This document shows, piece after piece, positions 1 through 64,000 of a DNA stretch of 64,000 nucleotides. This stretch comes from Escherichia coli (GTDB lineage Bacteria > Pseudomonadota > Gammaproteobacteria > Enterobacterales > Enterobacteriaceae). The translations under genes and the position numbers were made by a program. The stretch lies in the NCBI GenBank assembly GCA_025544715.1, contig GCA_025544715.1_4109.3. One strand, 5' to 3'. The notes under the pieces were generated by a model. It made no database searches. It was given only the letters and a program-made list of their open reading frames with translations, and was not told the DNA's origin. Every line of letters begins with the position of its first letter. Position 1 is the stretch's first letter.

Positions 1-2196
1 ACTTGCAGCGTTTGTTACAACACCACGAGTTGTACCAGCAGGTGGATACCATACATAACTAACACTATCACTATATGCATATGTACGCATTGCAATAGTA
101 CTACCAGGAACTGCAACTTCTTCACCATCAACGTTAGTACTTAGACACCAACCCATATACTGAGCAGCATAATCATAAGCAGTTGTACGACCAACTGAAC
201 CGTTACTTGGTGCATTGTTAGCATTAGTAGCCCATTGTTGTACAGCACTACCGTTTCCGGTTGGATTCAAACGTGCTGGAACGTCAGTAACAATAAATGC
301 AGTTTCTTTACGATCAGTGTTTAAAGTTACACATTCATCAAGTGTTTCAACGTAACCAGGTACACAAATTAGGTTAAAATCAATAAATTCAGAACGAATG
401 TCATCATTACCAATAATAACAGCAGCTAGTGCTTCAACTACTAGTTGACGTTGTGCAGCACGACCAAATAGACCAGCACCATCAAGACTTACACCACTAA
501 CAACTTCCCATTGACCATTAACCATTTTCTTAACAACACCTTCAGTGTTACCTAGGTCAACAGCAAGCATACCATTTTGATACAATGCCGCAGCAGGAAC
601 TTGGCTTGGGAAATTAAAGTCTTGGAAAATCATACCATTTAGTGTACTTTGGTCAGTACTGTCAAGTTTAACCCATTCACCATCAACGTTACGATAGAAA
701 TCATAACCATCAATGCCTTGAGATAAAGGACAAACCCAAATTAAACGGTCAGCCGCTGGTTCGTCAACTTGTACATATTTGTTTTCTTCTTGTACTAGAT
801 CCCATTCATCATTAGCAACATCAGCAACATACATAGTTACAGTTAGATTATCGGAGTTCCCGAAATCATACCAGAGAGTTCCTTCTTTTGCTACACTACG
901 TGGTACTGAATAACTAACACGGAAGTTATTAACGTTAATTAGAGAGTAGTTGTTACTATCTACAGTTAGTTTTTGTAGTTCAGATTCAGCAAAAATATCA
1001 TCACCACTTTGTGTGATTTTGAAACTGTAACCTTTTGTATTGGAAACAACTAAACCACCATTAGTTTCACGTTTAAATTTAAAACCATCGTTAATAATTT
1101 CAGCATTTGCATTTAGATTATTGATGATAGTTTGGGTATTAATAACACCGCCTTGTGGAACTGCTAGTACTTTAACTGATTTATTCAAATAAACAAAAGT
1201 CATATAACTATCAGCACCTGCTTGTTCAATAATAGTTTCACCAAGTGGCAAAGCAGGAGCACTAATTGTTGTTAGTTTTGCACTTTGAATATAGAAAGAG
1301 AAACTCTTACTATCTTCATCAAAACGAGATGCGATATAACTATTGTTTAGTACACCACTTTTCGCTTCAATTTCTTGGAATGAATTACCAGTATATGCTG
1401 GTACAATATTCCAAACTTGAGTTAGGGATGCATAACGTTTAATAACAAAACGAGTACCAAAATAGTTTGAACCATTTTGGGTGTAACCATCACGAATCCA
1501 AATGTTACCTTTTTCTACAGTTGAGCCAACTGGAACTTTGTTAATTGGTGATAGGTAAGTTTCCATTTGCACTAGCCCAGAAGCAGAACGTTTATACATT
1601 AGCATCTGACCATTGCTTGGTTTGTAACGTAGAACTAAATCATCAACATTTAAACCTACTAGACTTACATCTTCAACTTCTTCAGCACTTACAATAGTTA
1701 CTGGCTTAAGTTGCCAATCATAAAAACTGCTTGGACTATCTTTCTTCGCTACATACGCTTCTACTTGTGATTGTGCGGTATCAAACCACAAAGTACCATT
1801 GGATACTGGGCCAGTTGGTGCTTCAGCACTTGGTGCTAGTTGTGCTAGATCGATATCAGCACGAATTACATATGCACGGTTAGTAATGCCTAGATAAGAA
1901 TATACTGCATGTAGGCCATATTCGTTTAGTTCATCACCTTGAACAACAGAACCGTTATTCATTTGAAAAATTGGTGTACCATAGGTATCAAGTGAGCTTT
2001 TTTGTGATGTTAGAAGCTGTAGTTTTCCAGCGTTTGATTTAGTAGTTCCCGCAGCTATTGCACTGCTTCCAGGGACAAGTTTGTCTTCAGCAGTAGCGAT
2101 TACAAATAGTGGTACAGTGCCAGGAGCAGCAGCGGTACTCATACTTTCATCAGTTACTGAAATGGAAACGCCAGGTGAGAGTAGATCTCCTGCCAT
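1..2196 (-). CDS. Tail sheath protein, N-terminal ~730 aa; gene continues beyond window start
   Basis: Own translation from ATG at 2196 (GGAGG RBS 8 nt upstream) is open to position 1; N-terminus MAGDLLSPGVSISV resembles T4 gp18 MTLLSPGIELK from memory; not in ORF track because no stop in window. Confidence 0.6.
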   Translation of the reverse strand, partial: MAGDLLSPGVSISVTDESMSTAAAPGTVPLFVIATAEDKLVPGSSAIAAGTTKSNAGKLQLLTSQKSSLDTYGTPIFQMNNGSVVQGDELNEYGLHAVYSYLGITNRAYVIRADIDLAQLAPSAEAPTGPVSNGTLWFDTAQSQVEAYVAKKDSPSSFYDWQLKPVTIVSAEEVEDVSLVGLNVDDLVLRYKPSNGQMLMYKRSASGLVQMETYLSPINKVPVGSTVEKGNIWIRDGYTQNGSNYFGTRFVIKRYASLTQVWNIVPAYTGNSFQEIEAKSGVLNNSYIASRFDEDSKSFSFYIQSAKLTTISAPALPLGETIIEQAGADSYMTFVYLNKSVKVLAVPQGGVINTQTIINNLNANAEIINDGFKFKRETNGGLVVSNTKGYSFKITQSGDDIFAESELQKLTVDSNNYSLINVNNFRVSYSVPRSVAKEGTLWYDFGNSDNLTVTMYVADVANDEWDLVQEENKYVQVDEPAADRLIWVCPLSQGIDGYDFYRNVDGEWVKLDSTDQSTLNGMIFQDFNFPSQVPAAALYQNGMLAVDLGNTEGVVKKMVNGQWEVVSGVSLDGAGLFGRAAQRQLVVEALAAVIIGNDDIRSEFIDFNLICVPGYVETLDECVTLNTDRKETAFIVTDVPARLNPTGNGSAVQQWATNANNAPSNGSVGRTTAYDYAAQYMGWCLSTNVDGEEVAVPGSTIAMRTYAYSDSVSYVWYPPAGTTRGVVTNAAS

Positions 2197-2290
2197 ATTA
2201 AATCCTCCAAAAATAATTGGTTATTCGAAATATATTCGTATAGTCTTATTTATTGAAGGATTTAATTGTCCAGTCCTTATTGTTTATAAT

Positions 2291-2917
2291 TTATGTATTA
2301 GAATAAATAATGTCCATTGCTTTTTTATGTAAATCATCAATCGTACTGTTATTCTGTACAATTATATCAGGATTGTTTATTCCAATCCAAGCCCACTCAG
2401 ATTCGTGTACTGATTCTAGTTCAACTGGTTTAATATTAATATCCCCTTTATTATAAGAGGCAGCCAAACCATACCAATGTGGTAGAACACGTTGAACTTC
2501 AATAATAGTCCCATTATTTGATCTAATCATTTTTAATTCATTTGGAAAACGGCAATCAGTGATGATGATATTTCCATCTATGTCTTGCATTGATTTTTCT
2601 AAACTGAATACCCAAATATCATTATGAAAATACTTACGCAAAATATTAGTACCATAATTCTGCAATACCCATCGAGGGGATACATCATTACGACCTAACT
2701 TATCACACCAGTACTGATCCGGTTCTTCACGAATCTTACGACTTTCCTTAGTTGACCCCTCAAGCATTTCACGGTCCCATCCAAAGATAGCAGCAACTGA
2801 ATCTTTTAGATTGGTTGCGAATGACATTCGTGTGTAACCATTATTAATAAAAGATTCACCAAATGTATCTTTACCACTTCCAATAGTTCCGTTGATTGCA
2901 ATTATTTGTCTTCCCAT
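2291..2917 (-). CDS. Deoxynucleoside monophosphate kinase (T4 gp1-like)
   Basis: P-loop GTIGSGKDT; segments resembling T4 gp1 as recalled. Confidence 0.75.
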   Translation of the reverse strand: MGRQIIAINGTIGSGKDTFGESFINNGYTRMSFATNLKDSVAAIFGWDREMLEGSTKESRKIREEPDQYWCDKLGRNDVSPRWVLQNYGTNILRKYFHNDIWVFSLEKSMQDIDGNIIITDCRFPNELKMIRSNNGTIIEVQRVLPHWYGLAASYNKGDINIKPVELESVHESEWAWIGINNPDIIVQNNSTIDDLHKKAMDIIYSNT

Positions 2918-2935
2918 TATACTACTCCATGTATT

Positions 2936-3205
2936 TTATATAATTTCTATTAAATCCTTTCCTACTAAACTTTCAAGTAATCCAAGAATTGACTCATTAC
3001 CATAATATATAGAAACATAAGTAATAAAAAATGTTTCCCCATCATCATCACGATATATACTCGCCCATGCATTTATTCGATCTCTACCGATAACATCAAT
3101 GATTGAATCTTTGATAAATTTCCAGTACTTTTCAGTTGATTCATAATCAAGCGTTGGTCTACCACAACGATATCTGTTATACGTTACATTTATGTTATTA
3201 TTCAT
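2936..3205 (-). CDS. Hypothetical protein (89 aa)
   Basis: ORF in co-directional array; no motif recognised. Confidence 0.4.
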   Translation of the reverse strand: MNNNINVTYNRYRCGRPTLDYESTEKYWKFIKDSIIDVIGRDRINAWASIYRDDDGETFFITYVSIYYGNESILGLLESLVGKDLIEII

Positions 3206-3250
3206 GACAAGTTCCTTTAGATTAATATTATCATTATATCACATAATATG

Positions 3251-3275
3251 AAAAAAGACTCCATATAGGAGTCCT
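3251..3275 (-). terminator. Rho-independent terminator
   Basis: Hairpin GGACTCC-TATA-TGGAGTC then T6 on minus strand, after stop of 3282-4088. Confidence 0.6.
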
Positions 3276-3281
3276 TTTAAT

Positions 3282-4088
3282 TTAACCAATAATCATACCG
3301 AGTGGTTCAGCACCATCTTGATAACGTTTCAAACGCTCTTTAAGCTGTTCTTGAAGCTGTAAACCTTCATTGCGTAAGGTATCACCATCCATAGAAAACG
3401 TTCCCTGTGGTCCAGGAAGCGATGCAAATTTAGCACGGTTACGACCCAACATTATCATTGCTTCGGATAAAGCCCAATCACGCAACCAAGGATAACTTTG
3501 CTGCCTTTGGAACAACAATGGTTCAGGAATATTATGATACACGTGTAATAGTACTTCTTCAGTACCACGAATATCACGATCTATAATTAATTTTTTGGTC
3601 ATTGGGTTAAATTGAAATATAATATCACGACCAAACATACGACCTACCAGTTCTTGGAACTGAAAACTAAAATCATATGTAGTTAGATCATATCCACCAG
3701 CATTTCGTGCTGAAGTCAATAAGTAAGTGTTGGTGAATGCTAGAGAAAACGGGTCTACTGAGTTCCCACTACCAGAACTTAAGTAACCATTACCATAACG
3801 ATAAATCTTTTTAACAATTTCAACTTCAGTTGGTAGCATATATACAGATTGTGAATCATAAAATTTCATATTTAAAAATGCTTCTTCTTTAGAAGCAGAA
3901 CTCCACGCTCTGTAATTCGATACCGCATTATCAATTGCAATTTCTAATTGACCATCAGTAATTTCTACCTCAACGGCCCCAGCACCCAACATTTGAGTGA
4001 TAACATCTTTCAGTTTTTCACGATGGTCAAAGTTAGGAGCATCAGGGTTTCCACCCATATAATCGTAAGACATAAAAAAGCACCTCAT
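3282..4088 (-). CDS. Hypothetical protein (268 aa), possibly virion or tail-associated
   Basis: ORF followed by terminator hairpin at 3251-3275; position near sheath; no motif recognised. Confidence 0.45.
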   Translation of the reverse strand: MRCFFMSYDYMGGNPDAPNFDHREKLKDVITQMLGAGAVEVEITDGQLEIAIDNAVSNYRAWSSASKEEAFLNMKFYDSQSVYMLPTEVEIVKKIYRYGNGYLSSGSGNSVDPFSLAFTNTYLLTSARNAGGYDLTTYDFSFQFQELVGRMFGRDIIFQFNPMTKKLIIDRDIRGTEEVLLHVYHNIPEPLLFQRQQSYPWLRDWALSEAMIMLGRNRAKFASLPGPQGTFSMDGDTLRNEGLQLQEQLKERLKRYQDGAEPLGMIIG

Positions 4089-4123
4089 TAATGTTTATAT
4101 ACATTATTTAGAGGTGCTAATAG

Positions 4124-4342
4124 TTATTTTGAATTATACAAGCAGTACAGGTATACCAATGGAGTAAAATGTTCGGAATCTATTATATATATTAACTGAG
4201 TAACATATATTCCATATAGATCTCGTGATTTATCTCTGTACATTAACAATGATTTATTTAAGTAAGGATCAACCCAGTACTTAATATCATTGTACTTCAA
4301 CGTGTTGTTACGGTAACCTGATAGTTTTGAATTTTTATTCAA
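4124..4342 (-). CDS. Hypothetical protein (72 aa)
   Basis: ORF in array. Confidence 0.35.
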   Translation of the reverse strand: MNKNSKLSGYRNNTLKYNDIKYWVDPYLNKSLLMYRDKSRDLYGIYVTQLIYIIDSEHFTPLVYLYCLYNSK

Positions 4343-4712
4343 TTTTCTTACAATTACTCAGTAAGTGAATGATATCATCAGCAGTGAATGGTCCCAATAC
4401 CAGAACTTCTTCACCATTACCGAAAATGCTCAATGGTACTGATTGTTGACCAGCTAGATATTCAATTTGTTCCAGTTCGAAAATGTCATCAGCAGCATAA
4501 ACTACCTGCTCCATTTCATTATCTTTAATCCATGACTGCCAATGTTCTTTAAACTTCTTAGCTTCGTATTCTTGAACATAGTTAGGTGATTCAGGGTTAT
4601 ATTGATGTAACATAGTCATCCCAGCCATTACTAATTCTTTAGGGGATGGTGTAGAATCTTTCAGTACTACGATAGCTTGGATAGTTTTTACTTTAACGTC
4701 ATTAGCAGCCAT
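4335..4712 (-). CDS. Hypothetical protein; possible peptidyl-tRNA hydrolase PTH2-like fold
   Basis: C-terminal VLVLGPFTADDI resembles PTH2 VLGIGPxPADLI from memory; weak. Confidence 0.3.
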   Translation of the reverse strand: MAANDVKVKTIQAIVVLKDSTPSPKELVMAGMTMLHQYNPESPNYVQEYEAKKFKEHWQSWIKDNEMEQVVYAADDIFELEQIEYLAGQQSVPLSIFGNGEEVLVLGPFTADDIIHLLSNCKKIE

Positions 4713-4724
4713 TATATACCTCTA

Positions 4725-5042
4725 TTATAGAATGATTTTATTCTCAGGAACGAAAACTTTTGGAGTGTTTTCGATTGCTTTAATAGCATCAACATAAGCA
4801 TCAACTAATGCAGGGTTTGCATCACTAACACTAATAATGTTGGATTTATAAAAAATAACATTTTTCTCCATACTAACAAACTCTAGATAATCACGAAGAA
4901 TGATTTCACCATTTTCGTCAGTCCCTAGTTGTGCTGGGTAGTTAACTACAACAGCTTCAGCAGAATCGGTTTGAAGAACTGCTAGTACTGGGCCAATGTT
5001 ATTGATGTTTAGTAGTTTAACGGTCATAGTCATTTTTGTCAA
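4725..5042 (-). CDS. Hypothetical protein (105 aa)
   Basis: ORF in array. Confidence 0.4.
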   Translation of the reverse strand: MTKMTMTVKLLNINNIGPVLAVLQTDSAEAVVVNYPAQLGTDENGEIILRDYLEFVSMEKNVIFYKSNIISVSDANPALVDAYVDAIKAIENTPKVFVPENKIIL

Positions 5043-5052
5043 GTCCTTTTGT

Positions 5053-5529
5053 TTATTTTAGAATATATAAGTGTTTTTCTGCATTGACCAGACGGTGATC
5101 AATGATTTCTTTGATAACGTTCCAGTTACCGCCGCCCAAATCGGCTCCAATTTTCGGGAAATGTACATGAACATCTCGATCAACTTTACAAAAATAATTT
5201 AGATGTTTGAACACATCGTCGATTGCATCATAACTGACATATTTAGCACCGTCATTACCGTACATTTTTTGGGTAATACAGTTTGCAATAATCAAATTAT
5301 CGTTAATTGCTGAATATGCAATTTGTCCAATTCTAAGAAATCCCATTTCCTTTTCATATGCTTTATAATCATCATATGCCATTGGATAACGATTTCTTAG
5401 TTCTTTTGCAAAACCTGAACCCATTTTACCCTGTGCGTTACAACCATGAGCAATTATATGTATTGCTGTTTTATCATCTGTTACAGTACTGAATAATTCA
5501 AACAGATTACCTCGGTGTTCATGAATCAT
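5053..5529 (-). CDS. Macro-domain-like (ADP-ribose binding/processing) protein
   Basis: Gly-rich loops HGCNAQGKMGSGFA and FPKIGADLGGGNW resemble macro domain signature. Confidence 0.45.
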   Translation of the reverse strand: MIHEHRGNLFELFSTVTDDKTAIHIIAHGCNAQGKMGSGFAKELRNRYPMAYDDYKAYEKEMGFLRIGQIAYSAINDNLIIANCITQKMYGNDGAKYVSYDAIDDVFKHLNYFCKVDRDVHVHFPKIGADLGGGNWNVIKEIIDHRLVNAEKHLYILK

Positions 5530-5540
5530 TATATTCTCCG

Positions 5541-5568
5541 AAAAGAAAGGACTCTGTGGTCAGAGTCC
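5541..5568 (-). terminator. Rho-independent terminator
   Basis: Hairpin GGACTCTG-ACCA-CAGAGTCC then T-rich tract. Confidence 0.6.
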
Positions 5569-5578
5569 TTATTTTAAA

Positions 5579-5836
5579 TTATTCTTCTTCACCGAAACGG
5601 ATTTTCTTTAATTCTTTTCGATGCTTTCTAGCTATTGTACTTTTGTGAAGTCTATTACTGCGTTTTGTGTCTTTTGTAATGTACCATGAATCTTCTGGTG
5701 CATCATAATCACAAAATCCATCTTCCGTAATTGTTCCTAAAAATGCAGATTTTTTAGGAATATTAGTTTGAGCTTTAGCCTGAAATTGACCTTTTGCTAA
5801 TTGTTCACGAAAACTGAGCATAATAGTATCTCCCAA
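5579..5836 (-). CDS. Hypothetical protein (85 aa)
   Basis: ORF in array; terminator just downstream. Confidence 0.4.
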   Translation of the reverse strand: MGDTIMLSFREQLAKGQFQAKAQTNIPKKSAFLGTITEDGFCDYDAPEDSWYITKDTKRSNRLHKSTIARKHRKELKKIRFGEEE

Positions 5837-5867
5837 ATTGTTAAGAAGAACTTTTTGTTCTTCACAT

Positions 5868-6119
5868 TTATTTAGGGTTGCCAGAAACCTTCACATATTT
5901 GATAAATGCCAAAATATCATCTTTACTAAAAGATTTTACAATAAATTCGACAGCGGAATCATACTGTTCTTGTTTAGATAGATATTCTTTCATCTTGTTA
6001 ATTTTAATCTGGGCTTTTTCTTTAGCTATTGAAATATCAGGAATTTTGAACTCTACTCCCAACGTATCAGCTAGTTGTTTTGCACGAGATGATACTTTTT
6101 CAATATCCATTAGTTCCAA
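5868..6119 (-). CDS. Hypothetical protein (83 aa)
   Basis: ORF in array. Confidence 0.4.
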   Translation of the reverse strand: MELMDIEKVSSRAKQLADTLGVEFKIPDISIAKEKAQIKINKMKEYLSKQEQYDSAVEFIVKSFSKDDILAFIKYVKVSGNPK

Positions 6120-6358
6120 CGACCTTCTTTAAGACCTTCAATAAACCCAGTACAACCACCTGGTACATAAATGTCATTTACGAAAATTTGAGGAACTTGA
6201 CGAACTGGTTCACCACAAATTTCAGACAGTTTTGAACCATCGATACCTTCAGCAACAATATCTACAAACTCCATTTCAAATTTATTTTGTTCACATACAG
6301 CTTTTGCAGTGTCGCAAAATTTACAACCAGTCTTGCGACCATAAATTTTAACTTTCAT
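6110..6358 (-). CDS. nrdC: Glutaredoxin/thioredoxin (NrdC-like)
   Basis: CKFC active-site CxxC in ~80 aa thioredoxin-fold sized protein. Confidence 0.7.
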   Translation of the reverse strand: MKVKIYGRKTGCKFCDTAKAVCEQNKFEMEFVDIVAEGIDGSKLSEICGEPVRQVPQIFVNDIYVPGGCTGFIEGLKEGRWN

Positions 6359-6359
6359 G

Positions 6360-6761
6360 TTATTTCCTTCTATTTCTTTGAAAAGCTTTAACAGCTTTAA
6401 TAATACTGTTACACATTCGTTCAGTCAAATACTTTTGACATTCTCGTACATCAATGTACATGAACTTATCCAATTCTGGATGACTCTTACCATATCTATT
6501 AGTGTAAGTACTTTTACAAACTAATTCATCTGGTATTGGTTTGTCTTTGGCAGTATAAAAGAAAAGTACTAACCTTTTTCCCTTTCTATAGGATACATCA
6601 CCAAGAAACAGAAGATCATCTTCATCGATTTCGTATCCTGTCTCTTCGAAACATTCACGTACAGCAGCTTCTTTGAAAGTTTCATTACCCTCAGCTTTCC
6701 CTTTAGGTAAATCCCAATGATTCTGTCCGTGTTGTATGTCCGATAAGTATCTGACCATCAC
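6360..6761 (-). CDS. Nudix hydrolase
   Basis: Canonical Nudix box GKAEGNETFKEAAVRECFEETGY. Confidence 0.75.
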   Translation of the reverse strand: MMVRYLSDIQHGQNHWDLPKGKAEGNETFKEAAVRECFEETGYEIDEDDLLFLGDVSYRKGKRLVLFFYTAKDKPIPDELVCKSTYTNRYGKSHPELDKFMYIDVRECQKYLTERMCNSIIKAVKAFQRNRRK

Positions 6762-6868
6762 GATAAAATATTATACCACAACTATAACGCATATCTTATC
6801 TCTTTGTCATCAATCGATGTTCAGATACTAATAATTATATCAGTTATTGGTTTTTTGTCCCACTATTT

Positions 6869-7981
6869 TTAGAACATTTGTTTGATTGCTTCGTAACGAA
6901 GTTCACAAACAAAATCACGAATTTCTGACGTTTCAAGTTCACCATCTTTAACCATTTGCTGAATATCAGGTAATTCAACATCAGTATAACGATCATAAAC
7001 TTTAATAATTAGATCTTCAAGTTCTAAATCAATTTCTTTTCGCAAAATGAAGTATTCCAAAACTTTATAAAGGAATTCTTCACCTCCGTTATTTTTAATA
7101 TTCATATCCAATAAAATATTACCCATTTCAATTGGGGTCTTTTTACGGAATGTTTTGATATCATCACGGAAACGTTTGATATAATTACTAAATTTAACAT
7201 ACTTAACTGGAACTTTAATAGCACCGTTAAGTACTGAATCATTATTTACTTCTTCATTTTCTAGAAGAATAGACCACAGAAAATATGGTTTATATACATC
7301 AGTACAGTTATCTGAAATATAATCAATAAGGTCTAAATTCTTTTTGGTCAAAGATGTATTAAACACCTTTTCGTAATAACCAAATTTACTTAGCGTCTTA
7401 AGGAACTTTGAAGGCTTTTCTTCAGAAAATGCTTTTTCGAATTCCACAAAAACACGGTCAGGAACAAGATGATTTAGCTCACCACTATTGACCATTCCAA
7501 TAGCGAGTTCCTCAGTGCTTTCATGAATAGTAAAGTCTGAATAACGAGTAGCAAATCGAGCAAGACGTAACACGCGTAATGGATCTTCTTTAAAATGGTC
7601 AGAAACATGACGTAGTACCTTGTTCTTGATATCAGCTTTACCACCGTATGGATCGATGTGAATTTGTAGTACTGGATCATACGCAATTGCATTAATTGTA
7701 AGGTCACGGCGATACAAATCTTGTTCTAGTGTTACGCCTTTTGTATCCACTTCAAAGCCACCATATCCAGTACCAGTTTTACGCTCAGTACGGGCTAATG
7801 CGTGTTCATTACCTTCTGGACTTAGATATACTGGGAAATCCTTACCTACTTGCTTATAGCCAATACTTTGCAAGTACTTAAGATCAGATTCGGATGCACC
7901 AACAATGACATAATCTTTGTCTTTTGCACGAAGACCCATTAAACGGTCACGGACGTAACCGCCAACCAAATACTTTTTCAT
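6869..7981 (-). CDS. cca: tRNA nucleotidyltransferase (CCA-adding enzyme / poly(A) polymerase family)
   Basis: Head-domain motifs GGYVRDRLMG...DKDYV and RRDLTINA. Confidence 0.75.
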   Translation of the reverse strand: MKKYLVGGYVRDRLMGLRAKDKDYVIVGASESDLKYLQSIGYKQVGKDFPVYLSPEGNEHALARTERKTGTGYGGFEVDTKGVTLEQDLYRRDLTINAIAYDPVLQIHIDPYGGKADIKNKVLRHVSDHFKEDPLRVLRLARFATRYSDFTIHESTEELAIGMVNSGELNHLVPDRVFVEFEKAFSEEKPSKFLKTLSKFGYYEKVFNTSLTKKNLDLIDYISDNCTDVYKPYFLWSILLENEEVNNDSVLNGAIKVPVKYVKFSNYIKRFRDDIKTFRKKTPIEMGNILLDMNIKNNGGEEFLYKVLEYFILRKEIDLELEDLIIKVYDRYTDVELPDIQQMVKDGELETSEIRDFVCELRYEAIKQMF

Positions 7982-8116
7982 GTTATTCCCCCATCAACCA
8001 ATCACGTAGACGTTCCCAGAAGCCTTTTGGTTGGTATTCTGGGTATTCATATTCATCAGTGCCTTGCTCGGAAACACCCCAATCTTCTTCTAGCATAGCA
8101 ATCATAATGCCTCCAA

Positions 8117-8539
8117 TTAAATTAATCTGTCACGTAGACGGTCGTAATATTTTTTGTGTATAGCTAGTATACACTGATATGCAGAATAGTCAATACCAAA
8201 TGTATCATCAATGAACATGTACTGATCAAGTGTTTCGGGTCCATTATCATCAACTGGTAATGTCCCTTCTTTTTTTGATAGTGTGTGCCACATCAACTCA
8301 CTTTCAATATGGTGAGTTGCGTATGTCAATTCTATCTTACTTTTTCGTAGTAAAATTAACAATTCATCATTGTCGTCGAGTGCATTACGAAATTTAATAC
8401 GAACTGTACCCTGGAAATTATTAGTGTACATAACACGATGATGATTGTATGAAATCAAACCACGCCTTTCAGTACTGATTTCGTGTTCAGCAAAGTACTT
8501 TAACGTTTCATTAAATTTTGGAATTTTAGTAACGTCCAA
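8117..8539 (-). CDS. Hypothetical protein, tandem paralog A
   Basis: Shares YMFIDDTFGIDYSAYQ-like block with adjacent ORF 8526-8942. Confidence 0.5.
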   Translation of the reverse strand: MDVTKIPKFNETLKYFAEHEISTERRGLISYNHHRVMYTNNFQGTVRIKFRNALDDNDELLILLRKSKIELTYATHHIESELMWHTLSKKEGTLPVDDNGPETLDQYMFIDDTFGIDYSAYQCILAIHKKYYDRLRDRLI

Positions 8540-8942
8540 TCACATAATCCTCATAAAGTTCGTATACCCTCATTATACTCTGATATGTATCAAAGTCAAT
8601 ACCAAAGGTATCCTCAATGAACTGATATTGCAAAAACTCTTCCTCTGTGGCAGCAATAGGAAGAGTCCCGTTTCGTTGTTCTGGGGATTGAACATCCTCA
8701 ATATACATCAACACTATACCTTCATCCAGATTTATATCTATCATAAAAACATCTTCACTATAAAATATGTTATATGTACGGATGAAGAGATTTCCTGTTC
8801 TATCATAACTTGACACGTGTGTTTCATAATACATTTTATCTAAACTAAAGAACAAACCTGTACTATCTGGCTTTTTAGTATTTTTTAATTTAATTTCGAT
8901 AGCATCAATAATAGGTTTAATATCAAACTTTTTCATAGACAA
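8526..8942 (-). CDS. Hypothetical protein, tandem paralog B
   Basis: Shares YQFIEDTFGIDFDTYQ block with 8117-8539. Confidence 0.5.
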   Translation of the reverse strand: MSMKKFDIKPIIDAIEIKLKNTKKPDSTGLFFSLDKMYYETHVSSYDRTGNLFIRTYNIFYSEDVFMIDINLDEGIVLMYIEDVQSPEQRNGTLPIAATEEEFLQYQFIEDTFGIDFDTYQSIMRVYELYEDYVIGRY

Positions 8943-9118
8943 ATCACATACTTATTACTATGTGGGTCGTAACAATATGAATCATTTACCTTAATACCAG
9001 GCTTAAGTTCAATAGTTGTTCCTGTTTCAGTACTGGATTCCGCATCACAGTAAATCATCACACCAACTCCTGCGAGTAATGCTACGATACATACAATTAC
9101 ACCAATGGTATATTCCAT
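8933..9118 (-). CDS. Small membrane protein (61 aa)
   Basis: Hydrophobic N-terminal segment. Confidence 0.4.
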   Translation of the reverse strand: MEYTIGVIVCIVALLAGVGVMIYCDAESSTETGTTIELKPGIKVNDSYCYDPHSNKYVICL

Positions 9119-9131
9119 TTCAATTCCTCGG

Positions 9132-9527
9132 TTATAAAAAGTAATTATACATTTTATTGTACAATATAAAAAGATCTTTCACATTATCATAAGTAATATC
9201 AGATACATCATGAATTAATGATAACTGAAAAAATGAAGCTTCGTCTATTTCTGCTGGAATTATAACATCACCATCGTCTTCGTCCATTTTATTAGTGTAG
9301 TATTTTATGTGATCTACATTCAACTCAATAGAGAACGCAATGTTGGTTTTTGTATAATCTTCAATTAATCCAATATATTGAGATTTTTCATTAATAAAAA
9401 ATCCAATCCCAATACAACGGTTATCTGTATATGGATAGTACCATCTATTAATAACTAGGTGTTCAGGTAAGTCCATATCATGTGTTGATATTAGAGATTT
9501 TACAATTTCCATCCAGGAATAATTCAT
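9132..9527 (-). CDS. Hypothetical protein (131 aa)
   Basis: ORF in array. Confidence 0.45.
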   Translation of the reverse strand: MNYSWMEIVKSLISTHDMDLPEHLVINRWYYPYTDNRCIGIGFFINEKSQYIGLIEDYTKTNIAFSIELNVDHIKYYTNKMDEDDGDVIIPAEIDEASFFQLSLIHDVSDITYDNVKDLFILYNKMYNYFL

Positions 9528-9542
9528 AATTAAAACTCCATA

Positions 9543-9569
9543 AGAAAAGGGACAGAATTAATCTGTCCC
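9543..9569 (-). terminator. Rho-independent terminator after hpf
   Basis: Hairpin GGGACAGA-loop-TCTGTCCC then T-rich tract. Confidence 0.6.
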
Positions 9570-9580
9570 TTTAGTCTATA

Positions 9581-9913
9581 TTACTCTTCGTTTTCTGTCA
9601 AATCATCAAGAACTGGGTGTTCTGGATGGTTTCGGCGGTGTAATTTAATGCTTTTGTCTTTACTGAATACAGTTTCCATCTTATCAAAAGATTCAACAAT
9701 TGCTTTATACAAATCAGCATCATCAGCAGTGACTGATTTACTACCAGCAGTTAAAGTTACAGCATATTGAGTTTTATGCTCTTTCTTAACATGAACACCA
9801 ATGTCTAGTACTGAAGAAGTACGGTACTTATCCAGACTTTTTGCTTCATTGTAAATAGCATCTTGGATTGCTGGAGTGATATCAACGTTGCCTTGAATAT
9901 TTAGATTTAGCAT
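9581..9913 (-). CDS. hpf: Ribosome hibernation promoting factor (HPF/RaiA family)
   Basis: N-terminus MLNLNIQGNVDITPAIQDAI...KSLDKY parallels E. coli HPF MQLNITGNNVEITEALREFV...KLEQY from memory. Confidence 0.7.
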   Translation of the reverse strand: MLNLNIQGNVDITPAIQDAIYNEAKSLDKYRTSSVLDIGVHVKKEHKTQYAVTLTAGSKSVTADDADLYKAIVESFDKMETVFSKDKSIKLHRRNHPEHPVLDDLTENEE

Positions 9914-9929
9914 ATTTCACCTTCCTTTT

Positions 9930-10889
9930 TTAGAGTGAACTTAACAACAAATCTGCTCGGTTTGTAACTTGACGATACCATAAGGAATTCATGATTTCTT
10001 TTTTAAATTTCTTAGGGTTATCATTTTTTACGCTTTTCCAAAGCTTATTAAACGTAGCCAATTTATCGACACCCATTGTATAGGACATTTCAAAAAGAAT
10101 ACGTTGTTGTTCTTTGGTCAGATTTACTGCTTCTTTTTTCTGCATCAACAATAAAAAGTCATTATATGTTCTTTTCATATCTTGCATTAAAAGTTTATTG
10201 GCTTGAGCTTTGGTAATACCGTTTCTGTACTTAATCGCATCAGATTCTTTTCTACCCAAATAATGCCCATAACCTATTGTATAATTACCTTTCATGTCCT
10301 TGTAGGGATGAAATTTAGAATTGTGGAAAGGAACTCCGACTTTCCCACCAAGTAAACGGCGTTTGTTCTTGGACTGAAATTCAATTGAACCTTCAGCTTC
10401 TTTGATGTGATTGACAATTTCTGGATCATTATAATCAAACAGTACAGTCACATCTGGTAACAATACGTTCTTCAAATCCTCTTTTGTTGGGATAAAGATA
10501 CCCTGAGAAGTATGAAGAGTAGCATTTAAATTGATATTTTTCAACAAAATAACATACTCTTCAAGTTGTACATTTTTAGGTTTAAACTTTTTAGCAATAG
10601 AATAATAACTATCACCAGGTTGAACCGTATAATGCTTCTCGCCGCGTGGAACATCCTTTGATATTTCTACCTTTGGTAATTCCTGCTTTTGAATTTGCGT
10701 AACTTGTGGTTTTAAATTGTGTACCTGACTTTCGTCCGATGATGATACACGATCATTTTGAGAAAAACCATAAAATCCAATCGCAGCGACAAGTACTGTG
10801 CAAACTAGAACACCATAAGTAGTCTTAGTTTTCAGTGCTTTTTTCGCTTGTTTCAAAACGCCTCCTTTGTTGATTGTTAAGATGGGCAA
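9930..10889 (-). CDS. Membrane-anchored LysM plus T4-lysozyme-like (GH24-like) protein
   Basis: N-terminal TM segment, LysM-like HYTVQPGDSYYSIAKKF, C-terminal domain aligning to T4 lysozyme (YKDMKGNYTIGYGH); catalytic Glu position appears to be His. Confidence 0.65.
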   Translation of the reverse strand: MPILTINKGGVLKQAKKALKTKTTYGVLVCTVLVAAIGFYGFSQNDRVSSSDESQVHNLKPQVTQIQKQELPKVEISKDVPRGEKHYTVQPGDSYYSIAKKFKPKNVQLEEYVILLKNINLNATLHTSQGIFIPTKEDLKNVLLPDVTVLFDYNDPEIVNHIKEAEGSIEFQSKNKRRLLGGKVGVPFHNSKFHPYKDMKGNYTIGYGHYLGRKESDAIKYRNGITKAQANKLLMQDMKRTYNDFLLLMQKKEAVNLTKEQQRILFEMSYTMGVDKLATFNKLWKSVKNDNPKKFKKEIMNSLWYRQVTNRADLLLSSL

Positions 10890-11024
10890 TCACAAAGATG
10901 GCAAAGAGGCCATTTGCAAAAGCCTCATCGGACTTTCTACAGTACAAAAACGTTCTTTTCAAATGTTTAAGTAGTATAGCATATTTTTATTTTATTACAA
11001 GACATATTTACTGTAAAAACCACA

Positions 11025-11435
11025 TTAATCGTAGTAGGTTCTACCTACAGTTATGTGATATTTAAAGTACTTGGTTGGTAGTCCTAGTTCGTTTCTAATG
11101 TGTGTGATGAAATCATCTTCAAATTCAATGATAAAGAATGAACCTGGATTCTTTTTATCTTTTACTATCTCAATAGAAGGATTGAACTTTATCTTTACTT
11201 TCATTCCATCGTATTTTTTCCAGAACTCTTCATGTGGTGGTACTTCACCACGCACTATACTAACATGTGCTCCCCATTGAGGATCTTTAACATCAATATG
11301 TAAATCAGTTCTGATGAAGTACTGGTAGTATCTAACCAACTGTAATGGAAGTTGTAGTACTAACCAGAAGTCCTTCTTCTTTTTCATAGTGCCACGATCT
11401 GGATCATACACCAGAGTTCCTTCCATTTCAATCAT
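11025..11435 (-). CDS. 2H phosphoesterase superfamily protein (LigT/Acb1-like)
   Basis: Two H-x-[ST]-x motifs (HVSIV and HITVG) with spacing typical of 2H fold. Confidence 0.5.
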   Translation of the reverse strand: MIEMEGTLVYDPDRGTMKKKKDFWLVLQLPLQLVRYYQYFIRTDLHIDVKDPQWGAHVSIVRGEVPPHEEFWKKYDGMKVKIKFNPSIEIVKDKKNPGSFFIIEFEDDFITHIRNELGLPTKYFKYHITVGRTYYD

Positions 11436-11442
11436 ATGTTAC

Positions 11443-11646
11443 CTATAAAATTACATATATGTTTTTATTTTCAATACGAACATATGTTTCCAAAACATCT
11501 TTCGGAATTTTATTACTTGTTTTGAACCATGTAGTATTCTCTACTAAAACAAAAGTTTCACCTTCAGTTTCACCAAATGTACTTAGTGCATAAATGAAGT
11601 AATTGGGTGATGCACTACAATATATATCAGCATTAATTTCAATCAT
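11443..11646 (-). CDS. Hypothetical protein (67 aa)
   Basis: ORF in array. Confidence 0.35.
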   Translation of the reverse strand: MIEINADIYCSASPNYFIYALSTFGETEGETFVLVENTTWFKTSNKIPKDVLETYVRIENKNIYVIL

Positions 11647-11649
11647 ATG

Positions 11650-11781
11650 TTACACCACAATAAAGCTTAATACAACGAGTGTAATAAACACACCCACGAT
11701 GGCAGTCATTTCTGGGTTTGCATCATATGTATAGCGTATACATTTTAGAAAATCTTTACCAAATTTCTTTAGTCCATTCAT
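11650..11781 (-). CDS. Small tail-anchored membrane peptide (43 aa), not in ORF track
   Basis: Own translation MNGLKKFGKDFLKCIRYTYDANPEMTAIVGVFITLVVLSFIVV; AAGGA RBS upstream; abuts next gene start. Confidence 0.3.
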   Translation of the reverse strand: MNGLKKFGKDFLKCIRYTYDANPEMTAIVGVFITLVVLSFIVV

Positions 11782-11792
11782 ATATTTTCCTT

Positions 11793-12149
11793 TTATTTCT
11801 TGTGTAAAGGTTCATCACTTTCATAATAAATTGTATCATTATTTCGCTCTATAGTAAAGCTCTTTTGACACAACTCTTCAGCTAAACCCTTTGCATAGTT
11901 TAATACATCTCGGTTGAGATATACTTCTTCTTTTGGAAAGCGTGGGTACTGAATAATACGAGCACACATCCCACTTTCAAGACCACCCGTGTAGATGTAT
12001 TCACACGGAATCAATTGTACACAAAAACCAAGATTGAATGCAAACTTTCTTGTGTACTCTCTTGCTGTTTGAATATCACCAGCAATATGGATATTCCAGT
12101 ACTGTGTCTCCACTGTACCTTTATCGATGTATTTCATACTCATCTCCAA
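11793..12149 (-). CDS. Hypothetical protein (118 aa)
   Basis: ORF in array. Confidence 0.45.
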   Translation of the reverse strand: MEMSMKYIDKGTVETQYWNIHIAGDIQTAREYTRKFAFNLGFCVQLIPCEYIYTGGLESGMCARIIQYPRFPKEEVYLNRDVLNYAKGLAEELCQKSFTIERNNDTIYYESDEPLHKK

Positions 12150-12166
12150 TTATAGCACTAAAAATC

Positions 12167-12556
12167 TCACTTTCCCAACTCTTCTATGATTCTTTTTATT
12201 GAATCATGATTTTCCAGACATAAAGTACTGTAATTTCTGCCAGTTTTTTCATTGAGGTCGTCGATTTCAATCATAAGATATCCATATGTAATATCTTGAA
12301 CCCTACTTCGTTTTACCCTTGAGTACAGCTTGATTGGTACTGATACACGAGTATTCAAAAACAATTCAGATAAATCATAACGATACACCAGGTATTCATT
12401 CTTGTAACGCTTACGACTGTAAGATTCTAAACACTGCGGATAACGTCTATCAAAAATACTGGTCCTTAGCTGAAGATTCATCGGATCTAACTTATGTGAG
12501 TAATATTTTTTAATTATTTTCTCAAAACGCTTAATGTGACGTTTCTTCCATCTCAT
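12167..12556 (-). CDS. Hypothetical basic protein (129 aa)
   Basis: ORF in array. Confidence 0.45.
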   Translation of the reverse strand: MRWKKRHIKRFEKIIKKYYSHKLDPMNLQLRTSIFDRRYPQCLESYSRKRYKNEYLVYRYDLSELFLNTRVSVPIKLYSRVKRSRVQDITYGYLMIEIDDLNEKTGRNYSTLCLENHDSIKRIIEELGK

Positions 12557-13050
12557 GTTCTAACTCCTTTCAATAATACAATAGGAAAATACTGTGTATC
12601 TGTATCAGAAATACTATTACAGTACTCAATAATTTCTTGATGGAGTGTGTTTATATAAATGCTAGGATATGGAATTGGTGTTTGTATTAGTCCAGAACTA
12701 TAAACACAATCAGTTCTTTGACAATCAATATAGTGTGTTGTCGGTATACCTTTACCACGTTCCTCAACTACAATTGAGTACGTGTCAGCAATAAAAATGA
12801 ACGCATTGTTAATTGATACATATTGGAGGGAATACACATCATCATGAACTTCAATCAAAGGACCATCAAAATTCATCAATACCGAACGGCGATATCCTAA
12901 CACATCACTCATTGCATCGAACTGTTCCTGTGATGAAAGATAACAAAAACACGTATCACGACATACGTCAATAAAACGCTTAAATGTTTCTGTTTCTATA
13001 AGCATATAATTTTCCTTAAAAAAGACCCCACATAGTGAGGTCAAATACAT
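12553..13050 (-). CDS. Hypothetical protein (165 aa)
   Basis: ORF in array; ATGA-type overlap. Confidence 0.45.
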   Translation of the reverse strand: MYLTSLCGVFFKENYMLIETETFKRFIDVCRDTCFCYLSSQEQFDAMSDVLGYRRSVLMNFDGPLIEVHDDVYSLQYVSINNAFIFIADTYSIVVEERGKGIPTTHYIDCQRTDCVYSSGLIQTPIPYPSIYINTLHQEIIEYCNSISDTDTQYFPIVLLKGVRT

Positions 13051-13275
13051 TTAATCGTTATCATCATCCAATGCGTCACGGTAAACATAATAAACATGTG
13101 CACCTAGCAGAGCAATAAGTACAATAAAGACTAACCAGAATGGTACAAAATGCAGTACTAGAGAAAACGCCAGTACTGTAATAACCATTACAACTGAACT
13201 GAAAATAAGACTGACTGCTTTTTCAAATCCAGATAGTAAATTTTTAAAGATTTTTTTCATAAATGAATCAACCAT
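13051..13275 (-). CDS. Small membrane protein (74 aa)
   Basis: Two hydrophobic helices. Confidence 0.45.
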   Translation of the reverse strand: MVDSFMKKIFKNLLSGFEKAVSLIFSSVVMVITVLAFSLVLHFVPFWLVFIVLIALLGAHVYYVYRDALDDDND

Positions 13276-13618
13276 TTTTAATCCTCAAGAAAGTATGCTT
13301 ACATTTTAGTTTATTACCATAGAATGAAATAGGAACATTAAACATTTCAATCTTATCTTCTTTCAACAAACGTAGAATATCAGGATCGTTTTTTGTTTGA
13401 ATACAATGAAGACCATTAACCTGAATTTCTAAACCTTTCTTTAGATATTCATAAATTTTTTGACGACGCATCCCGCCATAACTATCATTATGCACCACAT
13501 CACGTAGTTCTTTATATTCTTGCTTCAATGCTCGGTCTACAAGTGTTCCATCTTTCTTCCTGATCTCTGCAATACATTTATATTGATTTGAACCTCTAAG
13601 AGCCATGCTGTACCTCAT
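13268..13618 (-). CDS. Hypothetical protein (116 aa)
   Basis: ORF in array. Confidence 0.45.
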   Translation of the reverse strand: MRYSMALRGSNQYKCIAEIRKKDGTLVDRALKQEYKELRDVVHNDSYGGMRRQKIYEYLKKGLEIQVNGLHCIQTKNDPDILRLLKEDKIEMFNVPISFYGNKLKCKHTFLRIKNG

Positions 13619-14075
13619 TAGGGTATTTTTTCATCAATTCGTGTAAACGCTGAATCTCTTGTTCTTTTTTTCTATCACTCTCGTATTTTCGAGAAAGTTT
13701 CTTTTTTGTATTTGCTTCTTCTAATCTAATATCAGTACAGAATTTGTCATTTTTTAAAAAATTCTTACGCAATGCATTGTAAACAGCATTGAAATCGTTT
13801 CCTAATTCTTTAGAAGTGTCAGTGTAATTATGAAAATATATGTTATTTGTCATATTTACATGTTCAATTACTGCACCATTATGAGTTACGATAAACATTA
13901 TATCGCCATACTGTTCATGTGGTTCTGTACGATACAGATATATATGTTTACGTAGATAATCTTTTAATTCATGTTCAATGCCACTTTGTTCATAACTTTG
14001 ATATACTAAAACCTCACCATCAGTTGAACTGTTGTCAGATTCATATGGTTCGCGGATAATTATAAGATTATACAT
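13596..14075 (-). CDS. Hypothetical protein (159 aa)
   Basis: ORF in array. Confidence 0.45.
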   Translation of the reverse strand: MYNLIIIREPYESDNSSTDGEVLVYQSYEQSGIEHELKDYLRKHIYLYRTEPHEQYGDIMFIVTHNGAVIEHVNMTNNIYFHNYTDTSKELGNDFNAVYNALRKNFLKNDKFCTDIRLEEANTKKKLSRKYESDRKKEQEIQRLHELMKKYPNEVQHGS

Positions 14076-14083
14076 ATTACTCC

Positions 14084-14365
14084 TTATACCGGAGATACGG
14101 TACTCAACATTAGTAAAGCTGTATTTTCATCAATTTCATGATATTTGTCACACACAAGAGTTTCCAACAAATCAGGATGATAATAATAATGTTCATAATC
14201 AGTATCATTAGGAATATGATGATATACAAATACAATATCAAACACATCATCATCATTTTCACTTTTGAAACGCTTTAATTCATCTACACTTTCAACAAAG
14301 CCATATTCTTCAAAAGCAGTTGTACCATCTGGTAGTTTCATCCATGCACTTGCAACAATTTTCAT
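14084..14365 (-). CDS. Hypothetical protein (93 aa)
   Basis: ORF in array. Confidence 0.4.
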   Translation of the reverse strand: MKIVASAWMKLPDGTTAFEEYGFVESVDELKRFKSENDDDVFDIVFVYHHIPNDTDYEHYYYHPDLLETLVCDKYHEIDENTALLMLSTVSPV

Positions 14366-14382
14366 AAATTTGTGAATCCTTA

Positions 14383-14967
14383 TTATTTTGTAATGTTTAG
14401 TTTAGAAACGAAGTATTCTTTGGCTTCTTCATATGTCATTGAAGTATACATAGGATTCCATTTATCGTCAATATCCATAAGTACTTTAACTTCCATTACA
14501 TCTTCTGGTGTATAGAATTGCCATGTATTGTGATCTGGCTCATAGTTAGGGTCCAGTACAAAAACCGTACCATCCTGACCATAAACTTCTCCATCCTCTA
14601 ATAGCTCACGGAAGAAATCTTCTCCAGTAGTTGGGTCTTCGTATGCATTATAAAAACGAAAAACAACATTCTCAACATCAGTTTGGGTAGTACCATCGTC
14701 TTCATCATATTCCACCAAACGGTCCTGATGAAATACTAGGTCAATAGCACCAATGCGAGGTTTATTATGTGGAGTTTTGATTTCTTGCTGGGAATTCAAA
14801 TCAATACGTTCAGTGCTGATGAATACTCCACTAGGGGTAATTTCAATACCAGACACATTTTCTGGTGAATAGTAAGCGTCACACATGTCATCAATGTGCA
14901 TGTGCTCATGATACACTTCCATTTCAGGATTCTGCATCAACAGTGCTGCTAAGTCTTTTGCTTTCAA
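14383..14967 (-). CDS. Hypothetical protein, paralog of 15337-15999
   Basis: Shared N-terminus (MKxxELAxLL..P) and TPSGVF / DPNTW blocks. Confidence 0.5.
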   Translation of the reverse strand: MKAKDLAALLMQNPEMEVYHEHMHIDDMCDAYYSPENVSGIEITPSGVFISTERIDLNSQQEIKTPHNKPRIGAIDLVFHQDRLVEYDEDDGTTQTDVENVVFRFYNAYEDPTTGEDFFRELLEDGEVYGQDGTVFVLDPNYEPDHNTWQFYTPEDVMEVKVLMDIDDKWNPMYTSMTYEEAKEYFVSKLNITK

Positions 14968-15356
14968 TCTTCAATCTCCATAGAATTATCATCATCATAA
15001 TCATCACTGGTGTACTTAGTTTTTACCTCAATACCATTCTCATGTAGGTATGTGATAAAACCATTACCATAAACGAATTGATTATAATATGTATTTTCTT
15101 CTACATGTGCATCATAATCATCTTCATAATATGTGGGTATTGTAACATCATGACCGACACTTTGCAAGTACTGGAACAATTCTTTCAGTACTACTTCGAT
15201 ATCACCTTCTTCTGTGCCATAACAGTAAGCAGGTTCACCATGAGTGAATTTGAAACCTTTACAGGAAACTGTATAAATATCACTCATTTGTATACCACAA
15301 TCATCACATTCATGTATAGAACAATGCTGGTGGAATTTAATCTTTTTGATTTGCAT
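14964..15356 (-). CDS. Hypothetical Cys/acidic-rich protein (130 aa)
   Basis: ORF in array. Confidence 0.45.
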   Translation of the reverse strand: MQIKKIKFHQHCSIHECDDCGIQMSDIYTVSCKGFKFTHGEPAYCYGTEEGDIEVVLKELFQYLQSVGHDVTIPTYYEDDYDAHVEENTYYNQFVYGNGFITYLHENGIEVKTKYTSDDYDDDNSMEIED

Positions 15357-15999
15357 TTAGAAATTCACCAATTTTGGTAGTTGATGCTTTAACATTGAAT
15401 TCAGAATCAGGAAAATCTTTAGAAAATGATTCATTTTGTTCTTGTGAAAGTTCTTTTTTCGGTGGAAATAACATTTTGGCTAAATTTTTACCACATTCAA
15501 TTGCTTCATCATATGACATATTTTCCCATGTTTCATGCCAAGTATTAGGATCATATTCTGTCAGTACTGAAATGAAATCAATATCATCAGATGTATAACA
15601 AACAGCATGTTGATTAGAGAATTGTGTTGATTGATTTTTACCTAATAAAACAATTGGCTTTTCATAAGGAATGTTAAATACCAACCCATATTCTAAGCTA
15701 AGAACAGTTTGAATATGTGAACCCTCCAATTTTGGAGTAATAGTACCATCCTTAAAAAAAATTTGGACGTGACCCAAGAGTGGTGTATGGTATGGAGTAA
15801 GTACATTTTCATAATCTAATGTGGTTTTTACTGTGGTGAAAATACCAGATGGTGTAACCATTAATCTATTATCAAAATTCTGATAATGCAAGTCACTCTC
15901 TGCATCATAATGAAAAATGTCTAGATTCGGTTGAGACAGTAGTAATTTTGCTAATTCATGCGATTTCATATTATTTCTCCAAAAGAAAAGGAGAGTCAT
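15337..15999 (-). CDS. Hypothetical protein, paralog of 14383-14967
   Basis: See 14383-14967. Confidence 0.5.
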   Translation of the reverse strand: MTLLFFWRNNMKSHELAKLLLSQPNLDIFHYDAESDLHYQNFDNRLMVTPSGIFTTVKTTLDYENVLTPYHTPLLGHVQIFFKDGTITPKLEGSHIQTVLSLEYGLVFNIPYEKPIVLLGKNQSTQFSNQHAVCYTSDDIDFISVLTEYDPNTWHETWENMSYDEAIECGKNLAKMLFPPKKELSQEQNESFSKDFPDSEFNVKASTTKIGEFLNANQKD

Positions 16000-16010
16000 A
16001 GCGACTCTCC
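15981..16010 (-). terminator. Rho-independent terminator
   Basis: Hairpin GGAGAGTC-loop-GACTCTCC then TTTTCTTTT. Confidence 0.6.
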
Positions 16011-16017
16011 ATATAGT

Positions 16018-16458
16018 TTATTGTAAAACTTTAAGTTTGTAAAGTGTTCCTTCAACAAAACTCATAATATCTTCTAATGTGTTTACACTGCCGTAATCAC
16101 CCGATTCTTCAAGCATATCATGAATTGCTCTGCATTGCTCAACATATTCTTCAAGAATTGGTACACAATCTTCAATTGGTGTAAAACGATAACTATTACC
16201 AGTCCCAACTTGTAAAGCACCACGATTATTCATGATACCTTCAACAAATGCGTCTACATATTCTGGTAATTCTTTATATAGTTCATCTAATTGTAAATGC
16301 TTTGTATAAAAATGACATTGTAAGTGCCAGTTATGTGCAGCAGAACTTAAAAACAAACTATTTTCAATAAAAGTTAATAGTACTTCATCATATGAATTAT
16401 CTTCTTCAGTACTTCCGATAAAGTCCATTACGTGTCGTAAATCATTAATATCTTCCAT
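16018..16458 (-). CDS. Hypothetical protein (146 aa); possibly ferritin/Dps-like helical
   Basis: ORF in array; His/Glu-rich helical pattern, weak. Confidence 0.4.
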   Translation of the reverse strand: MEDINDLRHVMDFIGSTEEDNSYDEVLLTFIENSLFLSSAAHNWHLQCHFYTKHLQLDELYKELPEYVDAFVEGIMNNRGALQVGTGNSYRFTPIEDCVPILEEYVEQCRAIHDMLEESGDYGSVNTLEDIMSFVEGTLYKLKVLQ

Positions 16459-16490
16459 AATATCTCTCCTTAGAGTTATTCTCTTATTAT

Positions 16491-16919
16491 TTAGTTAATA
16501 ATAAAGGTAATTTCAGGATTCATTTCCGAAACTGCATTTCGTTTACTTCTATCCCATAGTATTCTGTTATTATACAAAGAAGAATCACATACTACAAGTA
16601 AGCAATGTCTTAATCTACTTACAGTACTTTGATTATTTAAATCAGTTTCTGAAATAAAAAATACATTTTCAGGAACTATTAAAGGAATAGATTTATCAAA
16701 AAACAAAACTACAATAGGTCTTGTTGTATGAACTGATTTAACGAAATCCAAAATACTATTATAAAAATTACTTTCTTTATTAATTACTGACGGATCTTTA
16801 ATTCTTTTCAAATATTGCTGTGGTAATTGATGTTCGTCTTTTATCTGGAACTCAAAATATTCTTTGAATAACATTTGTGTTAATTCAGATTTATCGGATA
16901 TTTTCGTTGTGTTACTCAT
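16491..16919 (-). CDS. Hypothetical protein (142 aa)
   Basis: ORF directly downstream of the non-coding structured region. Confidence 0.45.
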   Translation of the reverse strand: MSNTTKISDKSELTQMLFKEYFEFQIKDEHQLPQQYLKRIKDPSVINKESNFYNSILDFVKSVHTTRPIVVLFFDKSIPLIVPENVFFISETDLNNQSTVSRLRHCLLVVCDSSLYNNRILWDRSKRNAVSEMNPEITFIIN

Positions 16920-17058
16920 TCACTTCGTTCTCTCGTAACTCAAGAAGTCACTGCGTTTACTTCGTAAACTAGTTCCTTCTGAAAATGATAATGTACTTTA
17001 AAAACTTGACGGGATTTGTTGAGGACTATTACATCCCCCCGCAGGGGAATGAAGGTAA

Positions 17059-17082
17059 TAAAAAAGAGACAATTAAGTCTCT
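17059..17082 (-). terminator. Rho-independent terminator at 3' end of ORF-free region
   Basis: Hairpin AGAGAC-TTAATT-GTCTCT then T6. Confidence 0.55.
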
Positions 17083-17122
17083 CTTGACGATGATGGCATC
17101 GGATATTATCGAATTGCGAATT

Positions 17123-17151
17123 TCTCAAATTTTGGACGGATCTTTCTTGTA
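17123..17151. repeat. Direct repeat unit A (TCTCAAATTTTGGACG-N4-TTTCTTGTA) with stem AAATTTTGG/CCAAAATTT
   Basis: 25/29 nt identical to unit B at 17275-17303. Confidence 0.6.
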
Positions 17152-17274
17152 CCAAAATTTAGAGAGCGAAAGCGGGTTGCTCGGTTTCTCTCTATCGCAG
17201 TCATATGCAACGGTCGCTGGTCTTTTCATCAACAGCACTCAGTACTAACTCTATTCGATCAAAGTAGTACCTGT

Positions 17275-17303
17275 TCTCAAATTTTGGACGCAACTTTCTT
17301 GTA
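17275..17303. repeat. Direct repeat unit B with stem GGACGCAA/TTGCGTCC
   Basis: See unit A; similar loop sequence CTTTCTTGTA. Confidence 0.6.
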
Positions 17304-17608
17304 AAATTGCGTCCGCTATTCTTAAACTCCCTTAGCAAATCTGGTAAGGTGCGAACCTTATACATCTATCTAGGAACTCTCTGTATGCTTATCGGAGTTC
17401 TTTATACAGCCGTGTCGCCGTGATTCGTGGTCTTACATCGTGTTTGTTTAAATGCCAGTACTCTAACAGGTTTCTTCTGCTGTTCGCTACAACGGTAAAG
17501 CTCATCTATCCTTTACATTTTCAAGAGAAGTAGGTTCTCAGTGTCCATTTTTCAATGTCCGTTGTCATTTTCTATATACATTATATCATTGGAACATATA
17601 ATGTCCCA

Positions 17609-18082
17609 TTACATGTATACTTTTTTTAAATCCTTAGAACAACGATCAAAAATTGTGTTTATGAATTCAACATCTTCGATAATATTCGAATCGTTAGCAA
17701 CATTTTCATTTCTTGTCGTATTCCTATATGTGTGTTCAGGATGATTGTATACCACCTTGACTACATTATTTAGGTCTATAAAATTTGACGTTTTTTGCGT
17801 ATAGGAAGCCTGAAGCTTGATGAGTTTACCATCATTCTCAAGATTGGTTTTATGAATTAGTTCTTCAATGCCAGTTAAATGGCTATAGCTATCTTTTTCT
17901 TTTACAAAAGTAATAGTAACAAGAACTGCTTTCTCATCTCCCATATCGGAAATGTTTTTTACAGCACTGATAATTTCTAAGTTTGAAAAATCTAATTCTT
18001 TAAGCATTTTACAAATATTTCCACAAAGTTCGATAAGTGATAATTTCTTCTCTGGTAACAGAAACTTCATTGCACTTAACAC
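17609..18082 (-). CDS. Hypothetical protein (157 aa; likely true start at 18007, 132 aa)
   Basis: Internal ATG at 18007 lies 1 nt past the upstream gene stop. Confidence 0.45.
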   Translation of the reverse strand: MLSAMKFLLPEKKLSLIELCGNICKMLKELDFSNLEIISAVKNISDMGDEKAVLVTITFVKEKDSYSHLTGIEELIHKTNLENDGKLIKLQASYTQKTSNFIDLNNVVKVVYNHPEHTYRNTTRNENVANDSNIIEDVEFINTIFDRCSKDLKKVYM

Positions 18083-18365
18083 CGTCAGTTTCAGTACTGA
18101 ATGGTTGTACTAGTCTATCTTCTGTTAAACCTCGTTCATAAGTACAATGATAAAACTTATTTGTGCTCATGTCAAGAAATACGAGATCAAATTCTTCAGT
18201 CCACCTTCTGTGTCCTTTGCTTTCATTGCAGATGATTTTATATTTTACATCTGGTTTAAAAGTTTCAGTACTGTCATCCCATGCACCATAGTCAGTATAT
18301 TCATCATCTTCATCTAACTCTGCTAGATGCCACATTAATTGTGGTAAAAAGATTTTAGATTTCAT
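18009..18365 (-). CDS. Hypothetical protein (118 aa)
   Basis: ORF in array. Confidence 0.45.
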   Translation of the reverse strand: MKSKIFLPQLMWHLAELDEDDEYTDYGAWDDSTETFKPDVKYKIICNESKGHRRWTEEFDLVFLDMSTNKFYHCTYERGLTEDRLVQPFSTETDGVKCNEVSVTREEIITYRTLWKYL

Positions 18366-18376
18366 TTATTTTCTCC

Positions 18377-18404
18377 AAAAAAAAGGACTTGAATACTCAA
18401 GTCC
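18377..18404 (-). terminator. Rho-independent terminator
   Basis: Hairpin GGACTTGA-loop-TCAAGTCC then T8. Confidence 0.65.
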
Positions 18405-18417
18405 CTATAATATCATA

Positions 18418-19074
18418 TCAATCATGTTTATTCAATTTCTTCTGTTCTTTTTTCAAAGCTTTCATATGACGACCAAACTCTCGAACATGCCATAGATGAT
18501 CGGTTTCCCATAATTCTTGACGTAACCTACGTTCTTCTAGTAGTTTCGACTTGTCAATGTTATTTTTCTTTTTTTGTACATTAAAGAAATTATTCATATG
18601 TTCTTGAAGAAGATTACGACCTTTAACTTTCTCAAGAAACTCATCAACTGTTTCAGTTTTATTAGAACGTAGTTGATTGCATTTGGAGCACATAGTATTA
18701 AAGTTTGTTTCTAAATCAGGACCACCCTTAGATGCCAGATGGTTGTGATCAACTGTCATCAACACTTCATAAAGACCACATACAGCATATACATTTAAAT
18801 GTGGTTTACCATATACTGGATCAGAACTAAATGAACGTTCAATGCGTACTTCAGTGGCTTCAATCCCACATGCCACGCATTTTGGATTCTTAACAAAAGT
18901 AAGAACTTTTTGTGGGAAATATCGAAAAGTAATACCATTTAAAGTATAACGTTTCATCTTAGTACTTCGTTGATTTAATTCGTCAAGAAGTGATAATTTT
19001 GTCGTATAGTAAACATGATATTTGTTCATTTTATTCCTTGATATTGATTTTAATATCTTTACCTTGTAAATCAC
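18418..19074 (-). CDS. HNH homing endonuclease (likely start at 19029)
   Basis: HNH motif DHNHLASKGG...N...CSKCN with flanking Cys pairs. Confidence 0.6.
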   Translation of the reverse strand: MIYKVKILKSISRNKMNKYHVYYTTKLSLLDELNQRSTKMKRYTLNGITFRYFPQKVLTFVKNPKCVACGIEATEVRIERSFSSDPVYGKPHLNVYAVCGLYEVLMTVDHNHLASKGGPDLETNFNTMCSKCNQLRSNKTETVDEFLEKVKGRNLLQEHMNNFFNVQKKKNNIDKSKLLEERRLRQELWETDHLWHVREFGRHMKALKKEQKKLNKHD

Positions 19075-19339
19075 GAATAGTTTTAATTAATGCATCATGT
19101 TTTAAAGCACATTCGTTGTATACTGCATCCCAACGAGTAAGTACTTTAAGAATTTCTGCACCATCATAACCTTTAAAACCATTTTTGTCAATCATAATTT
19201 TTTGTGGTAGAGGTGTATCATCATCACATCTTTCTAACAGAATTTCTTGTTTAATTGGTGCAGGGGATTGTAGTTTTACTTGTTCTGCACATCCACTTAT
19301 AATTAAAAAAGAAATAAACGGAACTAATAATTTTTTCAT
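19031..19339 (-). CDS. Outer-membrane lipoprotein, putative o-spanin
   Basis: Signal peptide with lipobox LIISGC; directly downstream of TM plus coiled-coil gene. Confidence 0.45.
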   Translation of the reverse strand: MKKLLVPFISFLIISGCAEQVKLQSPAPIKQEILLERCDDDTPLPQKIMIDKNGFKGYDGAEILKVLTRWDAVYNECALKHDALIKTIRDLQGKDIKINIKE

Positions 19340-19710
19340 TTGAATTTATTCCTCGCAGCTTGAGAATTTTGTTTTAGTTCATTCAGTACTTTTACACCAT
19401 CTTCATCTAAACATACATTCTTATAAACTTCACGTTCTACAATAAAAGGAACTTTTGTTTCAATAACTTTAGCATTATCTTCCATGATTTTTTTAGTTTC
19501 AAGGTAATTTTTTGCATTTTCTTGTTGCATTTTATCCAAGGCGGTATCAACTTTTTTAGCTATTTGTTGCTCTATGCTTTGTTGATAGCCACTGTAATAA
19601 GTATTAGCTTCCCAACCAGCATAAGCTGAACCGCCAATCAATAATACAAAAGAAATTGGTTTCCAAAATGGAATAAGAATTTTCGAAACAATTATTTCTA
19701 ACATACTCAT
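19336..19710 (-). CDS. Putative i-spanin (N-terminal TM, coiled-coil periplasmic domain)
   Basis: N-terminal TM helix, charged helical remainder; overlaps lipoprotein gene. Confidence 0.45.
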   Translation of the reverse strand: MSMLEIIVSKILIPFWKPISFVLLIGGSAYAGWEANTYYSGYQQSIEQQIAKKVDTALDKMQQENAKNYLETKKIMEDNAKVIETKVPFIVEREVYKNVCLDEDGVKVLNELKQNSQAARNKFK

Positions 19711-19763
19711 AATAATATCTCCTATAGTTGATGATATTATTTAGAGTATATAATTGTATAGAT

Positions 19764-20183
19764 TTACAACATTTTTTGAATATGTTCTGCTAGTTCATAC
19801 AGCTTAGTTTCATTATTCTCGAACTTTTCATCAACTTGAACATTGAATTTTTCTTCTAGTTCCATGACCATTTCAATCCAATCAAGCCAATCAAAATTGA
19901 ATTTTTCTTCAACTTCCAATTTAGTAAGATTGAAGTTCGCTAATACATCATTCTCTGATGTATCAGAGTAACGAGTAGTGATGAATTTGACAATTTCTTT
20001 TTCAACATCGTTTAATTCACTAGTTTGATATTCTGGCTGAAGATACCACCATTCTCCCTTATTAATAGATTCCAATTCTTGTTTGATTTCATGCATTACT
20101 TTATAACGGTCAGTACTTTTATGAATAGAATTAACTTCTTGATTCAATACATGTAGTGCATTTTTAATACGTTCATTTAACAT
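19764..20183 (-). CDS. Acyl-carrier-protein-like protein with N-terminal extension; Ser to Trp at pantetheine site
   Basis: FDWLDWIEMVMELEEKFNVQVDEKF aligns with ACP helix II DSLDTVELVMALEEEF; codon TGG at Ser position. Confidence 0.5.
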   Translation of the reverse strand: MLNERIKNALHVLNQEVNSIHKSTDRYKVMHEIKQELESINKGEWWYLQPEYQTSELNDVEKEIVKFITTRYSDTSENDVLANFNLTKLEVEEKFNFDWLDWIEMVMELEEKFNVQVDEKFENNETKLYELAEHIQKML

Positions 20184-20195
20184 TTTATCACCTTA

Positions 20196-20226
20196 TAAAA
20201 AAAGAGAACTCCATATGAAGTTCTCT
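20196..20226 (-). terminator. Rho-independent terminator after 929-aa gene
   Basis: Hairpin AGAGAACT-loop-AGTTCTCT then T-rich tract. Confidence 0.6.
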
Positions 20227-20257
20227 AATTATACATAATTACTTTTTCTATGTCAAG

Positions 20258-23047
20258 TTATAAATCACGGAAACGATTTGGTGTGTTTAAACGGTACATT
20301 GAGTATAACCCCAATCCACGCATAATCTCACCTGCCCAGAAACCAAAAAACATACCATTATCAGTACCTTCTCTAACTGCTGGACTCCATGATCCATTCA
20401 TTGGGGAACTTGGATTTACAATAACATAATTCTTTTGAAGTTCTAAAACTAAGTTATCAGCGAGTGTCGTTAGACCTTCTATTTTACATCCAGCTAATCC
20501 AGCAGCACAAGCCCCAGCTAACCACAACCCACACATATGACCTGTAAAGTCCCAATCTGGTCCTTCAACTGTGCCATCTTTATTGAAGATTGTTGGTGAA
20601 CGACCATCATTATCTTTTTGAAATTGAATTAAAAAGTGAATCCAATTCTCACAAAAATCAACAAGATCTGCTGGTGGTTCGATTCCTCTTTCTGCAAGTT
20701 CTTGCCATGCTCTTGCAGCCCCAAAGAATGCACGAGGTTCATACCCGCTCCATGCTTGATCTCCCCAGTGTAGCATTGTGAACGTGTCTGGTTCACCATA
20801 TTTTAAGTTATCCCAGCGGTTCCAAACATATGCTTGTGCACATGGACCAACAGTACCGAATTGTTGAGTAAACCATGTTTGAGAATCTTTCATAAAGCTT
20901 AACATGTTGCCTAAACGTGTGTTATCTACTGGTTGGTCTTTAAAACAATATATCACTGGATACTGATAACCAGGATAAGGCAATCCACGCCAACCAGAAT
21001 ACTGATTCGCATACGGGTCAGTGATGTTAGAAAATGGTATTGTTCCAGGAGTGTAATGCAATGAGTTTAACAAATAATCTTTGATTACACAATCCCCTAA
21101 CTGTGCAGTATAAGGTGATTCACCTGCAATTGTTATTGAGAATGTCATGGTATAGTCATCACCGTCAGCATCCGTATATAATTCTGGAATGTCATTAATA
21201 CAATACCAATCAATTATTGCAGCAACACCATCTACTGGGGTTGTATCAGGTAAAATAGTAATATCTTCTAGCTCACTATAAACTGGTGCATCTGGTCTTG
21301 GATCAGAACTTGGATGATTTGGCTGATACCCAGATAAACGTAATGTATCAGAACTTAGTGTGATAGTAGTCCATTCCCCGTGTGTTGCAGGAATCATCCA
21401 CCACCATCTCCAACCATTATCATCTACAATTCGTATATTATAATCATCTTCATATGAACGATATGTGAAAGATTTAACTTCAGACTTATTTGTTGCTAAT
21501 AACCAAAATCCAATAACAGCACCATCATCTTCACCACAAACCAACTGATTAATTGTATCGCGTCTTGTGATTAATATATCAGTACTATATAACATTTCTG
21601 ATGTAGCTGCACCATAAGGAACAACAATTCTACTATCAGCAATTATATAAGGGGAACCATCTGCTTTCTTTTCTCTAACAAATGCACTTAAAGGTGTTAA
21701 TGAATGTGTGATATTTTGGTCTTTACTTTCTGGTAAGCCGCAACGATAACGAACAACATCATGGTCATTTTTTGTTTTTGACAATTCCAGTACTGGTTTA
21801 AATGATAACGGTTTACCATCATCGCACACGCCACCATAGTCAACTAGCAATTTTGAATCAGCATTTACCCTGAACCAAATAGCTTGTTGCTCCATCGTAC
21901 TCTGTGCACTTTGGTCTTGTCTGATAGTAATGTATCCTAACGAATTTCTACCAAACTTAGCAATAGCATCACTTGGATAAAAATATTCATAGGAAATACC
22001 ATCAGTGAATGGTGTGGTTACAATTGTACTTTGTCTGAAAAATTTATCTCTGGAGTCGATATCACCATAAGCATAGCATGTGAGTAGTGAACATTTCCAA
22101 CCCAAATAATGTTTTCTTTCTTTAGTTATTTTATATAACAAATACGAAGCATCACTGAACCATAATTCTGCATCTGATGCGTTATCAGCAAATTCTAAAT
22201 TAATTGGAACATGAAGTGGGCGGTTGTGTTGCATTTCATTTCGTTGAATTATTACACCACCATATTCTACTGGTTGACGATTAGCAAAATTTAATTTATA
22301 TACACCATTAATTGTTGTATTCTTTAATTGAACAGTTCCTTTTTCAGATTCGTCAAAACCTTCTGCTAAAATATTACCATCCCAGTCGATTTTTCTACCC
22401 ATGAAATCAATAACCCAGTCAACATCATATTGTTCACCTGGTGTATCCCAATCAACACTACCATCTGGTAATAAAGCTTTTACTGACGCATTTATTTGGT
22501 TCCATGCTAAAGCACCTTTGAATGCAAATGTCACTTTATCCAAGAACTGACCATAATATGGTGCACCATGTGGTATTTTGCATTGACCATTAGTAAATGT
22601 AAATTCTACTCCCTTGAAACCACCATGTGTGGGCCAGCCATCATCAGCTAAAGGCCAGTTAGCCAATATAGGTTCTTTTGCATTAACTATCCAGTTACAT
22701 TGTAGCGGTGTAGGTGGATCTGGTAATTCACGTCCAGCATAAAAGTACTGATGATATGCGTCCCAATACCACTTTGCCTTATCTAAAAACATTGGATCAT
22801 TTGTAGCCAGATATGCATAAATGTATCCTAAAATTAATAGACTTTGACCTTCTGTTGTCCCGTCACCGTTTGGTTGACCTTCCATTGCAGAATAGTTAAT
22901 AAAATGGCGGTTGTTCGCCAAAACACCCTGATTGTTCACCACATAATGCTGTACTGTTGGGTCTATTGTATCACCAGTATTTCTTTCAATAAATTTGTGA
23001 TGCCCATAAAGAAGTTGTACAATATTATCAATATTATTGTTTAACAT
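20258..23047 (-). CDS. Large protein (929 aa), unknown function; possible glycosidase-like or virion-associated
   Basis: Long ORF; Trp/Gly-rich C-terminal region; followed by terminator. Confidence 0.55.
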   Translation of the reverse strand: MLNNNIDNIVQLLYGHHKFIERNTGDTIDPTVQHYVVNNQGVLANNRHFINYSAMEGQPNGDGTTEGQSLLILGYIYAYLATNDPMFLDKAKWYWDAYHQYFYAGRELPDPPTPLQCNWIVNAKEPILANWPLADDGWPTHGGFKGVEFTFTNGQCKIPHGAPYYGQFLDKVTFAFKGALAWNQINASVKALLPDGSVDWDTPGEQYDVDWVIDFMGRKIDWDGNILAEGFDESEKGTVQLKNTTINGVYKLNFANRQPVEYGGVIIQRNEMQHNRPLHVPINLEFADNASDAELWFSDASYLLYKITKERKHYLGWKCSLLTCYAYGDIDSRDKFFRQSTIVTTPFTDGISYEYFYPSDAIAKFGRNSLGYITIRQDQSAQSTMEQQAIWFRVNADSKLLVDYGGVCDDGKPLSFKPVLELSKTKNDHDVVRYRCGLPESKDQNITHSLTPLSAFVREKKADGSPYIIADSRIVVPYGAATSEMLYSTDILITRRDTINQLVCGEDDGAVIGFWLLATNKSEVKSFTYRSYEDDYNIRIVDDNGWRWWWMIPATHGEWTTITLSSDTLRLSGYQPNHPSSDPRPDAPVYSELEDITILPDTTPVDGVAAIIDWYCINDIPELYTDADGDDYTMTFSITIAGESPYTAQLGDCVIKDYLLNSLHYTPGTIPFSNITDPYANQYSGWRGLPYPGYQYPVIYCFKDQPVDNTRLGNMLSFMKDSQTWFTQQFGTVGPCAQAYVWNRWDNLKYGEPDTFTMLHWGDQAWSGYEPRAFFGAARAWQELAERGIEPPADLVDFCENWIHFLIQFQKDNDGRSPTIFNKDGTVEGPDWDFTGHMCGLWLAGACAAGLAGCKIEGLTTLADNLVLELQKNYVIVNPSSPMNGSWSPAVREGTDNGMFFGFWAGEIMRGLGLYSMYRLNTPNRFRDL

Positions 23048-23048
23048 A

Positions 23049-23585
23049 TCATACTCCTGCTCTAATTAATGCACCGTACCATGTAACTCCTTTATCATAT
23101 GTTTCTAATGAAATAATATCTTTTTCACCAATTTCATAAGAAAGAACAACTGGTCTATTATATGACCATTTAACATTTGAACCCCAATTAACGAGGTTAG
23201 ACCCTGTTTGCTGAGTTAATAGGATAGTAATTGAATAAACTTCAGTAGGAGCAGCACCAATAGCAATAGTGGTATTTCTGTCAGATAAATTAATATTAAA
23301 AACTGTATTACCTGATAGGGGATTAATTAAAATATTATTAGAACTCAATACATTATATAACTTGTTACTAGCACTATCATACAATGTTACCCATTCTGTT
23401 TCATGATTCTCATTAGTAGCTTTAGCTTTTATTTTTACATTATTTTCGGAAGAAGTCATTCCAGTCCAGCCAGAAATAATAAAAGAACTGTTTTTATTTG
23501 TTCCAAATGATGCAATTACCGAATCACTAAGAGAACTATCTTCACCGTCAATAGATCCGAGTACTGACAATGTTAAAACCATCAT
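23049..23585 (-). CDS. Hypothetical beta-rich protein (178 aa), possibly fibre-like
   Basis: Ser/Thr/Asn-rich composition. Confidence 0.45.
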   Translation of the reverse strand: MMVLTLSVLGSIDGEDSSLSDSVIASFGTNKNSSFIISGWTGMTSSENNVKIKAKATNENHETEWVTLYDSASNKLYNVLSSNNILINPLSGNTVFNINLSDRNTTIAIGAAPTEVYSITILLTQQTGSNLVNWGSNVKWSYNRPVVLSYEIGEKDIISLETYDKGVTWYGALIRAGV

Positions 23586-23748
23586 TTTTAATGTCTACAC
23601 CAGTTGCACCTGAAAAATTATTTTGAAATTTAATAACTCCGGTAGTGTGGATATCTGTGAAAATTTGTTGTGCCATACTTAATCCTTGCGTTAATTTATA
23701 TTGAGTATTTATCGAGTATAATGGCATTTTTAGTACCATTATACTCAT
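23548..23748 (-). CDS. Hypothetical protein (66 aa); may be joined to 23049-23585 by frameshift
   Basis: 38-nt out-of-frame overlap with downstream ORF. Confidence 0.3.
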   Translation of the reverse strand: MSIMVLKMPLYSINTQYKLTQGLSMAQQIFTDIHTTGVIKFQNNFSGATGVDIKNDGFNIVSTRIY

Positions 23749-23753
23749 GTATA

Positions 23754-24986
23754 TTACTTATACCATTGCATTTCTCTGATATCAATGATAATTTTTGATG
23801 CTAATTTAATGTTTGGTTTTTTGGGAAGTACTGATTTCTTATATAGAACATCACGAATGTATTGTACTTTATCATCGAAATATTCTAATACTTCTTCATA
23901 CTTCCACTTACCATTACGAATATCCATCAACATTTGTGCATCAGGTCGTTTAACTTGAATAATTCCACTCTGTAATGCTTCTTCTGCACTATTCAAAAGT
24001 CTAATTGTGTGCATAGCATGTTTACAATCGTATCCGTGTTGTGATTCTAAAATAGCACGTTTGGCATTACGATTTTCTTTCCATTTATGATAACTTTTCC
24101 TATTCTCACTATTCTCCTGATATTCTTTTTCGTTAAATTTTACAATTAGTTCTGGTTTGGTTTTCAACTCTTCAGTACTACGTTCTTTAGAAAAATAACG
24201 CAATGAACCATCATGGTTAATAGTGCTTTCATTAGGATTCTTAACAATCGCAAAAATGTTTTCTCCGTAATGAATTAGTTCATAACCATTATTAAAATTC
24301 AATAAATTGAAATCACGATCAAGAATTTTTTCAGTAGTGTAGTTATGTACTAATCTTACGAAATGATATTGCTTTAATGGATTTTTCGAAACTAACTGCA
24401 ATGATGTATCACGCATATATTTTTCAAAATCAATCTTTTTAGCATTAAATGGATGTAAGTTGGATGTATCTAAACGTTCAACAAGATACTGTGGGAATGA
24501 ATCATACATCCACGCAAGAACCTCATCGACAGGGTGTTCTTCTAAAATCTCATTTAATCGTTTTTCAGCAATACGCTCTTTATCCATCCAACCGTGATGA
24601 TTTGTCATACGCTTAATCTGATTATATGCATATCCAGTGTATGAAAATGCAATCTTGGAACTAAGAAGTTTTTGGTTAAATGAACGAAGATAGTCATAAA
24701 TTTCAGTACTTTCAACAATGTGTTCAGGTTCAACCCAAAGTGATTCAAGAATATTAGGGTTAGCTTCAGTGTATAATTTTAAATACTGATTCAACTCATA
24801 GAATTTAGTATCTTCTTCGCTTTTATCAGCTACCTCTTTGACCTTATAGAAGGGTGTAAGAATAAATTCTTTATTAGCAAGAAAAATACCACGATAATCA
24901 GTATCACTTTCAGGTGTACTGGTTCCGTAGGCTTGTGACCCAGCCAAGTGTTTCACTATTGTTTGTTCAATATATTGGTTATTCAT
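23754..24986 (-). CDS. Pol-beta-superfamily nucleotidyltransferase
   Basis: N-terminal motif GSQAYGTSTPESDTDYRGIF (GS...DxD). Confidence 0.5.
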   Translation of the reverse strand: MNNQYIEQTIVKHLAGSQAYGTSTPESDTDYRGIFLANKEFILTPFYKVKEVADKSEEDTKFYELNQYLKLYTEANPNILESLWVEPEHIVESTEIYDYLRSFNQKLLSSKIAFSYTGYAYNQIKRMTNHHGWMDKERIAEKRLNEILEEHPVDEVLAWMYDSFPQYLVERLDTSNLHPFNAKKIDFEKYMRDTSLQLVSKNPLKQYHFVRLVHNYTTEKILDRDFNLLNFNNGYELIHYGENIFAIVKNPNESTINHDGSLRYFSKERSTEELKTKPELIVKFNEKEYQENSENRKSYHKWKENRNAKRAILESQHGYDCKHAMHTIRLLNSAEEALQSGIIQVKRPDAQMLMDIRNGKWKYEEVLEYFDDKVQYIRDVLYKKSVLPKKPNIKLASKIIIDIREMQWYK

Positions 24987-25384
24987 AGATAAATTGTTAA
25001 CTCCTTTAAGAAACCATTATAATAACGATTAAAGTCATGTTCTAATGTTTTATAATCATCAAAACTAAAACCTAAATTGATAATTGTATCTTCTTGAAAG
25101 AAAGTTTCTTCATTCATACATTCAATAGGTTCGTAATTAATTCCACCTTTGAAAACTTTTGTAAAAAACATTCCATCATTATTAATTTCAACATACATAA
25201 AATTATTTTCTGGGTCACGAGGACAGACGATATTCAGTGAACTATTTCCACTCGTATTGTACTCATAAGAAATTATATCAAAAGAATCAATACCATAACA
25301 CTTAGATTTTTCTTTATCGCCAAATACTTTTCTATCTGTACTCATATTGCGTATAGTGCTATAGATATCATCAACTGTAGTCAT
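24983..25384 (-). CDS. Hypothetical protein (133 aa)
   Basis: ORF in array. Confidence 0.45.
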   Translation of the reverse strand: MTTVDDIYSTIRNMSTDRKVFGDKEKSKCYGIDSFDIISYEYNTSGNSSLNIVCPRDPENNFMYVEINNDGMFFTKVFKGGINYEPIECMNEETFFQEDTIINLGFSFDDYKTLEHDFNRYYNGFLKELTIYL

Positions 25385-25386
25385 AG

Positions 25387-25896
25387 TTAACCACCATACT
25401 TTGACTTGTATGTTTCAAGTGATAAAGATATACGATTTTGCTTTTTAATTCTTTCATCAATATCCTTTGAATTCTTCACACTTCGGTATACGTCAGCTAA
25501 TAAATTATAATCTTCTTTATTTGAGCTATGCTGTGTCCAACCTATGTCTGTTTTAATACGAACACTTGCTTTATTTGACCAGTAAAAGAAACTGAAACCA
25601 TTTGACCCATCAAAAATATCAAAAGTATCTACCCAATCACCATAAGGAAAACTCGTCGGGACTGACTCGTGGTCGATTGTGATATCCGATAAATTGTTTG
25701 AACAGTACTTCGCAAAGTGATAAACAATTGGATCACATTTAGATAATTCATATTTGTATTCAATGATAGTTTTTCTATTAGCATCATTGATAGCATATTC
25801 TTTCATCAATGGGCTTTTTTTGATGATAAGAGTCCACAGAAACGATTCTAATCCGGTTTCATCAACTTTTTGTTTCTTTTTGAAAAATGAAATCAT
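25387..25896 (-). CDS. Hypothetical protein, member 1 of tandem triplicated family
   Basis: Shared block DxxRKxIIEYKYxLSK with the next two ORFs. Confidence 0.5.
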   Translation of the reverse strand: MISFFKKKQKVDETGLESFLWTLIIKKSPLMKEYAINDANRKTIIEYKYELSKCDPIVYHFAKYCSNNLSDITIDHESVPTSFPYGDWVDTFDIFDGSNGFSFFYWSNKASVRIKTDIGWTQHSSNKEDYNLLADVYRSVKNSKDIDERIKKQNRISLSLETYKSKYGG

Positions 25897-26414
25897 TTAT
25901 ATAAACCCTTAATTTTCTGTCTATTATGTATATCATTTTGCTGGATTTTCAATTTAGTAAGGTTGTTTCTTACACCTTCAACTCCACGCATTATTTGTAA
26001 CATAATTAGTGATTCGTCATATGTTAGTACATTGCTATTATTATCGATATATACTTTCACTCCACTTTCAAGATAATCATTTTCTTTGGAGTTAAAGTTT
26101 CTAATAGCAAACTTAACTTTATTTGTTGTATCACTGAATACATATCGTTCCGCACCGTAGAATGTTTTTCCACGAAATAAACCGCCGTCTTCCCACTTCC
26201 AACGGCTAGATTCATAATCATTAACGTAATCAAGGATTAAAGAAAGTAAAGGATGTTTACTTAATTTATATTTTGCTTCTAACAGGATACGTCTATCATT
26301 ATCTGTGGTGATAATATCCTTTAGTGAGTAGCTTTTAGATATAATTTTAAAGATAATTTCATGCCAAATTAATGTACTGTTTTGTTTTCCAACTGATCCA
26401 AAAAACATATCCAT
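25893..26414 (-). CDS. Hypothetical protein, member 2 of tandem triplicated family
   Basis: DNDRRILLEAKYKLSK and SSRW blocks. Confidence 0.5.
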   Translation of the reverse strand: MDMFFGSVGKQNSTLIWHEIIFKIISKSYSLKDIITTDNDRRILLEAKYKLSKHPLLSLILDYVNDYESSRWKWEDGGLFRGKTFYGAERYVFSDTTNKVKFAIRNFNSKENDYLESGVKVYIDNNSNVLTYDESLIMLQIMRGVEGVRNNLTKLKIQQNDIHNRQKIKGLYK

Positions 26415-26420
26415 TCCTCA

Positions 26421-26987
26421 TTAGTATAAATCAGTAATGTCTTTGTATGCATTAATCTGTTTTTGTTGTAATGAAAGTTCATTGAGTTTAGTTACCATCT
26501 TATCTACACCAACACGTGTATAGAAAATAATTAATGAATCTAAATTGCCTAGAGTAATTCTTGAACTGTAAGTTGAAAGTTTTCTTGCATAAACATAAAT
26601 TTCTTCTTCACTTGGTAAACGTTTCTCAATCAGCAAGTTTTCCACACCATTCGGCTCATAATCAATCTCGAACTCTACGCCTATCACTGTGTCTTGAATG
26701 CGATCCGTATATGAACCACCGTAAAAATACTCTCTTGGTTTGGATCTCCAACGAGAACTAAATGGGTCTGTTGCGTATTCTTTTACAAATTTGTAAAAGG
26801 ACATTTTACTGAGCATATACTTCATCTCAATTAGTGCTTTGCGGTCATCATCAGTTTTAAACTCTGCTTTGAGCGATGGACTTTTACACAGTAACTTAAC
26901 TAAATTGTTGTACATCTTTAATGTACGTTGTTCTTTCATTTCTTTGATTTTGTGACGTTTTGGTGGTGGTAATAAAGATTTGACCAT
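26421..26987 (-). CDS. Hypothetical protein, member 3 of tandem triplicated family
   Basis: DDDRKALIEMKYMLSK and SSRW blocks. Confidence 0.5.
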   Translation of the reverse strand: MVKSLLPPPKRHKIKEMKEQRTLKMYNNLVKLLCKSPSLKAEFKTDDDRKALIEMKYMLSKMSFYKFVKEYATDPFSSRWRSKPREYFYGGSYTDRIQDTVIGVEFEIDYEPNGVENLLIEKRLPSEEEIYVYARKLSTYSSRITLGNLDSLIIFYTRVGVDKMVTKLNELSLQQKQINAYKDITDLY

Positions 26988-27020
26988 AATTTCCTCCTAT
27001 TTTTATTCAATTATACACAT

Positions 27021-27048
27021 AAAAGAAAAGCCCGTCAATAGACGAGCT
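27021..27048 (-). terminator. Probable terminator after fibre-like gene
   Basis: Imperfect hairpin AGCTCGTC-TATT-GACGGGCT then TTTTCTTTT. Confidence 0.45.
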
Positions 27049-27054
27049 TTAAAT

Positions 27055-29784
27055 TTATTTCCAACGTGTACCTGGACCTGATGGTACACCAGTACTGGCA
27101 GGTATCGCTGAACCACGTTTCGTTGTACTTGGGCGATATGTCAAAAAACGAGTCACTTTTTCAGTATCAATCGAAGTAATTCCTGAAGTTCCAGTAACTA
27201 TCTTACCAATGTAAGTGCTAGTTAAAGATTCATCAATAGTTTCAGTACTAATAACATATGACGCTTTCTTAGTATTCCTGTTCATTTGTATATACAAATA
27301 GAACGTAGTATTAGCTGGATTACTTTTTACCGTACTTAAATCTACACTTTGTATAGGTAGTCTGTCGAAAATTCCACCTAAAAACACCGGAACTTCACGT
27401 GTAAAGTACACTGAGAATCCTTGTGCAACGTCTTGTGATACTACCACAATCTTTTCTTTAACGCTACCATTTCCGCTAATTAAACCATCCATTTCAGCAG
27501 ATGTTGTACCAAAAACGCTGAATACAGATTTGGTTTGATAGTCAGAATCTTGAAAATTGTAATATCCAAAACCAACACCAGGAATAACACCATGTTGATA
27601 TGCTGCACCGAGTTGGATGTAACTAGATGACAAAAAACGATTTGATGTTATGACACCATCTACCGTTTTAGCTATCATCATCTTAAATTGTGCATTACCT
27701 GGTTGTGAAAATTGATGAACTGCATCAACACCAATGTAACCGAATCCTGAATATTTAGCAACTGTTAGACCAGTACAACGTTTCATATATGCTTCAGTAA
27801 TAATTCCTGTAACAGAACTAAGTGTCTCATATCTAGTACTTACCAATGAAGCTGAAGTTATGTTAGTTCCAGATAATACAACATCAACTTCGGCATAAAT
27901 TGCATAACCTTGGTTATTGTTAAGATTATATGCTGAAACTACTGCAATGGATTTAGAAAAAGTATTATCAGGTACATAATATAATACAATTTGTCCAGAT
28001 AGTGTACCAACAATGCCAGAGTTTCCTAGATTAGCAAAAATATCTTGTTTTAATGATTCTAATACCGTTGGTTCTATTGTATATGTTTCATCAAATTCTA
28101 AAGTATCTGGGTTTAATAATCCACCACTTGTTTTATATACACCTTCAATGAATGATGTTCCATAGCATCTAACACTACCATCGGTATCAACAAGAGAAAT
28201 CATAGCAGTGTATGTAAAATCATCACCTATTTGTTTACGATTAGATTGTGGTGCAAAACCATTTAATGTAGTATTATTTTGAACTGAGTTATATTGATAT
28301 GTTGGTTGTGAGCCTATTTCAGAAAAAACAGTATTATTATAATTATATGTTACATCATCATACGTACCAGAACATGCTAATAATATTTTTCTATTATCGA
28401 TGAAACGTACACCTAATAGGTTTGCACCAACAGCACTACCAAAAACTGGTAAAACGTTTGCATTTATAACGTTACTTGCGGATCTAGTACTAGCAACCCA
28501 TGAATCAAACGGTGTGCCACTAACCTTATATCGTTGTAGACCATAAAATTCAGTTGAACTCCATCTAAATTTAGATGCAAATACTAAACCATCTTTGGTT
28601 TGACATAAACCACCTGCGTTTCCTAATACACCAGCAGCAGTTGTCCCAGTGAAGTTGACCATATCGATTTCAAATGGGTTAGAAACTTGAAATCCATTAT
28701 TATATGAAACTGTAGCAGGAGCACGAGCAGAACCATCTAGTGACATAGATTTTGAGTTTATATTATAAACAAAACTGATACCAGTACCATACACTGTTGA
28801 AATATATAAAGGTGTAACCATTCTATGTGTTGGGTATAAAGTTACACGTATTTTGGATAAATCAGTACTAACGTTTGCTTGTATATTAAAGTCTGTATAA
28901 TCCGAAAATTCTACACGTGAGACTGGTGATGTAACTTCGAATAATGAATCCGAGCTAGTACCAACACTATATAATCTATCAAACACTCTTATGTTATTAG
29001 ATGCAGAATAACTTGTATTTCTAACAGTTTGCCCTGATAATCCAGTAACTTTTGTTAATGATGCCATTGAGCTTGCTTTCACATCACTTAGCTCTACTGT
29101 ATAAATTGAAAGTGCTAATCCTAAATTAGAAACACTTTTATCTTTACACCAAATATATACTTTTGTTCCAACAATATGAGTATATATAGGCATATCATTA
29201 CCAAAAGAAGTACTTGGTACTTTAGCATGAATATGTGATACTTCGTTGAATGTACCATTAGTTATAGTAAAAATATAATTATCTTCTGTACTTAAACATC
29301 CAAGCATTTCATAACCATTAGAGCCAATAAAATACTTAATATTCTCTGTACTACTCATAATTGAAGGTTTATACATTGAATTGGTTGAAATAACACTTTC
29401 TTGTGAAATCATGGTTATATTTCTGATTTCTCGTATAAATGAATAATAAAAACCTTTAGTACTGCCATTCGTCCCACTACGTAGAACAACAGCAGTACCA
29501 TCATCTTCAATAATAGTCGGTTGAACAACTTGATCACTTGACATAGGTGTAGCACCTTCATACGACCCACTTACGTTTAATGGTAAGTAATCCATTTCTC
29601 CTACACGTGATATAGGCAACATATCTAAAATACTTTGAACTTCAGAACGCTTGTATATTGGATATTGAACAATTCCAGTATTTGCATTCGGTGAGGTTCC
29701 ATTGAAAGTACGCATAGCGTACCTTCCTCCAATTGCTAAGTTCCCAAGGATCTCGGCACTTCCTATAATTCGTTTTGATGACAT
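27055..29784 (-). CDS. Tail-fibre-like large protein (909 aa from ATG 29784), paralog of 30400-33096
   Basis: Start MSSKRIIG parallels paralog MSKKIYGG; track start 29874 would overlap upstream gene; shared C-terminal module incl. KSNPANTTFY. Confidence 0.5.
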   Translation of the reverse strand: MSSKRIIGSAEILGNLAIGGRYAMRTFNGTSPNANTGIVQYPIYKRSEVQSILDMLPISRVGEMDYLPLNVSGSYEGATPMSSDQVVQPTIIEDDGTAVVLRSGTNGSTKGFYYSFIREIRNITMISQESVISTNSMYKPSIMSSTENIKYFIGSNGYEMLGCLSTEDNYIFTITNGTFNEVSHIHAKVPSTSFGNDMPIYTHIVGTKVYIWCKDKSVSNLGLALSIYTVELSDVKASSMASLTKVTGLSGQTVRNTSYSASNNIRVFDRLYSVGTSSDSLFEVTSPVSRVEFSDYTDFNIQANVSTDLSKIRVTLYPTHRMVTPLYISTVYGTGISFVYNINSKSMSLDGSARAPATVSYNNGFQVSNPFEIDMVNFTGTTAAGVLGNAGGLCQTKDGLVFASKFRWSSTEFYGLQRYKVSGTPFDSWVASTRSASNVINANVLPVFGSAVGANLLGVRFIDNRKILLACSGTYDDVTYNYNNTVFSEIGSQPTYQYNSVQNNTTLNGFAPQSNRKQIGDDFTYTAMISLVDTDGSVRCYGTSFIEGVYKTSGGLLNPDTLEFDETYTIEPTVLESLKQDIFANLGNSGIVGTLSGQIVLYYVPDNTFSKSIAVVSAYNLNNNQGYAIYAEVDVVLSGTNITSASLVSTRYETLSSVTGIITEAYMKRCTGLTVAKYSGFGYIGVDAVHQFSQPGNAQFKMMIAKTVDGVITSNRFLSSSYIQLGAAYQHGVIPGVGFGYYNFQDSDYQTKSVFSVFGTTSAEMDGLISGNGSVKEKIVVVSQDVAQGFSVYFTREVPVFLGGIFDRLPIQSVDLSTVKSNPANTTFYLYIQMNRNTKKASYVISTETIDESLTSTYIGKIVTGTSGITSIDTEKVTRFLTYRPSTTKRGSAIPASTGVPSGPGTRWK

Positions 29785-29800
29785 CTTTCTTTTCCTTAAT

Positions 29801-30388
29801 TTACCAACCAATTGTACCAGTTTCTGATGGTTTCCCAGTACTGACTGGGAATGAAGAACCTTTTTGTGTAACACTAGGTCTATATGTACTAAATCTGGAT
29901 ACTTTATTAATGTTTATATTTGTAATGCCACTTGTACCAACGGTAAGAGTTCCAATAAACATTATAATTTCAGATTCTTGTATTTGTGTTGGTGATACTT
30001 TATATATTGGTTCACCGAGAACTAACGTTGCATATACATATTGTGTTTGTGTCCCAGATGAAACTGTTGAAGCAAAAATAGAAACTGCTGGAAATTTATA
30101 AAGATAACCACCAATAAATGATGGTATTTCTCTATTAAATGTAAGACTATAACCAGACGAAGTAATATTTAGACTTGCATCATCATACAATTCACCGTAT
30201 TGTGTGAGTGGTAATCCATTTACAATAAAATTAACTTCATCTTTAGTAATAGAGGGGAATGTACATTCCCCATTTGAATTTGTTGGGTAATAAGTCATAT
30301 TATTACCTAATACACCAAGTCCAGTACTTTTACCCTGTACTGTAACTTGTTGCATTGCCTTAAGGTCTGCTCTTATTTTATATGCCAT
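29801..30388 (-). CDS. Short fibre-like protein (195 aa) carrying the shared C-terminal module
   Basis: C-terminus SSFPVSTGKPSETGTIGW parallels large paralogs. Confidence 0.5.
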   Translation of the reverse strand: MAYKIRADLKAMQQVTVQGKSTGLGVLGNNMTYYPTNSNGECTFPSITKDEVNFIVNGLPLTQYGELYDDASLNITSSGYSLTFNREIPSFIGGYLYKFPAVSIFASTVSSGTQTQYVYATLVLGEPIYKVSPTQIQESEIIMFIGTLTVGTSGITNININKVSRFSTYRPSVTQKGSSFPVSTGKPSETGTIGW

Positions 30389-30399
30389 TATGTAATCCT

Positions 30400-33096
30400 T
30401 TACCAGTTTATGGTTCCTGTTTGTGATGGTAGACCGTAGCTAACTGGGAACGATGAACCTGCTGATTCAAGTGAAGCACCAAATATATCTAAACGTGAAC
30501 GTTTTTGTATATTAATTGTTTCGATTTGAATTGCATTAGTTTGAATTGTACCTATCCAAAAAATATTATATGCAGTTGTTCCTGTTTCAGAAATAACATC
30601 AGTAGTTATGTAATAGTTTGCCAATCCTTGGTCCAATTTAACATATACATAAAATGTTGTATTTGCTGGATTAGACTTAATAGTTCTCAAATCAATATTT
30701 GAAACTGGTAGTGAAAATGACTTACCTGAAAGAATAACTGGTGTTTCTTCTGTAAAATATACAATAAACCCTTGAGCAACGTCCTGTGATACTACGTTAA
30801 TTGGGCTACCTTGTGCAGTCCAGTTATTATAGTCTGTAATCGTTGTCCCATATTTTTTGAATGTCATTTTATTTGAGTAATCCATTGGTTCAAAAATTCC
30901 AAAACCAATACCAGGTAACGCTGCTGGTTGACTTCCCTGTTCATAACTGGCATGAGAACCAGTAATTATAAAACTTGTAAATTGTGCAGTTGATTTAGTT
31001 ACATATGCTCTAAATTGATGAGTTGCAGTATTACCTATTGTTGGATGTGATAATGGGTCAGAACCACCAATGAAGTAGAATGAACCTCCATCATATATTG
31101 TCAAACCAACAGAAGAAGATGCAATCGAACCATTTCCAGTTGGTGTAAAGTTATCACCATACGTATTCTCAAGTACTAAACGCTTGAATGTAATAGATGT
31201 AATATTACCAACTCTAGTATTGACGTTAACTTCAGCAATTCTAATATAGTTTCTATAATCATTAGTAATTGTACTCAACATAACAAAAGCTGGAATGTCT
31301 GTTTGTTGTGGAACAAATAGTGTCATATCACGGTATGCTTGTGGTGATAAATTCCAATCACTTAGAACTTTAGCATATTCAGTATTTCTAAAATTGTCCA
31401 GTACTGATTGTGTAACACTTATAATGCCTGTACCATTTAAGTTTTTATCATAGGATAATGATTGTGAATAACGTTGCCCAACCATAAAAATACCACCATT
31501 GGTTGTAACAGTTGACCCAGAAATACTACTAATGAAAATTCTATTATTTGCATTATCATCAACGTTAGCACGTTCAACTGTAGGTTCATAACCTTGTATT
31601 GTTCCTAAAGATAATGATTTAAATGTAAAATTAGGAGTACTTTTATGAACTGCATATGATGGTCTAAATCCACCACTACCTGATGCACGTGAATATTGTT
31701 TAGTACTGTTATCTGGTAGTAATTCTACACCATTAATAAATGAACCAACCGCTGAACCAAAAGACGGGCGAACTATACCACCTTTGAAGTCAGTAGAAAG
31801 TACAGCACGCACATTCAGCATACTATAAACTATTTGAATAGGAAACTTAGCTTTTTGCATAAGCAATGGTTCTGCTAAGTTTGGACATGCAGTACAAAAT
31901 GCTTCACCTGAATTTAAATAAAAATATGAACTGTAAATATTCCTTGCATTTGCATGGTTATACAATGGATCGTTATTTAAAACGTTTCCAGTAGGAACTA
32001 ATGCTGAACCGGTATCAGTAATAACTAATGGTGCTTGGTATGAACCAATATCATTACCTGCATCTAATGTACATTGTTTAGTACTCATGTTGAATACAAA
32101 ACTGTAACTATGTTGTGGTCGTGTATTATAAGTTGCCATTGTGAACCAAGCATCACCATTCATTCTAAAGCGGAAGTTCTGTGTACCTGGCTGCTGTGCA
32201 ACACATAAATCGATTGATGTCATGTAAATCCCAATACCACGTAGATTTTTTGGAACATACACATAAGGTTTATCAGCGATATTTGTTGATGTTACCTGAT
32301 TAGTTATAACCATATTATTTTGTGCAGAATAAGTTGTGTTATAAAATGTTTTAGTAGTCCATCCAGTAACACGAGTTGCGGTATAAGTACCATTACTGAT
32401 ATTATAAACCACTTTAACTACAACTAATTGTAATTGGTTATTTGCATTAAGTACGTTAAAAACATATATAGAACCATCTTCTGCCATCATAGCATATTCA
32501 ATACCACCTTCAGGTGATATATCTGCTTGGTTAACGAAAAAACCAGTATGCAATTTATCATCTAATGTACCATTAGTAATTGATATGAACAAACCATTAG
32601 TACTGTTAGAAGTGTCTACATATCTACCGAGTAAAATATTTGGATCAGTATTGTATAAGCCAATTGCGACTCGATTAGAACCGAAAAAACCAGGCTTGTA
32701 TTGACGACTGGTGTTAATTGTACGGCTCATGTCATCAACTGATAATGCGTTAGCCAAATATGAATAAAATAATCCCTCAACACTACCGTTTGTTCCACTA
32801 CGTAAAAGTACTAGTGTACCATCGTTTTCTAATAAAATTTTATTTCTACGTTGGGTCTGGTTTTCGGATGCACCATTGAAATCTCCAGAAACACCAGCAG
32901 GTAGATAGTTTTGTGAACCATAATGGGAGATTGGCATCATGCTTACTATATCTAGTACTTCATCTCTGGAATACGTGTCTAATTCCATGTTACCATTTGA
33001 ATCAAACACTTGTTCATTTATTCCTTGAATTGTTCTTTTACCATTAACTGTCACATTATGTGTGACATCTAAGCCACCATATATTTTCTTTGACAT
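30400..33096 (-). CDS. Tail-fibre-like large protein (898 aa)
   Basis: Paralog of 27055-29784; TATAAATA-like box upstream; Ser/Thr/Asn/Gly-rich. Confidence 0.5.
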   Translation of the reverse strand: MSKKIYGGLDVTHNVTVNGKRTIQGINEQVFDSNGNMELDTYSRDEVLDIVSMMPISHYGSQNYLPAGVSGDFNGASENQTQRRNKILLENDGTLVLLRSGTNGSVEGLFYSYLANALSVDDMSRTINTSRQYKPGFFGSNRVAIGLYNTDPNILLGRYVDTSNSTNGLFISITNGTLDDKLHTGFFVNQADISPEGGIEYAMMAEDGSIYVFNVLNANNQLQLVVVKVVYNISNGTYTATRVTGWTTKTFYNTTYSAQNNMVITNQVTSTNIADKPYVYVPKNLRGIGIYMTSIDLCVAQQPGTQNFRFRMNGDAWFTMATYNTRPQHSYSFVFNMSTKQCTLDAGNDIGSYQAPLVITDTGSALVPTGNVLNNDPLYNHANARNIYSSYFYLNSGEAFCTACPNLAEPLLMQKAKFPIQIVYSMLNVRAVLSTDFKGGIVRPSFGSAVGSFINGVELLPDNSTKQYSRASGSGGFRPSYAVHKSTPNFTFKSLSLGTIQGYEPTVERANVDDNANNRIFISSISGSTVTTNGGIFMVGQRYSQSLSYDKNLNGTGIISVTQSVLDNFRNTEYAKVLSDWNLSPQAYRDMTLFVPQQTDIPAFVMLSTITNDYRNYIRIAEVNVNTRVGNITSITFKRLVLENTYGDNFTPTGNGSIASSSVGLTIYDGGSFYFIGGSDPLSHPTIGNTATHQFRAYVTKSTAQFTSFIITGSHASYEQGSQPAALPGIGFGIFEPMDYSNKMTFKKYGTTITDYNNWTAQGSPINVVSQDVAQGFIVYFTEETPVILSGKSFSLPVSNIDLRTIKSNPANTTFYVYVKLDQGLANYYITTDVISETGTTAYNIFWIGTIQTNAIQIETINIQKRSRLDIFGASLESAGSSFPVSYGLPSQTGTINW

Positions 33097-33130
33097 TGTA
33101 TATCCCTTATAAATTAGATATTAGTTAATG

Positions 33131-33138
33131 TATTTATA
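33131..33138 (-). promoter_or_regulatory. T4-late-promoter-like box TATAAATA (minus strand)
   Basis: Exact octamer ~35 nt upstream of start codon 33096. Confidence 0.3.
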
Positions 33139-33145
33139 TACATAA

Positions 33146-33168
33146 CAAAAAAGCACCCAACGGGTGCT
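33146..33168 (-). terminator. Rho-independent terminator after nrdG
   Basis: Hairpin GCACCC-loop-GGGTGC then T6. Confidence 0.6.
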
Positions 33169-33172
33169 TATG

Positions 33173-33643
33173 TTAAAAATCTTTATTTTTATATAGTATT
33201 CTTTGATTATTTGAACCACGGAAAGGTAATTTTAAATTCTTTTCGGACTCGATAAACTTACCATCAACTAATACATCTAAGTACTGAAGTATATCTTTAG
33301 AATGATTTTTCATAATCTCATCTAAAGTATACCCACTCCAGCACCAAATAGTTTTACTAGGATAAGTTTCTTTAACTACTTTGCATAGATTTAAAACTTC
33401 ATCTATATTCTTTTTCATTAATGGATCGCCGCCTAGAAGTGATAAACCACTAACATATGGTTTTTTTAGTTCCTGTAGTATAATCTCAACTGTTTCAGTA
33501 CTGAACTCTTGACCACTTCTGTAGTCCCATGCTTCTTCATTGAAGCAACCATCACATCCGTGCGAACACCCACTAACAAATAAAGAGCAGCGAACACCCT
33601 CTCCATTTACTAAATCATCCTTGATTATCGTCTGGTAATTCAT
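33173..33643 (-). CDS. nrdG: Anaerobic ribonucleotide reductase activating protein (radical SAM)
   Basis: CxxxCxxC cluster GCSHGCDGC near N-terminus; adjacent to nrdD. Confidence 0.85.
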   Translation of the reverse strand: MNYQTIIKDDLVNGEGVRCSLFVSGCSHGCDGCFNEEAWDYRSGQEFSTETVEIILQELKKPYVSGLSLLGGDPLMKKNIDEVLNLCKVVKETYPSKTIWCWSGYTLDEIMKNHSKDILQYLDVLVDGKFIESEKNLKLPFRGSNNQRILYKNKDF

Positions 33644-33947
33644 CTAATATTGCACTCACTATTTCGACAAGAACATCGCCGTGACATGATTTGGGTTTAC
33701 AGAAACAACCAAGGCGTTTCCCTGCGAGTTCAAGTAATTCATCAATCTTAACTTCTCCACAAGAAATACGTTCAATAATGTATTCTCTGAATTTTTCAAT
33801 TGATTCTTCTCTTGTACTAACAATGAATTCGGCTTTGGTTTGTTTATCTTTAATATGGGTAAATGGGTTTCCCCATTTAGACCCACGCCCAATATACACA
33901 TCATACGGTTCTTTGTATTTGTTAACCACAATTGGCTTTAAATCCAT
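33615..33947 (-). CDS. Conserved hypothetical protein between nrdD and nrdG (possibly DUF4326-like)
   Basis: YIGRGSKWGNPF motif; family name from memory. Confidence 0.4.
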   Translation of the reverse strand: MDLKPIVVNKYKEPYDVYIGRGSKWGNPFTHIKDKQTKAEFIVSTREESIEKFREYIIERISCGEVKIDELLELAGKRLGCFCKPKSCHGDVLVEIVSAILDELPDDNQG

Positions 33948-33955
33948 AATTTACC

Positions 33956-35824
33956 TTATTTGTGCTGAATACGCTCACAACACTCTTGTTGTTTGCCTTT
34001 ATTGAATCCACGCGAAGAAGGATTACCCAAGTAACCAGAAACACGACGAATCACTGAGATTGTCTTCTCATTACGATTATCACATACCGGACAGTGGAAA
34101 CCATGTTTATCTACACTGAACTCACCCTGGAAGCCACATTCATAACAATGGTCAACGGGTTGGTTAATACCAAAATATGGTATCTTCGTGTAAGCATAGT
34201 TAACTAATGTTTCAAGTGCTTGAATGTTGTTTGCTAAGTTTGGAGATTCAACATAACTGATGTTTCCACCGTTACTTAGGTAAGCAAAGCCTTCTTCATA
34301 ACTCCATTTATCAAATGGAGAACTTTCTACCCATACTGGTTGATGAAAGGAATTTGTGATGTAATCACGTTTTAGTACTGACGGATATTTTGCTTCAATA
34401 CAACGTGCAAATTTATAACAAAGTGACTCTGCTGGAGTTCCATATAGACTAAAAGCTATATTACTCTCTTTTTTGAACTCATCACATTTTACTTTCATAT
34501 AATTCAGTACTGACATACAAAACTCCTTACTGATAGAACCAGTGAGGATTTCTGAACATTCAACAAGTCCAACATAACCAATACTAATACTAGCATAACC
34601 ATTGTAAAATAGCTTGTCAATGGTTTCTTCTGCACCTAAACGTGCTAATGCACCTTCCATGAACAAAATTGGATTTTGCTTTGCTTTAGTGCCTTTTAAA
34701 CGCTCTACGCGGTTCATCTGAGCACGATATGCAATATTCATATGCTCGTCTATCTTATCAAAAAACTCTCCGTCAGAAGCACTCTCAAGAGCAATTAGAG
34801 GTAAATTGATAGAAACCACACCTAAATTGAAACGACCGTTGTATTGTTCATTTCCATTAGAATCTTCCCATTTTCCTAAGAATGAACGACAGCCCATCGG
34901 TGTTACCGCAGTACTACTACTTCCAGTCACTTTGTGATTTAATGGTACGGAAACAAAGTCAGGGTAGATTCGTTTTGATGCACAACGCATAGCTAACTGT
35001 TTAAGGTCATAATTACTATCATTGGTATTCATGTTTATACCATCTTGTAAAAAGAAAATTACTTTAGGAAACACTGGAGTAATCTTATCTTTACCTAAAC
35101 CATTCTCATGAACTTTTAAGTACTGTTCAGTGATTAATTTACCAAATTTAGAAGTGTTAAGACCTAAACTAAGAGAAATAAATGCAGCTTGACCATTAGT
35201 ACTAATCATTGAATTAGTTTGGTAAAGTAATGTTTGGCAGCCATCGTATACTTCTTTTCGTAGTTCTTCTTCAATGAATTCATCACTTAGATTATATTTC
35301 TTTTGTTTTTCTAACAGCTTATCCCATGACTTTTGAACGTAAGGTTCTAATCCGACATCAATGTGAGCCAAAGATTGACCACCATACTGGGAACTGGCAA
35401 CAGCTTGGACAATTTGTGTCAGTACTGTACATGCTACACTAAAACTCTTTGGTTCTTCAATTTTAGCACAACCAATGGTGAATCCATTTTTTAGCATATC
35501 TGGGTAGTTAACTAAGCAACAGTTGGTTAATGGGCTGATATAGTAGTCTAAATCATGGATATGACCATAACCATCATTATGCCACTGCATTAGCTCATTT
35601 GGAATAACATCTTGTGAATAATGCTTAGATAGGATACCTGCAAGTAAATCCCTGTGTGTATTGACGCATTTCGCATCTTTGTTCGCATTTTCGTTTGTAA
35701 GATCAGTATTGCTCTGATTGAGGAAATTCGTTACGTCAGTATATAATTTATCTAATTGCATTGTACATTCCTTGTATTTTGAAATCATCTGGGGGTGAAG
35801 ATATTTAATATCACCAGACAACAT
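33956..35824 (-). CDS. nrdD: Anaerobic ribonucleoside-triphosphate reductase
   Basis: C-terminal zinc ribbon CYECG...CPVC and glycyl-radical motif RRVSGYLG; uninterrupted 622 aa. Confidence 0.9.
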   Translation of the reverse strand: MLSGDIKYLHPQMISKYKECTMQLDKLYTDVTNFLNQSNTDLTNENANKDAKCVNTHRDLLAGILSKHYSQDVIPNELMQWHNDGYGHIHDLDYYISPLTNCCLVNYPDMLKNGFTIGCAKIEEPKSFSVACTVLTQIVQAVASSQYGGQSLAHIDVGLEPYVQKSWDKLLEKQKKYNLSDEFIEEELRKEVYDGCQTLLYQTNSMISTNGQAAFISLSLGLNTSKFGKLITEQYLKVHENGLGKDKITPVFPKVIFFLQDGINMNTNDSNYDLKQLAMRCASKRIYPDFVSVPLNHKVTGSSSTAVTPMGCRSFLGKWEDSNGNEQYNGRFNLGVVSINLPLIALESASDGEFFDKIDEHMNIAYRAQMNRVERLKGTKAKQNPILFMEGALARLGAEETIDKLFYNGYASISIGYVGLVECSEILTGSISKEFCMSVLNYMKVKCDEFKKESNIAFSLYGTPAESLCYKFARCIEAKYPSVLKRDYITNSFHQPVWVESSPFDKWSYEEGFAYLSNGGNISYVESPNLANNIQALETLVNYAYTKIPYFGINQPVDHCYECGFQGEFSVDKHGFHCPVCDNRNEKTISVIRRVSGYLGNPSSRGFNKGKQQECCERIQHK

Positions 35825-35898
35825 TATAGCGTCAGAACAGGTTATTTCTCTTGACCTATATCAAGGAAAAGTCACATTGGTTTTTATTTGCACAAATA

Positions 35899-35920
35899 GA
35901 AAAAGCACCACTAGGGTGCT
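35899..35920 (-). terminator. Rho-independent terminator upstream of nrdD
   Basis: Hairpin GCACC-loop-GGTGC then T5. Confidence 0.55.
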
Positions 35921-36037
35921 TTAAAGTACTGCTAATATAACAACTGCCCAAATTAACAGTAATACATTGGTTGGGGCTGAAAAAATCATATATGCAGCAA
36001 TTGCACTACAACCTATGACAAGTTTAGCTAGTCTCAT
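35921..36037 (-). CDS. Small hydrophobic peptide (38 aa), not in ORF track
   Basis: Own translation MRLAKLVIGCSAIAAYMIFSAPTNVLLLIWAVVILAVL; GGAG RBS; terminator immediately after. Confidence 0.3.
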   Translation of the reverse strand: MRLAKLVIGCSAIAAYMIFSAPTNVLLLIWAVVILAVL

Positions 36038-36209
36038 CTGGACTCCATGTAATAGTCACTGTGAACGTCCCTTCCTGAAAACCAAACTCATCTTGTGGGA
36101 TTTGTTCAGCTAATGGGTTAAATCTTGAATCGAAGGCTTCATGTACGTCTCTTTGAATATCATAGAGACTTTCACCATCATATTCTTTTTTAAATATTAC
36201 ACTTCCCAT
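36024..36209 (-). CDS. Hypothetical protein (61 aa)
   Basis: ORF in array. Confidence 0.35.
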   Translation of the reverse strand: MGSVIFKKEYDGESLYDIQRDVHEAFDSRFNPLAEQIPQDEFGFQEGTFTVTITWSPDETS

Positions 36210-36222
36210 AATATAACTCCTA

Positions 36223-36438
36223 CTACAAAACGTTACAGTAGAACTGAATGATGTAAGGAAATAAAGGATTATTTACGTATGTTGCAAAATTAGCTATTGT
36301 AACTTTTTTATAGTACGAGTTGTGAATTGTTATAATAGTGTGAGGATCTATTGATTCTCTATTAGAGAGTTCAACAAAACGCCCACACTTCATATAAGCC
36401 TTACCATAATAATCGTAAATTATATCGTATTTTTCCAT
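36223..36438 (-). CDS. Hypothetical protein (71 aa)
   Basis: ORF in array. Confidence 0.35.
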   Translation of the reverse strand: MEKYDIIYDYYGKAYMKCGRFVELSNRESIDPHTIITIHNSYYKKVTIANFATYVNNPLFPYIIQFYCNVL

Positions 36439-36798
36439 TTATTCAGGATCTTTGTTTTTATCAACTGTGTTGTTTTTATTCAAATCAATTTGTAAAGCCA
36501 TTGCAGCTTCAGCATTTTCTTCATGTGTGCCATTGAATTTATACCCATTCTTAATGAGATTCACTGTGTAGTACTTATTATAAAGAAATGCCCAAACGAT
36601 CATCGCAATAGTACCTACAATCCAAAAAGACACTGCGTTTAGGATGAAGTAAATTACAAATGCACCAATGAACGTAATAAAGTCACCACGGAACAATGCA
36701 GGGAAAGGTCCAAAAAATAATGTAGTCCAAGAAAAACCAAAGAAACCATCTTTGCGTTGTCCTACATTTTCATTTTTTAAAGAAATTGTTTTAGCCAT
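36439..36798 (-). CDS. Membrane protein (start likely MAKTISL at 36798)
   Basis: Two TM helices; motif GFSWTTLFFGPFPALFRG. Confidence 0.45.
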   Translation of the reverse strand: MAKTISLKNENVGQRKDGFFGFSWTTLFFGPFPALFRGDFITFIGAFVIYFILNAVSFWIVGTIAMIVWAFLYNKYYTVNLIKNGYKFNGTHEENAEAAMALQIDLNKNNTVDKNKDPE

Positions 36799-36808
36799 TT
36801 TTAATCTC

Positions 36809-37030
36809 CTACTTTTTATTTGGGTTTGGTATGCAGTACACAAATACTAAATGATTAAAATGTTCTGTATTCGCATACTTTGCTAAGTCGGTTATGATGA
36901 AGTTTGTATCTTTAAATCTGCCATCATTGAATGTTGTGATTTGAAAACGTAGTTCAGGTGCAAAAATATAATAATAGAATATATCATTTACACACCCAAC
37001 AGTATGTTTAGCATATCTTTCAATTTTCAT
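36809..37030 (-). CDS. Hypothetical protein (73 aa)
   Basis: ORF in array. Confidence 0.35.
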   Translation of the reverse strand: MKIERYAKHTVGCVNDIFYYYIFAPELRFQITTFNDGRFKDTNFIITDLAKYANTEHFNHLVFVYCIPNPNKK

Positions 37031-37395
37031 GTGTGGATGATCTCTTTTACCCCGTATTCATAGATTGCCAATGAGCAAATCTCACAAGGTTTTGCTGGAA
37101 CTGGAATTCCATCTTTACTTACACGAGCAATCAGAAGAGTATGAACTTCAGCACGTGCAGCAAGTAAACATGAAATTTCAGCATGAAGAAACTCACCTTG
37201 TGGTCGCCCAGCACGAATTGCGAAACCCTTCTGTACTGGGTGAGTCTGTGTATAAGAATTTGTGCGAGTTGCTAGTACTCTACCTTTTTTATCAAGTGCA
37301 CGAGCAATAACACGATACCGTTTGTAATTTCCTACTTGTTCAATAGGCGGCATCTGGCGTAATTCTTCGATTAGTTTCTCCAATTTACTATTCAT
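37027..37395 (-). CDS. Compact cytidine/dCMP-deaminase-fold zinc-binding protein
   Basis: HAE...PCEIC zinc-binding motifs with ~24 aa spacing. Confidence 0.55.
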   Translation of the reverse strand: MNSKLEKLIEELRQMPPIEQVGNYKRYRVIARALDKKGRVLATRTNSYTQTHPVQKGFAIRAGRPQGEFLHAEISCLLAARAEVHTLLIARVSKDGIPVPAKPCEICSLAIYEYGVKEIIHT

Positions 37396-38018
37396 AAGTC
37401 TAAGTCTATACCTTTTTCAATAGATTTCTCTAGAACCCAAAGTTTACATTCTTCACTCTCCAAATGTATCTTTGCCTCTTTCTGTTGTTCTATTGTACAA
37501 GACTTTATGAATTCACGCAAGGCTTCTATCGTATTTTTTAAATTTTTTATATCATCGATAATTTTTTCTTTGGTTTCTTCATCGATTACACATGAACTCC
37601 AACTGTGTCGTTCCTCCCAAACAGTTTTAGTAGGATTATAAATTGATGGAGTAGATTTGAATGCATGGATCTTATTAAAGGTATCGTCCGCTTCTTGTTG
37701 GGTGTAATCACCATATGTTCTTAGCACATTTTTGTATAATTCATCAATGGCCTCTTCATACGTATCACCACCACAATCCAATTGATAATCATGTGCTTGT
37801 ACCCATTCGTCGTCTTGCTCAATATACATTGGTGAAAGAAATTCTACCCAAAATTGATTCTTTGTATTCAATGCTTTGAAATCTTCAATTCGATTTGTCA
37901 TTGGACACACATCATGAGGTTCAATATCAATCCTAGCTGGAACCATATCTTTGTTTATGAATTTAGGATGACCCAAAATCCACCAGTACTTTTCCGATGT
38001 AGTCATAATAATCTCCAA
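37392..38018 (-). CDS. Hypothetical protein (208 aa)
   Basis: ORF in array. Confidence 0.45.
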   Translation of the reverse strand: MEIIMTTSEKYWWILGHPKFINKDMVPARIDIEPHDVCPMTNRIEDFKALNTKNQFWVEFLSPMYIEQDDEWVQAHDYQLDCGGDTYEEAIDELYKNVLRTYGDYTQQEADDTFNKIHAFKSTPSIYNPTKTVWEERHSWSSCVIDEETKEKIIDDIKNLKNTIEALREFIKSCTIEQQKEAKIHLESEECKLWVLEKSIEKGIDLDL

Positions 38019-38052
38019 TTAAAAAGTACTGCCCGTGATGGCAGTACTGATG

Positions 38053-38412
38053 TTAAACGTAACGTTTCTTTTTATAATCATACCCTACTGCTTTGTAAAA
38101 GTCAAACAAAGAAGCATGTTCAAATGTAGGTAATAGATCATATGGGTGCTGATAGTTCGCAATACCAACAATAGCCATCATTGATTCAGCAGTTCTTACG
38201 TTCTCACTATCCCATTCATCTAAACGCCAAAGTGAGCAAAGTACCTCTCGTTCATGTTGCTTACCCAGAAAGAATCCAGCTTCACGGTCACGAAATGCAC
38301 CTACACTGACAGTACTTTTGTACCAGTCTTTTTCACCATATAATGGCATACGGATAATATGTTTTTCTTTAGCTTCTCCAAAGCGATGAAGAAATGCTAC
38401 ATAATCACTCAT
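38053..38412 (-). CDS. Hypothetical protein (119 aa)
   Basis: ORF in array. Confidence 0.45.
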   Translation of the reverse strand: MSDYVAFLHRFGEAKEKHIIRMPLYGEKDWYKSTVSVGAFRDREAGFFLGKQHEREVLCSLWRLDEWDSENVRTAESMMAIVGIANYQHPYDLLPTFEHASLFDFYKAVGYDYKKKRYV

Positions 38413-38579
38413 AATTTATAACCCATTACAGGTTTGTTATGATCCGGTTCGTAAGACTTTTCAGTACTGAACCCTCTGAAATTACCACGTCCTGGATTTG
38501 GACAAGCCATCCCTTGTATTGAATGCTTACCCTTATCTTTGCCACAATTTTTACATTTGTAGCCAATTACTTCTTTCAT
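38409..38579 (-). CDS. Small zinc-ribbon protein (56 aa), not in ORF track
   Basis: Own translation MKEVIGYKCKNCGKDKGKHSIQGMACPNPGRG...; ATGA overlaps on both sides. Confidence 0.35.
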   Translation of the reverse strand: MKEVIGYKCKNCGKDKGKHSIQGMACPNPGRGNFRGFSTEKSYEPDHNKPVMGYKL

Positions 38580-38806
38580 TGTGCATCCTTCGGAACAGTA
38601 TTAAGACGTTTGCGATTCACAATCTTCCTGCACATGAGATTAAGATCTTGCCCATGACGCATAGTATGACATGCATATAGTGTTCCTTGATGATTTAGTT
38701 TTGTTAAACCTTGACGGATGATTTCAGCATCCATCTCATCAACTTTAGGAGCACAGCCACTGAGAAATACAATAGAAGAAATAATAAAAATATATAATAA
38801 TTTCAT
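38576..38806 (-). CDS. Small lipoprotein (76 aa)
   Basis: Signal peptide with lipobox FLSGC. Confidence 0.4.
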   Translation of the reverse strand: MKLLYIFIISSIVFLSGCAPKVDEMDAEIIRQGLTKLNHQGTLYACHTMRHGQDLNLMCRKIVNRKRLNTVPKDAQ

Positions 38807-38809
38807 AAT

Positions 38810-38989
38810 TTAATCACCTATACATAAGTACTCGATTGATGGTTTACCATTAACTAACACAATTCCAGTGTGAGTTAATACACAGTTGTCGGGAGCTTCT
38901 TCAAACACTGATACGTAAATGTATGAACCATTACTAACTGAACAAGATAATACCATAATAACTGCGATTAGTACAAGTAAAATTTTCAT
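38810..38989 (-). CDS. Small lipoprotein (59 aa), not in ORF track
   Basis: Own translation MKILLVLIAVIMVLSCSVSNG...; lipobox VLSC; ATGA overlap with upstream gene. Confidence 0.3.
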   Translation of the reverse strand: MKILLVLIAVIMVLSCSVSNGSYIYVSVFEEAPDNCVLTHTGIVLVNGKPSIEYLCIGD

Positions 38990-39645
38990 ATAAACCTACT
39001 TTTTGATTTATGTAATGCAATTTGTACTCGTGTAATGAACTCACGCTGTACTTCTTCAGCACTGTATCCTTCATATTGTGTCTTGAAAAGTTCCATTGCT
39101 TTTAGTGCCATCTGTACAGAAATGTCTGTAATACTTTCTGTACTGGTGCTTTCAAATACGTTTTTGAGAGTTAGTTCACCATCACAAACATCATCAACTA
39201 CAACTGGGGTATTGTTTTGTTCATCAATGTAACGTAAAGCTTTGTACTCTGCTTTTGTTAGATTTTCATACCAACGTGGGTGGTGGAACAAATCATGCAT
39301 TGTAACTTTTGCTGCTTCCATGAGAAGTAATAGCTCTTCATTTCTGCGAATATGTTTTTCTTCACCTTTATGATTTTTGTAAGTATATGCACAACGCATA
39401 ATGGCTAATCGAACTTCACCTGCTTTGGTGATAGTGTATGAATGTATTGCATTATCATAATCACTTTCCCATTTCTGACCAGCATATTCGTACCAAAGTT
39501 CATTAGTTTCCCATTTAATGAAATCAAATTCTAACAAACTGTCAATCAACTTAGCCAAATTACCACTGTACTCACGGCTAATGATATTGAAACCACCATT
39601 GTACTTTGCAAGGTACAGAATCTTTTCTTGAGTTACATTTTTCAT
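38986..39645 (-). CDS. Hypothetical protein (219 aa)
   Basis: ORF in array. Confidence 0.45.
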   Translation of the reverse strand: MKNVTQEKILYLAKYNGGFNIISREYSGNLAKLIDSLLEFDFIKWETNELWYEYAGQKWESDYDNAIHSYTITKAGEVRLAIMRCAYTYKNHKGEEKHIRRNEELLLLMEAAKVTMHDLFHHPRWYENLTKAEYKALRYIDEQNNTPVVVDDVCDGELTLKNVFESTSTESITDISVQMALKAMELFKTQYEGYSAEEVQREFITRVQIALHKSKSRFI

Positions 39646-39983
39646 TACATGTAATCCTTGATGTATTTTAGCAGTTTAGATTTCTCTTCGGTACTTAATG
39701 ATTTCTTGTTCATTAAATGTTTCATTTCTTGACGTTCAATTTCTTCACATCTTTTAGATTCAGCTTCAATTCGTGTATTATATTCTTCGTCAGTTTCTTC
39801 TCTGGTCCAAATTACATTGTATCCATGAAAACCGCCATAACCACTGTCTGGTGAAAGACTAATGTGACCGTTATATTCAGCACGATACTTATTAAGAGTG
39901 TCAATAAAGGTATCAATGCCACACGGTTCAATTTCAATATAACCAATCACTACAGTAACGTCAATTTTGTTCATAAAGTTCAC
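39645..39983 (-). CDS. Hypothetical protein (112 aa)
   Basis: ORF in array. Confidence 0.45.
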   Translation of the reverse strand: MNFMNKIDVTVVIGYIEIEPCGIDTFIDTLNKYRAEYNGHISLSPDSGYGGFHGYNVIWTREETDEEYNTRIEAESKRCEEIERQEMKHLMNKKSLSTEEKSKLLKYIKDYM

Positions 39984-40001
39984 CTATAAAATTAGGGAGC
40001 A

Positions 40002-40559
40002 TTAGCTCCCTTTGTATTGATGTTTACGTTTAGTACTGTATTTCCAGCCAGTACTGTGTCTTGTTCTGATATCGTCCCAATACGATGGTAATGAACGCAT
40101 CTTACGTCTTCCACGTATATCAGGTTCCCCCTCATCCTTCAGTACTGCACAAGCCATACGACGCTCTTGTTGAGTCTTAGGACGCTTGTATCGGGAGTGG
40201 TTATGTTTGTACATATACGAACGCTTATGTCGCCATTCCGTATCACGAGCTTTGCGTTTATGTTCCCAGTACTCATTATAGAGTATCATGTATTCACCCA
40301 TAAGTAAATCAGGAGATACAAGTAATCCTTTTTCAGTACAAAGATAATAACCCACAAACTCTTCTGGGAACATTTCGTAATAGAAACGGTTCTTCCAAAA
40401 AGTTTCACGATTCTTTTTGTTGAATTCTGCTAAATCAAATTTCATCTTACTGTGGAAACGATCTATCCCTTGATGGTCAGCAATGTATTGAAGTAGATCG
40501 TCTACAATCTCAACTTTACCAGAATCGTGATACAACGTAAATGTTTGGTCAAAAAACAT
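40002..40559 (-). CDS. Hypothetical protein with basic C-terminus (185 aa)
   Basis: ORF in array. Confidence 0.45.
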   Translation of the reverse strand: MFFDQTFTLYHDSGKVEIVDDLLQYIADHQGIDRFHSKMKFDLAEFNKKNRETFWKNRFYYEMFPEEFVGYYLCTEKGLLVSPDLLMGEYMILYNEYWEHKRKARDTEWRHKRSYMYKHNHSRYKRPKTQQERRMACAVLKDEGEPDIRGRRKMRSLPSYWDDIRTRHSTGWKYSTKRKHQYKGS

Positions 40560-40654
40560 ATGAAATCTCCTTTAAGTTAAAATAACCTAATGGAAAGTCA
40601 TTCTTCCTTTAATACATGTTCTCATGATTTGTTCCTTTTGTCAAGATATAGATA

Positions 40655-40681
40655 TAAAAAATCCCTGCCAAAAGACAGGGA
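40655..40681 (-). terminator. Rho-independent terminator
   Basis: Hairpin TCCCTG-loop-CAGGGA then T6. Confidence 0.55.
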
Positions 40682-40785
40682 CGAAAAACTGAAATAACAC
40701 ATGGAGTTCTTTTTAATTTAATAAAAAGTATTATTATTCTTATAAAAGTATTTATTAAGAACTCCACAATATGGCTTCAAATGAA

Positions 40786-40974
40786 TCAAAAACCTTTCTG
40801 AGCTACTAGTTCACGGTACTGTGCACGAGTTAGTACACCTTGTTTGCGTAGAGCTTGTAGACCGGATAGGGTTTCACTCTTACGTTGTTCGTACATACGT
40901 TGTTCTTTGGATTGAATAACTTTCTCTTTCTTAACTTTTGCTACTGGTTCTTGTTTCTTAGGTTGTTTAGCCAT
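40786..40974 (-). CDS. Small basic protein (62 aa)
   Basis: Lys-rich N-terminus; ORF. Confidence 0.4.
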   Translation of the reverse strand: MAKQPKKQEPVAKVKKEKVIQSKEQRMYEQRKSETLSGLQALRKQGVLTRAQYRELVAQKGF

Positions 40975-41042
40975 TTTATATCTCCTTCTGTATTATGATA
41001 ACAACATTATATCATGTATGGGACATAATGTCCCATACAATA

Positions 41043-42482
41043 TTACATATTTTCTTCAGCAAATTCAGCCAGTGGTGAACGAACAACACCTTCTAGTTCG
41101 ATGACACGACAACCTGCCCAGTCTTTAAACTTCTCAGTTACATAAGTCAAACCACTGTTAACTGGACTAATAAACTTACTGTCAATCTGACTCAAGTTAC
41201 CCATAATTACTACTTTACAGTTTAACCCTGCTCGTGTCAAGATGGTTTTTGCTTGTGCAGGTGTAATGTTTTGGAATTCATCAACTACTAGAATAGTGTT
41301 GGTGAATGAACGTCCACGTACAAAGTTTAGTGCTTTAAATTGAATAACATTACGTTTCATAATCTCTTCAATACTACCTTGTGGGTTAGCATCATCTTTA
41401 TGAAGAAACTCTAACGCATCAATCGCGGCTCCACAGAATGGAATCACTTTTTCTGCTTCTGAACCTGGCAAGAAACCAATATCTTCAAACTGTGAGTCTT
41501 GAGTTTTAGAGAAGATGATTCGGTCGTATTTACGTTTTTCCAGTACTAATTCCAATGCAGTAGCAATCGTAATTAGTGTTTTACCAGTACCAGCAGAACC
41601 TAGCAGTACTGTTAGATGTACATCAGGATCGAGAATACTGTTGATAGCGAGTGCTTGTTGGATATTCTTTGCTTTAATATCCCATACTTTAGCACGTAAA
41701 GCCACTGATTGTCCAATGTCTTGGAATACCAAAATATCTTCTGGTGTTAGTGTTCCATCATCTTCCTCAATTGCTGATTGTCCTTCGTACACAAATAATA
41801 CGTCAGCATCATCATATAGGTAATCACCGATGCATAGATTTTGTGGAAGCAGATGTTCAATCAAGCTTTTAGAAATGTAATGATACAAACGACGACCAAC
41901 TTGTTCGGATTGAATATTAGTATTGGTTAAGTTGCTGTATACTTCCCAAAAATTGATTTCCAGATGGTGTTGACCAATGTGAATCAAATCACTATCACCA
42001 ATAACAATATCATGGCGATAATCTTGTACCTCGACACCATAACTTAGTGCTTTGATACGCATGTTGATATCACGAGTTACCAGTACTGATTCTGTTGCTA
42101 AAGCTACCAGAATGATTTTATCATCAGGTACAGTACTTTTGAGAAGGGTTTGAACTTTCTCTTCTGTACCTTTAGTACGAATTAGTGCCTCAGCTTCTTC
42201 GTTTGTAATAACAAACAATTTGCTATCAGGATTCATATTGGTATGAACATCAGCAATATTAACACCAGTACTACTAATCTCGTCATGTGATGCATCTGCA
42301 ATAATTGCTTCAATGTTACGAATAGCAACACGTGCATCGCGTGAAACATCTACATTACGACTCTTAATCGAATCTAATTCTTCCAGTACTGTAAATGGTA
42401 GAATGATTGCAGCACCATCAAAAGCAATAGATGCATTAGGGTCAGATAGTAGTACGTTTGTGTCAATTGTATATTTTTTCAT
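41043..42482 (-). CDS. phoH: PhoH-family ATPase with N-terminal PIN domain (PhoH2-type)
   Basis: Walker A GSAGTGKT; N-terminal PIN-like YTIDTNVLLSDP. Confidence 0.7.
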   Translation of the reverse strand: MKKYTIDTNVLLSDPNASIAFDGAAIILPFTVLEELDSIKSRNVDVSRDARVAIRNIEAIIADASHDEISSTGVNIADVHTNMNPDSKLFVITNEEAEALIRTKGTEEKVQTLLKSTVPDDKIILVALATESVLVTRDINMRIKALSYGVEVQDYRHDIVIGDSDLIHIGQHHLEINFWEVYSNLTNTNIQSEQVGRRLYHYISKSLIEHLLPQNLCIGDYLYDDADVLFVYEGQSAIEEDDGTLTPEDILVFQDIGQSVALRAKVWDIKAKNIQQALAINSILDPDVHLTVLLGSAGTGKTLITIATALELVLEKRKYDRIIFSKTQDSQFEDIGFLPGSEAEKVIPFCGAAIDALEFLHKDDANPQGSIEEIMKRNVIQFKALNFVRGRSFTNTILVVDEFQNITPAQAKTILTRAGLNCKVVIMGNLSQIDSKFISPVNSGLTYVTEKFKDWAGCRVIELEGVVRSPLAEFAEENM

Positions 42483-42542
42483 AAAACATCCTTGAGTTAT
42501 GAGTACATCCTTGTACTCGACTAATGTTATTGACTCGGATTA

Positions 42543-42845
42543 TTACATATTTGGTTCGTATTCAACATAGCAACGTGAACCTCGAACCTTTTCTTCCCAG
42601 CACTCCTGGTAAACAAGTTGACCAATTGAAACTGGTTCTCTTGATAGTCCATTACGTACTTCACCACTTTGGGTTTTATACATGAATGAACATTTGGACT
42701 CGCTACATTGTCCTAAACTAACAACTTCTGCGGTATTGTAGTGAATGTTGGTACGCTTAGTGTTCTCGTGATACTGTCCGAACCAAAGAACTCCTGCACC
42801 TAACAGAACAGTACAAATAAGACTTTTAATGTGTGTTTGAATCAT
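42543..42845 (-). CDS. Membrane-anchored small protein (100 aa)
   Basis: N-terminal TM helix; Cys-rich. Confidence 0.4.
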   Translation of the reverse strand: MIQTHIKSLICTVLLGAGVLWFGQYHENTKRTNIHYNTAEVVSLGQCSESKCSFMYKTQSGEVRNGLSREPVSIGQLVYQECWEEKVRGSRCYVEYEPNM

Positions 42846-43162
42846 AATGCGTTAAATCCATTGTTTAAGTATGTTTCAATATTAATTTTACCAACAGGAT
42901 TACTACTGTGAACAAAGTACTCAAACGGTTCTTTAATATTATTATCAAACATATAATCAATAAGAAACTTAGCAAAAGAATATCCAGTCTTTTCGTCTTC
43001 GCTCACATCACCCAAGTCATGGTCGAATGATACAAATGCTGGAATTCCATTTTCAATAACATATTCACATGCACTTTTAAAGTCACGACATACCACCATA
43101 TCTTGGTTTGGATAATATAGATTTGCATCACGAATATCATCCAAAAACATTGAGTAAGACAT
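42842..43162 (-). CDS. Cyclic-phosphate processing receiver (CPR) domain protein
   Basis: Pattern FLDDIR...VSFDHDLG...TGYSFAKFL matches CPR signature as recalled. Confidence 0.55.
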   Translation of the reverse strand: MSYSMFLDDIRDANLYYPNQDMVVCRDFKSACEYVIENGIPAFVSFDHDLGDVSEDEKTGYSFAKFLIDYMFDNNIKEPFEYFVHSSNPVGKINIETYLNNGFNAL

Positions 43163-43171
43163 GTTAAACTC

Positions 43172-43723
43172 CTATAGATAACTAATTAGTAAGTTTTCTT
43201 TTTGAACCAGATACTCCAATTCTTGTTTTGCTGTACCGATGAAGTTCTGTGTCATAAGATTATTATATCCCGCTTCTCGATTTTGTCCCTTAGAATAACG
43301 AGAAATATGACATAAATTTACACCAGCAACTTCAGCACTCGCATGTTTAGCATTAGTGTATCCATCTCTAATGTGTTTCAACTCGTCATAGCTTACTTCA
43401 TAGCTAAAACTATGACTGTTTGCACCTGGGTAAATTTCAAAAGTTTTGAGTGGTCGGAGATGGGAAACAAAAATATTGTAATCCATTTCTTCTTGAACTT
43501 CACGACGCAATGCATCTTCTAATGAGATATCAGTACTTTCTACGGTTCCACCACATCCACCAAGAAGACCATCCCATCGTAATTGTAGTAAAACTAAATT
43601 TACTTCTGGTATATCATTCAACTCATAGTTTTTGTAAGGGTTGCATTTTCTTGCAAAGAAATAACAAAATACAAAATTTGCACGTGAGCCATATTCACCA
43701 AAGGGAACTTCTTTAACACTCAT
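43172..43723 (-). CDS. Nudix-like hydrolase (second copy)
   Basis: Degenerate Nudix box ...RREVQEEMDY; operon with Sir2 and CPR. Confidence 0.5.
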   Translation of the reverse strand: MSVKEVPFGEYGSRANFVFCYFFARKCNPYKNYELNDIPEVNLVLLQLRWDGLLGGCGGTVESTDISLEDALRREVQEEMDYNIFVSHLRPLKTFEIYPGANSHSFSYEVSYDELKHIRDGYTNAKHASAEVAGVNLCHISRYSKGQNREAGYNNLMTQNFIGTAKQELEYLVQKENLLISYL

Positions 43724-44478
43724 TTCATACGTTCCTTAATTATAGTCTCTAGATGTGGTATTGCTTTGGTTGCTGGCTTGATAACTTTTTCATTAAACAA
43801 AAAATCATTATCATTTTTACGAATGTTAACATTAACACTATAACATGGCAATGCTGCTGCTAATCTCGACCATACCAGTACTGTATCGCTACTACCAATT
43901 ACAATAACTGTATCATTTTCATTAAGAGATTTCAACACATTATTTCGTTCTTCGTAAATTGGTAAGCGAATACCATCAACATAACGATGATATTCTCCAA
44001 TCATTACTACATTTGGTTTAGCAAAAACATCATGCTTTGGTATGTATGGTTCGTATCCGCAGTTAATAACATTATAATCATCGGAATTAATACTATAATT
44101 TTCAATAACTTCGCACAAGTTTCCATGAAGTTTAAGCTCATGACCACCAATACGAGTATAAAGATCATCCATGTTAGAAGTCATATGAAGGAAGCAATCA
44201 CCATATTGATCTTCTAACGATTTTATAAAATAATGCATTGCATTGGGTTCGCATTGTCCCAATTTTACACGTAATGTATTATAGAAGGAATGAACAACGT
44301 GATATTTTGTAGTTAAACTAGCAATGTTACATACATCATTAATTTTAAATGTATCCCACAAACCATCATCAAATCGAAAAGGTTCCATACCACTTTCAAC
44401 GGAAAGTCCTGCACCTGATATAATCAGTAATCGTTTTTTACCTTCATTGCTTATAAATTTTTCTGATATCATATTCAA
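43720..44478 (-). CDS. Sir2-family (sirtuin/CobB-like) NAD-dependent enzyme
   Basis: GAGLSVESGMEPFR, PNAMH, TSNMDDLYTRIG, HGNL align with CobB GAGISAESGIRTFR, PNAAH, TQNIDNLHERAG, HGEL. Confidence 0.75.
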   Translation of the reverse strand: MNMISEKFISNEGKKRLLIISGAGLSVESGMEPFRFDDGLWDTFKINDVCNIASLTTKYHVVHSFYNTLRVKLGQCEPNAMHYFIKSLEDQYGDCFLHMTSNMDDLYTRIGGHELKLHGNLCEVIENYSINSDDYNVINCGYEPYIPKHDVFAKPNVVMIGEYHRYVDGIRLPIYEERNNVLKSLNENDTVIVIGSSDTVLVWSRLAAALPCYSVNVNIRKNDNDFLFNEKVIKPATKAIPHLETIIKERMK

Positions 44479-44481
44479 TCC

Positions 44482-44676
44482 TTATAAAAAACCAATTAAA
44501 TATATTGATAATAACAGAATGATTCCAATATGATAGGCATACATAAAATTATTATCTTTGTGATAACCTTTGGATGTCAAGTCCCTATATAAGCATTTAG
44601 CATTGTTATAAATTACAACAATAGAAAAAACTATAAAAAAACTCAAAACCCATTCATAAATTGTGTATGCCATCAT
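44482..44676 (-). CDS. Small membrane protein (64 aa)
   Basis: Two hydrophobic helices. Confidence 0.35.
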   Translation of the reverse strand: MMAYTIYEWVLSFFIVFSIVVIYNNAKCLYRDLTSKGYHKDNNFMYAYHIGIILLLSIYLIGFL

Positions 44677-44694
44677 CTATTCTCTCTTATAATT

Positions 44695-45291
44695 TTAATA
44701 CTTTAAAACATCAAACTCTGCACTTACACTAGTTACATTATCACTGACAATTTTAAAAATTGATTTGATGCGTTCATGTAGTGGTACTTTTGATTCATTC
44801 TCAACTTCAATATATGCTTGCATTGCTGCAATAGCATGATATGTCCCGCTACCTACGGCTGTGATTCGTGTTTTCGGTTGAAGAACTGAAAAATCTTCTT
44901 GAACTTCATAAATTGTATGATTGTGGAGAATGATGAACTGACCACCACCTACTTCTTGTGAAGGATCACGAGAACCCCATTCCTCTTTGAACATTTGACG
45001 AATAATAGGAATAACTTTCAGTACTAAGTACTGTGGGAACGTCTCATTGGCATCTTGCTGTGGTAGATTCAAACTGTAAGTAAGAAGTTGACCCATACGG
45101 AATGATGTGGTGTAACCAATCGCCATAATTTCTTTTGTACGGGTCAAACCAGCATCATCATTGATTTTAATGAATTCTTTCTCAAATACTTTAGGCTCAG
45201 TTTGAACTGATTTTGTGAAACCATTACTTCCTAGTTTGTCCCCTGCAATAAAAGAAGTTACACCATCAGTGTGTGCAATGATACATGTCAT
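44695..45291 (-). CDS. HslV/proteasome-beta-like Ntn-hydrolase (start MTCIIA at 45291)
   Basis: N-terminal Met-Thr, IAGD and GSGTYHAIAA blocks parallel HslV; ATGA overlap with upstream gene. Confidence 0.5.
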   Translation of the reverse strand: MTCIIAHTDGVTSFIAGDKLGSNGFTKSVQTEPKVFEKEFIKINDDAGLTRTKEIMAIGYTTSFRMGQLLTYSLNLPQQDANETFPQYLVLKVIPIIRQMFKEEWGSRDPSQEVGGGQFIILHNHTIYEVQEDFSVLQPKTRITAVGSGTYHAIAAMQAYIEVENESKVPLHERIKSIFKIVSDNVTSVSAEFDVLKY

Positions 45292-45548
45292 AAAATAGCT
45301 CCAATTGCAAATAAAGTTGTATATAAAATATAAATCAATGTACCTAATAACATTAGACACACCAAATATGATGTTGCCAGAACATAATAAATTATTGCTT
45401 CAAACTTTGAATTGAACTTCATTGTTGTGTTATCAATAAAGCCATTTTTGTAATCTTTGTAAATGAAAACTGTTAGGAAAAGTACAGTAATATACATCAC
45501 TACTGTAGCATAAAAAATAATAGATGTCAAATTTTGGATGTTTGTCAT
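45288..45548 (-). CDS. Membrane protein (86 aa)
   Basis: Hydrophobic helices. Confidence 0.4.
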   Translation of the reverse strand: MTNIQNLTSIIFYATVVMYITVLFLTVFIYKDYKNGFIDNTTMKFNSKFEAIIYYVLATSYLVCLMLLGTLIYILYTTLFAIGAIL

Positions 45549-45618
45549 AGTTATATAATCTCAATATAATTAATAACAAAGGAAGTACAACATAATCATC
45601 CTGTTATTTTAATTATTT

Positions 45619-46227
45619 TTATTGGTTTACTGATCCATATCGGATTAGTTCAGTTTTTGTCAAGATAACAACATCTTCACCACGAGAACGGCTAACTTTA
45701 TATAGAACGTCTGGTGGAATTCCATTTGCAGAATATAGTGTAAATAGAAAACCTACTTTAGTTGCCATTTCTTCAGTAAAAGTTGATAGCTGCCTAACTG
45801 ATACAAAAGAATTATCACCGTCTTTAACATTACTTTTAATAGAAATGTTATGAAGTCCCAGTACTGAGCGATTTATCATGTATCGCTTTTCAAAAGCTAC
45901 ACTAAAGAATACCACAGTACATGCTGAGTTGCAATACCTAGAAACAATTAAATTTATACCATTGTCTCTAACGAAGTTTGCCATTTTAATTCCAGCATCA
46001 AAATCACCACCTGGTGATGTGATTGTAATGGTATCATAGTGTTCTTTATCATACAACTCCATCATACGCTTGAGTGATCCATCTGTAATATCTGAGATGA
46101 AATATACATTACGTGTTTCTGGATTGTACTTTATCACATTTTTACGTTCAACACCAGCACTGGCTGGAAAATTTATCAACATCAGAAGCATTACTGCTTG
46201 TACTACCTCAAGCCATAGTCTTTTCAT
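45619..46227 (-). CDS. Secreted ClpP/S49-fold serine peptidase-like protein
   Basis: Signal-peptide-like N-terminus; ITSPGGDFDAG motif. Confidence 0.5.
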   Translation of the reverse strand: MKRLWLEVVQAVMLLMLINFPASAGVERKNVIKYNPETRNVYFISDITDGSLKRMMELYDKEHYDTITITSPGGDFDAGIKMANFVRDNGINLIVSRYCNSACTVVFFSVAFEKRYMINRSVLGLHNISIKSNVKDGDNSFVSVRQLSTFTEEMATKVGFLFTLYSANGIPPDVLYKVSRSRGEDVVILTKTELIRYGSVNQ

Positions 46228-46255
46228 AACAAATCCTTAATTTTGGTTAGGAAGA

Positions 46256-46263
46256 TATAAATA
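46256..46263 (+). promoter_or_regulatory. T4-late-promoter-like box TATAAATA (plus strand)
   Basis: Exact octamer ~150 nt upstream of plus-strand gene start. Confidence 0.25.
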
Positions 46264-46409
46264 ATATAGTACTTAAACACTTAAGTCAAACTTTTTCTGT
46301 ACTTAACTCAAATTTCCCTCATCAGATAATCCCCTTAGTACAATCACTGTGAAGATTCTATCACAAACCCATACCAAATGTAAAGCTTTTTTTATAAGGA
46401 GTGCCCTTC

Positions 46410-48335
46410 ATGGGAAAACCAATTGCAGGACAAGACCAATTTCCATTCACTATAGGTGGATATTTAGTTGATGGTGCAAACATAAAAGGTACAACATATG
46501 TAAAATCGTTGTACATCTACAAACAGCGTTCCTCTGATTTGTATGATTTAATGGATTCAAATGGAACAATATATCGTTTTATTCGTATTGTTGGATATGG
46601 TCAAGATGGTAACAGATTAAATTATTTTACACCAGCAGAAGAAATTGTACCAAATCTGGCGACCAATACATTTTTTATAAAAGTTCAAGATGCTGAAAGA
46701 AATATATTTTCATTTGTTAGATTGTACCAATTAAATAAAATAATAACATTCGATGGTGATTATATTTTTAGAAAAATAGATAAAGATCGTTATCTAAGTG
46801 GTGTGTTAATTCAACCATCATTAACTACATTACAAGTTGGTAAAACCAGTTCACTGCATTGTGTATTCTACCCTAATGATTACTATGATACTGATGGAAC
46901 TTGGTACATAAACGACCATTCTGATATAAATCCAGAAATACCTAGTAAGTATGCTAAAATCATAGAATATAATAAAAATGAAGTATCTATTGAAGGAACA
47001 TCGGTGGGTATGTCAATACTTTCATTTGTTCCTAAAAATAATAAATCCATAATTTCACATTCTCTTATTAACATTGTTAATGAAAATGTAGATATAGAAT
47101 ACATGGTTGCCGAAAGAAGTTCTCCATTTTTTAATCATTATATTGGCAATGAATGGACTATTCAAATAGTCACATATCCGTATGACGCGACTATACAATA
47201 CCCTCTTGAAATCGTAATCGATGCGGAAGTAGATCCTTATATGAAAATTGCCACTACCGAGTTAGTTGGAGTCTCTGAAAATAATAAAATATATACATTT
47301 AAATCAACACTTGAGCCAGATTTAGAATATTATATAGATTATTATCCACAAATCACCTTCACTATGAATGAACCTTACAAATTTAGTGCATTGTTTGAAA
47401 ATAAAATTTGTTTGTCTGGTTGGGAAAGATATTGTGAAAAAATTACCAGTCCTGGAAAGTTATTTTCTATTGATGAATATGTACGTCCAAACACGACTAA
47501 AACATTAAAATATTGGTTAATGAATGATTATGACCAACATATGTATCCAATACGTTCAACTGATGATGAAATTGCCACAATTGATGTAACAACTGGTATA
47601 TTGAGAACTTACGATAAAAGAGGAACAGTATCTTTCTATACAAATTATACTGATATAACTACTGGGGCCATTAGTCAAGATGAATATTTAGTTGGGAAAC
47701 TAACCGTTACAGACGATGTGTACGATTTAATCGAGGTAGAACCATCAAATATACAATATATGTTCCCAAATCAATCACAACAATTCACGTTAACTGGTTA
47801 TAGAGAAGGTTATCCAAATACATCTTTTAATGTTAATGTAAGTATGTTGAACAATTATGCAACTTCTTCAAACAATATCGTCACTATTAACGAAAATACA
47901 TCTAATAACTCTAGATTTAAGATAGTATCAGATTTCAATGGTAATTATAAAAACTTTAGTAGTATATATTCTAATCAAACACCATCTATTATAGTAAAAA
48001 CAAATCCAAATGATTTAACTCCAATACAAAGTATTGATGTTTCTGAAAATGAAATTTTATCTATAAGAATGGCTGAAGAAAATGAAATAGATGATTATAA
48101 AGTTAGTTTTTATCCAAAACCAAATTATTGTGTTAATTATGAACTTGAAATTGTATCATATGATAATACTATAATTGAAATATATGATAAAGAAAATGCA
48201 TTAAAAAACGGGCTAAATTATTATGGTAATATTATGTTATACATAACACCAAAAAGTCCTGGAAGTACCGAGATTGTTGTTAGATCTGTTCATTACCCAG
48301 ATGTACAACAATCTGTAAAAGTAGTTGTTTATTAA
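46410..48335 (+). CDS. Plus-strand large protein (641 aa from ATG 46410), possible virion decoration/adhesin
   Basis: AGGAG RBS 9 nt upstream; N-terminal ~110 aa paralogous to next gene; Asn/Ser/Thr/Tyr-rich. Confidence 0.55.
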   Translation: MGKPIAGQDQFPFTIGGYLVDGANIKGTTYVKSLYIYKQRSSDLYDLMDSNGTIYRFIRIVGYGQDGNRLNYFTPAEEIVPNLATNTFFIKVQDAERNIFSFVRLYQLNKIITFDGDYIFRKIDKDRYLSGVLIQPSLTTLQVGKTSSLHCVFYPNDYYDTDGTWYINDHSDINPEIPSKYAKIIEYNKNEVSIEGTSVGMSILSFVPKNNKSIISHSLINIVNENVDIEYMVAERSSPFFNHYIGNEWTIQIVTYPYDATIQYPLEIVIDAEVDPYMKIATTELVGVSENNKIYTFKSTLEPDLEYYIDYYPQITFTMNEPYKFSALFENKICLSGWERYCEKITSPGKLFSIDEYVRPNTTKTLKYWLMNDYDQHMYPIRSTDDEIATIDVTTGILRTYDKRGTVSFYTNYTDITTGAISQDEYLVGKLTVTDDVYDLIEVEPSNIQYMFPNQSQQFTLTGYREGYPNTSFNVNVSMLNNYATSSNNIVTINENTSNNSRFKIVSDFNGNYKNFSSIYSNQTPSIIVKTNPNDLTPIQSIDVSENEILSIRMAEENEIDDYKVSFYPKPNYCVNYELEIVSYDNTIIEIYDKENALKNGLNYYGNIMLYITPKSPGSTEIVVRSVHYPDVQQSVKVVVY

Positions 48336-48351
48336 TAAGAGGAAATAAAAT

Positions 48352-48729
48352 ATGAAAGCTATAGCAGCACAAGGTAAATTACCATTCAATATCGGCGGCT
48401 TTTGTGTAACCGCAGCTAATATAAACGGTGAATTGAAATATAACTTGAACATCTTTAATCAACGTTCTAGTTGTGTTTACGATCTTATCGACACTGATTT
48501 TAATGTTTATCGTTTTGTAACTATAACAAGTTTTGATAAAGATAAAATCAGATTAGACGCATCTAAAACTGCACTAGAGATTGCACCAACTTTAGCAAAA
48601 AATACTTTTTGTATTAAGATTGATGATAGTGCATTTGCCGAATCATTCCAGTTTCATAAAATTAAATTGAGTACTGGAGAAATGAAATATCACCCTTGGG
48701 ATTTGTATTATTGTAACATCCCTGGTTAA
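48352..48729 (+). CDS. Plus-strand protein (125 aa), paralog of N-terminal domain of 46410-48335
   Basis: AAGAGGA RBS; shared blocks PFxIGG..., RSSxxYDL, YRFxxI. Confidence 0.55.
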   Translation: MKAIAAQGKLPFNIGGFCVTAANINGELKYNLNIFNQRSSCVYDLIDTDFNVYRFVTITSFDKDKIRLDASKTALEIAPTLAKNTFCIKIDDSAFAESFQFHKIKLSTGEMKYHPWDLYYCNIPG

Positions 48730-48730
48730 C

Positions 48731-48760
48731 AAAAAAGGAGCCACAAGGCTCCTTTTTTTT
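48731..48760. terminator. Bidirectional terminator between convergent plus and minus genes
   Basis: Hairpin GGAGCC-ACAA-GGCTCC flanked by A6 and T8. Confidence 0.7.
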
Positions 48761-49016
48761 ATTCTACAGTATTAAGCTTCTGACAAATCATGTCAGCTTC
48801 TACTCGGTCTTTATAATAAATGGTAAATCCAAATCTACTTGTTACCCTTTTCTCACTACGGTGTATACAGTTTACAATATAGTACTTATTATTTTGTGCA
48901 GAAAAACGAACTTCATAATTTCGAAAATAAGTATTAGGTTCATCTATAGCAACTATATATAACATAAAAATGAAAAGCACTATTATTAGAAAAGCAATAA
49001 TAATTATTACTGTCAT
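48759..49016 (-). CDS. Small membrane protein (85 aa)
   Basis: N-terminal hydrophobic helix. Confidence 0.4.
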   Translation of the reverse strand: MTVIIIIAFLIIVLFIFMLYIVAIDEPNTYFRNYEVRFSAQNNKYYIVNCIHRSEKRVTSRFGFTIYYKDRVEADMICQKLNTVE

Positions 49017-49504
49017 TTATCAAGACCCTTATCATAAATGCAATTAACAATAATTCCAGCATCTTCCAGTACTTTAATAGCTTCTGGTGGTGTACGAGGA
49101 TAATTTTTGAGATAAATTACACGTGAAATACCACTACCCGCAATCAACTTAGAACAAGTATAACATGGTTGTAGTGTTGTGTAAAGAGTAGCACCTTGAC
49201 GTTCAGTAGGAGAACTATAGAGTAAAGCGTTCATTTCGGCATGGATTTCATGAATATTACTCCACTCATGATGTTGATGCTTTGCTTCATCACTAACCCA
49301 GTCTTGAAAAGACCCATCATTTACTAAGTGTTGATTCACGTCACAGCAATTTGGTTGTTTTGATGGAGTACCATTGTATCCAGTACTCAATACTCGATTA
49401 TTTTTAACAATAACACAACCAACTTTTTGTGAAATACATTTACTTTCCTCAGCAACTACTTCTGCTATCTTCAACCAAGTCGTATGTTTCATTATAAGCT
49501 CCAA
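49013..49504 (-). CDS. cd: dCMP deaminase
   Basis: HAEMNAL...PCYTCSKLIAGSGISRVIY and N-terminal VGCVIVKNNRVLSTGYNG. Confidence 0.8.
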   Translation of the reverse strand: MELIMKHTTWLKIAEVVAEESKCISQKVGCVIVKNNRVLSTGYNGTPSKQPNCCDVNQHLVNDGSFQDWVSDEAKHQHHEWSNIHEIHAEMNALLYSSPTERQGATLYTTLQPCYTCSKLIAGSGISRVIYLKNYPRTPPEAIKVLEDAGIIVNCIYDKGLDK

Positions 49505-49973
49505 TACTTAACAATGCGTTTTTACACAAATCATGAATTTTCATAACTCGAATATAGTTTAACACATCTGTTTCATTAATTTCAAATGGTTTATCTGCAT
49601 ATGTAGACCACGTTTGATTTAATTCAATAACAAATGTAATTTTATCTGTATCCATAATATTATCACAAAATCTACGAAAATCTTGCTCTTCATCGGAAAG
49701 TCTGAAATTTAAATCATTTTTTAAACCATTAACTGTGAAGCAAATACCAGTACTGTAACCTATGCAAATATCTTCAATATCATATAATCCATAAATTAAT
49801 TTAGAGATAAACGTGCTATATTTGTTTCTATGATAATAGTTTAATATTTCTTTTTTAATATTATTTTCAATATCAGTAGTTTTTTGTAATGTAAGTTTAA
49901 TTAATTCTAATGTCTTGATTATGTTATCTAACCAGATATTAGTATCATCTATACTTAGGTGTGTGTATTTCAT
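49449..49973 (-). CDS. Hypothetical protein (174 aa)
   Basis: ORF in array. Confidence 0.4.
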   Translation of the reverse strand: MKYTHLSIDDTNIWLDNIIKTLELIKLTLQKTTDIENNIKKEILNYYHRNKYSTFISKLIYGLYDIEDICIGYSTGICFTVNGLKNDLNFRLSDEEQDFRRFCDNIMDTDKITFVIELNQTWSTYADKPFEINETDVLNYIRVMKIHDLCKNALLSIGAYNETYDLVEDSRSSC

Positions 49974-50499
49974 TATGTCCCTCTAGATTCCAATCATCAA
50001 CGAGTTTAGAACAAACTTCCATATGATTATAGTACTTTTCATTCAATACATAAGGTTTATTATGATATTGTCGTACATCAGTGAATATATCATAATTTCT
50101 ATATATGAATGACATATTTTTGTGCATGAATTCTATAGTTTTCCAAATCTTTTCTATATCATATAAAATTGTTTTTAATGATAAACCTGTAAGCTTTGAA
50201 ATTCTTTCAACTTTAAAACCGGATAACATCATAGTATTATTGTGTTTAGTCAAATAACTATATCCAATTGAACTATGTATCATTTCTACACTATCAACTT
50301 GTGTTATTGTTTTTAAAAATGACTTTAAATTTCTATTAAACCAATACCACTTTTTGTTTTTATTATAACATGAATACCATTTCTTCAATATATCAATTGC
50401 TTCAGAATTAATTTTCAAAGCAAACTCATCAATTAAAAACATATGATGATAAAAAATATCACTTTGTTCTTCAGTTAAATTATATTGCTGCATATTCAC
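49945..50499 (-). CDS. Hypothetical protein (184 aa)
   Basis: ORF in array. Confidence 0.4.
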   Translation of the reverse strand: MNMQQYNLTEEQSDIFYHHMFLIDEFALKINSEAIDILKKWYSCYNKNKKWYWFNRNLKSFLKTITQVDSVEMIHSSIGYSYLTKHNNTMMLSGFKVERISKLTGLSLKTILYDIEKIWKTIEFMHKNMSFIYRNYDIFTDVRQYHNKPYVLNEKYYNHMEVCSKLVDDWNLEGHNEIHTPKYR

Positions 50500-50576
50500 C
50501 TACCCTAGTAACAATGATTCCTTGGGTATTTAGCTTATATAGATCATTTTTTGATCGATGAAAATTGATATACAGC

Positions 50577-50606
50577 AATAAAAAGAGGAATCCAGTACTG
50601 GATTCC
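50577..50606 (-). terminator. Terminator formed by 20-nt perfect palindrome GGAATCCAGTACTGGATTCC
   Basis: Perfect palindrome centred on CAGTACTG; T-rich tract follows on minus strand. Confidence 0.55.
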
Positions 50607-50617
50607 TATTTGTAATA

Positions 50618-51064
50618 TTATTTTTGATATGGGGTGTACTGATATTTTTCACAATCAGAAACAGTTAGGACACCTTCATCATAACCATATTGAAGTACAA
50701 GGTCAAATGCTTTATCAACCATAGCAACAACATCTTTATAACGAACAATCTTATGAGATTGATTCTCAACTGCTTTCATAATCCCCATTAGCAACCAGCG
50801 ACCTTCATCGGTGTGTAATTTAGCAAAACGTGGACGCTTTGTTGCTGCCATAATATCAGTCCATTCAGCTTTAAAAATGTGTGGACGTTTTGGAATATCA
50901 TATAGTGTAGTAGGGAAAGTTACATTATTTTTCTTCATTGCTTCTGCTTGTGCTGCACGATAGCCCTGACGATATAATGGATGCTGCATTTTTAGCTGTT
51001 CAGCACTTAGAACTACTTTTGCTTTGTATGCGTCATAACCATCTTTATATTGTGCATTGGACAT
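50618..51064 (-). CDS. Hypothetical protein (148 aa)
   Basis: ORF followed by palindromic terminator. Confidence 0.45.
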   Translation of the reverse strand: MSNAQYKDGYDAYKAKVVLSAEQLKMQHPLYRQGYRAAQAEAMKKNNVTFPTTLYDIPKRPHIFKAEWTDIMAATKRPRFAKLHTDEGRWLLMGIMKAVENQSHKIVRYKDVVAMVDKAFDLVLQYGYDEGVLTVSDCEKYQYTPYQK

Positions 51065-51065
51065 A

Positions 51066-51383
51066 TTATTCTTTTACCTCATCAGTTTGAATGTATTTTT
51101 TGTCAGAGAATGTACCGTGTTCTTTACGCACAGCTTCTGCATGTTGAACCGCATCAACTGGATTAATGTTCTTTTTAATTAGTACTTCTTTCATTAATTC
51201 AAGTACAATTGCAAAACCATTTAGTACACGCTCAGATTCATCCACATTTTTTAACTCAAGTGCTACTGCACTAATTTGATCGAACGCAACATTAATAAAA
51301 TCGGAATCTTCTAATACATTTGCTACTTCCGTATTATTACGTACTAGTACTTTCATATAATCTCCACAAAGATGATGCCCCAA
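51066..51383 (-). CDS. Hypothetical protein (105 aa)
   Basis: ORF in array. Confidence 0.45.
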   Translation of the reverse strand: MGHHLCGDYMKVLVRNNTEVANVLEDSDFINVAFDQISAVALELKNVDESERVLNGFAIVLELMKEVLIKKNINPVDAVQHAEAVRKEHGTFSDKKYIQTDEVKE

Positions 51384-51404
51384 ATTGAGGCATCAAAATC
51401 TATC

Positions 51405-52100
51405 TTACACCCACTCTTCCACACCACCGCGACGCTTAACTAAGTACTTGCCTTCTTCGTTACGTGGTCCAAGAATAATACCATCAATGAAACCATGTTC
51501 ACCATATTCAAGTGCTTCTTCTGCATTTAACCACAAATCTCGGTCAGCATCTTTTAGTAATTGTTCATGTGATACACCTACTGCTTCTGCAATTTCTTTG
51601 GTCAACAATGTATTCAGTGCATCAGAATGTTGTAGTGAAATCTTCTGGTCTGTAATTAGACCTTGTGTACCAGAACTTACTTGGTGACACATGAAGTATG
51701 AGCGTTTACCACCTAAACGGAAACCTTTAGTTCCAATAACAGATTGTGTATAGCAACCCATTGATGCTGCATAACCCATAACTACAGTGCGAATTGGGGA
51801 AATACAAGACTTAGCAACGTCTGCAATACCCAAACCTGCGTGTACTGAACCACCTGGTGAACTAATGTAGAATGTAATAGGGGAATCACCTTGTGAGTCT
51901 AACCACACCAATTGTTGTTTGATGATATGTGCCATTTGATCATTGAAATCAGTATCAAGGAAAATGATACGGTCTTGCATCATACGAGATGCTAGATCAT
52001 ATGTACGTTCTGAACCATTAACTTTCTCAACTACGTAAGGAATAGAAATGTTACGTACTTCGCCATTAGCATAACCACCAAACATGAATTGTTCAACCAT
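51405..52100 (-). CDS. clpP: ATP-dependent Clp protease proteolytic subunit
   Basis: ISSPGGSVHAG, GYAASMG (Ser) and MCHQ (His) in ClpP order. Confidence 0.8.
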   Translation of the reverse strand: MVEQFMFGGYANGEVRNISIPYVVEKVNGSERTYDLASRMMQDRIIFLDTDFNDQMAHIIKQQLVWLDSQGDSPITFYISSPGGSVHAGLGIADVAKSCISPIRTVVMGYAASMGCYTQSVIGTKGFRLGGKRSYFMCHQVSSGTQGLITDQKISLQHSDALNTLLTKEIAEAVGVSHEQLLKDADRDLWLNAEEALEYGEHGFIDGIILGPRNEEGKYLVKRRGGVEEWV

Positions 52101-52164
52101 TGTTAATTTCCTCTATTATTTCGTTGTTGTGAGTATTATATCACTAAGATTTAAAATGTCCAAA

Positions 52165-52587
52165 CTATTTTACTGGAATATTTGAAAAGAAATCAGTCAT
52201 CCAATACGCCGTTTCTTTGTTGAATAATACTGGATCAAACTTAAGTAACTCAACATGACTTGTATCATACACGCTTGTATCGGTAATGTCAAACAAAGTT
52301 TTAGTACTGAATAGTGGGTTACTCACTAGAAAGTAGTAATCAGCAGTACTGCTAATGTCATCATAAAACACACCGTCATACCATCCATCATCATATACAA
52401 AAACAGAATCGTCTTGAAGATAGTAAACTTCTATATGTAAACTCAAGATCTTCATGGTTTCAATCATTTTTGCCGTATGAGGATTTAACTTATTGACATT
52501 TTCAAACACATAAGAGTGTTTTTCATTCATATCAACAAATGAAAATATTCGTACTGCACGTATATTCATATTACTCCAAATAAACAA
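52165..52587 (-). CDS. Hypothetical protein (140 aa)
   Basis: ORF in array. Confidence 0.45.
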   Translation of the reverse strand: MFIWSNMNIRAVRIFSFVDMNEKHSYVFENVNKLNPHTAKMIETMKILSLHIEVYYLQDDSVFVYDDGWYDGVFYDDISSTADYYFLVSNPLFSTKTLFDITDTSVYDTSHVELLKFDPVLFNKETAYWMTDFFSNIPVK

Positions 52588-52954
52588 GTGAATTAATGAA
52601 ATCGTATTTCAATTTATCATCCACATCATTTAAATCAACTTTAATCATCGGAGAATGGGAACGTATAGACAGTGTTTCCATAAAGTACTGATTAAGTTTG
52701 TATGTATGGAAAAGATGAGTATCACCTTTCATCACCACCAACACTTCCCCGAACAGATCACTGAGTTCAACTTCAGTACCACTTGAGTTAAACCCATAAC
52801 GATTCTTTAATGTACGTGGTTCTTTATTTCGATAATAATGCACAGCTTTATTACTATTCACTAACAAGTGATGATATGCATTACTATAAACTGAGCAAAT
52901 AACTCGGCTTGGATAATTGGTATATTCTGGTAGTTCAAAATAAATCAATGACAC
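52571..52954 (-). CDS. Hypothetical protein (127 aa)
   Basis: ORF in array. Confidence 0.45.
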   Translation of the reverse strand: MSLIYFELPEYTNYPSRVICSVYSNAYHHLLVNSNKAVHYYRNKEPRTLKNRYGFNSSGTEVELSDLFGEVLVVMKGDTHLFHTYKLNQYFMETLSIRSHSPMIKVDLNDVDDKLKYDFINSLVYLE

Positions 52955-52966
52955 TGTATCCTCACA

Positions 52967-53770
52967 TTAAATTTCAAATACAAATTTAGGATTGTAATCA
53001 AAATTCTCACAAGCTCCACTATACGATTCATAGCCTCGTGGATTACAAATGATACGTGTCTTACCAATGTGGTAGTCAAAGCTACTATGAACATGACCAT
53101 GAATCCAAACATCAGCACCCAAATCTTCAATGTACTGATCCATATCGGAACAGTAACAACCATTCAGTGAATCATTTTTATATTTTGGTGAAACACTTTG
53201 ATAACTTGGTGCGTGATGAGTAACCACGATGACCTTGAAATCATTATCATGCATAAAGCGAACTGTGTCAATAGAATTTTTGATAAATTGTTTATCTTTG
53301 TGATGCATAAACTCAGTATCATCAGGTGTCAGTTTCTTACGCCAAGGCTCGGTTGTTGTTCCATGACGGATATGTTTGTAATCGTTCATCTTCTGACGAG
53401 CATCAAACTTCGTCAAAGAATTACCTTTATCGAAGTCTGTCCACAGAGTACTACCAACAAGCAGTACTCCATCCAGCCATACAAATTTGTTTTGCAAAAA
53501 GATGAAATTTGGAATCTCATCTTGCATATCGGACAGTACTTTATGCGTTTTGATGATATTGGAACCATAATATTCATGATTGCCAGGAACCAGTACTACA
53601 TTTTTGAACTGCTTACACAGTGATTCGATACCAGTACGGTAACGACTGCGTTTAACTTCATCGAAGTCCCCAGCAATGATCAGTACTGTATCACTGTAAT
53701 CACCACTATGGAGGTAATCAGTGCCACCGTGTACATCAGATGTTACAACAAATTTCATAATTACCTCCAA
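52967..53770 (-). CDS. Calcineurin-like metallophosphoesterase
   Basis: Motifs DVHG, GDFD, GNHE, GHVH. Confidence 0.7.
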   Translation of the reverse strand: MEVIMKFVVTSDVHGGTDYLHSGDYSDTVLIIAGDFDEVKRSRYRTGIESLCKQFKNVVLVPGNHEYYGSNIIKTHKVLSDMQDEIPNFIFLQNKFVWLDGVLLVGSTLWTDFDKGNSLTKFDARQKMNDYKHIRHGTTTEPWRKKLTPDDTEFMHHKDKQFIKNSIDTVRFMHDNDFKVIVVTHHAPSYQSVSPKYKNDSLNGCYCSDMDQYIEDLGADVWIHGHVHSSFDYHIGKTRIICNPRGYESYSGACENFDYNPKFVFEI

Positions 53771-53777
53771 TAAATGG

Positions 53778-55196
53778 TTAACCTAATGATTCAATAATAC
53801 TGTTTGAGAACACTTCAACCGCACTCTCACGAATTTCTAAGATACGAGTATAATCGTCACAAGTGTTTTTGTCAAATCTAAATTCAATAAACACAGGTAA
53901 GAACAGTGATGGTTCACCAGTACGCTTGTCGAATACAATGTCATTACACTCAACAGTAACCACTTTACCAATAAGTTCTTGCATTCTTTCCCAAATGGTT
54001 TTAAATGTCCATTCAGCATCTTTTTCGCGGATGCCTGTTCCTACGCTTACTTTTAGTGTACCACAAGCACTTTCCAGTTGTAAAGAACCAAGCATACCTT
54101 TACGTTTACCTTCACCTTTATTGAAACCAACAATACGCAAGTCCAGTTGCATTTTCAATTTCATTTTCAACTGCTTAGGAGAAGTATGAGATTTCCAGAT
54201 ACCATCTTCACATTTCAGTACTGAACCTTCTTCACCTTCAGCCATGAGTTCGCTATTGTACTCAAATGCTTCTTTGATATTTTGGACTTTACGATAACCT
54301 ACCATACGAACAAATTCACTACCCAATGCATTGATTGCACCTTCAAGAATCTCTCGGCGTTCTTTACGTTTTACATTCCATACACCTTCACAGAAAGCAT
54401 CATATGGCACGACATCCCATAGAACGAATACTGTACGCATTGCTTCGCTTTGGTTAATGGTATCCTTACCTGCTTTCTGAATGATCCCGTTGCCAGTTGT
54501 ACGTGGTAGAATAGTTTCCCCATCAGTATCAAGTACCAACCCTTCCCCCATAAAGACTACACCACTACTGAAACGTTCATCTTTACTTTGGATGATGTGA
54601 GCAAGACCTGCCATCTCACCATCACGACAACCCAGGAAGTCGTACAGTTTGCCATTACGGGATGTAGAAGTTAATGAACCATTAATGACAACGTGGTTCA
54701 AGTACTGACCATCCATTTTCACTTCTGATATAGCGTAACCATAATCTTTGAAGTTGATGTTCTTTGCAGTCTTTTTGTCAATCAAAGAACAACGCATATA
54801 TGGTTCGTCTTTGATGAATCCTTTACCAAACACATCATTGCAGTTCTTCTCCTGAATACCACAATCAAGGTTCTTAGTGAGCATTTTACGGAGAACTTCC
54901 TGATCATCTTCAGATACAGAACCCAGTACTGAAGCAATGAAATCACGCCCCGCATTTCCTGTCACATCACGCTTGTAAATGCATTCCAGCTTATCAATTG
55001 CTTCATCTAACGTCATATGTTGATATACGTCATCAGCGACTGGTAGCTTCTTATAGCCACTTACGATAGAAGGGTCGAGAGTATATTTCAGAACTTTTTG
55101 TAAAGTTACATTATCTTTATTTTGTTCAAGAATAGCCTTTTTGCCCAGAGTACTGCTAGTATTTTTAATGCTTTCAAGAATTGCTAAAATGCTCAT
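53778..55196 (-). CDS. ATP-dependent DNA ligase
   Basis: Adenylation motif EVKMDG; size and organisation like T4 gp30. Confidence 0.8.
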   Translation of the reverse strand: MSILAILESIKNTSSTLGKKAILEQNKDNVTLQKVLKYTLDPSIVSGYKKLPVADDVYQHMTLDEAIDKLECIYKRDVTGNAGRDFIASVLGSVSEDDQEVLRKMLTKNLDCGIQEKNCNDVFGKGFIKDEPYMRCSLIDKKTAKNINFKDYGYAISEVKMDGQYLNHVVINGSLTSTSRNGKLYDFLGCRDGEMAGLAHIIQSKDERFSSGVVFMGEGLVLDTDGETILPRTTGNGIIQKAGKDTINQSEAMRTVFVLWDVVPYDAFCEGVWNVKRKERREILEGAINALGSEFVRMVGYRKVQNIKEAFEYNSELMAEGEEGSVLKCEDGIWKSHTSPKQLKMKLKMQLDLRIVGFNKGEGKRKGMLGSLQLESACGTLKVSVGTGIREKDAEWTFKTIWERMQELIGKVVTVECNDIVFDKRTGEPSLFLPVFIEFRFDKNTCDDYTRILEIRESAVEVFSNSIIESLG

Positions 55197-55207
55197 TGTA
55201 TATTCCT

Positions 55208-56410
55208 TTATAGATAATACTTTCCAATATAAAGTGGATTACTAATTGATAGTTGAACGTGACACGGCTTATCTTGGTAGTAACGAGAACTTGATGTTTT
55301 GCGTTCATTTGGTGGGAAGAATGGTGAACGATAACCGTTCCATGTACTAAATGATGTGTGCTCATTAATATCAACATCCATTGACATAATTCCATTATCA
55401 TCAATTTGAACTGGGTATGCACTAAAGCGTTCAAATTTATCATTATAATGAATATTATAATCCCCGCTACGTCCATAATAACTACGTGTTGTATTATTAC
55501 TTACACCAAAAAATACGCGATAAGATTGTTCATTATCTTTAGTCATAAATGGTACGTTCTCGTTGAAACGTCCATTATTCATAAGATCATCAACATTTAT
55601 TTCTTCATATTTAATTTTTAGGTCTTTTGCTTTAAATGATTTATTGTGTACCAGTACTGGAATGTTAGATTCACCTAATGGGTTATGTCTGTTTGTTCTA
55701 TAGCTTTGCCAAAATTCATTAGCAAGTTTAATTTCTTCATCTGCCGTAGTCTTCTTATTCAAGAGTGCACGAGGTTCCAGATTGTAATTATCCAAACGTT
55801 GATTCAATGCATAAGTTCCACGAGTACTGTTATAAAGTAAATGATAAACAGAACTTTTGTCGGGGTATGCAAATTCTTTAGTTTTCTTTATACAAATTGC
55901 ATGTACTTTACCGCAGTAATAGTAATCTTCTTTGAGATACGTGAAGCCATCACCAACTTTAAGACCTGCTACAGTTTCTTTTTGTTGTTCTTTTTTATTT
56001 TCTTTTTCAACTAACTTAGCAAATGTTTTTGTTTTACCATTAATTAATTCTAAGTTATTGTTGAAAAACATTGGGTCTACAAAAACACCTTTGATTATAT
56101 CGTTATTGATAATTAAATCATTCATGTTTTTGGCACTAATCATAAATTCAAATCCTTCTGGGTGACGGATTGTGAAATATGTTTCTCGTGCATGAATTGT
56201 TAATTTATCAACTACACAAAATCCAGTAGTTGGAACGTTGTCAATATATAACGATGGAAGATTGTTCTTCTTTGCCCAGTACTCTGCTCTCTCTTTCTTT
56301 GTTTCAAACGCTTTTGTATGTGATTTTGTTGCATCGATAATAAAACCATCAACTTGGTTGTGGTTTACATAGGAACGTGCAACAAATAACTTCTCTGGAA
56401 AATCCATCAA
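55208..56410 (-). CDS. Hypothetical protein (400 aa)
   Basis: ORF in array. Confidence 0.5.
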   Translation of the reverse strand: MMDFPEKLFVARSYVNHNQVDGFIIDATKSHTKAFETKKERAEYWAKKNNLPSLYIDNVPTTGFCVVDKLTIHARETYFTIRHPEGFEFMISAKNMNDLIINNDIIKGVFVDPMFFNNNLELINGKTKTFAKLVEKENKKEQQKETVAGLKVGDGFTYLKEDYYYCGKVHAICIKKTKEFAYPDKSSVYHLLYNSTRGTYALNQRLDNYNLEPRALLNKKTTADEEIKLANEFWQSYRTNRHNPLGESNIPVLVHNKSFKAKDLKIKYEEINVDDLMNNGRFNENVPFMTKDNEQSYRVFFGVSNNTTRSYYGRSGDYNIHYNDKFERFSAYPVQIDDNGIMSMDVDINEHTSFSTWNGYRSPFFPPNERKTSSSRYYQDKPCHVQLSISNPLYIGKYYL

Positions 56411-56826
56411 ATAGTCCTCATTGTACTGATTGCTTTTAGTGTGTCAAACAATGCACCATATTTTACTTGCATTAGTTGATCACCCGCAGGAAGATTCATA
56501 CGCATAACAGCCATGTCTTCAATCATTTCAGACGTACACAGTACTGCTACACAGGTAATAGCATCATTTAATCCAGCTTCATTGAATTTGGCAAAAGGAA
56601 CTTTTCCCTGTTTGCTAAGGTTGTTATAATAAGAATTTAATTTATCATGTCCACCAGCATTTAGTACTACAATAGTTTCGTGTTCATAGTACCATTCATC
56701 AATAATAGTACTGAAAGCAGTACCTTCATATTCTTTAATTAGTTTAACACCAGCATGGAATGCTTGAATACCAGCTTGGACACCTTGACAGTACATATTA
56801 GTTAAGCAATACAATTTCATTTCCAT
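56407..56826 (-). CDS. Hypothetical protein (139 aa)
   Basis: ORF in array. Confidence 0.45.
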   Translation of the reverse strand: MEMKLYCLTNMYCQGVQAGIQAFHAGVKLIKEYEGTAFSTIIDEWYYEHETIVVLNAGGHDKLNSYYNNLSKQGKVPFAKFNEAGLNDAITCVAVLCTSEMIEDMAVMRMNLPAGDQLMQVKYGALFDTLKAISTMRTI

Positions 56827-57044
56827 ACCTCTTGTTTTTCTACATAGCCTTTCCCATCACAGTGTGGACAAGCAAAAAAGCTGCGGTAATCTTCTGACGG
56901 TACTTGTTGTGTTCCATTACATGTAGGACACACTTTACGTGCACCCGAAATAATACGTTCATGGTGTTCAGCTTGTTTAGCTGAATCAAAAATACGACCA
57001 TCTTCAGTTTGGTATTTTTCTACCATAACTTGAATTACTTTCAT
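56817..57044 (-). CDS. Zinc-ribbon protein (75 aa)
   Basis: CPTC...CPHC. Confidence 0.45.
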   Translation of the reverse strand: MKVIQVMVEKYQTEDGRIFDSAKQAEHHERIISGARKVCPTCNGTQQVPSEDYRSFFACPHCDGKGYVEKQEVWK

Positions 57045-57054
57045 TTCTATTTCC

Positions 57055-57324
57055 TTATAAAAATGTTAAATCTTCAGTACTTAATTGTGATAATTTACCA
57101 TCATATTCAATTTCAACATATACATTTTGGTCATAAACAGCAACTACACGTTTAATAACTCCAATCTTCACTACATTCTTTTTGTAGTAGAACTCAACTG
57201 AACAACCAATAAGTTTATTTGATAGAATCTCACGTATTTGATTAGCATGATCTTTTAGGATAGAATTAATAGATTTTTTCATAATATATCTATCATTCAA
57301 ATATTTTTTAACTACATCATGCAT
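57055..57324 (-). CDS. Hypothetical protein (89 aa)
   Basis: ORF in array. Confidence 0.4.
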   Translation of the reverse strand: MHDVVKKYLNDRYIMKKSINSILKDHANQIREILSNKLIGCSVEFYYKKNVVKIGVIKRVVAVYDQNVYVEIEYDGKLSQLSTEDLTFL

Positions 57325-57329
57325 AATTA

Positions 57330-58088
57330 TTACCTTTTGAAACGATTGAATGAGTACTCATCTTTTTCTTTACGTAAGTATCTCATCCCACCACTTTGTG
57401 GAGTAGCAAGAGTTAAGTCACCCGTCAAGAACTGACTATCAATCCAAATGCGATTACCATAAATGAGTGGTTCAGTAACGGCTGTATGTCCACTAAAGAC
57501 ACAATGCACTCCATCTAACTTAGGTGCATAATAGGTATTATTCATTCTACAATAATCGAATGTTTTCCTATCCCACAAGCACTTATCAATTATATCAGCA
57601 CTAAGTGATTTTGTCCCATTAACAAATCGTTCCCATGTTGTATATTCCAACGGAACTCCAGCATGAACTAACCCAATCTTCAATCCTCGGTGATTGATTT
57701 GGATAATCATGGGTAAATCTTTTAAGTACTGACGAAAGAATTGAATGCCTGTTCCTCCAACTTCATCAAGGAATTTATCACCACCATTACTTATCCAACA
57801 ATGATACCAATCTCGAAGTGTTTCCGAATCAACGCACATCATCTCATGATTACCCGCAATCATGTAACGATTTTCTCCGAACAAAAATTCAAAAAGGAGC
57901 TTTGAATTTTGTTCTCCACGGTCGATAATATCACCTACACTGAAAACATAATCATTGTGTGTAATACCAAATTCTTTCACTGTAGCATCCCATAGTTTAC
58001 CATTACCATGCAAATCACCTACAATGTATAAATCTTTATCATCAGGTACGGTTACTTCTAAGAAATGTTTCATTATTACTCCAACCAT
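57330..58088 (-). CDS. Ser/Thr protein phosphatase (PPP-family metallophosphatase)
   Basis: GDLHG, GDIIDRG, GNHE motifs. Confidence 0.7.
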   Translation of the reverse strand: MVGVIMKHFLEVTVPDDKDLYIVGDLHGNGKLWDATVKEFGITHNDYVFSVGDIIDRGEQNSKLLFEFLFGENRYMIAGNHEMMCVDSETLRDWYHCWISNGGDKFLDEVGGTGIQFFRQYLKDLPMIIQINHRGLKIGLVHAGVPLEYTTWERFVNGTKSLSADIIDKCLWDRKTFDYCRMNNTYYAPKLDGVHCVFSGHTAVTEPLIYGNRIWIDSQFLTGDLTLATPQSGGMRYLRKEKDEYSFNRFKR

Positions 58089-58327
58089 ATAATATTAGTG
58101 TGTTTAGTAACTTGTGTTCCAGCAAAAGAACCATCTTTAAGATAAGTATTAATTTTAAAACGCCATTCACCACCACTAATATACATATCAGTAATAATAT
58201 ACTTTCCATACCCTCTAGAGTTTATTAATCGTACTTCTTGACCAATATATTTTGGCTTCAGATCATTTATAAAATCATCAGCCAAAGACATAAGATATCG
58301 CAAATGTGATAAGTCGTGGTTGAACAT
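58076..58327 (-). CDS. Hypothetical protein (83 aa)
   Basis: ORF in array. Confidence 0.4.
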   Translation of the reverse strand: MFNHDLSHLRYLMSLADDFINDLKPKYIGQEVRLINSRGYGKYIITDMYISGGEWRFKINTYLKDGSFAGTQVTKHTNIIWLE

Positions 58328-58542
58328 TATTTCTTTCTCTTATATTTGTTAATAATATCTTGGGTAAGTGAAATAAAAATATATACTAACGTTACAGGCC
58401 AAATAATAGCCATCAGTGCTGCTGTTTGGAGATTCATGATAATCATGAATTCATCTTTAAAACAACCCCAATTAAGTACTAGAAAGTTGGTTATAAATGT
58501 AACAAATGCTACAAATCCATATATTGCAAAAAATGTTATCAT
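58327..58542 (-). CDS. Small membrane protein (71 aa)
   Basis: Two hydrophobic helices. Confidence 0.4.
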   Translation of the reverse strand: MITFFAIYGFVAFVTFITNFLVLNWGCFKDEFMIIMNLQTAALMAIIWPVTLVYIFISLTQDIINKYKRKK

Positions 58543-58544
58543 AA

Positions 58545-58874
58545 TTATTCCTCATCATCCACTAAAACAAGATAATCCAAACTCAACTCTGTATCTATGT
58601 AACAATCACAATTCAAGTACTCAATTTCAGCACCTATAGTTCTCCCATTCTTAAATATCTCAATGATTTTCATTCTAGTATTGGGATTAATGTGTTCAAT
58701 GTCGTATTCGTATTCAGGGTCAATATACTGACTTGTAATACGTTTGATGTATTGTTCCGAATATCGTACAGTTTTACCTATAAGATCATTACTCAACGTC
58801 TGATAAAAATCATCTTGAATTTTGAATAATGACCTATAAAAAATATTATGTTGAATTAGTGGTTTCATAGACAT
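58545..58874 (-). CDS. Hypothetical protein (109 aa)
   Basis: ORF in array. Confidence 0.45.
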   Translation of the reverse strand: MSMKPLIQHNIFYRSLFKIQDDFYQTLSNDLIGKTVRYSEQYIKRITSQYIDPEYEYDIEHINPNTRMKIIEIFKNGRTIGAEIEYLNCDCYIDTELSLDYLVLVDDEE

Positions 58875-59503
58875 TAATCACAACTTCCAGAAGATGAACT
58901 TGAATCAGAACTAGAGCTATCATAGGAACAAGAATCAGAGGAAGAACTGCTGTGACGGCTATAATCACTGTAATCATCATTGTTGTAGATTGGTGATGTT
59001 ACGATTGCTGCTGCGGTCGCTGCCGTTGCAATTTGTGCAGTATGGTCATGAACACCTAGTTGTGGTTCATCCTTAGATTTACCTTTGTTCTTACCTTTAG
59101 TGTAACGAGCTTTCTTTGCAGTTTTAGTATTTTTCTGTGCTTTAGGAGCTTTTGGTTTCACATCTTCAACGACTGGAACTACATTCACTACAACTTTAGG
59201 GTCAGTTTCTTCAAGTGTATTATACACTTTAACTTGCATTTGCACTTCAACTTCTTTAACTTCTTCTTTAACTTCTGGAATAACTGTTTCTGGTGCTGGG
59301 GTGATTTTATCAAGTTCTTCAGTAATAAAGAAGCTTGTATTTTTCTCACCTAGCATAACAAGAAGACCAATAGCAATCACTGGACTTAGTACTGTACCAA
59401 GTACTACATAACCTAGAACACTTCTGTTATAGTTATATGCAAGCATACCAGAAATAATAATACCGATTACATATGCACTGCTAAGAATAATTGGGGTTAA
59501 CAT
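58874..59503 (-). CDS. Membrane protein with Lys-rich linker and Ser-rich C-terminal tail
   Basis: Two N-terminal TM helices; C-terminal low-complexity Ser/Asp/Cys tail. Confidence 0.45.
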   Translation of the reverse strand: MLTPIILSSAYVIGIIISGMLAYNYNRSVLGYVVLGTVLSPVIAIGLLVMLGEKNTSFFITEELDKITPAPETVIPEVKEEVKEVEVQMQVKVYNTLEETDPKVVVNVVPVVEDVKPKAPKAQKNTKTAKKARYTKGKNKGKSKDEPQLGVHDHTAQIATAATAAAIVTSPIYNNDDYSDYSRHSSSSSDSCSYDSSSSDSSSSSGSCD

Positions 59504-59807
59504 ATTCTACTCCTTTGTATATAAATTTACTAACTTCTTCGATGTATAAAGACGTCCCTAAACGTTCATTTAGAACTAACCAAGCACCAAAACCACATCG
59601 AATCTCGGATATATGAAACTCTTCTACACTGTAATTTGAATACGCCTTAAATGGACATATTTCATCAGATATACTTACCACATAGTTATTACTAATTGAA
59701 TCTAACACTTGGGTATTGTATAAATTATTAGTACTGAAAATGTGCATTAACGAACTAGAAAGCATCTCGAATGTCTTTTCTAAAATTGTTAAAAACGAAC
59801 CATTCAC
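59481..59807 (-). CDS. Hypothetical protein (108 aa)
   Basis: ORF in array. Confidence 0.4.
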   Translation of the reverse strand: MNGSFLTILEKTFEMLSSSLMHIFSTNNLYNTQVLDSISNNYVVSISDEICPFKAYSNYSVEEFHISEIRCGFGAWLVLNERLGTSLYIEEVSKFIYKGVEYVNPNYS

Positions 59808-59864
59808 TTCAACTTCTCCACATTGGTGATGTAATCAAATTATATCACCGAATTCTGATACGTC

Positions 59865-60170
59865 TCATGATATTCGCATTTCATCTATATATAATGAACA
59901 TGATTCAGAATTATCGTCTAAACTTAAACCTAAATCAACCATTAAACCACAATGAGTTCCCCAGAATTTCTTTATGTATAGTTTTTTCCTACTATTACCT
60001 AAATCATAAACATATTCATTTTTAAACATACTTTTTAATTCTTCACATATACATTTTACTATCTTCATTAATTGATTATGATATTCGTATGGTATCCCAT
60101 CAAGTTCGTTAATTATTAATGCAAAACCATTATCATAGTACTTTAGCTTATTGAATGTTTGTATATCCAT
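59865..60170 (-). CDS. Hypothetical protein (101 aa)
   Basis: ORF in array. Confidence 0.4.
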   Translation of the reverse strand: MDIQTFNKLKYYDNGFALIINELDGIPYEYHNQLMKIVKCICEELKSMFKNEYVYDLGNSRKKLYIKKFWGTHCGLMVDLGLSLDDNSESCSLYIDEMRIS

Positions 60171-60467
60171 TTAATATATAATCTCACTAGCTTCTATTGT
60201 GTAGACACCATCATCAGTCATTAATCTTACTGCAACTTTAATATTACTAGACAATCGTGTAACTATCAATCCAATAATTATACCATCCTTTAAAGTACCA
60301 TTATGGTATCTTACTTGTACTTTAGTTTTGTTATCAATTAGGTATCTTCGAATATAATGAATTTCAGTTCTAAACAGTTCTAAGTAAACTTCACTATATT
60401 CCTTATCTGAACCGTCTGAACACCAGTACAATAAATTTACTTGTTCAAATAATTTTTTTATATTCAT
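60171..60467 (-). CDS. Hypothetical protein (98 aa)
   Basis: ORF in array. Confidence 0.4.
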   Translation of the reverse strand: MNIKKLFEQVNLLYWCSDGSDKEYSEVYLELFRTEIHYIRRYLIDNKTKVQVRYHNGTLKDGIIIGLIVTRLSSNIKVAVRLMTDDGVYTIEASEIIY

Positions 60468-60766
60468 AAAAATCTCACAGATTTAATATTACTAGTTACA
60501 TGATTAACCCAAGTGTTATCGAACTTGTAAACAATTGTATTAAGTGATTTATGAAAATTAACCTCAGACACCACAGCCTTGGAACCATTGATTACACAGA
60601 CGGTTGACGGTAAATTATTTGCTAATATCTCTTTTTCATCTAAAGATAGTGAACTAATACAATCATAATAGAGAGGTTCAAGAACTTGTTCAGTACTGAG
60701 AAATTCAAAAGAAAGATCATCTATTAGTTTTATGTAATCGAATAAATTATGATAATATTCATTCAT
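60464..60766 (-). CDS. Hypothetical protein (start likely MNEYYHN at 60766)
   Basis: Internal ATG avoids 65-nt overlap with upstream gene. Confidence 0.4.
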   Translation of the reverse strand: MNEYYHNLFDYIKLIDDLSFEFLSTEQVLEPLYYDCISSLSLDEKEILANNLPSTVCVINGSKAVVSEVNFHKSLNTIVYKFDNTWVNHVTSNIKSVRFL

Positions 60767-61013
60767 TGCAGATCCTTTTAAATTTAGCATTATTAGAATA
60801 TGTATATGAATGACCAAAATCATTTACGCCATGTACATTTAGTACACCGTCACTGAAATAAATTCGTTCAATAGTGAGTTCACGTTTATAATCCCAATCA
60901 TCATACCAGCACAGAACACGAATACCTTTGTACTTTGTAGTTAAATCATTTTCTAATATAGTCAAGTAATCAATATGACTTTTGAATATCTCTAAGTCCT
61001 GCTCAAACATCAT
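60759..61013 (-). CDS. Hypothetical protein (84 aa)
   Basis: ORF in array. Confidence 0.4.
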   Translation of the reverse strand: MMFEQDLEIFKSHIDYLTILENDLTTKYKGIRVLCWYDDWDYKRELTIERIYFSDGVLNVHGVNDFGHSYTYSNNAKFKRICNE

Positions 61014-61270
61014 TGTTCCTCGTATAATTCTATATCATCAACTCCAACTTGGCGAATTGCAGTACTTCTGTTGAATGTATTTTTTTCAAACAAACATACT
61101 GTTAAACGTATTTCACACTTCAATGCACTGTAATAAATCATATCAATAACACCATATGTTTCATACATTTCTACGTATACATTTCGACCTAAATACTTTT
61201 CTTCTAAATCAGTAATTAGACTATTGATAAGATTACCTATCTGTGTTATATCTGTGTGAAATTTATCCAT
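61010..61270 (-). CDS. Hypothetical protein (86 aa)
   Basis: ORF in array. Confidence 0.4.
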   Translation of the reverse strand: MDKFHTDITQIGNLINSLITDLEEKYLGRNVYVEMYETYGVIDMIYYSALKCEIRLTVCLFEKNTFNRSTAIRQVGVDDIELYEEQ

Positions 61271-61515
61271 TATAATAAACCTCTCACATAAAACATTGAT
61301 GAAAATAGATAATCATTAGTACTTGTGTTTAGTTGTTTAGAAAAGTTATATTTTTTATCTTTATTTTCGTATAAAGACAATCTATAGAACATTTCTATAT
61401 TTTCTAAGTATTCTTTTTGTAACAACATCTGTGTTTTTACATTCATTACAATATACCTTAAAAGAAAAAGGGACCAACATATGATCCCTTTTGTATTAGA
61501 AATTTCCTTCTGCAA
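61270..61515 (-). CDS. Hypothetical protein (81 aa)
   Basis: ORF in array. Confidence 0.35.
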   Translation of the reverse strand: MQKEISNTKGIICWSLFLLRYIVMNVKTQMLLQKEYLENIEMFYRLSLYENKDKKYNFSKQLNTSTNDYLFSSMFYVRGLL

Positions 61516-62428
61516 CTTGAAAAACTTTCAAGCCAAGTAGTTTACGCCACATGAATACAACTTGATCGCGGTCATCATAAACCTTTTTAACATCGTAATG
61601 ATCAACCACATTTTTCATGTACAGGTCGAATTTTACAACATCATCGGGACGTTTATCATCGATGTCTCGCATAAACAATGCATCGTAAGGAACACCCCAA
61701 TTCTTAAGCCACTGTTCGGTATCAGCACGACACCCTTCAGTACGCCCACTCATGACGATAATCTTGCGTTTATGAAAAACTGCTTCAGCGATAATAGACA
61801 AAATAACTTCTTCATCTGGTGTATCCTGAAGAACAGTACTTTCATCGTAAGGATTACGACCCCATTTATGAGCAAGAGTACCGTCAATATCAACGATAAC
61901 AGCAGCTTCTCGTGAATTACCATAGTAACCAATGTGCATGGCCTTACTATAATAGTACGTATCTGCCATAGTGTCAATGATATTATCTTGTACAGAACGC
62001 TCACGCATGAGGTTACGTTTCTTACAAAGTTTTACGAACTCTTTAATCTTAAAGAAAACATGAACATCTGCACCACGATCTTCATTCGGTACAAAATCTT
62101 CGTAGAAGTTCTTTTCTTTGTAGTCGTATTCATTATCTTTAGCCCAACGTTTCCATTCATCACGGAAATGTTGTTTAAGGTTCGTATCGGACACAATGAT
62201 GTTCCAACCATTCTCTGCTGCTGAATTTGCTGCACTGAACTGCATTTTAGTTACGTACTGCTCATTAGCGTCGTTGAATTTGTATGCATCATGTGACCCA
62301 GCCATAGATTCACGAATATCATCACGGTTGATGTTGATAGTCTTTGATTTGGCATTTTTAATTTCTTGAACTGCCCATGTAGTTTTACCACAACCAGGCA
62401 ACCCAACTGTTAGTGTAATAGTTGGCAT
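61496..62428 (-). CDS. pseT: Polynucleotide 5'-kinase/3'-phosphatase (T4 PseT-like)
   Basis: P-loop GLPGCGKTT; HAD motif VIVDIDGTL; C-terminus DDRDQVVFMWRKLLGLKVFQVAEGNF parallels T4 Pnk from memory. Confidence 0.85.
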   Translation of the reverse strand: MPTITLTVGLPGCGKTTWAVQEIKNAKSKTININRDDIRESMAGSHDAYKFNDANEQYVTKMQFSAANSAAENGWNIIVSDTNLKQHFRDEWKRWAKDNEYDYKEKNFYEDFVPNEDRGADVHVFFKIKEFVKLCKKRNLMRERSVQDNIIDTMADTYYYSKAMHIGYYGNSREAAVIVDIDGTLAHKWGRNPYDESTVLQDTPDEEVILSIIAEAVFHKRKIIVMSGRTEGCRADTEQWLKNWGVPYDALFMRDIDDKRPDDVVKFDLYMKNVVDHYDVKKVYDDRDQVVFMWRKLLGLKVFQVAEGNF

Positions 62429-62440
62429 TATTACTCCTTG

Positions 62441-62755
62441 TTACTCAATGAATTCAACATCTTCGAGTTTGTGCCATCCTCTTGAAAGGTTTCTTGTTCC
62501 GTTATTGTATTCAGTGTATACAAAGCATTCACCATTTACTAAATTACCAATAGCAGTACGCGATACTTTAACATCAAGAATTATAGTACTGAACCATTCT
62601 CTGATTGTATGATCCCAGCATTTAACTTTACATCCAATCAATGTTTTCTTAAAATCGAAAACGTAATCTTCGACCATTGATTCGACAGATTCTATTAGTT
62701 CCTTTTCAATGTACTTTAACTTTTCGATCCTCTCAAATGCAAGTTCTTTATTCAT
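62441..62755 (-). CDS. Hypothetical protein (104 aa)
   Basis: ORF in array. Confidence 0.4.
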   Translation of the reverse strand: MNKELAFERIEKLKYIEKELIESVESMVEDYVFDFKKTLIGCKVKCWDHTIREWFSTIILDVKVSRTAIGNLVNGECFVYTEYNNGTRNLSRGWHKLEDVEFIE

Positions 62756-62761
62756 ATGTCC

Positions 62762-63016
62762 TCAATTATCTAGAACATCCACTATCAAACAAGCTTCAAT
62801 AACGAAACAATCATCTAATTCAAAGAGTAATTGATAGTCATCAGAAAACTTCACTTTAGTAATGTAAGCACTTTCAATTCCACCACTATGATAAGAACTA
62901 TATAAAATACATTTACCTGTATATTCCTTACGGATACGACTAAATTCTTCATATAAATGAGTAATAAACGTATCCGCAGTTTTGTTGTAGTATTTTAGGT
63001 CACTTACTGTGCTCAT
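62762..63016 (-). CDS. Hypothetical protein (84 aa)
   Basis: ORF in array. Confidence 0.4.
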   Translation of the reverse strand: MSTVSDLKYYNKTADTFITHLYEEFSRIRKEYTGKCILYSSYHSGGIESAYITKVKFSDDYQLLFELDDCFVIEACLIVDVLDN

Positions 63017-63230
63017 TAACTTTTCCTACTCCAAATCGTTTGGAGATTTTCACAAGTACAGATTCATCACAACGAATACTAGCTGTATCATTGGATGAAC
63101 TGTACTTTAATGGGGTCCACTGTAATTGAGATTCTTCTAGGAACTTGATACATCTGAAGTAATCTTTCAGAGAAAGAAATTTAACTACTGACATATCCTG
63201 AACAATACTATGCTGAACTTCAACTTTCAT
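63000..63230 (-). CDS. Hypothetical protein (76 aa)
   Basis: ORF in array. Confidence 0.4.
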   Translation of the reverse strand: MKVEVQHSIVQDMSVVKFLSLKDYFRCIKFLEESQLQWTPLKYSSSNDTASIRCDESVLVKISKRFGVGKVNEHSK

Positions 63231-63239
63231 ATGAACTCC

Positions 63240-63497
63240 TTATAGTGGATCAAATTTATTTTCACGTTTCGATGTATAGCGAGTTACATCATGTATTCTC
63301 GGCTTAACACCTTTTGGTTTCCTTTTCTTCTTGTATTCAGTACTACTACATCCGAAGGTATTCTCGATTCGTTTCTTACTTATCTTCACACCTTTCATTG
63401 AGCGTTTGTGCTGTAATTCATCGATTTCTTCTTGTATTTTCCTGAACTCAGTCGGAGAAAGGGAACCGTCATTTTTATACTTAGGTTTAGCCATCAC
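63240..63497 (-). CDS. Small basic protein (85 aa; GTG start)
   Basis: Lys/Arg-rich. Confidence 0.4.
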   Translation of the reverse strand: MMAKPKYKNDGSLSPTEFRKIQEEIDELQHKRSMKGVKISKKRIENTFGCSSTEYKKKRKPKGVKPRIHDVTRYTSKRENKFDPL

Positions 63498-63524
63498 TTC
63501 TCCTTGTGCTTAGGCTAGATAGTA

Positions 63525-63974
63525 CTAAAAATCCTTTAGTACAATTTTCATGTATTTTATAAGAGTCTCTTTGTAATCAACTTTCTTATTGTTATACATT
63601 GCAAAGGCCAAGCCCTGACGATTCAGTTCATTAGTTAAACACTCCTGAACCTTCATTGCGAATTCCTTTCGCTCCAAGTGCTTGTGTTCCTTGACGAAGC
63701 TTTCTACTTCATCTTGTAATGCATTATAGCACGAAAATACCAATTGTTCCATTCTTAATATCTTTTGCATAGCATATTCATCAGTACTGAACAATTGTTT
63801 TAAATCATCACTTGAACCATTTAATACGGCTTCATATAAATGAGAATCAATAATAATACTATCTTTTGTAAGATGTAATGAACTGTACCAGTCAGTCTTT
63901 ATTTTACACATTGTTCCATTATTTAGGATGCACACAAAACCCTCAATATCAAGCATTTTATGAACTTCCTCCAC
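63525..63974 (-). CDS. Hypothetical protein (149 aa)
   Basis: ORF near window end. Confidence 0.4.
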   Translation of the reverse strand: MEEVHKMLDIEGFVCILNNGTMCKIKTDWYSSLHLTKDSIIIDSHLYEAVLNGSSDDLKQLFSTDEYAMQKILRMEQLVFSCYNALQDEVESFVKEHKHLERKEFAMKVQECLTNELNRQGLAFAMYNNKKVDYKETLIKYMKIVLKDF

Positions 63975-64000
63975 GCTTTCACGGAAGGTATTTCGTACCG

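Follow-up and report, generated by a model that had tools for sequence, protein, structure and literature searches.

A Hairpin Module with a Putative Late Promoter in RaK2-like Jumbo Phages: A Candidate Small-RNA Family

What is a long, A/T-rich stem-loop doing between two genes of a jumbo phage? The window, that is, the whole stretch of 64,000 nt analyzed here, shares 98% identity with Escherichia phage 121Q and related phages (PBECO4, phAPEC6, G17) and, as judged from its sequence, it is a 121Q/PBECO4-like jumbo coliphage of the genus Asteriusvirus, a group of jumbo myoviruses of ~350 kb. Nearly all genes of the window are carried by the minus strand, and the stem-loop is formed by an inverted repeat placed between the stop codon of a gene for a 62-aa basic protein and an intrinsic terminator (Table 1). 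It looks like the visible part of a conserved module of ~125 nt (40781..40656, minus strand) of RaK2-like jumbo phages. This module is best read as a candidate small-RNA family, so far unannotated, that varies a known regulatory design.

The intergenic regions of jumbo phages are essentially unannotated, and the module offers a concrete candidate that experiments can address. Among the phages that carry it are isolates amenable to laboratory culture, namely 121Q, PBECO4, phAPEC6, CBB, GAP32, BF, and Munch. If the reading proposed below is true, the T4 device of a late promoter inside a hairpin extends from the control of translation to that of a small RNA and, in some genera, to that of termination. 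There is also a practical side: several GenBank records carry what are probably spurious short ORFs over the module.

Table 1. Coordinates of the module and of the features around it in the window
Feature	Position	Strand	Basis or remark
PhoH-like gene	42482..41043	minus	first in the local gene order
sigma70-like promoter with TG extension	41034..41006	minus	promoter scan; upstream of the 62-aa gene
62-aa basic-protein gene	40974..40786	minus	ORF list; PHROG match phrog_24119, function unknown
hairpin 5' strand	40756..40781	minus	includes arm GGAGUUCUU (40765..40757); -38..-13 relative to the putative late start
ATAAATA, putative T4-type late promoter box	40749..40755	minus	5' arm/loop junction, 1 nt past the 5' arm
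putative +1 A and (AAN)4 tract, AUAAGAAUAAUAAUA	40729..40743	minus	A at 40743, exactly 5 nt after ATAAATA
hairpin 3' strand, full	40688..40712	minus	includes arm AAGAACUCC (40711..40703); +32..+56
invariant block ACUCCAUGU	40699..40707	minus	core of the hairpin 3' strand
intrinsic terminator, GUCCCUGUC UUUU GGCAGGGAU + U6	40656..40682	minus	terminator scan; stem 40682..40661
predicted late small RNA, 88 nt	40656..40743	minus	promoter geometry and terminator
spacer from terminator to next gene, 96 nt	40560-40655	minus	
185-aa gene (phrog_12793)	40559..40002	minus	after the 96-nt spacer

The Inverted Repeat and Its Surroundings

On the plus strand, GGAGTTCTT at 40703-40711 has its exact complement, AAGAACTCC, at 40757-40765, and the 45 nt between the two are almost pure A/T. 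In the transcribed orientation, that of the minus strand, the 5' arm is 40765..40757 and the 3' arm 40711..40703. The first-pass annotation had described this repeat with the same positions and composition, and had located it downstream of the 62-aa gene and upstream of a terminator; both descriptions are confirmed, and the gene and terminator coordinates agree with them. As for the arms, taken at that time to be 9 nt long, the exact 9-mers are there, but the pairing is longer. The full complementarity joins 40781..40756 with 40712..40688 in ~23 pairs, five of them G-U, with a dG of about -20 kcal/mol (-19.5; z -4.2) that only 1 of 500 shuffles equals. The repeat 9-mer itself has four copies in the window, compared with 0.34 expected.

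Does the hairpin matter as RNA or as DNA? Folding of a 73-nt segment of the minus-strand RNA gives -15.9 kcal/mol vs -6.6 +/- 2.3 kcal/mol for shuffled sequences (z = -4.1), and none of 200 dinucleotide shuffles is as good; the z-score for a DNA fold of the repeat segment is -3.3. In the window, the duplex is 3.3 kcal/mol more stable on the transcribed strand than on the complement. The repeat points to a hairpin that would act as RNA rather than as DNA.

Upstream of the element, homologues of the 62-aa gene adjoin the PhoH-like gene in relatives as well. The intergenic region between these two genes contains a 31-nt imperfect palindrome (40996-41058; core AUGUAUGGGACAU/AUGUCCCAUACAU), which overlaps the sigma70-like promoter with the TG extension (41034..41006) and gives a weak, sub-threshold Rfam match to freshwater-2 (E = 0.08).

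Has the module been described before? No GenBank record annotates it as an element, although the terminator is annotated as such in the records of phages G17 and UE-S1. When the whole window was scanned, no Rfam 15 family matched at its gathering threshold, and the weak matches that remain, which score far lower, are to leaders and terminator-bearing small RNAs of a generic kind. The non-coding RNAs of phage PA5oct were considered as possible relatives and rejected, their size and position being unrelated (PMC7318152). Likewise, the 16-mer ATAAGAATAATAATAC has no second good copy in the window. A repeated element or general promoter was rejected on this ground and on that of a single copy per contig.

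Conservation within and beyond Asteriusvirus

The intergenic region was aligned from ten Asteriusvirus genomes, with the window as the reference for identity. For the core, 40755..40656, identity to the window amounts to 93-100%, and the comparison values are 84-91% (upper value also given as 98%) for the 62-aa gene, 84-98% for the 3' part of the PhoH-like gene (with one outlier of 55%), and 55-100% for the spacer past the terminator. In these ten genomes, the stretch from the repeat to the terminator is nearly invariant, and this includes the A/T "loop". The A/T stretch, earlier treated as a passive loop, is instead the best-conserved part of the element and carries the late-promoter motif of the group.

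The hairpin 5' strand behaves differently, having only 70-97% identity among Asteriusvirus genomes with the pairing maintained or even better. In ph0011, for instance, the duplex has 23 pairs and -26.3 kcal/mol, and the advantage of the transcribed strand amounts to -11 kcal/mol there, to -6.1 kcal/mol in A4, and, outside the genus, to -6.5 kcal/mol in Hallingskeid. An invariant 3' strand, faced by a 5' strand that drifts while its pairing is kept, implies a constraint on the sequence of the former and on the complementarity of the latter. JNE01 and A4 have another downstream gene, yet they have the same element and terminator; their gene after the terminator is of 244 to 248 aa and has no nucleotidyltransferase match. 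The 121Q-like clade has lost the post-terminator gene but its core is nearly invariant, which argues that the element has a function of its own.

How far does the module extend? The gene order, a PhoH-like gene followed by a small basic gene, was traced into Munch, EJP2, Hallingskeid, CBB, GAP32, XbC2, BF, pEa_SNUABM_12, and fHe-Yen9-04, and the same blocks recur where synteny places them in the Mimasvirus, Eneladusvirus, Munch-like, EJP2/Hallingskeid, and XaC1 phages. The comparison with related phages that the first-pass annotation had proposed as a check finds the element kept across genera. Invariant in the 13 phages found by synteny are, in this order, ATAAATA, an A exactly 5 nt on, A.AA.AAUAA.AA.A, UUU, and CUCCAUGU, followed by a GC-rich terminator. 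In the (AAN)4 triplets, at 40741..40730 in the window, the two A never change, whereas the N does. XaC1, likewise reached through synteny, retains ATAAATA, the +1 A, (AAN)3, and GACUCCAUGUUGUU, together with a new terminator. A pattern search of IMG/VR and metagenomes gave further versions, all of them on jumbo contigs of ~350-370 kb or on fragments and in one copy each, besides six evident chance matches that have no terminator. ATAAATA is invariant in all 20 distinct versions and in XaC1, where seven of the 20 were retrieved by the pattern and are no independent test of the invariance of the motif. At the syntenic site of the Klebsiella phages RaK2, Muenster, and KP13-7 there is a different hairpin and terminator; consequently, the element is dispensable in that lineage.

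The 5' strands differ by clade (GGAGUUCUU, AAACAACAU, or CGAAGAACAAU), but all of them pair with the region of the block, and in every lineage they lie upstream of the putative +1. Outside Asteriusvirus, the 5' arm AAACAACAU pairs with AUGUUGUUU, ~7 nt further 3' than the arms of the window. This type of pairing is extended to 15 perfect pairs in BF, XbC2 has an additional AGAAUG/CAUUCU pairing, a C-to-U change in Hallingskeid yields a G-U pair, and XaC1 has arms of its own, CGAAGAACAAU/GUUGUUCUUCG. The clade arms are out of register in MAFFT alignments, and pairing was judged by duplex and partition-function analysis of each sequence. The duplex z-scores of the lineages range from -1.0 to -7.2, mostly from -2 to -7, the weakest being that of GAP32 (-1.0), and in Mimasvirus and Eneladusvirus the duplex shows no strand asymmetry. 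The putative block-derived seeds are GAACUCCAUGUGUUAU in Asteriusvirus and GACUCCAUGUUGUUUA in the other clades. The earlier suggestion of a regulatory hairpin gains partial support from these data: pairing is kept by arms that differ between clades, and in the window clade G-U pairs work in the minus-strand RNA only.

The terminators tell a similar story. Across the versions, they have 6-9 perfect stem pairs and a U-tail of 2-7 U (U6 in the window), and in relatives the stems are perfect but differ from each other (GGCCAC/GUGGCC, GCCCAC/GUGGGC, GGCCAAC/GUUGGCC, and GGCAUUC/GAAUGCC), so that their two sides co-vary.

Two further observations concern the region just upstream of the element in other phages. 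In the Mimasvirus phages CBB, GAP32, and XbC2, an extended -10 promoter-like sequence, TGGTATAAT or TGCTATAAT, is found ~60 nt upstream of ATAAATA, between the small gene and the element, and it would yield a dedicated long masked isoform. In Munch and similar versions, a small hairpin lies across the stop codon of the gene upstream of the element and is followed by CUGUUU; its compensatory changes (GCAUC...GAUGC vs GCAC...GUGC) are apparent.

A Putative Late Promoter and the Predicted RNA

Why should the junction between the 5' arm and the loop be invariant? In CBB and GAP32, a third promoter class has been predicted, described as "ATAAATA with a concentration of A and T downstream" (PMC5259590). 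Promoters of this class precede structural genes and are similar to the T4 late promoter TATAAATA, both phages encode a gp55-like sigma factor, and the published assignment is a MEME prediction (PMC5259590). In the T4 late promoter, a TATA box of 8 bp is placed roughly a helical turn upstream of the start and an A/T-rich segment comes after it, and the 5-nt spacing from ATAAATA to the A in the module fits this layout (PMC2988020).

The distribution of the motif in the window goes in the same direction. On the coding strand, 7 of the 17 occurrences of [AC]TAAATA are intergenic (six flagged by the script, plus the element itself), though only ~9% of the sequence is non-coding, and five of these seven boxes lie 17-45 nt upstream of start codons; on the other strand, one of four is intergenic. 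ATAAATA is nevertheless a short A/T motif, and the promoter match is here one of motif only. Other candidate T4-type late promoters of the form [AC]TAAATA on the minus strand are at 50533..50527, 33137..33131, 19744..19738, 5875..5869, and 4111..4105.

How could such a module work? The proposed mechanism, taken in full, is that of a late promoter inside a masking hairpin that gives a small terminated RNA, and its probability can be put at about one half. Transcripts from upstream, comprising the PhoH-like and 62-aa genes, would run into the module carrying the 5' arm of the hairpin. In such a read-through RNA, 40781..40756 would pair with 40712..40688, hiding ACUCCAUGU, and the transcript would end at the intrinsic terminator. 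Suggestive of this read-in are the sigma70-like promoter with the TG extension before the 62-aa gene and the absence of a terminator between this gene and the element. At late times of infection, initiation at the invariant A 40743 would be the work of RNA polymerase carrying the gp55-like sigma factor of the phage. The hairpin 5' strand is wholly upstream of this putative start and the 3' strand downstream of it; the late RNA would lack the 5' arm, so that ACUCCAUGU would stay single-stranded, and it would stop at the same terminator after ~88 nt. Its layout would be that of a ChiX-like class II RNA: a 5' (AAN)4, a U-rich part, a C/U-rich block with CUCC, another U-rich part, and a GC hairpin with a U-tail. 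Most likely, such an RNA would base-pair in trans with a target.

Structure prediction is consistent with this switch. The mean unpaired probability of ACUCCAUGU is 0.80 in the late RNA vs 0.05 in a long RNA that starts 45 nt further upstream, and the change has the same direction in 19 of the 20 versions. The equivalent RNAs of relatives are predicted to be 60-92 nt long, and the terminator is the predicted common 3' end of the upstream mRNA and of the putative late RNA. What the sequences show is the conserved repeat, arms that compensate for each other, a match to the motif, and a predicted contrast between exposure and masking, while promoter activity, the existence of the RNA, Hfq binding, and action in trans are inferred. 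A wider formulation would hold for at least five genera of RaK2-like jumbo phages: a single-copy, late, Hfq-class-II-like small RNA with the seed ACUCCAUGU is masked in read-through transcripts, the upstream strand also disables the terminator in Mimasvirus, Eneladusvirus, and Hallingskeid, and only the transcript of the late promoter is short, open, and active. As a whole, this chain is tentative and should be regarded as doubtful.

The closest parallel is found in phage T4. In the early read-through RNAs of e, soc, 49, and I-TevI, the initiation region is hidden by a hairpin, and late promoters located in the DNA for the 5' strand give late RNAs that do not contain it (PMC3014915). As in these four T4 genes, the module has a TATAAATA-like late box, ATAAATA, by motif only, where the hairpin 5' strand meets the loop; its 5' strand is upstream of the putative late start, so that the late RNA could not fold; there is an AUG in its 3' strand; and the phages that carry it are distantly related to T4 and have a gp55-like sigma factor. 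The resemblance ends at what is masked. In T4 this is the Shine-Dalgarno sequence or the start codon of a real gene, whereas the module has neither a Shine-Dalgarno sequence nor a conserved ORF, and it has a strong terminator 20-25 nt after the AUG. With no conserved ORF and a terminator so close to the AUG, the putative late product, of 60-92 nt, resembles a small RNA rather than an mRNA.

What kind of small RNA could this be? Hfq-dependent class II small RNAs such as ChiX have a layout of the (AAN)n/U-rich/terminator type. The module is built in a similar way: its (AAN)n tract is accompanied by U-rich sequence, by a conserved C/U-rich block with CUCC that is predicted to be single-stranded, and by a GC terminator ending in a U-tail. 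In particular, the (ARN)n element with n of at least three is present, as (AAN)4 or, in XaC1, with three triplets, and a U-rich stretch, UUAUUUCAGUUUUUCG in the window, precedes the U-tailed terminator. As with 3'-UTR small RNAs that have their own promoter (the DapZ/MicL type), the predicted RNA shares the terminator of the upstream mRNA. Unlike ChiX, DapZ, and MicL, the putative RNA of the module comes from a lytic jumbo phage and from a phage late promoter, and it is below all Rfam thresholds.

A last parallel is the short RNA of PR'-tR' in lambda and Stx phages (6S RNA, StxS), where a terminator comes very soon after a late promoter (PMC7547250). The putative late promoter of the module is also close before a terminator and, in other genera, a gene lies just past it. 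In lambda, tR' is overridden by the Q protein; unlike this, what appears to act in the non-Asteriusvirus genera, and only there, is an RNA antiterminator in transcripts started upstream.

A search for a target in trans within the window gave no convincing candidate. The best-looking site, at 20200-20220 upstream of an acyl-carrier-like gene, has a dG of -19.9, with 8 of 200 shuffled seeds as good. It is one arm of another hairpin, and it was rejected because it is not conserved: A4 no longer has the complementarity and Turkey3 has no such site, although the seed is identical in both. The region around it deserves a description of its own. At 20195-20250 (minus strand), a perfect consensus sigma70 promoter (TTGACA, 17 nt, TATAAT) is directly followed by the hairpin AGAGAACUUCAUAUGGAGUUCUCU and U7, and the acyl-carrier-like gene's ribosome-binding site (gene: 139 aa, 20183..19764) comes next. 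This hairpin resembles the arms of the 40703-40765 element; ph0011 has it conserved, A4 has an altered form, and Turkey3 lacks it.

Other Explanations and Neighboring Features

Could the structure simply belong to the mRNA of the 62-aa gene? As part of its 3'-UTR, it would serve end protection, processing, or the binding of a protein, with the loop as an RNA motif and no internal promoter. The element does follow the 62-aa gene directly and accompanies it even in JNE01 and A4, whose downstream gene is another, a hairpin at the RNA level is supported, and the internal promoter is a putative one. Such a role, however, leaves unexplained the invariant late-promoter 7-mer at the arm-loop junction and the A 5 nt on, the fact that the 5' strand never reaches beyond the ATAAATA junction, and the opposite behavior of an invariant 3' strand and a drifting 5' strand; we consider it rather unlikely. 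A leader or attenuator of the downstream gene is also unlikely, to a slightly greater degree. Here, the 5' strand would be an antiterminator, only RNAs from the internal promoter would terminate, and the copy of the window would be a relic. The idea draws on Mimasvirus, Eneladusvirus, and Hallingskeid, where a nucleotidyltransferase-like gene abuts the terminator, beginning ~20 nt past it. In these phages, a sequence just past the upstream stop codon resembles the right arm of the terminator, and this mimic (CUGGCCU, CGGCCUUAU, or CGGGCUUAU) pairs with the left arm AGGCCA, UAAGGCC, or UAAGCCC, the mimic/left-arm pairs being CUGGCCUGUA/AUAGGCCA, CGGCCUUAU/UUAAGGCCA, and CGGGCUUAU/UUAAGCCCA. The pairing has a dG of -10 to -13 kcal/mol, is equaled by 0-3 of 300 shuffles, and co-varies with the terminator, which in the models suggests that in these three groups read-through RNAs bypass the terminator and internal-promoter RNAs stop there. 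The same pairing is missing from the window and from all Asteriusvirus genomes (dG -2.9, with 251 of 300 shuffles as good), and an antiterminator was accordingly rejected for the window clade; XaC1 has no mimic either. Moreover, the next gene of the window is 96 nt away with a conserved leader of its own, yet the core is 93-100% conserved.

The remaining explanations concern other signals in the same letters. A host sigma70 promoter, TTAATA-17-AATAAT (40758..40730), would start a shorter RNA near the U-rich tract, without the (AAN)4. It matches the consensus in 9 of 12 positions in the scan and overlaps ATAAATA, and a better match, TTGATA-17-AATAAT/AATAAC, takes this place in Hallingskeid, Munch, and EJP2. 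In Eneladusvirus and Mimasvirus, though, there is no TTGACA-like hexamer there, and the invariant columns follow ATAAATA and the period-3 AAN rather than the hexamers, all of which makes this promoter quite improbable as the explanation. An element acting as DNA was the other proposal of the first-pass annotation, in the form of an unwinding element or a recombination site, and to these one may add an origin or a cruciform. An A/T-rich stretch with a flanking inverted repeat would suit it, as would the two copies of AAAAGTATT, 20 bp apart. Neither form is supported: there are no iterons or tandem repeats and no inflection of the GC skew, the only repeat being one of 9 nt in two copies, and each genome has just one copy of the element, fixed in its position inside an operon. 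In addition, the arms are replaced between clades while the RNA pairing, G-U included, persists, and the invariance reaches into a terminator that is strand-specific. A role as DNA is thus very improbable. Barely credible, finally, is a small protein gene, be it the 52-aa ORF with a GTG start at 40767..40609 or a mini-ORF at the AUG of CUCCAUG. The former is in the ORF list, and short CDSs are annotated across the element and terminator in WPEC5 and BAU.Micro_ELP-22; the AUG of the latter is invariant, and its frame is open to within ~2 nt of the terminator stem, or past it, in all versions. Against both stand the lack of a Shine-Dalgarno sequence, shifts of the frame by a 1-nt deletion in ph0011 and a 4-nt insertion in A4, peptides of 3 to more than 27 codons with only MLF or MCYF in common, other frames that are about equally open, and an ORF that crosses the terminator hairpin. 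The short hypothetical CDSs of WPEC5 and BAU.Micro_ELP-22 are probably spurious.

Beyond the terminator, the neighbors of the module have features of their own. In most genera, the post-terminator gene (e.g., BF_0118) matches phrog_388 (E = 1e-7) and is AadA-like according to the fENko-Kae01 record; genes of this type are absent from the 121Q-like clade and from RaK2-type phages. In the window, the spacer at 40560-40655 (minus strand) contains a TTGACA box and the conserved leader GAAUGACUUUCCAUUAGGUUAUUUUAACUUAAAGGAG. The part of this leader that is proximal to the start codon has an 89% match to Salmonella phage Munch-like genomes and to Klebsiella fENko-Kae01, and a similar leader is present in RaK2.

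Follow-up and report, generated by a model that had tools for sequence, protein, structure and literature searches.

A conserved sirtuin–Nudix–cREC gene block in a jumbo Escherichia coli phage and its possible role in NAD-dependent RNA-end processing

The stretch of DNA analysed here (the window, 64,000 nt) shares 98% identity with Escherichia phage 121Q and belongs to the genome of a jumbo E. coli phage. It contains five contiguous, co-directional genes on the minus strand, separated by spacers of 0–60 nt. They encode a sirtuin (Sir2, 43720..44472, 250 aa), a NUDT16/X29-type Nudix hydrolase (43172..43723, 183 aa), a cyclic-phosphate processing receiver-like protein (cREC, 42842..43162, 106 aa), a 4-Cys membrane protein with an N-terminal hydrophobic helix (42543..42845, 100 aa) and a PIN-PhoH protein, a PhoH2-like RNA helicase/nuclease (41043..42482, 479 aa), which is the last gene of the conserved block. 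The sirtuin, Nudix and cREC genes, hereafter the cassette, are all real genes at these coordinates. They had been described as a three-gene operon with overlapping stop and start codons; the genes are indeed co-directional, but the block is longer, extending to the membrane protein and PIN-PhoH. The overlap exists between the sirtuin stop and the Nudix start (ATGA), whereas Nudix and cREC, which share a reading frame, are 9 nt apart and divided by a single TAG. A second ATGA joins the cREC stop to the start of the 4-Cys membrane protein. The sirtuin gene had been drawn from a TTG at 44478; the gene and its stop stand, but the ATG at 44472 is the likelier start, being preceded by AAGGA 6 nt upstream and used in the 121Q annotation.

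A 64-aa hydrophobic ORF from the ORF list (44482..44676, minus strand), here considered a tentative gene, stops 9 nt 5' of the sirtuin ATG. The 121Q annotation has a gap at this ORF, and its position is occupied by small membrane ORFs in phages K64-1 and BF. The best promoter-like match of the region, TTGACA-18-GATAAT at 44580-44551, lies inside it. The promoter scan as a whole returned 40 sites against 30±5.8 in shuffled sequences, which is not above chance, and the operon boundaries are therefore tentative. A minus-strand scan showed no terminator-like site between the sirtuin and PhoH genes; the first one 3' of the block is a hairpin at 40661..40682 (minus strand, 9-bp stem followed by a T-run), which may, on weak evidence, mark where the transcription unit ends. 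Searches for tRNA genes and Rfam families in the window gave no match.

The domain assignments made in the initial annotation were borne out for the three cassette proteins, all of which exceed their Pfam cut-offs. The sirtuin matches SIR2 (PF02146) with an E-value of 3.7e-20 and 73.1 bits (cut-off 24), over positions 1-178 of 180. Its motifs GAGLSVESG, PNAMH, TSNMDDL and HG, previously claimed to be intact, are invariant or nearly so in 27 family members, as are, without exception, residues G20, G22, S27, G28, P76, N77, H80, N100, D102, H116, G159 and E160. The NAD-binding motifs and the catalytic His of the SIR2 family are thus all present. By sequence, the closest protein of solved structure is E. 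coli CobB (E~1e-22). The AF2 model (pLDDT 91.7) has a TM of 0.77-0.86 to CobB, and its top 50 Foldseek matches are all CobB, Af1/Af2, SIRT5 or Sir2Tm.

The four-cysteine zinc ribbon is absent from the phage sirtuin, which contains only C119 and C138, neither of them conserved, and the zinc cysteine cluster of CobB is missing in T5, rV5-like and RaK2-like sirtuins alike. E121 and G139-Y140 are conserved across the phage clade and both are lacking in CobB, whose row in the residue comparison serves as a visual reference only. In the RaK2-like subgroup, the FGE loop is immediately followed by an insertion of 8 residues, at the point where peptides dock in sirtuins. Y64 and the hydrophobic acyl-pocket residues are kept, while CobB R95, which binds acidic acyl groups, is replaced by Leu. 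These observations support a distinct zinc-less clade of phage sirtuins, for which CobB is the closest solved structure. Homologues of the sirtuin occur in 987 deposited phage records, including T5-, rV5- and RaK2-like phages; a word-indexed search retrieved 28 close relatives of the sirtuin and 13 of the Nudix protein, all standalone.

Two narrower identities were considered for the sirtuin and rejected. A plain CobB orthologue is incompatible with the loss of the zinc cysteines and with scores of 85-93 bits against CobB NCBIfam equivalogs whose cut-offs are 243-320. Assignment to the defence-type Sir2 proteins, or to a defence system carried by the phage, was discarded since the PADLOC defence models gave no Sir2 match at E<=0.01 and the fold matches are to housekeeping sirtuins only, with no ThsA- or DSR-like structure among the top 50. 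No sensor domain was found in the protein either.

The Nudix protein matches Pfam Nudt16-like (PF22327; 1.3e-18, 67.9 bits, cut-off 27), NUDIX (7e-7) and PHROG 9999. Its closest characterised relatives are the RNA-decapping and ADP-ribose-cleaving enzymes X29 (1u20; 2.8e-12, residues 37-178) and human NUDT16 (~3e-11, nearly full length), and the glutamates of the Nudix helix are kept, REVQEE aligning to RELEEE of X29. The third cassette protein, called CPR in the initial annotation, is a cREC protein (cREC_REC, PF20274; 1.5e-22, 80.5 bits, cut-off 27). It is modelled with confidence as a receiver fold with an invariant DD...DHD...HS-N site. It is not a canonical two-component receiver of the five-stranded (beta-alpha)5 type: it is modelled with four strands, and its alignments to receivers of about 120 residues cover about 85 residues at ~10-17% identity. 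The cREC family comprises 8430 representatives (clusters at 50% identity), and no second Pfam domain was present in nine long members (190-333 aa) from a search of 1.84 billion proteins. According to the family's authors, cREC is never found with histidine kinases (PMC7824862), and they predict for it a cyclic-phosphate or ADPr-phosphate esterase activity (PMC9503650, PMC7824862). The 4-Cys membrane protein has no Pfam match and corresponds to PHROG 14661, 'membrane protein' (3.9e-44). PIN-PhoH combines PIN_4 (8e-20) and PhoH (7e-44) domains, matches the NCBIfam model 'RNA 5'-3' helicase PhoH2' (2.6e-44) under its equivalog cut-off, and is 68-80% identical to its counterparts in phages BF and K64-1.

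The five-gene block is kept in all eight RaK2-like jumbo-phage loci examined, with the 4-Cys membrane protein always in the same position and Nudix and cREC forming one polypeptide in six of the eight. The conserved order is small membrane ORF, sirtuin, NUDT16-type Nudix, cREC, 4-Cys membrane protein and PIN-PhoH, and the window block is orthologous to BF_0112-0115. Upstream of it, phages BF, K64-1 and EJP2 carry NMNAT and NAMPT genes followed by a few small ORFs, and the NAMPT and cREC match coordinates are <=~6 kb apart in CBB, fHe-Yen9-04 and Munch. BF and EJP2 have a '2H' gene next to the sirtuin that falls into Pfam Acb1 (3.6e-15 and 1.8e-17). The NAMPT and NMNAT proteins of BF, K64-1 and EJP2 have no tblastn match in the window, no 121Q-type record is among the best 40 NAMPT matches, and the Acb1-family proteins BF_0110 and EJP02_129 have no homologue in the window.

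Outside this group, the sirtuin of an rV5-like phage comes last in an operon with an RNA ligase and cREC (4.9e-14), and genes for a kinase and a metallophosphoesterase lie opposite this operon; in T5 the sirtuin gene directly precedes a HAD_SAK_2 'RNA repair' phosphatase (4e-20). RNA ligase is the top Pfam family near cREC in other phage contigs, but it accounts for only 3 of 132 neighbour ORFs. PNKP-type HAD phosphatases occur at 7 of 80 cREC loci, macro domains at 6 and CCA-adding enzymes at 5, and PRPP synthetase was seen twice. Most cREC neighbours outside jumbo phages are unannotated and the Pfam enrichment is weak.

We assign the locus with high confidence to a conserved RaK2-like block corresponding to the sirtuin-centred neighbourhood that Iyer et al. 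2022 class as 'type 1'. By comparative genomics, that study described the sirtuin/Nudix/cREC/PIN neighbourhood (PMC9503650, section 3.7.3, Fig. 5f), citing the Serratia phage BF orthologue AQW88637.1, and proposed a KptA/Tpt1-like role in NAD-dependent RNA-end repair. The cassette genes are also annotated in 121Q and its relatives, the sirtuin as a deacylase. The cassette is, thus, already known from published genomes and in print, and the window adds no new element to it. The literature searched, in which a broad query was dominated by eukaryotic sirtuins, contained no experimental work on a phage sirtuin or cREC.

Further genes with an RNA or NAD theme, all on the minus strand, are located elsewhere in the window. 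Profile matches confirmed three that had been proposed earlier: a T4-type polynucleotide kinase-phosphatase (Pnk, 61496..62428; HAD_PNKP 7.6e-44, AAA_33 kinase domain 4e-14), a CCA-adding-type tRNA nucleotidyltransferase (6869..7981; PolyA_pol 1.7e-18, RNA-binding domain 3.4e-8) and a canonical Nudix hydrolase (6360..6761; NUDIX 1.1e-12) with the box G-x5-E-x7-REC-x-EE-x-GY. Two other proposals were sustained in part. The macro-domain protein (5053..5529) falls under the Pfam Macro cut-off (0.009, 16.4 vs 22 bits) but matches a DarG macro model (3.9e-8) and PHROG 335 (1e-45) and is annotated as such in 121Q. The probable 2H phosphoesterase (11025..11435; 2H-SAK 1.6e-5) scores 25.6 bits, just under its cut-off of 27, although the two H-x-S/T motifs (HVSI and HITV) are present; it shows no similarity to BF_0110 and lies 31 kb from the sirtuin block. 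The 3' part of a T4 Rnl1-type RNA ligase (63525..64000; T4_Rnl1_C 7.9e-18), whose frame is open to the end of the window and whose 121Q counterpart, gp438, is annotated as RNA ligase, had not been listed before; with Pnk, it gives the window a T4-type RNA repair pair. The idea of a wider NAD and RNA-repair gene set holds as a theme, but its members are spread across 60 kb with unrelated genes in between, and the distal genes are linked to the sirtuin block by theme only, not by operon structure.

The proposed theme of NAD/ADP-ribose metabolism, RNA-end repair and counter-defence fits both the prediction in PMC9503650 and the phage contexts that we checked. Within it, we tentatively favour, at somewhat less than even chances, a mechanism in which the sirtuin would ADP-ribosylate a phosphate-bearing RNA end, Nudix and cREC would dismantle the product, and PIN-PhoH would unwind or cut the RNA. 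The zinc-less, CobB-derived sirtuin would split NAD+, freeing nicotinamide, and move the ADP-ribose onto the RNA end, on the model of KptA/Tpt1, which remove an RNA 2'-phosphate and yield ADP-ribose 1''-2'' cyclic phosphate. The cREC protein may then open or remove the phosphate of the ADP-ribose-phosphate product through its Asp/His site, and Nudix would cut the pyrophosphate to AMP and ribose phosphates, while PIN-PhoH could supply RNA unwinding and cleavage. We regard as shown the content and order of the genes, their translational coupling, the intact catalytic motifs, the predicted folds, the Nudix-cREC fusion and the contexts in other phages, and as inferred the mechanism itself. This reading is supported by the conservation of the block in all RaK2-like loci examined and by the Nudix-cREC fusions, by the RNA-repair neighbours of the sirtuin clade in the rV5-like phage and T5, and by the occurrence of cREC near RNA ligases, PNKP-type phosphatases, CCA-adding enzymes and macro domains. 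The sequence kinship of Nudix to X29/NUDT16, with its metal-binding glutamates retained, the receiver fold and invariant site of cREC, and a sirtuin that is neither a CobB equivalog nor a defence Sir2 also support it, as does the published prediction naming the BF orthologue.

Several points count against RNA-end processing. In sequence and fold the sirtuin matches the protein deacylase CobB best, and it keeps Y64 and a hydrophobic acyl pocket; most relatives have NAD-salvage and Acb1-type genes, not RNA ligases, next to the block; and the neighbourhood signal of cREC outside jumbo phages is weak. To our knowledge, no sirtuin acts on RNA. The T4-type Pnk/Rnl1 pathway makes no 2'-phosphates, and a Tpt1-like step would therefore lack an obvious substrate in this phage. 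PIN nucleases are metal-dependent, and cyclic phosphates are not their expected products.

The gene neighbours of the related phages point in another direction, and it is possible, though rather improbable, that the block forms the distal section of an anti-defence island centred on NAD. Here, Nudix-cREC would destroy ADP-ribose derivatives made by defence systems (ADPR, ADPR-1''-P or its cyclic phosphate, cyclic ADPR isomers of the Thoeris type), returning AMP and ribose phosphates that can feed PRPP and the rebuilding of NAD by NARP2, and the sirtuin would have an accessory or regulatory, NAD-linked role. The position of NMNAT and NAMPT ahead of or near the block agrees with this, as NARP2 is a counter-defence pathway demonstrated by experiment (10.1101/2024.02.11.579819). 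The 2H protein next to the sirtuin in BF and EJP2 belongs to the anti-CBASS family Acb1, NUDT16-type enzymes cleave ADP-ribose (PDB complexes are among the matches), PRPP synthetase recurs near cREC, and host aRES systems produce ADPR-1''-P (10.64898/2026.01.28.702374). However, the known anti-aRES phosphatase has a macro domain and is not a cREC protein (10.64898/2026.01.28.702374), NAD+ consumption by a sirtuin runs against NAD rebuilding, and the genes may be neighbours simply because an NAD supply is placed beside an NAD consumer. Moreover, the lineage of the window keeps the block while NMNAT, NAMPT and an Acb1-like gene gave no tblastn match there, and the block therefore works without them. 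A stronger version, which we regard as unlikely, is that the block is not RNA repair but the downstream half of such an island, with Nudix-cREC acting as a new kind of eraser that channels defence-made ADP-ribose derivatives (ADPR-1''-phosphate or cyclic phosphate, Thoeris-type signals) back to PRPP and NAD+. The island would then read NMNAT–NAMPT (NARP2)–Acb1-family 2H–sirtuin–Nudix-cREC in most RaK2-like phages, with a reduced form of it in the 121Q lineage.

The similarity of the sirtuin to CobB, followed by Af1/Af2 and SIRT5, suggests instead a phage CobB analogue that deacylates host or phage proteins during takeover, with Nudix, together with cREC, clearing O-acyl-ADP-ribose. Consistent with this, the protein keeps all NAD-binding and catalytic motifs, the FGE-type loop, Y64 and the residues of the hydrophobic pocket, and the existing database annotation says the same. 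O-acetyl-ADPr is known to be degraded by Nudix and macro enzymes. We nevertheless hold the deacylase function to be improbable: a clade-specific module replaces the four zinc-ribbon cysteines in all phage versions, the RaK2-like subgroup has its insertion at the peptide-docking site, R95 is Leu, the scores are far under the CobB equivalog cut-offs, and cREC, the Nudix-cREC fusion and the RNA-repair partners in the rV5-like phage and T5 are left unexplained. Finally, many prokaryotic Sir2 domains are NADases, but a sirtuin that hydrolyses NAD+ for host shut-off, superinfection exclusion or an ADPr-derived signal, with Nudix/cREC as the off-switch, is very unlikely given the failure to match PADLOC defence Sir2 models or ThsA/DSR-like folds among the top 50, the missing sensor domain and the futile cycle that it would form with the adjacent NAD-synthesis genes of relatives, even if 'toggle' architectures have been raised for jumbo-phage NAD enzymes (Iyer et al. 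2021, PMC7824862).

If the sirtuin does act on RNA ends, this would be new chemistry for the sirtuin family. Should the block rather erase immune metabolites derived from ADP-ribose, the NAD arms race between phages and bacteria would gain a further layer. In either case, the window offers the cassette in a minimal form that lends itself to experiments in an E. coli phage.

Among known systems, the closest is the type-1 neighbourhood of phage BF (Iyer et al. 2022), which has these orthologues in an identical order. The window contains the sirtuin, Nudix, cREC and PIN endoRNase of that neighbourhood, whereas the linked 2H phosphoesterase is missing. The window also differs from the BF prototype in having Nudix and cREC as separate ORFs, divided by one in-frame TAG, where BF has a fusion, and in lacking the adjacent Acb1-family 2H and the upstream NMNAT/NAMPT; NARP2 (the KVP40 Nampt and Nmnat) and Acb1 adjoin the block in related jumbo phages and are absent here. 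With the T4 Pnk-Rnl1 tRNA repair set, the window shares a T4-type Pnk, an Rnl1 end and a CCA-adding enzyme, but these genes are 17-37 kb from the sirtuin block and not co-operonic with it. The likeness to KptA/Tpt1 with 2H/macro processing is one of proposed logic only (RNA phosphate removal and clean-up of ADPr-phosphate); there is no homology, the phage protein having a sirtuin fold and KptA/Tpt1 an ART fold, and it is from gene context that we infer that the phage sirtuin may work like Tpt1. CobB and the class III sirtuins (SIRT5, Af1/Af2) share with it the Rossmann core, NAD motifs, catalytic His and FGE-type loop at ~28-32% identity, but the phage protein lacks the zinc-ribbon cysteines and has the E121/GY140 module and the post-FGE insertion. 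Compared with CheY-like REC domains, cREC has only four strands in the model and extra invariant His residues (DHD, HS-N). X29 and human NUDT16 are U8 snoRNA-decapping enzymes that also hydrolyse ADP-ribose and protein-ADPr. The phage Nudix is homologous to them over nearly its full length and shares their catalytic helix, whereas its placement in an operon with cREC, or fused to it, sets it apart.

Between 41000 and 46500 the sequence shares 98.3% nucleotide identity across its full length with Escherichia phage 121Q, an Asteriusvirus (RaK2-like jumbo myovirus), and about 95% with PBECO4-type phages. Profile searches upheld the Sir2, Nudix and CPR assignments of the initial annotation, all well over the curated cut-offs: Pfam SIR2 (3.7e-20; 43720-44472), Nudt16-like (1.3e-18, plus NUDIX at 7e-7; 43172-43723) and, for the CPR gene, cREC_REC (1.5e-22; 42842-43162), a cyclic-phosphate processing receiver-like family. 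The Sir2 motifs quoted there were found in the sequence and are invariant across the family. The three-gene operon it described exists as part of a longer block, encoded entirely on the minus strand, which continues through a 100-aa membrane protein (42543-42845) into a PIN-PhoH gene (41043-42482); in 121Q these five genes are annotated as gp476 'Sir2', gp477 'nudix hydrolase', gp478 'hypothetical', gp479 'membrane protein' and gp480 'PhoH-like'.

The overlapping stop and start codons ascribed to the three genes are present between Sir2 and Nudix (ATGA), but not between Nudix and cREC, which share a reading frame, have TAG plus 9 nt between them, and show a GGAG 7 nt upstream of the cREC ATG. 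For Sir2, ATG 44472 is a more likely start codon than the TTG (44478) first proposed. An ATGA overlap couples cREC translationally to the membrane protein, which contains four cysteines and a hydrophobic helix at its N-terminus, is kept in all eight RaK2-like loci and lies 60 nt before PIN-PhoH; the enzymes of the cassette around it are soluble. A promoter and terminator scan, near background and thus of little weight, found no terminator-like site inside the block and placed the first one after it at 40682-40661. Upstream of Sir2 the window holds only a strongly hydrophobic 64-aa ORF (44482-44676, minus strand), which stops 9 nt short of the Sir2 ATG, has no family match and is unannotated in 121Q, and two protease-like genes (44695-45360 and 45619-46227, minus strand). 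One of these has a weak ClpP-like match (Pfam 0.007), while the other, without a Pfam match, is an HslV-family peptidase by 121Q annotation and 73% identical to EJP02_126.

The Nudix protein is homologous to Xenopus X29 and human NUDT16 across almost its entire length. Both of these decap RNA and, in addition, hydrolyse ADP-ribose, whether free or attached to protein. TIRR/Syndesmos, an inactive paralogue, is also among the matches; unlike it, the phage protein is predicted to be active, because its REVQEE lines up with the catalytic RELEEE of X29. At the junction with cREC (43163-43174), one TAG and three codons part the two proteins in frame (...LLISYL*EFNMSYSMFLDD...). The same single-TAG junction is found in 121Q. 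In JNE01, a less closely related Asteriusvirus, one stop codon likewise interrupts the frame, two codons further downstream. In six of the eight RaK2-like loci, Nudix and cREC form one ORF of about 302 aa (BF_0113 in Serratia phage BF). This fusion is the strongest evidence on the matter and suggests that both domains work on one substrate. Re-initiation after an inherited nonsense split may account for the junction; in principle, stop-codon read-through could give both split and fused forms.

The cREC family comprises 8430 cluster representatives at E<=1e-3 in an exhaustive profile search, and its long members have no second recognisable domain. The window's protein has no PDB sequence match, and its AlphaFold model (pLDDT 96.5) contains four strands. 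In the underlying 56-sequence alignment, D8, D9, R11, F46, D47, H48, D49, L50, N88 and G91 are invariant and H85, S86 and P89 almost so, a pattern more in keeping with an active site than with a phospho-acceptor switch.

Gene context was compared among 80 cREC loci from a viral-contig scan. Sir2, the NUDT16-type Nudix, the four-cysteine membrane protein and PIN-PhoH accompany cREC only in the eight RaK2-like loci, always in the same order. Elsewhere (132 neighbouring ORFs from 34 dereplicated loci) the top Pfam family is RNA ligase, with only three members; searches aimed at particular families placed PNKP-type HAD phosphatases close to cREC in 7 of the 80 loci, macro domains in 6 and CCA-adding enzymes in 5. 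The rV5-like phage Bas59 has RNA ligase, cREC and sirtuin in succession, with a polynucleotide-kinase-like gene and a metallophosphoesterase opposite, and in T5 a HAD 'Swiss-army-knife RNA repair' phosphatase comes after the sirtuin. Behind this T5 pair stand two paralogous genes (L088, 6658-7479) whose products match DUF7415 (1e-29 and 3e-30) and contain two repeats apiece. The sirtuin's partners in the three phage groups are all RNA-end or phosphate-processing enzymes. Since it is the sole model to cover these shifting partners, we tentatively rank first the published one, in which the sirtuin would move an ADP-ribosyl group onto an RNA phosphate, as Tpt1 does, and Nudix-cREC would break down the resulting ADP-ribose-phosphate. 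Its main weaknesses are that no 2'-phosphate arises in T4-type Pnk/Rnl1 repair and that sirtuins are not known to act on RNA.

A doubtful, though possible, alternative is that the block serves counter-defence or the scavenging of NAD metabolites. It draws on NMNAT and NAMPT genes, which precede the sirtuin block with a few small ORFs between in BF (L004, 471-4612), Klebsiella phage K64-1 (L005, 1509-4121) and Escherichia phage EJP2 (L090, 1-5154), and likewise, from match coordinates, in CBB, fHe-Yen9-04 and Munch; a phage zinc-binding protein gene also precedes the block in BF. This pair constitutes NARP2, an NAD-reconstitution pathway that experimentally defeats NAD-depleting defences (10.1101/2024.02.11.579819). 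BF and EJP2 also have, next to the sirtuin on its upstream side, a '2H' gene of the Pfam Acb1 anti-CBASS family (PF23474; 3.6e-15 and 1.8e-17). The window contains no NMNAT, NAMPT or Acb1-like gene, and the locus lacks them in its lineage.

A CobB-like protein deacylase, with the O-acyl-ADP-ribose cleaned up by its neighbours, is unlikely. E. coli CobB is the nearest solved relative by sequence (E~1e-22), followed by archaeal Sir2 proteins and SIRT5, and the best superposition of the AlphaFold model (pLDDT 91.7; TM 0.77-0.86, 28% identity); CobB Tyr92 is retained as Y64. Arg95, which binds acidic acyl groups, is replaced by Leu, and against NCBIfam CobB equivalogs the phage protein reaches 85-93 bits, under cut-offs of 243-320. 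In alignments, the zinc-ribbon cysteines are unconserved in the phage family, their place being taken by a segment peculiar to the family, in which E121, Y140, P145 and K152 are invariant. The cysteine loss, E121 and the G-Y140 signature are common to T5, one rV5-like phage and the RaK2-like phages, the last adding an 8-residue insertion directly after the FGE-type loop. Together, fold, score, cysteines and signature support the view, already in print, that the majority of viral sirtuins make up a clade of their own; tblastn retrieved relatives from 987 phage records. A simple NADase or signal toggle is very improbable: there were no defence-type Sir2 structures among the top 50 fold matches and no PADLOC model matched.

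The wider NAD/ADP-ribose and RNA-repair set initially proposed is tied to the block thematically and no further, its members being strewn across 60 kb between tail, nucleotide-reductase and lysis genes. The second Nudix (6360-6761), Pnk (61496-62428; kinase plus PNKP-type HAD phosphatase) and the CCA-type nucleotidyltransferase (6869-7981) are solid on profile search. The macro domain (5053-5529) missed the Pfam cut-off and is backed by the DarG macro model, a PHROG family and the 121Q annotation, while the candidate 2H phosphoesterase (11025-11435) falls 1.4 bits short but has both H-x-S/T motifs. The last ORF (63525-64000, minus strand), absent from that list, leaves the window four small genes past Pnk and encodes the C-terminal domain of a T4 Rnl1-type RNA ligase; the phage therefore possesses the T4-type tRNA repair pair. 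The window has no tRNA genes or Rfam families. At 9581-9913 (minus strand), adjoining a LysM-lysozyme gene, lies the counterpart of 121Q gp533, whose 121Q annotation reads HPF/RaiA-family ribosome-associated (hibernation-factor-like) protein; such a gene is uncommon in phages.

The finding is real and its domain-level reading correct, yet it is already known: dozens of deposited genomes contain the genes, function is annotated for two of the three and the third has a Pfam family, and the neighbourhood and proposed mechanism are published. Literature searches on phage sirtuins and cREC found no experimental study; what the block still offers is a compact test case, in an E. coli phage, for the biochemical question of its substrate. 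Our context checks reproduced the three neighbourhood types of Iyer et al. 2022 (PMC9503650), whose sirtuin-centred type 1 cites the BF orthologue of the window's sirtuin; under the terms searched, its main text did not return the adjacency of NMNAT/NAMPT and Acb1. In K64-1 and BF, small membrane ORFs fill the slot upstream of Sir2 that the 64-aa ORF holds here.

Follow-up and report, generated by a model that had tools for sequence, protein, structure and literature searches.

Four groups of described peptidases resemble the proteins considered here. In the ClpAPS system of Escherichia coli, the serine peptidase ClpP (S97, H122, D171) is joined by ClpS and by ClpA, which comprises an N-domain, D1 and D2 and carries a GYVG pore loop and an IGL docking tripeptide. 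HslV, the partner of HslU, has a proteasome-beta fold with Thr1, Asp17 and Lys33 and a GSGG motif, and Fuchs, Alva and Lupas 2021 (PMC8665760) described phage-borne group I proteasome homologues (PPH, AAH, CPH) together with BPH, for which no unfoldase is known. SppA (S49) and the NfeD/STOPP proteins, membrane-bound peptidases of the ClpP class, share the ClpP/crotonase fold and work in the envelope without ATP. Finally, phages encode head maturation proteases, including the T4 gp21-type prohead protease. We analyzed a 64,000-nucleotide stretch of DNA from an E. coli assembly (GCA_025544715.1, contig GCA_025544715.1_4109.3; hereafter the window). It derives from an Asteriusvirus, a 121Q/PBECO4-like jumbo phage, and the region with the peptidase genes is 97% identical to 121Q at the DNA level. 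The gene content is already known from GenBank, where the 121Q counterparts are labelled ClpYQ-like (gp475) and ClpP-like (gp473 and gp464) proteases, and from comparative papers (PMC7824862, PMC6102473, PMC8665760). The value of the present analysis therefore lies in refinements: a ClpP that appears not to be an orphan, its systematically altered docking pocket, an HslV-like protein that seems to lack an unfoldase, and a family marked by a CxSxC motif. The pocket and this family, whose members are predicted to be exported, are the least charted parts.

All three genes lie on the minus strand in intact open reading frames where the first-pass annotation had placed them: an HslV-like gene at 44695–45291 (198 aa, 100% identical to 121Q gp475), a leader-bearing ClpP-fold gene at 45619–46227 (202 aa, 97.5% identical to gp473) and a ClpP gene at 51405–52100 (231 aa, 100% identical to gp464). 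A Shine-Dalgarno-like motif precedes each ATG by 7–9 nt, and the many conserved homologues of all three mark them as real genes, not chance reading frames. The catalytic residues are present: Thr1/Asp17/Lys33 with GSG in the HslV-like protein, Ser101/His126 in the leader-bearing protein, and Ser/His/Asp in ClpP. Around them lie genes for a ligase, a dCMP deaminase, Sir2, Nudix and PhoH; PADLOC defence models gave no significant match to the peptidases or their neighbours. We think it probable that the three genes belong to an early block of metabolic and host-interaction functions and encode unrelated, non-structural accessory peptidases, each acting in a different way. A giant coliphage would then be investing in three different proteolytic machines beyond its capsid protease.

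Judged from its sequence, the 51405–52100 product is a true ClpP (MEROPS S14). It matches Pfam CLP_protease (PF00574) at E = 4e-41 (141.3 bits, gathering score 20.2) and solved ClpP structures at 1e-36 over residues 20–208, while staying under the cut-offs of NCBIfam bacterial ClpP models (155 vs 249 and 152 vs 309 bits). The Ser-His motifs reported at first reading belong to a full triad, Ser113/His139/Asp188, equivalent to E. coli S97/H122/D171, and this triad is invariant across 74 phage-clade and 43 cellular sequences. With ~36% identity, the protein shares fold family, triad and Ser-to-His spacing with E. coli ClpP, from which it differs by extensions at the N-terminus (18 aa) and C-terminus (~25 aa) and by clade-wide changes in the hydrophobic pocket. 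Among the residues that we take, from the E. coli literature, to form this pocket for the IGF/IGL loop of the unfoldase, three are unchanged (Y62, M92, L189), one is conservatively substituted (I90 to V), and two are altered to S (F82) and G (L114). At position 82, 39 of 43 cellular ClpPs have F or Y, where the phage clade has N, S, Q or G; at position 114, L in 40/43 cellular sequences gives way to G in 62/74 phage sequences.

The first-pass annotation had noted no ClpX or ClpA for this ClpP in the window. For the window this is correct, as tblastn found neither there, but it does not extend to the lineage: 121Q has genes for a homologue of ClpA and for a protein resembling ClpS. We read clpA and clpS in 121Q and its relatives, the window covering 64 kb of its own genome. 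Over 732 aa, 121Q gp581 shares 43% identity with ClpA of E. coli and, as a full-length homologue, keeps its N-domain, D1, D2 layout. Its domains are AAA, AAA_lid_9, AAA_2 and ClpB_D2-small; the Walker A motif occurs twice, the pore loop reads GYVG, and IGM at the docking loop replaces the IGL of the E. coli protein. The docking loop reads IGV in K64-1, LGM in CBB and IGF in both PA5oct and Atu_ph07, an overall [IL]G[MVF] pattern, and ClpA and ClpP matches co-occur in the same Rak2-like phage genomes. The third component, 121Q gp48, exceeds the gathering score of Pfam ClpS. At 181 aa it differs from E. coli ClpS in having a diverged binding pocket: in a BLASTP alignment, two of the three N-degron-binding residues of E. 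coli ClpS are changed (D36 to P, H66 to N), so that the protein may not be a true N-degron adaptor. Compared with E. coli ClpAPS, the 121Q set is entirely phage-encoded and its genes are scattered at distances of about 80 kb and 180 kb, with clpA ~80 kb from clpP.

A putative cognate AAA+ unfoldase with a docking loop is thus present in a phage whose ClpP is 100% identical to that of the window. As one part of the reading that we consider probable, the phage would build a ClpAP machine of its own, with ClpP as its proteolytic core and a partner encoded outside the window: substrates would be unfolded by the phage ClpA at the expense of ATP, the IGM loop would provide docking on ClpP, and the ClpS-like protein may assist. 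The changes at pocket positions 82 and 114 may make this pair partly private. They could equally indicate that the phage ClpP works without canonical unfoldase docking or forms mixed rings with host ClpP. Should the pair be private, the match between an IGM, IGV or LGM loop and a pocket that has Gly at 114 and a polar side chain at 82 would insulate it from host Clp and provide the phage with its own degradation channel. Study of the phage ClpA/ClpP set and the ClpS-like protein would also be a manageable way to learn which proteins, of host or phage origin, the virus must destroy.

The HslV-like protein (44695–45291, minus strand) has a confirmed proteasome beta-sandwich core with two helix pairs (H2 at 85–105) and no propeptide, and it carries Thr1, Asp17, Lys33 and a GSG motif at 147–149 that aligns with the GSGG of HslV. 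Its Met-Thr N-terminus, noted at first reading, is credible because all 55 homologues compared share M1 and T2 and because an ATGA overlap couples the start to an upstream 86-aa reading frame; the same 55 also agree at D18, K34 and G147, and at least 90% of them at G149. The protein has no Pfam match, including none to the Proteasome family, falls well under the HslV cut-offs (18.3 vs 157.75 and 19.2 vs 137 bits for NCBIfam TIGR03692 and NF003964), and in a phmmer search of solved structures found only noise-level matches, to recoverin and fluorescent proteins, which recurred for the leader-bearing protein. It is as near to BPH as to HslV. With HslV it shares fold, active-site positions, GSG, similar size and the lack of a long propeptide; with group I and BPH (PMC8665760) it shares a compact build lacking a propeptide and C-terminal S12/H5 elements, Caudoviricetes and prophage-like contexts, the catalytic triad and the absence of a linked unfoldase. 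PPH identity was rejected, as PPH has ~140 residues and no H2 (PMC8665760), compared with 198 residues and both helix pairs here.

No HslU partner had been seen at first reading, and the wider search agrees: tblastn found none in the window or in 121Q, and none occurs in the 6-kb flanks, on both sides, of 84 family loci. A ClpX homologue was likewise absent from 121Q and from the same flanks of the 84 loci. The family is large and phage-borne, with members in 197 cultured phages. A general conserved neighbour was sought across the 84 viral loci and rejected; the candidate clusters 1, 2 and 4 proved to be antisense reading frames inside the gene itself. The protein is, as far as homology can tell, a phage-borne proteasome homologue with no unfoldase of its own. 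Following the descriptions in PMC8665760, we would place it as a cytoplasmic Thr1 peptidase among the group I proteasome homologues. Having neither propeptide nor dedicated unfoldase, it would need no partner, as seems to be the case for BPH, and its substrates would be peptides or loosely folded proteins, although it may also use host HslU.

The strongest competing explanation, suggested in outline by the first-pass annotation, holds that the phage peptidases are orphan cores that capture host unfoldases, ClpX or ClpA for ClpP and HslU for the HslV-like protein, and turn them against host or defence proteins. An AAA+ unfoldase is missing from the window, as are HslU and ClpX homologues from the lineage; the E. 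coli host possesses ClpX, ClpA and HslU, and the N-terminal region of the phage ClpP (IPYVVEKVNGSERTYD) resembles its E. coli counterpart. Deployment of jumbo-phage ClpP against the host was proposed by Iyer et al. 2021 (PMC7824862), and Sir2 and Nudix genes lie nearby, as do NAMPT and Acb1 genes in relatives. Yet a need for ClpP to hijack host unfoldases, for want of a partner, is not supported: near-identical 121Q supplies a ClpA homologue with a ClpP-docking loop as well as a ClpS-like protein, and ClpA accompanies ClpP across Rak2-like phages. The departures at pocket positions 82 and 114 from cellular ClpP further argue against a simple fit to the IGF/IGL loops of the host, and the HslV-like protein, at 18–19 bits against HslV cut-offs of 137–158, stands as near to BPH, which has no known unfoldase (PMC8665760). 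We therefore regard capture of host unfoldases as rather unlikely and prefer a phage-encoded ClpAP machine next to a self-sufficient HslV-like peptidase.

The product of 45619–46227 (minus strand) is a ClpP-fold protein with Ser and His at ClpP spacing. The xSPGG motif described at first reading is present as SPGGD at 71–75, followed by C99-N-S101-A-C103 and H126. Similarity to curated families is slight: 16.7 bits against Pfam CLP_protease, below its gathering score of 20.2, at most 24 bits against NCBIfam models with cut-offs of 120–361, and only noise-level phmmer matches to solved structures. MAFFT alignment with ClpP was unreliable past SPGG, and we relied on structure and family motifs instead. 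An equivalent of Asp171 is not conserved: at the aligned D186, close homologues have N, K, R, Q or T. The traits of SppA and NfeD are also lacking (Ser-Lys dyad; stomatin partner, OB domain), though some family members weakly match Pfam NfeD1b_N; the likeness to these enzymes lies in what is here predicted, an ATP-independent ClpP/crotonase-fold peptidase located in the envelope. A profile search recovered 2,735 representatives at 50% clustering. Across the family, the SxGG-28-CxSxC spacing is fixed, CxSxC is invariant and Ser and His are 23–25 residues apart, as in ClpP. A member also occurs in Ferrimonas, where the bacterial gene context was uninformative.

Codons 1–24 (46156–46227, minus strand) encode a predicted Sec signal peptide consisting of MKR, a hydrophobic core and a FPASA|G cleavage site that, as read from the sequence, fits the -3/-1 rule. 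Among 138 single-domain representatives of the family, hydrophobic leaders occur in 81% and lipobox-like motifs in 18%. An AlphaFold2 model of moderate confidence (pLDDT 71) shows an N-terminal helix (residues 2–19) set apart from the domain; pLDDT is low at 13–29. An atypical trait for a signal peptide is the conservation of Glu7 and Gln10 within the leader. The protein appears to belong to a large family of exported CxSxC proteins for which there is no curated model. Export forms a further part of the reading that we favour: the protein would leave the cytoplasm through a cleavable Sec leader and act, independently of ATP, as a Ser101–His126 peptidase in the periplasm or at the membrane, where Cys99 and Cys103 flanking Ser101 may form a disulfide. 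If this is true, the CxSxC nucleophile motif may form such a bond or act as a redox gate, and Rak2-like phages would cut envelope proteins, for example in superinfection exclusion, receptor removal or lysis control. These two further readings, an uncurated family of exported CxSxC ClpP-fold peptidases and a private ClpA–ClpP pair in Rak2-like phages, are tentative proposals that we would not call probable.

Small hydrophobic proteins of membrane type accompany two of the peptidases. One of 86 aa (45288–45548, minus strand; 121Q gp474, hypothetical) lies between the leader-bearing and HslV-like genes, its TGA stop overlapping the ATG of the latter, and has no Pfam or PHROG match. The other, of 64 aa (44482–44676, minus strand), directly follows the HslV-like gene, has no PHROG or PADLOC match and is tied to the peptidases by position only. 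The gene order, ClpP-fold, 86-aa protein, ATGA-coupled HslV-like and 64-aa protein, could be taken as one module, for instance for membrane proteolysis controlling lysis timing or superinfection exclusion. A small membrane protein also precedes the HslV-like gene in a T5-like phage, and in an unrelated 120-kb phage contig a ClpP-fold gene follows the HslV-like gene by 16 bp. Against this, a ClpP-like gene occurs within 6 kb in only ~7 of 84 HslV-like loci, by which a general pairing of the two genes was rejected; RaK2 and a further contig (L102) carry the leader-bearing gene and lack the HslV-like gene, the two peptidases are predicted in different compartments, and the small proteins match no family. 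A single module is accordingly improbable, and we retain separate accessory peptidases.

A role for one or more of the three in processing capsid proteins, raised by the first-pass annotation, or scaffold or other virion proteins is very improbable, because 121Q has a separate T4 gp21-like prohead protease adjoining its scaffold and major capsid genes (333.7–336.8 kb) and because virion mass spectrometry of phAPEC6, a close relative, detected the prohead protease (gp227c) and none of the three homologues (gp345c, gp346c, gp353c; PMC7247149). In its favour, gp464 is a 'head maturation protease' in RefSeq, and ClpP matches PHROG families of that name (phrog_94, E = 4.6e-44); the likeness to T4 gp21-type and head maturation proteases consists of this label and of being phage-encoded. 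The ClpP match to NCBIfam Clp_rel_HeadMat is weak, 51 bits compared with 155 on cellular ClpP models, and scores against the NF045542 head maturation proteases are 20–51 bits for a cut-off of 120. A single ClpP peptide (4.5% coverage) was found in CBB virions (PMC5259590). In some small phages the HslV-like gene sits just upstream of terminase, portal, protease and capsid genes, and in one contig directly after a Gp23-like gene, but those small phages have their own S78-type prohead protease. The three genes themselves lie outside the head module, among the ligase, dCMP deaminase, Sir2, Nudix and PhoH genes, and an exported protein could not process cytoplasmic proheads.

Regulatory signals were sought around the same genes; on the timing of Clp expression, the PA5oct omics paper is silent. 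A match to a sigma-70-like promoter (TGGACA-16-TATAAT, its -10 extended by TG; 52135–52162, minus strand) lies 5' of the ClpP gene; as the region holds 54 such matches where shuffles predict 55, it is weak evidence for a promoter. A terminator-like hairpin (51373–51395, minus strand; 10-bp stem with 5 GC pairs and a T-rich tail) lies 10 nt past the ClpP stop codon, and terminator-like sites in the region number 8, compared with 2.9 ± 1.8 in shuffled sequences.

Across positions 44000-52500, the window is 97% identical to Escherichia phage 121Q (megablast against phage genomes) and ~94% identical to PBECO4, phAPEC6, Sharanji, and other Asteriusvirus jumbo myoviruses. The match to 121Q is interrupted by a single large gap, because 121Q lacks a 644-aa open reading frame (ORF) present in the window. 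The three peptidase genes proposed in the first-pass annotation were all found, on the minus strand, and their identities and catalytic residues were supported: an HslV-like protein (44695-45291), a leader-bearing ClpP-fold protein (45619-46227), and a ClpP (51405-52100). Their products share 100%, 97.5%, and 100% identity with 121Q gp475, gp473, and gp464, respectively (local tblastn), labelled in the 121Q record 'protease (ClpYQ-like) / peptidase HslV family', 'protease (ClpP-like)', and 'protease (ClpP-like) / head maturation protease'. The genes are already public annotation and their families have been treated in the literature; the roles discussed here are predicted from sequence, fold, and context. 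The least charted elements are the exported family with its CxSxC motif and an altered docking pocket in ClpP.

The ClpP (51405-52100) matched Pfam CLP_protease (E = 4e-41) and more than 100 PDB ClpP chains, down to 1e-36, over residues 20-208 (phmmer). Its catalytic Ser113/His139/Asp188 align with E. coli S97/H122/D171, and the triad is invariant in 74 phage-clade sequences. The gene looks monocistronic, with a T-rich-tailed hairpin 10 nt past the stop codon and, upstream, a promoter-like TGGACA-16-TGnTATAAT from a promoter scan that overall performed no better than chance.

E. coli ClpX, ClpA, and HslU queries found no match in the 64-kb window (tblastn), which bears out the earlier claim that ClpX and ClpA are missing, for the window only. 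The accompanying proposal of an orphan ClpP hijacking host unfoldases stems from viewing only 64 kb of a ~350 kb genome; 121Q encodes both a ClpA homologue and a ClpS-like protein. The former, gp581 (298257-300545, 762 aa), aligns with E. coli ClpA at 43% identity across 732 residues that take in the N-domain, both AAA modules, the D2-small domain, two Walker A motifs, and the GYVG pore loop; its docking loop reads SIGM versus SIGL in E. coli ClpA. A ClpS domain in 121Q gp48 scored above the Pfam threshold. ClpA-like and ClpP matches co-occur in the Rak2-like genomes SP27, K64-1, Muenster, SE_PL, XbC2, and fHe-Yen9-04, and also in Serratia BF, pEa_SNUABM_47, PA5oct, Cassandra, Atu_ph07, and JNE01. 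The conservation of ClpA in most Rak2-like phages was noted by Attai et al. 2018 (PMC6102473), and ClpP, ClpS, and ClpA in jumbo phages were listed by Iyer et al. 2021 (PMC7824862). Taken together, the ClpA and ClpS-like genes of 121Q, this co-occurrence, and the prior literature make a ClpAP machine encoded by the phage itself, perhaps assisted by a ClpS-like adaptor, the best reading of the window ClpP, rather than an orphan core. The docking tripeptides retained in other ClpA homologues (IGV in K64-1, LGM in CBB, IGF in PA5oct and Atu_ph07) mark these proteins as predicted ClpP-docking unfoldases rather than ClpB-like disaggregases.

The docking pocket, defined by E. coli residues that include positions 82 and 114, was compared between 74 phage-clade and 43 cellular ClpP sequences. 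Position 82 (S98 in the window) is F/Y in 39/43 cellular sequences but N/S/Q/G across the phage clade, and position 114 (window G131) is L in 40/43 cellular sequences versus G in 62/74 phage sequences. This alteration at positions 82 and 114 is a new detail, and is compatible with a co-adapted, partly private interface without proving one. The docking tripeptides of phage ClpA vary (IGM, IGV, LGM, IGF). The ClpS-like gp48 (NC_025447, 34461-35006) has 181 aa, in contrast to the 106 aa of E. coli ClpS. Of the three residues that contact N-degrons in the latter (D35, D36, and H66), gp48 keeps one (D35; D36 is replaced by P and H66 by N; BLASTP), and its ligands may differ from classical N-degrons.

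A role in morphogenesis, as suggested by the label of gp464 and by the earlier idea of capsid processing, is unlikely for the three peptidases. 121Q has a separate T4 gp21-like protease, gp601, whose gene is flanked by the portal gene on one side and by those for scaffold (gp602) and major capsid (gp603) on the other. Virions of phAPEC6 contain the prohead protease gp227c, and the counterparts of our three peptidases (gp345c, gp346c, and gp353c) went undetected (PMC7247149). The window ClpP scored 155 bits on a cellular ClpP model versus 51 bits on the ClpP-related head-maturation model. We reject ClpP as the prohead protease on the position of gp601 in the head module, the virion absence in phAPEC6, and these scores; the RefSeq label 'head maturation protease' is most likely a name inherited from PHROG families. 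Virion mass spectrometry of CBB lists its ClpP by one peptide (4.5% coverage; PMC5259590), a weak counter-point to this non-morphogenetic reading. A head gene adjoined the HslV-like gene in a sole case, a 128-kb phage contig (ENA ERZ4208449 NODE_57, 7090-8555 of the retrieved locus), where it shares 4 nt with the end of the gene for a 304-aa protein matching Pfam Gp23 (major capsid protein, E = 9e-11).

The HslV-like protein (44695-45291) had no match in a Pfam search and scored 18-19 bits on the NCBIfam HslV models against cut-offs of 137-158; judged by profiles, it falls outside HslV. Its Thr1/Asp17/Lys33 match the HslV residues in numbering, and the family shows no variation at these residues or at G147 of the GSG motif (G149 is ≥90% conserved). 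The start at 45291, encoding Met-Thr, was preferred over a GTG at 45360 from a mechanical ORF list because all of 55 homologues, some as distant as 30% identity, keep M1 and T2, a GGAG motif sits 5' of the ATG, and the ATG overlaps the TGA of an upstream 86-aa ORF (ATGA). Each of the three peptidase ORFs has a Shine-Dalgarno-like motif 7-9 nt 5' of its ATG. The family is large, with at least 595 IMG/VR loci and 197 cultured phages, among them T5-like Epseptimavirus and Aeromonas, Vibrio, and Geobacillus phages. According to Fuchs, Alva and Lupas 2021 (PMC8665760), group I proteasome homologues carried by phages (PPH, AAH, CPH) radiate from BPH and HslV; a PPH identity was rejected here because helix H2 is present and the protein has 198 residues. 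HslU/ClpX homologues were found neither within 6 kb either side in 84 HslV-like loci nor anywhere in 121Q, which upholds and extends the first-pass observation that the window offers no HslU partner. We infer a Thr peptidase that works on its own, with no unfoldase dedicated to it; use of host HslU is possible. No neighbours of the gene are conserved across phages: in small HK97-type phages it lies upstream of terminase, portal, S78 protease, and capsid genes, and in large phages amid nucleotide-metabolism and auxiliary genes. In one retrieved locus (L007, 8001-9542) a 324-aa ClpP-fold protein lies downstream of it, and in the related Aeromonas phage 2L372D (L100, 4001-5454) a second proteasome-fold protein (294 aa) takes the same place. 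The two share a homologous ~130-aa C-terminal extension (BLASTP E = 1e-18, 36% identity) but differ in catalytic fold, as if catalytic modules had been exchanged on a shared C-terminal domain.

The product of 45619-46227 scored 16.7 bits on Pfam CLP_protease, just under the threshold of 20.2, and its AF2 model was moderate (pLDDT 71), low in the leader and in residues 128-153, which correspond to the ClpP 'handle'. Just 14 relatives, all of them Rak2-like, emerged from a word-indexed search; profile searching across 1.84 billion representatives gave 2,735 at E ≤ 0.001, two of them source-named, as chromosomal 'hypothetical proteins' of Ferrimonas and Undibacterium. S71, G73, G74, C99, S101, C103, and H126 are invariant in 47 diverse members. 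Among 138 single-domain representatives, the SxGG-28-CxSxC spacing is fixed in 126, the Ser-to-His distance is mostly 23-25 residues, as in ClpP, a hydrophobic N-terminal leader occurs in 81%, and a lipobox-like motif in 18%. The equivalent of ClpP Asp171 is not conserved. The window leader (MKR, hydrophobic core, FPASA|G) would fit a Sec signal peptide; E7 and Q10 are conserved inside it, unusually for a signal peptide. We infer an exported, ATP-independent Ser-His peptidase with a Cys pair suggestive of a disulfide in the periplasm.

Between the HslV-like and exported-protein genes lies one for an 86-aa membrane protein, translationally coupled; the two families rarely adjoin across phages. 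ClpP and the exported protein date back to the ancestor of Rak2-like phages, of which only Asteriusvirus and a few relatives carry the HslV-like gene. We treat the three peptidases as independent acquisitions sharing one genomic island. The gene order (ligase, ClpP, several ORFs, dCMP deaminase, virion/Big_2 protein on the opposite strand, exported gene, further ORFs, Sir2) is kept in RaK2 and in a metagenomic relative, whose block adds NAMPT, NMNAT/Nudix, and Acb1 genes and is therefore suggestive of a neighbourhood for host interaction or counter-defence. On the minus strand, the HslV-like gene is followed directly by Sir2-like (43720-44478) and Nudix (43172-43723) genes. PADLOC gave no significant match on this island, whose Sir2/Nudix/NAMPT content points to an NAD-related or counter-defence function. 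The same island occurs in RaK2 and the metagenomic relative (L102, 6696-12482) with NAMPT and an NMNAT/Nudix fusion, the Acb1-family gene being in the latter.

A PhoH-like protein (41043-42482, minus strand, 479 aa; 121Q gp480) has a homologue in phAPEC6 virions (gp341c, 31% coverage), and in the unrelated phages of L007 and L100, too, PhoH genes are found close to the HslV-like gene. On the plus strand, the first ~120 residues of the 644-aa ORF (46401-48335) are paralogous to the adjacent 125-aa protein (48352-48729), whose counterpart in phAPEC6, gp347, is abundant in virions (75% coverage); both match phrog_33171 (E = 3e-21 and 3e-88, respectively). The metagenomic relative has a 549-aa Big_2 protein at the position of the 644-aa ORF. 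Strong hairpins with T-rich tails follow the 125-aa protein gene (48731-48758) and lie at 50586-50607, the latter scoring as a terminator on both strands, and terminator-like sites are enriched in the region (8 versus 2.9 ± 1.8 in shuffles).
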